Assembly (NCBI GenBank): GCA_002898775.1
Contig: BEHK01000018.1
Coordinates: 7,615-31,614 of the forward strand
DNA length: 24,000 bases
Source of the DNA: a bacterium HR08
GTDB taxonomy: Bacteria; Acidobacteriota; Blastocatellia; HR10
Direction of reading: 5' to 3'
The translations under genes and the position numbers were made by a program. The notes beneath the pieces were generated by a model. That model saw only the letters and a program-made list of their open reading frames with translations. It did no database searches and had not been told where the DNA came from. This document shows positions 1 through 24,000 of the stretch, piece by piece (position 1 is the stretch's first letter; each line of letters starts with the position of its first letter).

Positions 1-333
1 CTCGTCTTCGGGACGATGCGTGACAAGCGAATCGCCGAGATGGCTGCGGAATTATTCCCCCTGGCGGATGCCGTCATCCTGACGCGTGTGCCGGACGAGC
101 GCGCGGCGTCGTTGGAACAACTTCTGGAGCAGACGGCTGCGCTGCGCCAGCCGCTCGGTCGTCCGATTGAGGCGATTGAGCCTGTAGGGGCGGCTCTCGA
201 CCGCGCGTGGGAGCGAACGCCGTCATCGGGCATGATCTGTGTGACCGGCTCGCTCTATTTGGTCGGCGAGGTCAAGCGCTGGCTCGCGAGGTCCGGACGC
301 GAGGCGGGCCTTTCTGCATCCGAGGGAGGATGA
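1..333 (+). CDS. folC: Folylpolyglutamate synthase / dihydrofolate synthase (Mur-ligase family), C-terminal fragment; 5' end lies outside the window
   Basis: Frame 1 is open from base 1 (LVFGTMRDKR...). The ending ...MICVTGSLYLVGEVKRWL is typical of the FolC/Mur-ligase C-terminal domain. Stop TGA at 331-333 overlaps the next start (ATGA). Confidence 0.8.
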   Translation, partial: LVFGTMRDKRIAEMAAELFPLADAVILTRVPDERAASLEQLLEQTAALRQPLGRPIEAIEPVGAALDRAWERTPSSGMICVTGSLYLVGEVKRWLARSGREAGLSASEGG

Positions 334-1274
334 TCAAACCGCCGGTCTTGCGCCCGGGAGATCTGATCGGCATCGTCGCTCCGGCGAGCGACGTCCGACC
401 GGAGCGGCTCGCCGCCGGCGCGCGGGAATTGGAACGTCTGGGGTTTCGCGTGACGTATGCTCCCTCGATCTTCGCTCGCCAGATGTACCTGGCCGGCTCC
501 GATACGCGGCGCGCCGAGGAGCTGATGGCGATGTTCGACGATCCCGACGTGAAAGCCATCTTCGCCGCGCGAGGGGGGTATGGATCCGTCCGTCTCCTGC
601 CGTATCTGGATGAGGAGAGGCTGCGAGCGCATCCGAAGATCTTCATGGGCTACAGCGACATCACGACCCTGCTCGTCTATTTCCAACAGCGATTCCGGTG
701 GGTTGTCTTTCATGGCCCGATGGTCGCGCGTGAGTTCGCCGATGGGCCGGGGCACTACGATGAGGAGTTACTCCGGCGCACGCTCATGCGCGCCGAGCCC
801 ATCGGGGAGATTGATACGTCCGGGGCCGCCGTACTCTCCCCCGGCGTGGCGAGGGGCCGATTGACCGGAGGGTGCTTGTCGCTGCTCGTGAGCACGCTGG
901 GCACGCCCTATGAGTTCGACGCGACCGATGCGATCCTCTTCCTGGAAGACTACGCCGCGAAGCCCTATCAGGTGGATCGCATGCTCACGCAGCTTCGAGA
1001 CTCCGGGAAACTTCGCACCGTGCGAGGCCTCATCTTCGGCGAGATGACCGAATGCGTGCAACATCCACATCAGGACTATACCCTCGTGGAGGTCATCCGA
1101 GATCGTCTCGCCGATTTGGGCGTCCCGATTCTCTTCGGCGTGCGCTCCGGCCATAGTGATAACCGGAATCAGGTCCTCCCGTTTGGCGTTCGCGCGACGT
1201 TGGATGGCGATCGAGCGAAGCTCATCATCGAGGAAGCGGCCACGAGCGAGTCCGCGACGGGAGGCTCGGAGTGA
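330..1274 (+). CDS. ldcA: LD-carboxypeptidase (muramoyltetrapeptide carboxypeptidase, peptidase S66 family)
   Basis: ATG at 330 directly follows purine-rich GAGGGAGG and overlaps the folC stop. The N-terminus MIKPPVLRPGDLIGIVAPAS, the GYSDITTL nucleophile motif and the C-terminal SGHS region match the S66 pattern. The 207-329 extension in the ORF track is Arg/Gly-rich and overlaps folC. Confidence 0.85.
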   Translation: MIKPPVLRPGDLIGIVAPASDVRPERLAAGARELERLGFRVTYAPSIFARQMYLAGSDTRRAEELMAMFDDPDVKAIFAARGGYGSVRLLPYLDEERLRAHPKIFMGYSDITTLLVYFQQRFRWVVFHGPMVAREFADGPGHYDEELLRRTLMRAEPIGEIDTSGAAVLSPGVARGRLTGGCLSLLVSTLGTPYEFDATDAILFLEDYAAKPYQVDRMLTQLRDSGKLRTVRGLIFGEMTECVQHPHQDYTLVEVIRDRLADLGVPILFGVRSGHSDNRNQVLPFGVRATLDGDRAKLIIEEAATSESATGGSE

Positions 1275-1286
1275 GCGCGTAGCGGA

Positions 1287-2711
1287 TCATTCATACGCGC
1301 GCGCGATGTGGGCAGGGGCGTAGTAGTGGGCGAGGATCTGCTGGCAGGTGCGTCCCTGCCGGGCCATGACGGCGGCACCGATCTGGCATAGGCCGACGCC
1401 GTGTCCCCATCCCGCACCACGGAGGCGAAAGCGTCGAGGCACGCCGGCGCGTATGTCCTCGGGGAAGATGACGAAGGCTGAGCTGTAGAGATGCGTCCTG
1501 GAGAGCGCGCGTCGAATCATAAGCTCCTTGCCGAGGATCACGCGCTCTCGCTCCCCGACGATGCGAAGTCGCACGAGGCGTCCCGAGGAGCCTCGCTGCA
1601 AAGGCTCCAGTCGTCGAATGGCGCCGAGGTCCAGACCAAGCCGCGCCTGAAGGAGCGCTTGAAGCTCCTCCTGGCTGATGGTGTGCTCCCATCGGAAGAA
1701 GTCGCGCGTCGGTCGGTCCACCTCAGGGAGCGCACCCTCGAGCGCGCGCGCGTCGGTCGTGTGGCAATACGCAGGAGGAGTGCCCGTGATCCACGTGACG
1801 GCGTGCGCTTCGACCGTAAGGGGACGGGGGAAGTTCGGGGGCCATTCCGCTCCATCGAACCGCCCACCTCGCAGGTAGGGCACGTCACGATCCTCCCAGG
1901 CGCTCCGGTACTCCTCCGTCGCGCCCCCGCAGCATTTCGAGAAGCGCGCGTCCCCGATCTGCCCATGGAAGAGCAGAACCCATCCACGCGTCTCCATGAC
2001 GGCCCTCACCACGTCGCTGGTCCCGAGGGGCGCCAGACCGTAATAGCGTTGACAATGATCGTCGGCGCACACGTCGAACTCGCGATGAGTCGTCCGATCC
2101 GTCCAGTGGAGGATCTCGATCTCGCCCGTTGCGGTCTCCCGCGGCTCGGGTGAGGGCGCCGATGCCACATCCTCGATGCGACGCGTCAGATTCGCCAGCA
2201 GCCAGCTCCGCGAGATGATGGCGTGCGCTTTGAGAAATTCCCAAGGAGCGTGGGCGCTCATCTCCGAAGCGACGACGCTGGCGAGATAGGTCTCGACAGG
2301 CAGCGCGTTGATGACCATCAGTCGCGGCGCGGCGTCCGGCGCGGAAGGGGAGAGGCGAATCGCCAGCGTCCCCGCATACCGATGCGCTTCCCTTCGCTCC
2401 CAGTGGAACCCTTTTCCCACGGGGACATCGCAGAGCGCGAATGCGGTCGTCGCCGGGTTCGCCGGGATGAGGACGAGCGTCGGTGCGATCTCCACAAGGC
2501 GTTGCTGGGCATCGCGGATCTCGAGACCAGCGGGATGAAGGCGTGGGATCGCTCGATATTCGCCCGGCGGGAAGGCCTTCCCCTCAGGCGTTCGGAATTC
2601 GCCCTCCAACGTGAAGTCTGCCCGCTCGACGTCGGTCAGAAGGCCGACGGAGATCGAAGGCTCGGTTGGGAAGAGAAGCCTTTCTTCCGAAGCCGCAGCT
2701 CGCTCGCGCAT
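1287..2711 (-). CDS. SpoIID/LytB-domain protein (peptidoglycan lytic transglycosylase / amidase-enhancer family)
   Basis: 474-aa ORF. The C-terminal GAGWGHGVGLCQIGAAVMARQG and the central FHGQIGDARFSKCCGGATE are hallmark SpoIID/LytB motifs. Confidence 0.85.
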   Translation of the reverse strand: MRERAAASEERLLFPTEPSISVGLLTDVERADFTLEGEFRTPEGKAFPPGEYRAIPRLHPAGLEIRDAQQRLVEIAPTLVLIPANPATTAFALCDVPVGKGFHWERREAHRYAGTLAIRLSPSAPDAAPRLMVINALPVETYLASVVASEMSAHAPWEFLKAHAIISRSWLLANLTRRIEDVASAPSPEPRETATGEIEILHWTDRTTHREFDVCADDHCQRYYGLAPLGTSDVVRAVMETRGWVLLFHGQIGDARFSKCCGGATEEYRSAWEDRDVPYLRGGRFDGAEWPPNFPRPLTVEAHAVTWITGTPPAYCHTTDARALEGALPEVDRPTRDFFRWEHTISQEELQALLQARLGLDLGAIRRLEPLQRGSSGRLVRLRIVGERERVILGKELMIRRALSRTHLYSSAFVIFPEDIRAGVPRRFRLRGAGWGHGVGLCQIGAAVMARQGRTCQQILAHYYAPAHIARAYE

Positions 2712-2729
2712 GTCACCGAAGGGAGGGGG

Positions 2730-2769
2730 CGAAGCCCGAGAGGCGGTCGGCTCGCCGCATCGGGCTTCG
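2730..2769 (-). terminator. Perfect 10-bp stem hairpin (CGAAGCCCGA, 20-nt loop, TCGGGCTTCG) 13 nt downstream of the tpx stop; possible terminator or processing site
   Basis: Inverted repeat read directly at 2730-2739 and 2760-2769. There is no U-tract, so it is not a canonical intrinsic terminator. Confidence 0.35.
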
Positions 2770-2781
2770 AGCCCACGCGTG

Positions 2782-3303
<522 letters not shown>

Positions 3304-3333
3304 AGCTCATCCTCCTTGATCGGTTGTAGAAAA

Positions 3334-3346
3334 GGGCAATTTTACC
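3334..3346 (-). promoter_or_regulatory. Left arm of a 13-bp inverted repeat; read on the minus strand it is GGTAAAATTGCCC with an extended -10-like TGGTAAAAT, 30 nt upstream of the tpx ATG
   Basis: Exact reverse complement of 3527-3539. It contains a TAAAAT hexamer preceded by TGG. Confidence 0.5.
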
Positions 3347-3506
3347 AGCCCGATCGCATGACGGGAAGCCACGCGGTGCGATCGCAGAACTCCCCTCACC
3401 CCATGGCGGCCTATGGAAGATGGCCGTCTGCTGCAACACAGGCGAGGTCTCCGAAACTCGAAGTCGAAGGATTAGGAACCCCCCCTCTGGCGACAGCGCT
3501 TTGGCC

Positions 3507-3539
3507 TTGACACGCCGTGGGGAGGGGGTAAAATTGCCC
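3507..3539 (+). promoter_or_regulatory. Sigma70-type promoter TTGACA-N16-TAAAAT for the Cys-rich secreted protein gene, including the right arm (3527-3539, GGTAAAATTGCCC) of the 13-bp inverted repeat
   Basis: TTGACA at 3507-3512 and TAAAAT at 3529-3534. AAGGAGG at 3544-3550 precedes the ATG at 3559. Confidence 0.6.
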
Positions 3540-3558
3540 CTGAAAGGAGGTGAGAGCG

Positions 3559-4089
3559 ATGAGGATTCCGTGGGTTTTCCTCTGGGGACTCCTGGCTCTC
3601 CTTCTGGTTCCTCCTGCTCCTTCGCACCTCGCTTTGGAGACAGATGGGGAGGAAGGGAGCTTTGGTGTTCACATTCTCCTATCCGGGCGAGAGGCGTTAC
3701 TCATCCCGGCGTCGGGGAGAATATTTGGCGTTGTCCGCGTATCGGGCCGGGAGAATCTCTCGGCGCTCAAGGTCGTTCCCGAGGTCAACGGGGATACCGT
3801 GACGATTCGCCTCTCTCCGCTCTTCACTCGGATCGAAGAAGCATTGACCTGCGAGCAGCTCTGGCAGTTTCATTCGGAGCCGACGGTGACGATCTCCGGG
3901 CGAGTGGGGGACACGCTTCGCGTCTCCGGCTTCGAGCGTTTCGCTCTTCCCGAGCTAGACGTGCGAATCGTCCCATTGAACGGAGCGAGCCTCCAGGATT
4001 GCTGCGAATGTGGGAAGTTGGTGTGTTGCCCGAACTCGGGACAGTGTTTAGGCTGTGGGGGCTACGGACAGTGCTGCCGTCGCCCGTGA
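3559..4089 (+). CDS. Hypothetical secreted protein with a Cys-rich C-terminal tail (9 Cys in the last 30 residues)
   Basis: ATG at 3559 lies 8 nt after AAGGAGG. The N-terminus MRIPWVFLWGLLALLLVPPAPSHLA looks like a Sec signal peptide. The tail is DCCECGKLVCCPNSGQCLGCGGYGQCCRRP (4000-4086). A strong promoter lies upstream. I recognise no family. Confidence 0.7.
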   Translation: MRIPWVFLWGLLALLLVPPAPSHLALETDGEEGSFGVHILLSGREALLIPASGRIFGVVRVSGRENLSALKVVPEVNGDTVTIRLSPLFTRIEEALTCEQLWQFHSEPTVTISGRVGDTLRVSGFERFALPELDVRIVPLNGASLQDCCECGKLVCCPNSGQCLGCGGYGQCCRRP

Positions 4090-4112
4090 CCTGTGTTTTG
4101 GAGATTCTCGCC

Positions 4113-4655
4113 TCAGGCAACTTGCGCTCGCGGGTGATCGAATCCCGATCGGAATGGGACGGGCACAATTCTCCTGAGTCGCGAAAGGAGCGATCCAGAC
4201 ATGTGGTCGTGCGCCCCATTCACCAAGTGCCACTTCGGTTGCAGTGTGCGCCAGCCGGCGACCGGGGAGGTGTAGGCGAGCGCTTTTGACATTCCCCTGT
4301 TTCGCGTCAGACCCGTGTGAACGGGCGATTGAATCTCGCCCGGGGTGAGCCGAAAGTGAGCTCCAGGATAGGCCGAATTCATCGCCCGCAAGTCCTCGAA
4401 GGGAGGTGATCCGTCCGCGTGGTTCCGCACGTCGTTCATTCTCATGACGCCACTGCCGTTCGCCTCCATGTGGGCCGCCCCCTCCCGCGAGCTTTGGGAA
4501 ATTGATGGTGGGACCTCGTCGCTCACCCCAAGCTGGAGGTAGTCCTGAATTTCTTTGGGGGTGAGGGCCGCGCCTCCATCCCTGGAGTCCCGCTCGGATG
4601 TCTCCCGGACGTGCGGATAGTCGCCGTTGACAGAGATGGGACTCGGATATACCAT
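4113..4655 (-). CDS. Hypothetical protein (orphan ORF, weak call)
   Basis: Open frame with ATG at 4655 (MVYPSPISVNGDYPH...). Third-position GC is roughly 70% by eye, lower than the neighbours. No convincing RBS, no recognisable motif, signal peptide or TM segment. The longer 4775 start would run through the 4661-4690 hairpin. Confidence 0.3.
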   Translation of the reverse strand: MVYPSPISVNGDYPHVRETSERDSRDGGAALTPKEIQDYLQLGVSDEVPPSISQSSREGAAHMEANGSGVMRMNDVRNHADGSPPFEDLRAMNSAYPGAHFRLTPGEIQSPVHTGLTRNRGMSKALAYTSPVAGWRTLQPKWHLVNGAHDHMSGSLLSRLRRIVPVPFRSGFDHPRAQVA

Positions 4656-4660
4656 AGCCT

Positions 4661-4690
4661 CGTCGCGTGAAGGGTTCTCTTCACGCGATG
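4661..4690. promoter_or_regulatory. Strong hairpin or palindromic site: CGCGTGAAG, loop GGTTCT, CTTCACGCG (9 perfect bp, extendable to 12 with one G-U) in the divergent region between the orphan ORF and the giant secreted-protein gene
   Basis: Read directly: 4664-4672 pairs with 4679-4687. It lies 9 nt upstream of the minus-strand ATG at 4655 and about 130 nt upstream of the plus-strand ATG at 4818. Confidence 0.45.
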
Positions 4691-4817
4691 GGTGAAAAAG
4701 GAGCGAACGGCGTGATTCAGAGCGCGACGCGAGGGAAGACGTCAGTGAGGCGATTTCATCTGGTCGGCATCCCACGCGATCCTGGAGGTTCCGTGGAGGC
4801 TGTGGAGAGGAGGAGCT

Positions 4818-7800
4818 ATGAGGCGCTTGAGACTGATCGGCATGGGAGCGGTCGTTGTCAGTGTGGTGCTTTCATTCATCTCGCGGGAGAGCACGGCGGG
4901 ATCCCACCGCGCATCGTCTTTGGAAGTGGGGGACTCATCCTTCCTTCGCCTTGATCCCCGCGCTCGGCCTCGGGTGAATTTTCGCCTCGTGGAGGAAGGG
5001 GTACTCACCGCACAGGGGGATGGGTGTTCGGGAGACGTTTCGCTCCTTAGTGTGATCTTCGATGAAGAACGTCGCGCCTGGCCACAAGGAGCGGCGCTCG
5101 GGGATTTCAACAGAGATGGGGTGACCGATCTCTTCCTCTTTGAGCGAGGGGAGGGGCGGGCCGTTCTGGCGGTGCGGTTGTCGTCGGCGGGGGGGCGGTT
5201 TTGTCCGGGATGGGCGTTTGATCTCGGATCGGGCGAACCTATTGGGCTCACCGTTGAGGATGTCACAGGGGACGGGCATTCAGATATCGTGATCGCACTG
5301 GCCGATCCCTCGCGCCTCGTCCTTCTGGTTGGAAATGGACGCGGCGGGATCGCCGATCGGAGGGAGATCGCGCTGGAGGAATCGGTGCGGGCGATCGCCG
5401 TCGGAGATGTCACCGGCGACGGGCGGAACGATCTGATTCTGGCGCTCGCTTCGCCGATGCGCGTGGCGCTTCTGGCCGGGCGTGATGATGGACGCTTCGA
5501 GCGCGCGGATGTGCTCCGGGTGGAGGGGGAGGGAGGTCGTGCGGAGCCCGTGAGGCTGCGTGTGGCCGATCTCGATCGAGACGGACACGCCGACGTTGTC
5601 CTCGCTTCGAGCCTGGGGCTCATCTGGGCGCGCGGAGCTGTGGGGGGATTCTCGCCGCCGACGGTCCTGCCGCTGGAGGCGATGCCGACCGATCTCGTCC
5701 TGGAGGATCTTGATGGAGATGGGCGCGCCGACGTGGTCCTCAGCGATAGCGCCGGAGCGGTGCAGCTCTTTCGTGGAACGATGAAAGGATTCGTTCCGCA
5801 CGGGCGATGGTTCGTCGGAGGGCCAATATCGGCGCTTGCTGCCGGCCACTTCGATGCCGACGGATATCGGGATATGGCTGTGGCGCTCGCCGATCGTGGG
5901 CGCATCGTCCTGCTGATGGGCGAGGGCGGGGGCGGATTTGGAGAGGCGTTCCATCTGGATGTGCGCGATCCGGTGGCGGTGCTCTTGTCGGCGCGGATGA
6001 ATCGGGATGCGCTCGACGATCTGCTCATTGGCGAGCGGCGCCCAGGGGGATGGCTCCTGGCGGTCACGGAGGCCCCGCGCATTGTGGTGACGACGACAGC
6101 CGATACGATCCTGGAGGATGGTCGCGTCTCGTTGCGCGAAGCGATTCTCGCCGCTAACGGCGTGCCGCCCAATCGGGATGTCGCGGGACAGCGAGGGGGG
6201 CCCGATGTGATCGCCTTCAATATTCCGGAATCCGAGCGCCGGGATGGTGTCTTCACGATCGAAGTGGATGGCGCATTAGGCCCGCTGCCTCGATTGGTGG
6301 ATGGAGGGACGACGATTGATGGGACGACGCAACCGGGATGGAGCGGTCGGCCCATCATCGTGCTCAGCGGGCGGCGAGCCGGTCTGGCCGATGGGCTCGT
6401 GATCACCTCCTCGCTCAACGTCATTGCCGGATTGGTCATCAACGGGTTTGAAGGGAGCGGCGTGAAGATCATCGTAGATCCGCCGGAGTCGGGCACGGCG
6501 ACGGGGAACATCGTGCGTGGATGCTATATCGGCACGGATCCCACGGGACAACGCAGTGTGGGCAACGGTCTCTACGGCGTGCTGATCACGCGGAACCGCA
6601 CGCAGGCGAATCTCATCGGAGGCACGACGCCGGCCGATCGGAACGTCATCTCGGGTAATCGCGGCAACGGGATCGAGCTGGACTTCCCCACATTCGGGAA
6701 TTTCGTCTTGGGAAATTACATCGGGACGACGGCCGATGGGTTGAGCGCGTTGCCTAATGGTGGAGCAGGGATTTTCATCAGCGGGGCGCGAGATAACGTG
6801 ATCGGCGGACGCGAGCCGGGAGCGGGGAATGTGATCTCGGGGAATTCTGGAAGCGGGATTCAAATCGTCGGCACCTTCGGGAATCAAGTCCAAGGGAATT
6901 GGATCGGCACCGATCGGACCGGGACGCGAGCGCTGCCGAACGGAGGAGATGGGGTGGCGCTCGTCGGGGGGGCACATGGGACTCTCATCGGAGGGACTGC
7001 CGAGGCGGCGCGCAACGTGATCTCCGGCAATGCGCAATATGGCGTTCGTCTGGCGGATGCCTTCTCGAATCAGATCGCGGGGAACATCCTCGGTCTGGAT
7101 TCGACGGGGACGCGAGCTGTGCCCAATGGCGCCAGTGGGATTTTGGTGACGGCGGGCGCGCGGGATAACCTCATCGGAGGGCTCGAGGCCTCCAGCGGCA
7201 ACATCATTGCTGGGAATGCGGGCGATGGAATCACGCTCGCGCGCGGGGCGAGCAACAATCACATTGTGGGGAACCTCATTGGGACGGCGGATCGCGAGGG
7301 AACGCGCCGTCTGCCCAATGGGGGGAACGGGATCGCCATCCTCGGCGCGCGGGATACGACCATAGGGGGGGCGACGCTCACGGCGGCGAATACGATCGCC
7401 TATAACGCTCGGGCGGGCATCGTGATTCTGGATGGGGAAGAGACGCCGAGCCGAGGGAATCGCATCGGCTGCAACGCCTTTTTCAGCAATGAGGGATTGG
7501 GCATTGATCTCGGCGGTGATGGGGTGACGCCCAACGATGTGGGGGACACCGATGATGGGCCGAATGCCCTCATGAATTTCCCGGTCGTGCGCGAGGTGCG
7601 CGAGATGTCCGGCGGCGTCCTCCTGCGAGGGCGTATAGATACGATCAATCCGGCGGCGGCGCGGGTGGACGTTTACATAGCCGATCCTGATCCTACGGGT
7701 TTTGGAGAAGGGCGGAGGTGCGCGGCTCAAGGGATCGCGCCGAACCCGGACGGGACGTTCGAAGTCTTCCTTCCGGGGCTCTCGGTTCGGGATCCGGTGA

Positions 7801-8831
7801 CGTTGGTGGCGACCGATGAGGTGGGGAATACGTCGGAGTTCTCTCGTGTGGCTCCTCCGGTAGATTCGACGCCGCCGAGCGTGCGCGTGATCAGCCCCAA
7901 TGGCGGCGAGTTCGTCCTGGCGGGAACGTTGTTGCCGATCGCGTGGGAGTCTTCGGATGATATGGGGATCTTGCTTCACGAAGTCGCGCTCTCGCTCGAC
8001 AGCGGGCGGACGTGCTCGATCCTGCTCGGGCGCGTGAGCGGCGAGAAGCGCTCGTTTGTGTGGGAGGTCCCGGAAGGCATGCTCTCCTCCACCGCGCGCA
8101 TCTGCGTCACGGCGCGCGACTTCTCCGACAACGCGGCGACCGATACGAGCGATGGGGACTTCCAGATCGGGCGCAGCGATCGCGAGGAGCCAGTTGTGCG
8201 CGTGCTGCGGCCCAATGGGGGCGAGGTCGCCCGAGCGGGAGAGCCGTTTGAGATCGCATGGGAGGCGAGCGATAACGTCGGCTTGTCCGGTTGCGATCTC
8301 TTCGTCTCTACAGACGGTGGGGCATCCTTCACGCCCCTGGCGATGCGCATCCCGGCGGACGTGCGTTCCTTTTCCTGGAACGTCCCCGAGGGGCTCTCCA
8401 CGACGCGCGGGCGCGTCCTCGTGCGGTGTCGCGACCTGGCCGGGAATGTCGGAGAGGATCGAAGCGATGCGGACTTCGCGATAGACGGTGCGCCGCCGAC
8501 CATTGGCTCAGTGATCGTCTTCGACGTGAATGGCCCCAGTCGCTTCTTCGTCGCGCGGCGTCCGTTGACGATCGCGTGGGAGGCTTCCGATGACGTCGGG
8601 ATCGTGCGCCATCGGATCGAGTTCTCACGCGACGATGGCCTGACGTTCGAGCCGCTGCGGGATGCCCAAGGGAACATCGTCGGGGACAACATTCCGGGCG
8701 ATGCTCGACAGTTCACGTGGACCGTTCCGGGAACGGTCTTCACGCGCACCGGGCGATTCCGCGTCACGGCGATTGATCGTGCCGGGCGGACCAGCTCAGC
8801 CTTGAGCGAACGCATTTCGATCGTCAATTGA
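4818..8831 (+). CDS. Large secreted multidomain protein: signal peptide, seven FG-GAP/VCBS-like repeats (putative beta-propeller), CSLREA-like segment with right-handed parallel beta-helix (PbH1) repeats, and three tandem ~100-aa Ig-like C-terminal domains
   Basis: 1337-aa ORF. ATG at 4818 follows GGAGGAG. N-terminus MRRLRLIGMGAVVVSVVLSFIS. See the repeat features below. The segment GDGVTPNDVGDTDDGPNALMNFPVV is typical of CSLREA / beta-helix surface proteins. Confidence 0.9.
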   Translation: MRRLRLIGMGAVVVSVVLSFISRESTAGSHRASSLEVGDSSFLRLDPRARPRVNFRLVEEGVLTAQGDGCSGDVSLLSVIFDEERRAWPQGAALGDFNRDGVTDLFLFERGEGRAVLAVRLSSAGGRFCPGWAFDLGSGEPIGLTVEDVTGDGHSDIVIALADPSRLVLLVGNGRGGIADRREIALEESVRAIAVGDVTGDGRNDLILALASPMRVALLAGRDDGRFERADVLRVEGEGGRAEPVRLRVADLDRDGHADVVLASSLGLIWARGAVGGFSPPTVLPLEAMPTDLVLEDLDGDGRADVVLSDSAGAVQLFRGTMKGFVPHGRWFVGGPISALAAGHFDADGYRDMAVALADRGRIVLLMGEGGGGFGEAFHLDVRDPVAVLLSARMNRDALDDLLIGERRPGGWLLAVTEAPRIVVTTTADTILEDGRVSLREAILAANGVPPNRDVAGQRGGPDVIAFNIPESERRDGVFTIEVDGALGPLPRLVDGGTTIDGTTQPGWSGRPIIVLSGRRAGLADGLVITSSLNVIAGLVINGFEGSGVKIIVDPPESGTATGNIVRGCYIGTDPTGQRSVGNGLYGVLITRNRTQANLIGGTTPADRNVISGNRGNGIELDFPTFGNFVLGNYIGTTADGLSALPNGGAGIFISGARDNVIGGREPGAGNVISGNSGSGIQIVGTFGNQVQGNWIGTDRTGTRALPNGGDGVALVGGAHGTLIGGTAEAARNVISGNAQYGVRLADAFSNQIAGNILGLDSTGTRAVPNGASGILVTAGARDNLIGGLEASSGNIIAGNAGDGITLARGASNNHIVGNLIGTADREGTRRLPNGGNGIAILGARDTTIGGATLTAANTIAYNARAGIVILDGEETPSRGNRIGCNAFFSNEGLGIDLGGDGVTPNDVGDTDDGPNALMNFPVVREVREMSGGVLLRGRIDTINPAAARVDVYIADPDPTGFGEGRRCAAQGIAPNPDGTFEVFLPGLSVRDPVTLVATDEVGNTSEFSRVAPPVDSTPPSVRVISPNGGEFVLAGTLLPIAWESSDDMGILLHEVALSLDSGRTCSILLGRVSGEKRSFVWEVPEGMLSSTARICVTARDFSDNAATDTSDGDFQIGRSDREEPVVRVLRPNGGEVARAGEPFEIAWEASDNVGLSGCDLFVSTDGGASFTPLAMRIPADVRSFSWNVPEGLSTTRGRVLVRCRDLAGNVGEDRSDADFAIDGAPPTIGSVIVFDVNGPSRFFVARRPLTIAWEASDDVGIVRHRIEFSRDDGLTFEPLRDAQGNIVGDNIPGDARQFTWTVPGTVFTRTGRFRVTAIDRAGRTSSALSERISIVN
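5100..6035 (+). repeat. Seven FG-GAP/VCBS-type repeats inside the giant ORF
   Basis: Recurring D-x-[DNT]-x-D-G-x-x-D-hydrophobic motifs: DFNRDGVTDLFL, DVTGDGHSDIVIA, DVTGDGRNDLILA, DLDRDGHADVVLA, DLDGDGRADVVLS, HFDADGYRDMAVA, MNRDALDDLLIG. Confidence 0.8.
6300..7520 (+). repeat. Parallel beta-helix (PbH1-like) repeat region inside the giant ORF
   Basis: Recurring ~22-25-aa units: NVISGNRGNGIEL, NVISGNSGSGIQIV, NVISGNAQYGVRL, NIIAGNAGDGITL, each followed by GN.IG(T)D..G....PNGG. It is preceded by VSLREAILAANG (CSLREA-like). Confidence 0.8.
7872..8828 (+). repeat. Three tandem ~100-aa domains (approx. 7872-8185, 8186-8487, 8488-8828) at the C-terminus of the giant ORF
   Basis: Shared pattern V(R/I)V..PNGGE......(P).IAWE(A/S)SD(D/N)(M/V)G.......S.D(G/S)G..(F)........R(S/Q)F.W.VP......R..V...D..GN...D.SD..F.I. 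Confidence 0.75.
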
Positions 8832-8984
8832 ACGGATCCCACCTTCCGAGAGGGGGCGCCTTGAGCGCGATCGCGCGGCCTTTGGCGAGGGCCGATACCG
8901 GGGGCATCCCTCCAGAGGTCTTCGAGGGCCTTGGGGGCGAACGGCTTTGGTCTTCAGAAGCGTGGGCGCGCCGGGGCATAGACC

Positions 8985-10118
8985 ATGCGAATCCTTCGCC
9001 TGGAGGTGACGAGCTTCCGAAACATCGCGCGGGAGCAGCTGGAACCGGGACCTGAGCTGAACCTCTTCTACGGCGAGAACGCGCAGGGGAAGACCAGCTT
9101 GCTCGAAGCCATCTACGTGCTCGGTCGCGCGCATTCGTTTCGCACGCCGCGCCTCCTGGACGTGATCCAACACGGGCAGCCGCAGGCTCTGGTGCGCGGG
9201 ATCATCTGCCGGAGCGGAGGGCGCACGGAGCTGGCCGTACATCTCAGCCCGCGAGGACGTGCGCTCTTTGTGAACGGGAAGCGGCGGACGCTCTCGGAGT
9301 ATCTCGGTCATCTGGCCGTGTTCGTCTGCTCGCTTGAGCGAATGGAGATCATTCGCGGGGAGCCGGAACATCGGCGCCAGTTCCTGGACGCAGGGATTCT
9401 GAGTCTCGATCCCAAATACGCCCACACGCTGGAGCAGTACCGACGCCTTCTCATGCAGAAGAATCGCCTGCTGAAGCGCGCCGCCGAGAGCGGGGAGCCG
9501 CAGCGCTTTGTCGAGGAGATCGAGGCCTGGAACGAACAACTCGTCCGATACGGAGCCCTCATCCATCGAGCGCGCACGCGATACGTCGAACAGTTACAGC
9601 AGCATCTGCCCATGGAACTATTCGGGGCGGAGCACATCGCCATTCGTTACGTCTCCTCGCTGGCGGCTCACGGAGATCTGAGCGAGTACGAAGCGCTCCT
9701 GGCCGAGCGGCTGCGCGTGCGGCTTCAGGCTGAGTTGGCCGTCGGCTATGCCCTGGTGGGGCCACACCGGGATGAGCTGGAGATCACCTTCAATGGGCGG
9801 AACCTGCGGCAGTATGGAAGCCTCGGTCAGCAGCGTAGTGCGCTGATTGTGCTTGATTTAGCGCAGGTCTCCGTCTATAATTCTGCCTTTGAAGATCAGG
9901 CCGTGTTTCTCTTGGACGACGTGGATGCGGAGCTGGATCGGGGGCGTATGGCGCGGGTGCTGGAGTACCTGCAGGGTCGCGCGCAATGTTTCCTCACGAC
10001 CTCGAAGCCGGAGATCGTCGAGGCGAGCGGTGCCGCTCGCTTTCGCGTTGAAGCCGGGCGCATCATCTCCTCCGCTGTTCCGCCCCAGGCCGAGGAGGCC
10101 GACGTGAGCGCATCGTGA
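8985..10118 (+). CDS. recF: DNA replication and repair protein RecF
   Basis: MRILRLEVTSFRNIAREQLEPGPELNLFYGENAQGKTSLLEAIYVLG carries the Walker A motif GENAQGKT. The signature GSLGQQRSALIVLDLAQ and the Walker B motif FLLDDVDAELD are present. Confidence 0.95.
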   Translation: MRILRLEVTSFRNIAREQLEPGPELNLFYGENAQGKTSLLEAIYVLGRAHSFRTPRLLDVIQHGQPQALVRGIICRSGGRTELAVHLSPRGRALFVNGKRRTLSEYLGHLAVFVCSLERMEIIRGEPEHRRQFLDAGILSLDPKYAHTLEQYRRLLMQKNRLLKRAAESGEPQRFVEEIEAWNEQLVRYGALIHRARTRYVEQLQQHLPMELFGAEHIAIRYVSSLAAHGDLSEYEALLAERLRVRLQAELAVGYALVGPHRDELEITFNGRNLRQYGSLGQQRSALIVLDLAQVSVYNSAFEDQAVFLLDDVDAELDRGRMARVLEYLQGRAQCFLTTSKPEIVEASGAARFRVEAGRIISSAVPPQAEEADVSAS

Positions 10119-12698
<2,580 letters not shown>

Positions 12699-12785
12699 CG
12701 CGCTCGGAGGTCCACTGCGTGCGGAGGGAGTCGGGCACGGGGACGTTCGTCTCCGCCATCGGGCGATTTGAATGGGAGGCCTTCC

Positions 12786-13451
12786 ATGAGCGAATCCGCA
12801 GCGGCGTGCGTCCTCACCAGCGGGGGATTAGATAGCGCGGTCCTCGTCGCCGAGCTGCTGCCGCAGTACGCGCGCGTCTTCCCGGTCTATGTTCGGAGCG
12901 GGCTCCGATGGGAGGAGGTCGAGCTCCATTGGTTGCAGCGGTTTCTGAATCATCTGCGCGATGCGCGGCTTGAGCCGCTCACCATCATGACGCTTCCGAT
13001 AGAGGACATCTACGGGAGGCATTGGAGCGTGACCGGAGATGGGGTCCCCGAGCGAGAGGCGGCCTGGGATTCGGTCTATCTCCCGGGGCGCAATCTCATC
13101 CTCTTGGCGAAGGCGGCTGTCTTCTGCGCGCTGCGCGGTGTCTCGACCATCGCCCTCGGATTGCTCGAGGGGAATCCCTTTCCCGATGCGACGCCTTCAT
13201 TTCTCTCGCTCATGGCGCAGACGGCGAGCCAGGGCCTGGCTCATCCGATCGTGATCCTGGCCCCATATCGAGGGCTCTCGAAACACGAGATCATCCGGCG
13301 AGGTCGCCATCTTCCATTGGACTTGACCTTCTCCTGCATCTCTCCCGTCGGCCACCACCACTGCGGTCGGTGCAGTAAATGCGCCGAGCGCCAGCAGGCC
13401 TTTGCGCAGGCCGGTCTCCTCGATCCCACGGCCTACGCCCACGCGCCGTAG
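12786..13451 (+). CDS. queC: 7-cyano-7-deazaguanine synthase-like PP-loop ATPase (QueC family)
   Basis: ATG at 12786 lies 6 nt after GGGAGG. The PP-loop is CVLTSGGLDSAV, followed by LPGRNLILLAKAA. The C-terminal Zn-type cluster is SCISPVGHHHCGRCSKCAERQQAF. No other que genes are in the window. Confidence 0.8.
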   Translation: MSESAAACVLTSGGLDSAVLVAELLPQYARVFPVYVRSGLRWEEVELHWLQRFLNHLRDARLEPLTIMTLPIEDIYGRHWSVTGDGVPEREAAWDSVYLPGRNLILLAKAAVFCALRGVSTIALGLLEGNPFPDATPSFLSLMAQTASQGLAHPIVILAPYRGLSKHEIIRRGRHLPLDLTFSCISPVGHHHCGRCSKCAERQQAFAQAGLLDPTAYAHAP

Positions 13452-13886
13452 ACGAAGGCCGCGCGTCACCCCCCGTTGGGTAGGAGTTCCACAAACCAGG
13501 CGGGCGAGCCCTCCTTCCCTCACTCCGATCGCCGCGACATGTCGCCACCTGCTTGATTCCCATCAGGACCGTGCTGATCACCCTCTCGTGTAGGCGTCAG
13601 GTGGGCAGTGGGACTCTTCACCACAGGTTGTCAAGGTGCCATTTCCGGTTCCACCGTGAGGGACGTGAGCTTGACCCTCAAGAGTGGGGTCATTACCGGA
13701 TCGTCATGGGACGGGGAAGACGGCATTGATCAAGTGAGCGCTCAGCTTGATTCCGCGCGATCGAGGAAGCAACGGCGTTGAAAAGGATTCGAGGGCTCGC
13801 GCGTGGCTGAGTTCACGAGATGCCGGCCGATGTGTCCCTGGCGCGCTTCTCCGAAGTGGACGTGCCATTGCTCTTGGGCGAGCGAT

Positions 13887-13916
13887 TTGGAGACCGTGTA
13901 GCGCGCCGGCTAAAAT
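13887..13916 (+). promoter_or_regulatory. Candidate sigma70-type promoter for rtcA: TTGGAG-N18-TAAAAT
   Basis: TTGGAG at 13887-13892 and TAAAAT at 13911-13916, the same -10 hexamer as the two promoters at 3334-3539. It sits about 90 nt upstream of the rtcA ATG. Confidence 0.35.
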
Positions 13917-14004
13917 AGATATCGATCGGCCGCCGTGTGACAGAGGCGAGGGCGGATGGGAGGTTCCATCCGCATCGCGGTGTTGGCACGGGGGGAGCGG
14001 GGCT

Positions 14005-15084
14005 ATGGTCGTGCGCATAGATGGATCGGTCGGCGAGGGAGGGGGGCAAATCCTGCGGACGAGTTTGGCGCTGGCGGCCTTGCTCTCGCGCGAGGTGGAG
14101 ATCGTCAACATCCGTCGTGGGCGCAAAGTCCCCGGCCTGCAGCCGCAGCATCTGACGGCCGTGCGCGCGATTCGGGACATCACGCGCGGGCGCACGCTCG
14201 GGGACGAATTGGGGTCGGAATTGCTCATCTTCAGGCCGGGGACCTGCGAAGGTGGCGTCTACGAATTTGACGTGAGCAAGATTCGGGCCAGTGCCGGCTC
14301 GGTGAGCTTGATCTTCCAGACCGTCTTGCCCGCTCTGCTCTTCGCTCCGCGCCCCACGCATTTGATCTTGAAAGGCGGCACGCATGTCCCCTTCAGCCCT
14401 CCGACGACGTACTTGGAGAGGGTTTTTCTGCCCGTCTTGCGCCGGATGGGGGGGCGCGCGAGCCTGAAGACGGTTCGTTGGGGATGGTATCCTCAGGGCG
14501 GGGGGATCGTCGAAGCCGACGTTGAGCCCGTGGAGCGGCTGTCGGCCGTGGAGCTGACCCGGCGGGAGGAGTTGGTCAAGATCGAGGGGTTGGCCGTCGT
14601 CTCTAATCTCCCGCTTTCGATCGCCGAGCGTTTCTGTCGGCGCTTGCTGCAGCGGTTGGCTCACTCCGAGCTGGTGGCCGAGGTGGAATTATTGCAGGCG
14701 CCGGCTTCGGGAAAAGGAGCGGGGTTGTTCGCCTTCGCGTATTATGGGGATGTGGTGGCGGGATTCGGCGCTCTGGGCGAGGTCGGGAAACGCGCCGAGA
14801 CGGTTGCCGATGAGGTCCATCGCGCGTTCATGGCGCATCATCGTTCCGGCAAAGTCGTGGACAAGCATTTGGCGGATCAGTTGCTGCTCTACATGGCGCT
14901 GGCCGAGGGACGCTCGACCATAACCGTCTCTGAGGTCACCCCTCACTTGGTGACCAATGTCTGGGTCATCGAGCAATTCTTGCCGGTGAAGTTCGAGGTG
15001 GATGGAGCCGTGGGGGGACCTGGTGTGGTCTCCGTCGAGGGCGTGGGAGTTCGCCCCGGCGCGACGTCCCCCGAGAGTTCCTGA
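14005..15084 (+). CDS. rtcA: RNA 3'-terminal phosphate cyclase
   Basis: The start MVVRIDGSVGEGGGQILRTSLALAALL aligns with the E. coli RtcA N-terminus (DGAQGEGGGQILRSALSLS). Also PGLQPQHLTAVRA and the catalytic-His region VDKHLADQLLLYMALA. The 13747-14004 upstream extension in the ORF track is Arg-rich and not protein-like. Confidence 0.9.
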   Translation: MVVRIDGSVGEGGGQILRTSLALAALLSREVEIVNIRRGRKVPGLQPQHLTAVRAIRDITRGRTLGDELGSELLIFRPGTCEGGVYEFDVSKIRASAGSVSLIFQTVLPALLFAPRPTHLILKGGTHVPFSPPTTYLERVFLPVLRRMGGRASLKTVRWGWYPQGGGIVEADVEPVERLSAVELTRREELVKIEGLAVVSNLPLSIAERFCRRLLQRLAHSELVAEVELLQAPASGKGAGLFAFAYYGDVVAGFGALGEVGKRAETVADEVHRAFMAHHRSGKVVDKHLADQLLLYMALAEGRSTITVSEVTPHLVTNVWVIEQFLPVKFEVDGAVGGPGVVSVEGVGVRPGATSPESS

Positions 15085-15167
15085 ATACGACCGCGCGCTC
15101 TTAGTTCTGTGCCTGAACGGCACACGATCCCAAGGATCGCGTGGGAGAGCCTTTTGAGGAGGGGCTT

Positions 15168-15614
15168 ATGCTACAACTGAAGCGCATCTTGTGTCCGACG
15201 GATTTCAGCGAAGCCGCTCGACGAGCGTTCGATCTGGCGATTCCTTTGGCGGAAGCCTTCGGCGCGGAGCTCTATGTGATCCACGTCATCCCCGCGCTCC
15301 CGTACGTGGAGCCGCGACCGACGTATCATTTCGACGTGCCCGAATACGAGCGGGCGCTTCATGAGGAAGCGGAGCGGCAGATGGTGGCGTTTGTGAACGA
15401 GCTGGCGACGCGCGTCGTCATTCATCCGATCATCGCGCATGGCGACGTGGCCGCGCAGATCCTGCGGGCGGCTGAGGAGCAGGCTGTGGACATGATCGTC
15501 ATCGCGACGCATGGGCGCACGGGATGGCGCCATTTGGTCTTCGGCTCGGTCGCCGAGAAGATCGTGCGCTTGGCGCGCTGTCCGGTGCTCACCGTGCGTC
15601 AGCCTTCGGCGTGA
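15168..15614 (+). CDS. Universal stress protein (UspA family)
   Basis: ATG at 15168 lies 5 nt after GGAGG. LKRILCPTDFSEAARRAF ... MIVIATHGRTGWRHLVFGSVAEKIVRLARCPVLTV is the classic USP ATP-binding pattern G-x2-G-x9-G(S/T). Confidence 0.85.
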   Translation: MLQLKRILCPTDFSEAARRAFDLAIPLAEAFGAELYVIHVIPALPYVEPRPTYHFDVPEYERALHEEAERQMVAFVNELATRVVIHPIIAHGDVAAQILRAAEEQAVDMIVIATHGRTGWRHLVFGSVAEKIVRLARCPVLTVRQPSA

Positions 15615-15621
15615 ATCCGCC

Positions 15622-16800
15622 TTAGGGGAGACACCGGAGCGCTTGTTCGAGATCGGCGATTAAGTCCTCCGCATCTTCGATCCCGACCGAGAGGCGGATG
15701 AGGCCTTCGGTGATGCCGGTCGCCCGACGCTCCTCTTCCGGGATCGGGCCGTGCGACATGGAGGCCGGATGCTGAATGAGCGAGGTGACCCCGCCGAGGC
15801 TGACGGCGAGCGTGATCACGCGCAAGGATTCGACCAATCGGCGACCGGCCTCTCGTCCCCCCTTCACCTCGAAGGCGAGCATGCCGCCGAAGCCACGCAT
15901 CTGTCGGCGGGCCAGATCGTGCTGCGGGTGCGAAGGGAGCCCCGGGTAGAAGACGCGCGCGATCTTCGGATGGGCGTCGAGGAACTCCGCGATGCGCTGC
16001 GCGTTGGCATTTTGTCGCTCCAGGCGCAGGCCGAAGGTCTTCATCCCGCGGATGAGCAGCCACGCCTCGAAAGGGCTGAGCGTCGGGCCGAAGAGCTTGG
16101 CCTGCCTCCAGCAGCGTTCGATGAATGCGGCGGAGCCGACGATGGCCCCGGCCGTCAGATCGTGATGTCCGCCGAGATACTTCGTCGCGCTGTGGACGAC
16201 CGCATCAATGCCGAGGCGCAACGGGCGCTGGTTGTACGGCGTCGCGAACGTGTTATCGGCGATGATGAACGCGCCGTGTTCGCGCGCGAGGCGAGCGACG
16301 GCTTGCAGATCGGTCAGATCCAGACGGGGATTCGAGGGCGTCTCCACGTAGATGAGCTTTGTGTTTGGGCGAAGGGCGCGACGGAAGTTCTCCGGGTCGG
16401 TCGGCGTGACGAACGTCACCTCGATGCCCAACTGCGGGAGCGTATGCCGGAACAGCTCCATCGTGGCGGCGTAGAGCGAGCGTCCCGCCACGATGTGATC
16501 GCCGCTTCGGGCGCAGGCGAGCACGGCCGTCGCGATGGCGGCCATGCCTGAGGCGAGCAGGAGGGCGCGCTCGCCGCCTTCCAGAGCCGCGATGATCTCC
16601 TCAGCCTGTCGCGTCGTGGGATTGCCCCACCGCGTGTAGTACTCCGTCGGCGCGATCTCCTGCGCGAAGCGAGCCCCGGCCGCTGCGTCCTCCAGCTCGA
16701 AGACGGCCGTCTGGAAGATCGGCGGCGCGACCGAGCGCGTCGGATTCACCTCTCGGCCCGCGTGAACGGCCATAGTGTTGATCCCCCACTCTCTCATCAT
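15622..16800 (-). CDS. PLP-dependent Cys/Met-metabolism enzyme (cystathionine gamma-synthase / gamma-lyase / methionine gamma-lyase family)
   Basis: 392 aa. YTRWGNPTT, the PLP-lysine motif HSATKYLGGHHD, and the C-terminal LIRLSVGIEDAEDLIADLEQAL. GGAGGA lies 5 nt upstream of ATGATG. The exact specificity cannot be assigned from sequence by eye. Confidence 0.9.
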   Translation of the reverse strand: MMREWGINTMAVHAGREVNPTRSVAPPIFQTAVFELEDAAAGARFAQEIAPTEYYTRWGNPTTRQAEEIIAALEGGERALLLASGMAAIATAVLACARSGDHIVAGRSLYAATMELFRHTLPQLGIEVTFVTPTDPENFRRALRPNTKLIYVETPSNPRLDLTDLQAVARLAREHGAFIIADNTFATPYNQRPLRLGIDAVVHSATKYLGGHHDLTAGAIVGSAAFIERCWRQAKLFGPTLSPFEAWLLIRGMKTFGLRLERQNANAQRIAEFLDAHPKIARVFYPGLPSHPQHDLARRQMRGFGGMLAFEVKGGREAGRRLVESLRVITLAVSLGGVTSLIQHPASMSHGPIPEEERRATGITEGLIRLSVGIEDAEDLIADLEQALRCLP

Positions 16801-16940
16801 CGTTCTCCTCCTGAGGCGTCTCCTGACGGCCAGAGTTTAGGCCGGTTTTTCGGTCGGGGCAATAGTCTCGGCGCGTGACGAAGGAAGGCGAGCGAGCGCT
16901 TGCCCTCCGTAGCGCGGATCGGCCACAATTGCTCGCCTGA

Positions 16941-18873
<1,933 letters not shown>

Positions 18874-18913
18874 TCTCCCTCCGAATCGAGGGATGAGCGT
18901 TGGAGGAGGGGAC

Positions 18914-19192
18914 ATGCCGCGCACGAAATCGGCGAAGAAGCAATTGCGGAAGAGTCTGAAGCGGCGCGAGATCAATCGGCGCAATCTCTCGCGTCTGCGC
19001 ACGTATATCAAGAAGCTGCGCCGGGCGATCGAGGCGGGCGATGCGCCATTGGCGCGAGAGCTTCTGCCACAGACGGTCTCGATCATTGATAAGTCCATTC
19101 AGAAAGGCGTCATTCATCGGAATGCGGCGGCTCGGTACAAGTCGCGCCTGACGACTCTGGTCCATCGCTTGGTGGCGGCGACTCAGGCATGA
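18914..19192 (+). CDS. rpsT: 30S ribosomal protein S20
   Basis: ATG at 18914 follows GGAGGAGGGG. MPRTKSAKKQLRKSLKRREINRRNLSRLRTYIKK is the typical S20 N-terminus. Confidence 0.95.
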   Translation: MPRTKSAKKQLRKSLKRREINRRNLSRLRTYIKKLRRAIEAGDAPLARELLPQTVSIIDKSIQKGVIHRNAAARYKSRLTTLVHRLVAATQA

Positions 19193-19292
19193 GACCGAGG
19201 CGGGACATACGCGGACGAAGGTTCGGACCACGATTCTCTCTCTCCCCCTGTTCTGCCCCATATGGGGGGAGATCGTGACCGGGAGGGGGCCT

Positions 19293-21056
19293 ATGGAGAA
19301 GCTCACGATCGGCCGTCTGCGGGATACGCTCTCGGGGCGGCGCGTCTTCGTGCGCATAGATGGGGACGTGCCGCGGCGGGAGGCGACGGGGGAGATCGCC
19401 GATGAGTTCAAGCTGCAGCAGGTGGTACCGACGCTGCGGTTGCTGATCGAGGCGGGAGCCCGCGTCGTCATCGGCACGCATTGGGGACAGCCGGGCGGGC
19501 GCGTGGTGGAAGCGTGGCGCGTGGATCCTCTCGCCGAGCGCTTGAGCCACATCTTGGGACGGCCCGTTCGGAAAGCGAATGAGTGCGTGGGGCGTCAGAT
19601 CGAACGGCTCGTGGATGAGCTGAAGCCGGGCGAGGTCCTGATGTTGGAGAATCTTCGCTTCCACGCGGAGGAGGATCTGGACGATGCGGCCTTCGCCCGT
19701 CAGTTGGCCGATCTGGCCGACGTCTATTGCAACGATGCCTTTGGACTGGCCCATCGTGGTCAGGCCTCGACCGTGGGCATCACGCGCTATGTGACTCCAG
19801 CGGCCGCCGGATTGCTGATGGAGCGCGAGCTGCTGATGTTGGAGGCCGTGTTGAAGAGTCCCCAGAAGCCGTTCCTGGCGGTCGTCGCGGGGGCGCGACT
19901 GTCGGAGAAATTGCCGGTCTTGGAGAACCTGCTCGCCCGCGTGGATCGCCTGTTCATCGGCGGCGCGCTCTGTTTCACCTTCCTCAAGGCGCAAGGGTAT
20001 GAGGTCGGGCATTCCCCGGTGGAGACCGCGTTTCTGAAGCTCGCCGAGCATTTCCTGGCGCGGGCCGAGCAGGTGCTCGGGAGCCGAGGGGAGATCTATC
20101 CGACCGGACTCGTCTTCCCTTCGGATTTCGTCGTCGTGGATGCGGAGGCCTTGGAGCAGGCGCAGGGAGATCCGGAGAAGATCGCCGCGCTCCCGCGCCA
20201 TGTCGTCGTGGCGTCGGAGATCCCGGCGTATGCCGTGGCCGTGGACATCGGGCCGATGACGGTCCATCATCTGGTGGAGTTGTTTGATTGGGCGCGCACG
20301 ATTTTTTGGAACGGGCCGCTCGGGCGGTGGGAAGACGCCCCGTTCGCAGAGGGGACGCGCGCCCTGGCTCAGTATGTGACCGAGCGCGTTCCGGCGGAGA
20401 AGAAGGACATCATCGTCTGCGGCGACAGCTTGACCCAAGCCATTCGTCAATTCGGCCTCCCCGTGGAGCGGATTCGCCATCTGAGCACGGGCGGCGAATC
20501 GGCGCTGAAGGTTCTGGCTGGGATGCCGCTGCCGGCGGTCGCGGCCTTGAGCGAGAGCGCGCAACCGGAACGGGCTGAGCGCGCGCGTCGCATTCTCATC
20601 CCTGTGGATGGATCGCCCAATGCCCGCTTGGCCGTCGAGCGGGTGAGTCAGTTGCTGGATGCCGCGCGGGCGGAGATCACGTTGCTGTATGTCGCGCCAC
20701 TTCCTCGGATCGAGCGCAGCAGCTATGTCAGCCCGGAGCGAGAGGCCGAGTGGCGAGCCGCGCATCAGTTGGAGGCCGAACGCATCTTCGCCGAAGCCAA
20801 CGCCGAGCTCGCGCGACGTGGGTTGACGTCGCATCGGCAGCTCATGGTCATGGGCGATCCGGCCGAGGAGATCCTGAAGCTCGCGGATCAGATGGGCGCG
20901 GATCTCATCGTCATGGGGGCGCGCGGACGCAGTGGGATCTTCCGCTTCCTCATGGGCAGCGTCAGTCGCAAGGTCCTCGATCAGGCCAGGTGTCCCGTCC
21001 TTTTGGTGCGCGTGCCGGATGAGGCGTTGGTGAAATCGGGCTTGATGGAAGGATGA
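19293..21056 (+). CDS. Phosphoglycerate kinase-like domain (approx. 19293-20550) fused in-frame to a C-terminal universal stress protein domain (approx. 20584-21030)
   Basis: ATG at 19293 follows GGGAGGGGG. PGK-like blocks: LENLRF, DAFGLAHRGQAS, DRLFIGGALCFTFLKAQG, DIGPMT, IFWNGPLGRWE, HLSTGGESALKVLAG.PLPAVAAL. The USP part is RRILIPVDGSPNA...LIVMGARGRSGIFRFLMGSVSRKVLDQARCPVLLV. It is a single uninterrupted ORF. Confidence 0.85.
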   Translation: MEKLTIGRLRDTLSGRRVFVRIDGDVPRREATGEIADEFKLQQVVPTLRLLIEAGARVVIGTHWGQPGGRVVEAWRVDPLAERLSHILGRPVRKANECVGRQIERLVDELKPGEVLMLENLRFHAEEDLDDAAFARQLADLADVYCNDAFGLAHRGQASTVGITRYVTPAAAGLLMERELLMLEAVLKSPQKPFLAVVAGARLSEKLPVLENLLARVDRLFIGGALCFTFLKAQGYEVGHSPVETAFLKLAEHFLARAEQVLGSRGEIYPTGLVFPSDFVVVDAEALEQAQGDPEKIAALPRHVVVASEIPAYAVAVDIGPMTVHHLVELFDWARTIFWNGPLGRWEDAPFAEGTRALAQYVTERVPAEKKDIIVCGDSLTQAIRQFGLPVERIRHLSTGGESALKVLAGMPLPAVAALSESAQPERAERARRILIPVDGSPNARLAVERVSQLLDAARAEITLLYVAPLPRIERSSYVSPEREAEWRAAHQLEAERIFAEANAELARRGLTSHRQLMVMGDPAEEILKLADQMGADLIVMGARGRSGIFRFLMGSVSRKVLDQARCPVLLVRVPDEALVKSGLMEG

Positions 21057-21057
21057 G

Positions 21058-22119
21058 TCAGGGGAGGACGCGCACGCGCCCTTCGGCTCCGGCGGTGATC
21101 TCCCCGATGACGGACGCCGCGAGCGCGCCGTTCTCGCGCAGCGCTTCGCAGAGCGCTTCCGTCCGCTCCGACGCGACGGCGATCAGAACCCCACCCGACG
21201 TTTGCGCATCGCAGAGCACAAGTTGCGCGTCTTCGGAGACGTCCGGCGCCCAGTCCACAAACGGGGCGAGATAGGCGTGATTGGCGAGCGTGCCGCCGGG
21301 CACGATGCGTTCGGCGACCAGCTCCCACGTCCCCGTGAGCACCGGAACGCGCGAGAGCCAGATCGTGGCGCTCACGCCGCTGGCGACGAGCAGATTGCGC
21401 AAGTGGCCGAGCAGTCCGTATCCGGTGACATCCGTCGCGGCGTGCACACCGATCTGCCGCATGGCGCGCGCGGCCGCGCGGTTGAGCGTCGTCATGACGC
21501 GGATGGCTTCGGCTTCGATCTCCGGTGAGACGCGCTCGCGCTTGATGCCCGTTGTGATGATCCCCAGACCGAGCGGTTTCGTCAGGATCAGGTGATCGCC
21601 CGGACGCGCGCCCGAGTTCGGGATGATCTCCGCCGGGCGCGCGAGGCCGAGCACGGCCAAGCCGTATTTCGGCTCCAGGTCGTCCACCGTATGTCCGCCG
21701 AGGATCACGACGCCCGCTTCGCGCGCCTTGTCGCTGCCGCCGCGCAAGATCTCGCTCAAAAGGCGGAGGGGGAGTCGCTTCGCCGGGAACCCTACGAGAT
21801 TCAGCGCCACGAGCGGCTCGACGCCCTTGGCATAGAGGTCGCTGAGGGCATTGGCGACGGCGATCTGTCCGAACGCATAGGGGTCGTCCACAATGGGCGT
21901 GAAGAAATCCGTAGTGAGGACGAGCGCCATCTCCTCATTGAGGACATAAACGCCCACATCATCGGAGGTCGCCACTCCGATGAGCACATGCGGGTCATCC
22001 ACCGGTGCCAGTGTGCTCAGGACCTCGACCAGGTCCTTCTGGCTGAGCTTGCACGCTCAACCGGCACCGTGGCTCAGTTGCGTCAGCCGAATGCGTTCGG
22101 TCTCCCCCATATCGCTCAT
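21058..22119 (-). CDS. selD: Selenide, water dikinase (selenophosphate synthetase) with in-frame TGA = selenocysteine at codon 21 (minus-strand TGA at 22059-22057); alternative start ATG at 22110
   Basis: The ORF track starts at 22002 (MDDPHVLIGVATSDD...). The same frame continues upstream through a single TGA as MSDMGETERIRLTQLSHGAG-U-ACKLSQKDLVEVLSTLAPV. This aligns with the E. coli SelD N-terminus [21 protein letters not shown], placing U at catalytic Cys17. The rest is canonical SelD (TTDFFTPIVDDPYAFGQIAVANALSDLYAKG, ATDVTGYGLLGHL, CDAQTSGG). Confidence 0.9.
22015..22048 (-). promoter_or_regulatory. SECIS-like stem-loop downstream of the selD UGA
   Basis: Minus-strand RNA after the UGA reads GCGUGCAA, then GCUC-AGCCAGA-AGGACCU-GGUCG-AGGUCCU-GAGC. 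That gives a 7-bp upper stem, a 5-nt G/U-containing apical loop 27-31 nt after the UGA, and a 4-bp lower stem. This is within the spacing range described for bacterial SECIS elements. Confidence 0.65.
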
Positions 22120-22146
22120 CCCCTGGCCCACGGGGAACGGGTCATA

Positions 22147-22968
22147 CTACGGCAGATCATGAGGCCGCGTCAACGCCGCGTCCGACGGGCATCGTTCGAT
22201 GGTCGGGGCGACCGCCGTCAGCAGCCGATAGCGACCCAGCCAATCGTTCATCCGAATGCGCATGAGGTCGAGCGCCATGCGCCAGGCATCGCGCAAGAGG
22301 CGGACCTTCGTCCCCTCTGCATGAGCCCAGAGGACTGGCGTCTCGCGAAGGCGCAAGCCGCACTTTCGCGCCAGATAGAGGATCTCCACATCGAATCCGA
22401 AGCCGCGAATCCGCTGGTGCTGAAAGATGGGGAGCAGGGGCGCGCGCCGATACGCCTTGAAGCCGCATTGTGTGTCCTTGAACGGAAGGCCGGTGAGCAG
22501 GCGCACGAGGAGATTGAAGATCCGCCCGGCCCACTGCCGCGCTCGCGTGGGGGGTTTTTGGATGAAGCGGCGATCGAGACCGCGCGAGCCAAAGGCGACG
22601 TCCGCACCTTCGACCGCGATGAGGTGGAGCAACCGTTCGACCTCCGCGATGGGAGCCGAGAGATCGGCGTCGGTGAAGAGGACGATCTCGCCGCGCGCGT
22701 CCAGGAAGCCTCGGCGAACGCTGTAGCCTTTTCCGAAGTTGCGCTCATTCCGTAACAGGCGCACGCTCACGTGTTCGCTCCGCCACGCATCGGCGAAGGC
22801 TTGGACCAGACGAGCCGTCTCGTCATGAGAACCATCGTCCACGACGATCACTTCGCTCGGGAAGGGACGGTGCTCCAGATAGTGAGTGATCTCTCGAAGC
22901 GAGCGCTCGATCCGATGGGCCTCATCGAAGGCCGGAACGATGACGGAGAGATAGGGCGCTCCTCCCAT
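22147..22968 (-). CDS. Family 2 glycosyltransferase, polyprenyl/dolichyl-phosphate hexosyltransferase-like (ALG5/DPM1-like); alternative TTG start at 22980
   Basis: LSVIVPAFDEAHRIERSL, VIVVDDGSHDETA, NFGKGYSVRRGFLDARGEIVLFTDADLS (DxD). Its stop lies 27 nt upstream of the selD ATG on the same strand. Confidence 0.85.
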   Translation of the reverse strand: MGGAPYLSVIVPAFDEAHRIERSLREITHYLEHRPFPSEVIVVDDGSHDETARLVQAFADAWRSEHVSVRLLRNERNFGKGYSVRRGFLDARGEIVLFTDADLSAPIAEVERLLHLIAVEGADVAFGSRGLDRRFIQKPPTRARQWAGRIFNLLVRLLTGLPFKDTQCGFKAYRRAPLLPIFQHQRIRGFGFDVEILYLARKCGLRLRETPVLWAHAEGTKVRLLRDAWRMALDLMRIRMNDWLGRYRLLTAVAPTIERCPSDAALTRPHDLP

Positions 22969-23058
22969 GTCCACCCGCAAGTATGGCGCAGGCCGCCCGA
23001 TTCGATCAAGAGCTCGATGGGAGCTGTTCCTCCGGCGAGGGGGAGGCGCGCGCCTTCC

Positions 23059-23087
23059 TTGTCAGCGTCGGGAGCATTCGATATGAT
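23059..23087 (+). promoter_or_regulatory. Sigma70-type promoter TTGTCA-N17-TATGAT upstream of plsY
   Basis: TTGTCA at 23059-23064 and TATGAT at 23082-23087, 27 nt upstream of the plsY ATG. Confidence 0.55.
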
Positions 23088-23089
23088 TT

Positions 23090-23105
23090 CCCTTTCGCGA
23101 AAGGG
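23090..23105 (+). promoter_or_regulatory. 16-bp perfect palindrome CCCTTTCGCGAAAGGG in the plsY leader, overlapping the purine-rich RBS region
   Basis: Read directly. It lies between the -10 hexamer and the ATG at 23114, and its 3' arm AAAGGG runs into the AGGGGGGAA Shine-Dalgarno-like tract. Confidence 0.5.
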
Positions 23106-23113
23106 GGGAAGCG

Positions 23114-23749
23114 ATGCTCGTGCGTTCCATGTTCGGGATGATCAGCGCGTATCTCCTCGGTTCGATCCCCTTCGGGTACCTGCTGGTCAAGTATGTCTTC
23201 ACGGATCGCCTCGACGTGCGCACGATCGGGAGTCGCAGCATCGGGGCGACCAACGTGAGTCGGATCGCCGGGGCGAAAGGGGGAGTGCTCACGGGCCTTC
23301 TGGACATTGGGAAAGGGATGGCGGCCGTGCTCTTCGCGGGGAAGCTGACGGCGAACGATCCCTGGTGGATGGGGTGGGCTGTGGCGTGCGCCGTCACCGG
23401 ACACATCTTCCCGATCTGGATCGGATTTCGTGGGGGAAAGGGAGTCGCGACGGGGGCGGGGGGGTATCTGCTCCTCTCCCCCCTGGCCGTCGTCTCGGGG
23501 CTCGCGTTGTGGGCGGTCGTTGTGTATGCGAAGCGATACGTCTCGCTCGGGTCTATCTTCGCGACCGCTTCGATCCCCTTCTGGATCTGGTTCTGGGAAG
23601 GGAAGGTCTTGCGCCATCCGCCGCAGGAGATCGAACCGTTGATCGTGACGGCAGCCGTGACCGGAGGATTGATCATCTTCCGGCATCGGGAGAATATCCG
23701 ACGACTGCTGGCGGGAACGGAGCGCAAGCTCGGGGCTCGCCTGTCATGA
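23114..23749 (+). CDS. plsY: Glycerol-3-phosphate acyltransferase PlsY (acyl-phosphate dependent)
   Basis: ISAYLLGSIPFGYLL, GSRSIGATNV and GHIFPIWIGFRGGKGVATGAG are PlsY signature blocks. The protein is multi-pass hydrophobic. Confidence 0.93.
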   Translation: MLVRSMFGMISAYLLGSIPFGYLLVKYVFTDRLDVRTIGSRSIGATNVSRIAGAKGGVLTGLLDIGKGMAAVLFAGKLTANDPWWMGWAVACAVTGHIFPIWIGFRGGKGVATGAGGYLLLSPLAVVSGLALWAVVVYAKRYVSLGSIFATASIPFWIWFWEGKVLRHPPQEIEPLIVTAAVTGGLIIFRHRENIRRLLAGTERKLGARLS

Positions 23750-24000
23750 ACGAGGGCTCGCATCGCATCGCGATCGTCGGCGCCGGCAGTTGGGGGACGG
23801 CGCTCGCGATCTTGGCGGCCCGGCGCGGGCATGTCGTCCGACTGTGGAGTCATGATGCGGAGATCGCGCGGGCGATCGGCGAGCAGCGCGAGAACTCTGT
23901 TTATCTGCCGGGCTTTTCGATCCCTCCGAGTGTGCGCGCGACGATGTCGCTTGAGGAGGCGCTGGAGGGGGCGGAGGTGGTGATCGGTGCCCTCCCCTCG
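23746..24000 (+). CDS. gpsA: NAD(P)H-dependent glycerol-3-phosphate dehydrogenase, N-terminal fragment (runs off the window)
   Basis: ATG at 23746 overlaps the plsY stop (ATGA). My own translation is MNEGSHRIAIVGAGSWGTALAILAARRGHVVRLWSHD...NSVYLPGF, with the Rossmann motif GAGSWGTALA typical of GpsA. It is absent from the ORF track because there is no stop in the window. Confidence 0.9.
   Translation, partial: MNEGSHRIAIVGAGSWGTALAILAARRGHVVRLWSHDAEIARAIGEQRENSVYLPGFSIPPSVRATMSLEEALEGAEVVIGALPS

What the first reader, a model, noticed from the sequence alone, without database searches (positions are those of the whole stretch)
19293..21056. PGK-like protein with degenerate catalytic motifs fused to a universal stress protein domain
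One uninterrupted 587-aa ORF joins a phosphoglycerate-kinase fold to a complete USP domain through a short linker (SESAQPERAERARR). The only PGK fusion I know of is PGK-TIM in Thermotoga; I do not know of a PGK-USP architecture. Several PGK signature blocks, quoted from memory of the family, are substituted. RVDFNVP becomes RIDGDVP. SHLGRP becomes THWGQP. GGAKVxDK becomes AGARLSEK. GGGDS/T becomes VCGDS. STGGGAS becomes STGGESA. Other blocks are retained (LENLRF, AHRxxAS, WNGPxGxxE). There is also an insertion of about 30-40 aa before DIGP. This looks like a divergent paralogue, possibly with altered substrate or a regulatory role coupled to an ATP/AMP-binding USP module, rather than the housekeeping pgk. 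It sits near eno but not in a gap-pgk-tpiA cluster.
Basis: partly seen in the sequence, partly recalled or inferred. Interest (0 to 1): 0.6.

Follow-up and report, generated by a model that had tools for sequence, protein, structure and literature searches.

The report
Stress-linked PGK-like kinase fused to USP
This is a real, selection-maintained second copy of the glycolytic enzyme phosphoglycerate kinase, with a remodelled active site and a fused ATP-binding stress-protein domain; it belongs to a small undescribed acidobacterial family that usually sits in dormancy gene clusters.

Summary
Window 19293-21056 (+) is one 587-aa ORF with a PGK domain (Pfam 362 bits) and an ATP-type USP domain (122 bits). 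It is not the housekeeping pgk: the same genome has a canonical gap-pgk-tpiA-secG cluster on another contig, 44% identical.

The fusion is not an artefact. It occurs in all 7 species of the genus and in about 90 metagenomic clusters. All fusions form one clade outside 85 canonical PGKs. dN/dS is 0.06-0.13, as low as for the canonical pgk.

Residues invariant in those 85 PGKs are replaced family-wide: K215R, R38K, R65 lost, N25D, GGGD to VCGD, GGG to GGE. The nucleotide/Mg residues are kept.

New here:
- A sister "type B" PGK-USP has lost catalytic, Mg and USP-ATP residues. It, or its USP remnant, lies directly upstream of type A in five of nine contexts.
- Outside this genus the gene sits in dormancy clusters (hibernation factor, baeRF, thioredoxin, DUF5335, Usp, HSP20, Lon).

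Best reading, about 50%: a USP-gated, stress-specific PGK-derived phosphotransferase with weakened or changed acceptor specificity. Main rival, about 30%: a non-catalytic adenylate-binding regulator. No paper describes it; databases call it "phosphoglycerate kinase". The scan had not noted this fusion elsewhere.

The parts
19293..21056 (+). PGK-like/USP fusion gene (587 aa, 'type A')
   Evidence: Uninterrupted ORF. Pfam PGK plus Usp. Orthologues at 84-98% identity in all 6 other species of the genus.
19281..19286 (+). Ribosome-binding site GGGAGG, 6 nt before ATG 19293
   Evidence: Read directly from the sequence. It lies downstream of the alternative GTG at 19275.
19329..20522 (+). PGK-fold domain (residues 13-410)
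   Evidence: PF00162, 362 bits. AlphaFold2 model has mean pLDDT 86; best Foldseek hit is 1PHP with TM 0.96 and rmsd 2.0 Å.
19896..19898 (+). Arg202 codon, at the position of the catalytic Lys215 of PGK
   Evidence: R in 88/89 fusions. K in 85/85 canonical PGKs. Alignment to 1PHP.
20073..20192 (+). Region holding about 19 extra residues before DIGP (residues about 261-300)
   Evidence: BLASTP against the genome's own PGK. Family comparison. Residues 266-270 have low pLDDT.
20415..20429 (+). VCGDS (residues 375-379), replacing the GGGDS/T phosphate loop; includes the hallmark Cys376
   Evidence: HMMER alignment to 1PHP. C in 44/45 fusions; 0/85 canonical PGKs.
20553..20594 (+). Linker SESAQPERAERARR (residues 421-434)
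   Evidence: Translation. pLDDT is below 50 at residues 424-428.
20586..21011 (+). USP domain (residues 432-573), ATP-binding type
   Evidence: PF00582, 122 bits. Best PDB sequence relatives are nucleotide-binding USPs: 4WNY, 2PFS, 5AHW, 2JAX, 1WJG, 1MJH.
20916..20966 (+). USP nucleotide motif G542-x2-G545-x9-G555-S556-V-S558
   Evidence: Read from the sequence. G542, G545 and G555 are at least 90% conserved and S558 is invariant in 89 family members.
18893..19192 (+). rpsT (ribosomal protein S20) directly upstream; possibly co-transcribed
   Evidence: PF01649, 95 bits. A sigma-70-like promoter lies at 18841-18870 and no terminator-like site was found between the genes. The order rpsT, PGK-USP, selD is conserved in all 7 species.

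Best explanation
The gene encodes an accessory, stress-associated paralogue of phosphoglycerate kinase. It belongs to a small family, here called type A, that arose once by fusion of a PGK to an ATP-binding universal stress protein domain.

Shown:
- The protein keeps the full two-lobed PGK fold and the MgADP/ATP site: K219, N336, E343, D374 and DIGP.
- Every element that contacts the transferred phosphate or the 3-phosphate of 3-PG is changed in a conserved way. K215 becomes R and R38 becomes K, a charge-conserving swap. R65 is lost, N25 becomes D, GGGD becomes VCGD, and GGG becomes GGE.
- Both domains are under purifying selection as strong as that on the housekeeping pgk.
- In most lineages the gene is part of a dormancy/stress cluster. 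It is often preceded by a catalytically dead sister copy (type B) or by that copy's USP remnant.

Inferred:
- The protein still binds adenine nucleotide and carries out phosphoryl transfer, but with weakened or altered acceptor specificity. The acceptor may be 3-PG/1,3-BPG at low efficiency, or a related, less anionic carboxylate.
- The C-terminal USP domain binds ATP and dimerises, with itself in this genus and with the type-B USP elsewhere. This would couple activity to the adenylate or stress state.
- It does not replace the housekeeping PGK.
For: - Domains and fold.
- Canonical pgk elsewhere in the genome.
- Single clade of all fusions (SH-aLRT 100), separate from 85 canonical PGKs including the genome's own.
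- Residue pattern in 89 family members against canonical PGKs. R202 is 88/89, K206 88/89, E347 87/89, D378 85/89 and K40 81/89.
- The roles of R65, R122, R170, H62, D23 and N25, and of the R65/R170-D218 salt bridges, are taken from the review PMC7729029.
- dN/dS is 0.06-0.13 for the PGK domain and 0.02-0.09 for the USP domain, against 0.05-0.135 for the canonical pgk in the same genome pairs.
- The USP ATP motif is conserved.
- Stress-cluster context in 8 independent contigs or genomes.
- The type-B partner and its decay to a bare USP.
Against: - No activity, ligand-binding or expression data exist.
- All five transition-state contacts are altered at once, which could abolish catalysis.
- Within type A the 3-phosphate ligands drift. 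H62 becomes S and R170 becomes L in a subclade of about 23 members, and R122 is kept in only 66/89. A fixed substrate would be expected to hold these in place.
- In this genus the dormancy-cluster context and the type-B partner are missing.
- Domain contacts and the distance between the two conserved cysteines could not be read from the model.
Confidence: 0.5

Rival explanations
1. Pseudoenzyme or sensor. The PGK-like body no longer catalyses phosphoryl transfer. It serves as an adenylate-binding (ADP/ATP) module that, with the ATP-binding USP, reports energy state to partners in the hibernation/stress module, such as HPF-like protein, baeRF, thioredoxin systems or proteases.
For: - K215, R38, R65, G371/G372 and G396 are all replaced.
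- The 3-PG phosphate ligands vary among type-A subclades, while the nucleotide-site residues stay nearly invariant.
- The sister type B has clearly lost catalysis (K215 to L/A/Q/G, D374 to S/G/R/E) yet is retained, so non-catalytic roles exist in this superfamily.
- The gene is repeatedly adjacent to HPF-like and baeRF_family10 genes. Those two are already linked to translational shutdown (PMC6514570).
- Dead multidomain PGKs are known in kinetoplastids (PMC7729029).
Against: - The catalytic positions are not lost but swapped to the other basic residue and then held: R 88/89 and K 81/89.
- The Mg ligand D374 and the hinge residue E343 are kept. This contrasts with type B and looks like maintained chemistry.
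- The PGK domain is as constrained as the housekeeping enzyme.
Confidence: 0.3
2. Ordinary PGK isozyme. It catalyses the normal 1,3-BPG/3-PG reaction with near-normal efficiency and is simply a stress- or temperature-adapted second copy with a regulatory tail.
For: - Strong Pfam PGK score and a PGK fold.
- In this genus H62, R122, G166, H169 and R170 are retained.
- The gene lies near eno.
- All databases name it phosphoglycerate kinase.
Against: - The substituted positions are invariant in 85/85 canonical PGKs from more than 20 phyla.
- R65 and its closed-state salt bridge partner are altered (for their roles).
- The bulky V and C in the Gly loop and E at G396 sit at the phosphate-transfer site.
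- Wherever the gap cluster is assembled, a canonical pgk is present as well.
Confidence: 0.12
3. Assembly, frameshift or gene-calling artefact that joins a pgk and a neighbouring usp gene.
For: None found. The genome is a 73%-complete, 197-contig assembly.
Against: - The same 587-aa frame, without stops, is present in 6 other species of the genus.
- It is also present in about 90 independent metagenomic protein clusters from JGI, ENA, NCBI and Logan.
- dN/dS is low across the junction.
Confidence: 0.01

Closest known systems
Canonical bacterial phosphoglycerate kinase (e.g. Geobacillus stearothermophilus PGK, PDB 1PHP; the genome's own pgk at G000 C25)
   Same: Same two-domain fold (TM 0.96, 40% identity to 1PHP; 44% to the genome's own PGK). 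The nucleotide/Mg site, LENLRF, AHR, DIGP and WNGPxGxxE blocks are conserved.
   Different: K215R, R38K, R65Q, N25D, GGGD to VCGD and GGG to GGE. About 19 extra residues. A C-terminal USP domain. Not in a gap-pgk-tpiA cluster. Forms a separate clade.
Thermotoga maritima PGK-TIM fusion (NCBIfam PRK13962)
   Same: A bacterial PGK with a second domain fused at its C-terminus.
   Different: The partner there is triosephosphate isomerase, the next pathway enzyme, and the PGK is catalytically canonical. Here the score against that model is 365 bits against a cut-off of 883, and there is no TIM domain.
Kinetoplastid multidomain PGK-like proteins (PAS-PGK; flagellar PGKL with a cNMP-binding domain; 'dead' PGKs), review PMC7729029
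   Same: A PGK domain fused to a small-molecule sensor domain. Active and predicted-dead paralogues coexist beside housekeeping PGKs.
   Different: Those are eukaryotic, with different partner domains (PAS, CNB, TM). They arose independently. No USP fusion is mentioned.
ATP-binding universal stress proteins (MJ0577 1MJH; M. tuberculosis Rv2623 2JAX/3CIS; Thermus TTHA0895 1WJG; TeaD 3HGM)
   Same: The USP domain has the G-x2-G-x9-G-S motif and the beta-1 Asp, and matches these proteins at E 1e-11 to 1e-16. Association with a dormancy regulon, as for the Rv2623/DosR regulon, is from my own knowledge.
   Different: Those are stand-alone or tandem USPs. Here the domain is covalently joined to a PGK-derived body.
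HPF-baeRF-1 gene neighbourhoods (Burroughs and Aravind 2019, PMC6514570)
   Same: In relatives the gene sits in the same operon-like cluster as an HPF-like (S30AE) protein and baeRF_family10.
   Different: That paper's main text does not mention PGK or USP. In the window's genus the linkage is broken: baeRF10 lies on contig C16.

Membership tests
Phosphoglycerate kinase (Pfam PF00162; EC 2.7.2.3) | Sequence and fold membership of the PGK superfamily | tested here: met
   PF00162 at 362 bits against a cut-off of 27. Foldseek hit to 1PHP with TM 0.96 and E 4e-42.
Phosphoglycerate kinase (Pfam PF00162; EC 2.7.2.3) | Catalytic Lys215 and Arg38 flanking the transferred phosphate | tested here: not met
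   Arg202 and Lys40 occupy these positions. Canonical PGKs have K 85/85 and R 85/85. The catalytic roles are from my own knowledge of human and yeast PGK.
Phosphoglycerate kinase (Pfam PF00162; EC 2.7.2.3) | 3-PG site: D23, N25, H62, R65, R122, R170 | tested here: not met
   D23, H62, R122 and R170 are kept. N25 is D and R65 is Q. Roles are per PMC7729029.
Phosphoglycerate kinase (Pfam PF00162; EC 2.7.2.3) | Gly-rich phosphate loops GGGD(S/T) and (S/T)TGGG | tested here: not met
   The loops read VCGDS and STGGE. Canonical PGKs have GGG 85/85 and G396 84/85.
Phosphoglycerate kinase (Pfam PF00162; EC 2.7.2.3) | Nucleotide/Mg site (K219, N336, E343, D374, DIGP) | tested here: met
   K206, N340, E347, D378 and D318-I-G-P are present, each conserved in at least 85/89 family members.
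Phosphoglycerate kinase (Pfam PF00162; EC 2.7.2.3) | It is the genome's glycolytic pgk (sole copy, gap-pgk-tpiA context) | tested here: not met
   A canonical pgk sits in a gap-pgk-tpiA-secG cluster on C25.
Phosphoglycerate kinase (Pfam PF00162; EC 2.7.2.3) | 3-PG-dependent kinase activity | not testable with these tools
   Needs an enzyme assay.
Universal stress protein, ATP-binding (UspFG/MJ0577) class (PF00582) | USP domain | tested here: met
   PF00582 at 122 bits against a cut-off of 24.
Universal stress protein, ATP-binding (UspFG/MJ0577) class (PF00582) | G-x2-G-x9-G-(S/T) nucleotide motif and beta-1 Asp | tested here: met
   G542, G545, G555-S556 and D439 are present and conserved in type A. 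They are lost in type B.
Universal stress protein, ATP-binding (UspFG/MJ0577) class (PF00582) | ATP binding and dimer formation | not testable with these tools
   Inferred only. The conserved upstream USP-type partner suggests pairing.
PGK-TIM bifunctional protein (NCBIfam NF010569) | Equivalog score and a TIM domain | tested here: not met
   365 bits against a cut-off of 883, with only profile positions 2-434 of 645 matched. No TIM domain in Pfam.
Kinetoplastid PAS-PGK / PGKL | PAS or cNMP-binding domain joined to PGK | tested here: not met
   Pfam finds only PGK and Usp.

The most novel reading that the evidence does not exclude
The PGK-USP pair is a PGK-derived adenylate-state switch, not a glycolytic enzyme. 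Type A would be nucleotide-competent and type B, or its USP remnant, catalytically dead. The two would form an active/dead heterodimer, possibly thiol-controlled through the two hallmark cysteines. The switch would belong to the HPF-baeRF ribosome-hibernation module and gate entry into or exit from translational dormancy according to ADP/ATP. In the window's genus it has become a homodimeric single-gene version placed behind rpsT.
Probability: 0.2. Interest if true: 0.8.

Novelty: new variant of a known kind. Interest (0 to 1): 0.55.

Why it matters
PGK is among the most conserved enzymes known, and bacterial variants are thought to be limited to the PGK-TIM fusion. This family shows a bacterial PGK scaffold remodelled at exactly the phosphate-transfer residues, fused to a nucleotide-sensing stress domain and duplicated into a competent copy and a dead copy. 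It is embedded in dormancy clusters with hibernation factor and release-factor-like genes.

If it is active, it defines a new specificity or a new regulatory mode for the PGK fold. If it is inactive, it is a bacterial counterpart of the kinetoplastid dead PGKs and a candidate energy sensor for dormancy in Acidobacteriota, an abundant but poorly understood soil phylum.

There is also a practical point. These proteins are all auto-annotated as "phosphoglycerate kinase", which can mislead metabolic reconstructions of MAGs.

Tried and rejected
- **Pattern scan of species-representative genomes.** It returned mostly canonical PGKs because the patterns were too general. Two apparent full-length matches, L040 (Nitrospirota) and L065 (Archangium), turned out to be ordinary pgk-tpiA pairs and clustered with canonical PGKs. 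I rejected them as fusions.
- **G003, which seemed to have only the fusion and no canonical pgk.** It also lacks gap and tpiA. The whole cluster is therefore unassembled, and this is no evidence that the fusion is a sole PGK.
- **The stand-alone Usp at window 15141-15614 as the missing partner.** It is an ordinary ATP-motif USP and is not related to the type-B/partner USPs. Rejected.
- **DUF5335 in the own genome.** No hit, but the controls gave no hit either, so the result is uninformative.
- **MAFFT alignment of VCGDS.** MAFFT shifts it by one column against GGGDS. I used the BLAST and HMMER alignments, which pair D with D and S with S.
- **Literature.** Three searches and one PGK review found no description of a PGK-USP protein.
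Full report
**1. Observation**

Window 19293-21056 (+) translates without a stop into 587 residues. The longest frame begins at GTG 19275. ATG 19293 is the better start for two reasons. A GGGAGG ribosome-binding site lies at 19281-19286, and the N-terminus aligns from Met1 with 88 homologues.

Pfam finds PGK at residues 13-410 (362 bits) and Usp at residues 432-573 (122 bits). The one correction concerns the extra sequence before DIGP. It is about 19 residues, not 30-40: about 11 are family-wide and 8 are specific to this genus.

**2. It is a paralogue, not the housekeeping pgk**

The same assembly has 2.6 Mb in 197 contigs and is 73% complete. It carries a second PGK on contig C25 that scores 513 bits. 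That copy sits in a gap-pgk-tpiA-secG cluster and is 44% identical to the PGK part of the fusion.

Five of the six other species of the genus have both genes. The sixth, G003, lacks gap, pgk and tpiA together. That is an assembly gap, not a biological absence.

**3. It is a real, conserved family**

A search of 5.8 billion proteins returned about 90 clusters of 575-585 aa with both Pfam domains, at 47-56% identity. There were also five clusters at 84-97% identity. Named members come from "bacterium HR10", uncultured Acidobacteriota and Blastocatellia MAGs. All are called simply "phosphoglycerate kinase".

Genome searches gave this distribution:
- All 7 species of the genus have the fusion. So does one other genus of the same order.
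- It was not found in the 29 other genomes of the class that were searched.
- It was not found in any of 400 genomes (228 genera) sampled across the phylum.

At 50% clustering of 1.84 billion representatives, only about 13 clusters span both domains.

In a maximum-likelihood tree, all fusions form one clade (SH-aLRT 100). That clade is separated from 85 canonical PGKs of more than 20 phyla. The genome's own canonical PGK groups with other Blastocatellia PGKs. Two apparent fusions from Nitrospirota and Archangium were ordinary pgk-tpiA pairs.

Within the genus, dN/dS is:

| Gene or domain | dN/dS |
|---|---|
| Fusion, PGK domain | 0.06-0.13 |
| Fusion, USP domain | 0.02-0.09 |
| Canonical pgk, same genome pairs | 0.05-0.135 |

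Both domains are therefore under strong purifying selection.

**4. Anatomy of the active site**

I use human PGK1 numbering. I derived it from the motifs and checked it against the residue roles given in PMC7729029 and the HMMER alignment to 1PHP.

Changed in the family:
- K215 to R (88/89).
- R38 to K (81/89).
- R65 to D/N/K/Q/E (Q in the window protein).
- N25 mostly to D.
- F24 to A/G/V.
- G371-G372 to (V/L/I)-C, with Cys in 85/89.
- G396 to E/Q/A.
- D218 to E.
- H172 is variable.

Each of these positions is invariant or nearly so in the 85 canonical PGKs.

Kept in the family:
- D23, K219, G237-G238, N336, E343, G373, D374 and S/T375.
- The DIGP and WNGPLG blocks.

The nucleotide/Mg side is therefore intact. 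Everything that touches the transferred phosphate and the 3-phosphate of 3-PG is remodelled. According to the review, R65, R122 and R170 bind the 3-phosphate. R65 and R170 also form the salt bridges with D218 that stabilise the closed catalytic state.

The window's genus keeps H62, R122, G166, H169 and R170. A subclade of about 23 members has H62 to S, H169 to N and R170 to L. The acceptor site thus drifts within the family while the nucleotide site does not.

The AlphaFold2 model has mean pLDDT 86 and pTM 0.71. It is a normal open-form PGK, with TM 0.96 to 1PHP against 0.75 to closed human PGK. A flexible linker (residues 424-428) joins it to a USP domain.

**5. The USP domain**

It carries G542-x2-G545-x9-G555-S556-V-S558 and the beta-1 Asp439, all conserved in type A. 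Its closest solved relatives are nucleotide-binding USPs: 4WNY, 2PFS, 5AHW, Rv2623 (2JAX), TTHA0895 (1WJG) and MJ0577 (1MJH).

**6. A dead sister paralogue**

The remaining full-length clusters have the same architecture but a different residue pattern. I call them type B. They include the copies that lie directly upstream of type A on contigs L099 and L101.

Type B has lost:
- K215 (L/A/Q/G/V in its place).
- The Mg ligand D374 (S/G/R/E/H).
- R122 and R170.
- The USP ATP motif.

Type B also changes N336 to H. It branches inside the fusion clade.

On other contigs the upstream gene is a decayed form of type B:
- On L095 it is a collapsed 163-aa stub, made of a PGK N-terminal piece plus a USP.
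- On L096/L097 it is a bare 151-aa degenerate USP. A 151-aa Usp gene occupies the same place on P0065's contig, for which no DNA was available, so its kinship was not checked.

The L095 and L096 forms are 51-59% identical to the type-B USP domains. What persists in the partner is its USP domain. This suggests USP-USP pairing with type A, but that is an inference.

The window's genome has no type B. Its stand-alone Usp at 15141-15614 is unrelated to the partner lineage.

Two cysteines are kept throughout both types. They are rare or absent in canonical PGKs:
- C146, at the position of human V161.
- C376, at the position of human G372.

Their meaning is unexplained.

**7. Context**

I examined eight contexts outside the genus. 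Six of them repeat a stress/dormancy set:
- an HPF-like S30AE protein, often fused to sigma-70 region 4
- thioredoxin, AhpC and a DsbA-like protein
- baeRF_family10
- type B or its remnant, then type A
- DUF5335, PsiE and further Usp genes
- DoxX, HSP20, Lon, FtsH, an SDH-type protease and DnaK/GroEL
- G6PD, transketolase and a response-regulator-fused disulphide reductase

The other two (L098, L100) hold only a few of these genes.

The HPF-baeRF association is already published as a putative translational-shutdown module. That paper's main text does not mention PGK or USP (PMC6514570).

In the window's genus the gene has moved. The order methyltransferase-like ORF, rpsT, PGK-USP, convergent selD is conserved in six of the seven species; in G006 no match to the methyltransferase ORF was found. 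A promoter-like site lies before rpsT, and no terminator-like site was found between rpsT and the gene. FtsH and baeRF10 remain together on contig C16.

**8. Interpretation**

Shown:
- It is an accessory, constrained, monophyletic PGK-USP paralogue.
- The nucleotide site is intact and the acceptor/transfer site is remodelled.
- The family is linked to stress clusters.
- A dead sister copy exists.

Inferred:
- It still binds MgADP/ATP.
- Its function depends on the ATP-binding, dimerising USP.

I favour retained but altered or weakened phosphotransfer, at about 0.5. The reasons are that the two catalytic basic residues are swapped rather than lost and are then held fixed, that D374 and E343 are kept, and that type B shows what real loss of catalysis looks like in this family.

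The main rival is a non-catalytic adenylate sensor, at about 0.3. It is supported by the simultaneous change of all transition-state contacts and by the drift of the 3-phosphate ligands.

An ordinary PGK isozyme (about 0.12) is unlikely, given that these positions are invariant in 85 of 85 canonical enzymes. An artefact is excluded.

**9. Novelty**

The domains are known. The protein has been in public databases since at least the UniRef entry H5SFW2 and is mis-named as plain PGK. Three literature searches and the 2020 PGK review found no description. That review lists PGK-TIM, PAS-PGK, PGKL and dead kinetoplastid PGKs.

The scan's earlier notes hold no PGK-USP finding on other DNA. They hold only USP-fused GpgS enzymes, a loose parallel, and the neighbouring selD note.

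I rate it a new variant of a known kind, with interest 0.55.

**Limits**

- No biochemistry was possible.

Noticed in passing
L099:2966-4036; L107:10665-11741 (-); end of L095: A ribosome-hibernation-factor domain (S30AE) fused to sigma-70 region 4 (about 356 aa). It recurs beside baeRF_family10 and the PGK-USP genes. This is an unusual architecture for a hibernation factor.
   Followed up: no
L099:4268-5935; L101:3895-5529; L095:5490-5981; L096:5516-5971: Type-B PGK-USP with catalytic, Mg and USP-ATP residues lost. It lies directly upstream of type A and has decayed in some lineages to a stub or a bare degenerate USP.
   Followed up: partly
proteins P0123, P0126 (about 797 aa), P0127 (1918 aa): Proteins that match the PGK profile in 2 to 5 separate stretches, possibly tandem PGK-PGK repeats. 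The C-terminal copy of P0123/P0126 has canonical catalytic residues.
   Followed up: no
window 19256-19269: A CCCC-ATAT-GGGGGG hairpin in the 100-nt spacer between the rpsT stop (19192) and the PGK-USP ribosome-binding site. The spacer is only about 32-45 nt in three other species of the genus.
   Followed up: no
window 21058-22002 (-): A convergent AIR-synthase-family gene whose stop lies 1 nt from the PGK-USP stop. An earlier scan note reads it as a selenocysteine-containing selD that extends to 22119.
   Followed up: no
window 18265-18873 (+): A 202-aa ORF between eno and rpsT that matches only the C-terminal part of SAM-methyltransferase profiles and overlaps the end of eno. It is conserved in six of the seven species of the genus.
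   Followed up: no
G000 contig C16 (L109:7222-11899, - strand): The gene order FtsH, a LigB/AMMECR1 fusion, baeRF_family10 (with a zinc-ribbon tail), then a PIG-L deacetylase. This looks like the remnant of the dormancy cluster from which the PGK-USP gene has moved away in this genus.
   Followed up: partly

Follow-up and report, generated by a model that had tools for sequence, protein, structure and literature searches.

In Escherichia coli SelD, the loop that runs from the Sec/Cys17 position to Lys20 is essential for catalysis; its Cys17 is encoded by UGC and involves neither recoding nor a SECIS. The SelD proteins of Aquifex and Haemophilus are native selenoproteins, with UGA in the N-terminal glycine-rich loop. 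In the SECIS of E. coli fdhF, the loop lies at +22 to +25, the upper stem carries the bulged U that is a feature of this type, and a GU in the apical loop is the contact for SelB. Bacterial SECIS elements are stem-loops placed right after the Sec UGA (PMC12013277, PMC9312934). Many organisms have SelD in the form of a selenoprotein (PMC12013277); no bacterial selenoprotein families are more widespread than FdhA and SelD, of which SelD ranks second (PMC9312934, PMC5029168). Acidobacteria are listed with three selenoprotein families (PMC1794560, Table 2). The original prediction for the gene described here had presented Sec-containing SelD as an already known phenomenon, in agreement with these sources (PMC9312934, PMC5029168, PMC12013277).

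Here we analyse a selD gene with an in-frame UGA, located in a stretch of 24,000 nucleotides of DNA (the window). Judging from the sequence, we consider it highly probable (roughly 0.9) that the UGA is decoded as selenocysteine (Sec) and that this Sec is the catalytic N-terminal residue of SelD. Four observations carry this reading, which was also that of the original prediction: the family of the product, the position of the UGA and its conservation as a TGA/Cys column (55 versus 25 genes), the coding constraint on both sides of it, including the codons upstream, and a hairpin that covaries and is restricted to TGA-type genes.

The nearest genomic relatives, at 95% amino-acid identity, are ‘bacterium HR10’ (BEHM01000015.1) and another metagenome-assembled genome (MAG), followed by MAGs labelled Acidobacteriota/Blastocatellia at 80–85% identity. 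On the minus strand, one reading frame extends from ATG 22119 or ATG 22110 to the stop at 21060–21058, and the TGA at 22059–22057 is its single internal stop, at exactly the coordinates first proposed (Table 1). The mechanical ORF list begins the gene only at GTG 22002 (314 aa), as had also been reported. With regard to the start, the frame of the original prediction is correct, and its choice of ATG 22119 (353 aa, U at residue 21) is revised here. This ATG is an alternative in-frame start three codons 5′ of ATG 22110, the latter being the only start conserved in three of the five closest relatives (L003–L005). Because these three share the ATG equivalent to 22110 and have none at the position of 22119, and because in L003 a TGA interrupts the frame 7 codons 5′ of the shared ATG, the selD start is most likely ATG 22110, which would give a protein of 350 aa with Sec at residue 18. 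At the place equivalent to the Shine-Dalgarno-like AGGGGA of the window, L003 has GGAGG and L005 has AGGAG.

Table 1. Features of the selD locus, in window coordinates
Feature	Position	Strand	Description
Full-length selD CDS, predicted	21058..22110	−	350 codons and stop, predicted Sec at codon 18; SelD equivalog models, AIRS and AIRS_C
In-frame TGA, proposed selenocysteine codon	22057..22059	−	Position of E. coli SelD Cys17, by alignment to 3U0O
17 codons (MGETERIRLTQLSHGAG) before the TGA, dropped by ORF calling	22060..22110	−	Constraint and SelD profile
Mechanically called ORF, GTG start	21058..22002	−	314 aa, lacking the catalytic N-terminal loop
Shine-Dalgarno-like AGGGGA	22119..22124	−	8 nt 5′ of ATG 22110; direct reading of the sequence
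SECIS-like upper stem-loop	22019..22037	−	AGGACCU 22037–22031, loop GGUCG 22030–22026, AGGUCCU 22025–22019
Whole stem-loop as originally predicted	22015..22048	−	Adds lower stem GCUC 22048–22045 / GAGC 22018–22015, which is unsupported
Sigma-70-like promoter, candidate	22144..22173	−	TTGACG-N18-TAGTAT; 1 site versus 0.1 expected in shuffles; conserved

The product is unambiguously a full-length SelD by family. For the profile searches the TGA was read as Cys/Sec, and the resulting conceptual full-length product scores well above the cutoffs of both NCBIfam SelD equivalog models: 373.7 bits for TIGR00476 (cutoff 125; profile positions 1–309 of 311) and 363.1 bits for NF002098 (cutoff 299; positions 3–344 of 347). 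That the upstream codons might fail to match the SelD N-terminus had been raised as a possible objection; the SelD profile match in fact begins at position 1, within the part lost to ORF calling. The AIRS domain (PF00586) is matched at residues 50–156 with 95 bits, and AIRS_C (PF02769) at residues 169–348 with 77.2 bits.

The solved structure that matches best is that of E. coli SelD (3U0O), with residues 6–347 of the query aligned to residues 5–343 of the chain (E = 1e-77). The two proteins are alignable over their full length and share the AIRS/AIRS_C architecture and the motif SHGAG-x-x-CK. In the alignment (RIRLTQLSHGAG-U-ACK), the TGA falls on Cys17, and both Cys19 and Lys20 are conserved, as anticipated for the TGA and the lysine. 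The glycine-rich loop thus reads SHGAG-[U]-ACK, against SHGAGCGCK in 3U0O, and is present only if the 17 codons before the TGA are included. Unlike the E. coli gene, the window’s selD has UGA at this position. Aquifex SelD (2YYE/2ZOD) is the next structure match (E = 1e-63), aligned over the same N-terminal region. Aquifex aeolicus SelD (2YYE/2ZOD, 2ZAU) and Haemophilus influenzae SelD are the same enzyme with UGA in the same loop; the crystallised Aquifex protein has C-A-A-K where the window’s SelD has U-A-C-K, and the lineage differs, the window belonging to a thermophilic HR10-type Acidobacteriota/Blastocatellia MAG clade. The gene is best described as a functional selD, encoding a putative selenide, water dikinase (selenophosphate synthetase) predicted to make selenophosphate from selenide in an ATP-dependent reaction.

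Across 80 SelD loci of other genomes, the codon equivalent to Cys17 is TGA in 55, TGC in 23, and TGT in 2. The TGA-type genes come from the window’s own clade, Desulfosporosinus and relatives, Dehalococcoidia, other Chloroflexota, Rokubacteria, and others, whereas the 25 Cys-type loci are almost entirely from Paenibacillus. The five relatives at 80–95% identity share the same TGA. The match to the SelD profile runs across the UGA, and the protein is conserved on either side of it. Of the 15 confident genes in the window, 12 end in TGA as their ordinary stop codon, which rules out a global reassignment of UGA.

The 17 codons preceding the TGA are conserved across the window and L001–L005, its five closest relatives, and their differences are mostly synonymous third-position changes, with synonymous swaps of the type GGT/GGG, ACG/ACA, CAA/CAG, ATT/ATC, CGG/CGT and CTG/TTG. 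Sequence conservation breaks off abruptly 5′ of ATG 22110 in the same six sequences. This pattern supports purifying selection on the codons upstream of the TGA. Further upstream lies the only promoter-like match in the region (22173–22144); its TTGACG and TAGNAT boxes are kept at identical spacing in the five relatives, and the spacer sequence between them diverges. The putative −10 box takes in the TAG stop codon of the glycosyltransferase gene that lies upstream, which places the candidate promoter inside the 3′ end of that gene. That a promoter, a ribosome-binding site and a start codon are all conserved 5′ of the TGA speaks for expression of the stretch.

Downstream of the UGA, the original prediction placed a stem-loop at 22015–22048. 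Its coordinates are confirmed, its 7-bp upper stem is supported by consensus folding and covariation, and its lower stem is not conserved. The first loop base of the hairpin lies 30 nt from the U of the UGA. Single-sequence folding, one of the checks originally suggested, recovers the 7-bp stem, with z = −3.0 for a 58-nt stretch. The 34-nt hairpin alone has z = −1.55, with 12 of 200 shuffles folding as well, and such folding is unexceptional for a window of 64% GC. Because single-sequence folding is only modestly unusual, the argument is carried by the comparative evidence.

For covariation, we used 21 TGA-type genes with the hairpin at the window’s register (the window, its five closest relatives, Dehalococcoidia and a few others), aligned without gaps over 54 nt from the TGA. 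The RNAalifold consensus of this set consists of the 7-bp upper stem, columns 23–29 with 35–41, and nothing else. An 8-pair structure (23–30 with 34–41) is formed by standard pairs in 94.7% of alignment cells, a percentage inflated by the selection of these genes for folding in this way, which does not inflate the compensatory changes. Slid registers give 18–51% pairing, and none of 500 shuffles matches the observed pairing score. Pair 24–40 changes on both sides (GC to AU), pair 27–37 is compensatory in four distinct sequences (CG to UA), and pair 30–34 is compensatory in three (GC to CG). Two other foldings were rejected because changes in L003–L005 lack compensation. They are the lower stem GCUC/GAGC, where position 15 changes from C to G and which is missing from the RNAalifold consensus, and the minimum-free-energy fold that pairs the UGA itself (GGUUGAGC/GCUCAGCC), where positions 15 and 18 change. 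Rfam returned nothing relevant for the whole window at gathering thresholds or for 21900–22200 at E up to 10, a negative that carries no information because the database lacks a bacterial SECIS model applicable here.

Since the DLxxVL peptide motif is partly self-complementary at the DNA level, TGA-type genes were compared with Cys-type genes. With the window included, a perfect 7-bp helix at one of two registers is found in 48 of 56 TGA-type genes and in none of the 25 Cys-type genes, and a helix of at least 6 bp in 54 of 56 versus 1 of 25, a contrast that is not phylogenetically independent because the Cys-type set is almost all Paenibacillus. The mean local folding energy is −15.8 kcal/mol for the TGA type versus −11.8 kcal/mol for the Cys type. 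Register 1 (columns 23–29 with 35–41) is that of the window; register 2 (columns 29–35 with 41–47), 6 nt away, is used in Desulfosporosinus, many Chloroflexota and Rokubacteria. The loci that entered the comparison of registers and of selA neighbourhoods include L006–L031, L045, L046 and L049. A selD SECIS that appears to sit at two registers 6 nt apart in different phyla is the only mildly new point here. With the peptide still alignable, it would mean that the signal for recoding has undergone turnover within coding sequence that is itself conserved.

Like the bacterial SECIS described by the fdhF type and by the bSECISearch consensus, the window’s hairpin lies in the coding sequence right 3′ of the UGA, and its apical loop, GGUCG, starts with G and contains GU. 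Unlike the fdhF element, its stem is a perfect 7 bp and its loop is at +30. The absence of the bulged U and the position of the loop make the hairpin SECIS-like but not of the fdhF subtype.

A mechanism consistent with these features can be proposed. Transcription would start from the conserved promoter-like site at 22173–22144, and translation from ATG 22110, so that the ribosome would reach the UGA at codon 18. The hairpin, about 20 nt downstream with its 7-bp stem and GGUCG loop, would act as the bacterial SECIS and recruit SelB-GTP-Sec-tRNA(Sec). Sec would then be inserted, and reading would continue to the real stop at 21058 to give the 350-aa enzyme with the motif HGAG-U-A-C-K. We infer that SelB binds, that Sec rather than Cys is inserted, and that the genome carries selA, selB and selC at other places, the last being a logical consequence also drawn in the original prediction.

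The neighbourhood of selD was searched for this machinery. ARAGORN found no tRNA in the 24-kb window and no tRNA-Sec within 10 kb on either side of selD in the five closest relatives. In tblastn searches of the window and the 80 loci, with E. coli SelA and SelB taken from L081 as queries, neither protein had a match in the window or in the 10 kb flanking selD on each side in the five nearest relatives. Among the 80 loci, selA adjoins selD only in Desulfosporosinus-type Firmicutes, where it lies immediately upstream, and selB was found only in L056. A tRNA-SeC was seen by ARAGORN only in L049, a distant Clostridia locus. The Desulfosporosinus-type selA neighbours and the L049 tRNA are uninformative on the window’s organism. 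Other than selD, the genes identified in the window include no known selenium gene. The small methyltransferase ORF at 18265–18873 was examined as a second TGA-interrupted gene because only the C-terminal part of Pfam models matched; this candidate was rejected, as the ORF starts at the SAM-binding motif and the frame upstream lies inside the enolase gene.

Three other readings of the TGA and its hairpin were weighed. A pseudogene or a true N-terminal truncation, with the TGA as a nonsense mutation or an assembly error and the product made from GTG 22002, is how ORF callers and deposited annotations treat the gene, and the lack of Sec machinery in the window would fit it. Such a product would lose the Sec/Cys17–Lys20 loop, however, and the same TGA recurs in 55 independent assemblies across phyla, five relatives at 80–95% identity among them, with the 17 upstream codons conserved through mostly synonymous changes and the start codon and the promoter conserved as well. 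These comparative data effectively refute truncation, to which we attach next to no probability. Just as hard to credit is a hairpin that is a by-product of the codons for KDLVEVL, in which GAC CUG and GUC CUG are self-complementary, with some other element driving read-through. Its 5-bp core (ACCUG/CAGGU) does form in some Cys-type Paenibacillus genes, and the single-sequence z of the hairpin is only −1.55, but the outer three pairs are confined to TGA-type genes (0/25 Cys-type genes at 7 bp, 1/25 at 6 bp). One of the compensatory pairs couples the synonymous change GAC to GAU with GUC to AUC, a Val-to-Ile replacement, and the 54 nt after the UGA contain no alternative conserved structure by RNAalifold in the 21 genes.

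The remaining reading keeps both the UGA and the SECIS and changes only the amino acid: the UGA would be recoded as cysteine by a Cys-charged SelC*-type tRNA (tRNA-ReC) in a SECIS-dependent manner, and the protein would be an ordinary Cys-SelD. Insertion of Sec and of Cys look alike in sequence alone, tRNA-ReC reads UGA given a SECIS (2018 work, as described in PMC13582414), and no tRNA-Sec was seen in the window or in the selD loci of the five closest relatives. Against this, nothing in the data points to a tRNA-ReC, which the same paper reports for about 17% of Sec-type genomes in a single survey, beside a canonical SelC in the cases described (PMC13582414); moreover, UGA at SelD Cys17 is a classical Sec site (PMC1794560, PMC12013277). 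We thus regard cysteine insertion as very improbable. Only slightly less improbable is the broader case in which the UGA and hairpin are read by a non-canonical system (for instance, of the Cys-inserting tRNA-ReC type) or in which Sec-SelD is the sole selenoprotein sustaining the Sec trait. Decoding of the UGA as Sec remains the preferred reading.

The genes identified in the window encode an LD-carboxypeptidase, SpoIID, a 1337-aa FG-GAP/beta-helix protein, RecF, GyrB, QueC, RtcA, a universal stress protein (Usp), a Cys/Met PLP enzyme, enolase, the small methyltransferase, a PGK-Usp fusion, SelD, a family-2 glycosyltransferase and PlsY. The PGK-Usp fusion (19275–21056, plus strand) is one 593-aa ORF combining phosphoglycerate kinase (PF00162, residues 19–416) with a C-terminal universal stress protein domain (PF00582, residues 438–579), and it is a single uninterrupted ORF in all five closest relatives (84–98% identity). 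It converges on selD, and the two genes end in the palindrome TGAgTCA (21054–21060), with TGA stops on opposite strands one base apart. A terminator-like hairpin between genes was not found in 20900–22400. Directly upstream of recF-gyrB, the 1337-aa ORF (4818–8831, plus strand) contains FG-GAP repeats, a NosD/right-handed beta-helix region and a bacterial Ig domain. The ORFs at 2611–3510 (plus), 3420–4289 (plus) and 4113–4775 (minus) gave no Pfam match at E up to 1e-5, and the last gave none at 0.01 either. The ORF for RtcA (RNA 3′-phosphate cyclase; 13747–15084, plus strand) has about 95 residues before its Pfam match, and its TTG start is probably over-extended.

The expectation that standard annotation would truncate this selD is borne out by the deposited proteins. 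The twelve closest database proteins cover only 87–93% of the full-length query, and the entries include ‘Selenide, water dikinase’ of bacterium HR10 (309 aa) and of bacterium HR08 (309 aa) and ‘selenophosphate synthase’ of an uncultured Acidobacteriota bacterium (317 aa). The database proteins are truncated because gene callers take the UGA for a stop and choose an internal GTG or TTG as the start. The deposited SelD proteins of this clade (HR10, HR08, uncultured Acidobacteriota and related MAGs) are consequently fragments without the catalytic loop, so that selenium use may be overlooked or mis-scored in automated metabolic reconstructions. No new mechanism is involved, since few bacterial selenoproteins are as widespread as Sec-SelD (PMC9312934, PMC5029168). 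The presence of a Sec-SelD predicts a complete Sec-decoding machinery and at least one selenoprotein in this hot-spring Acidobacteriota clade. The main value of the finding lies in annotation, namely a corrected gene model and a predicted Sec machinery for an uncultured clade of thermophilic Acidobacteriota.
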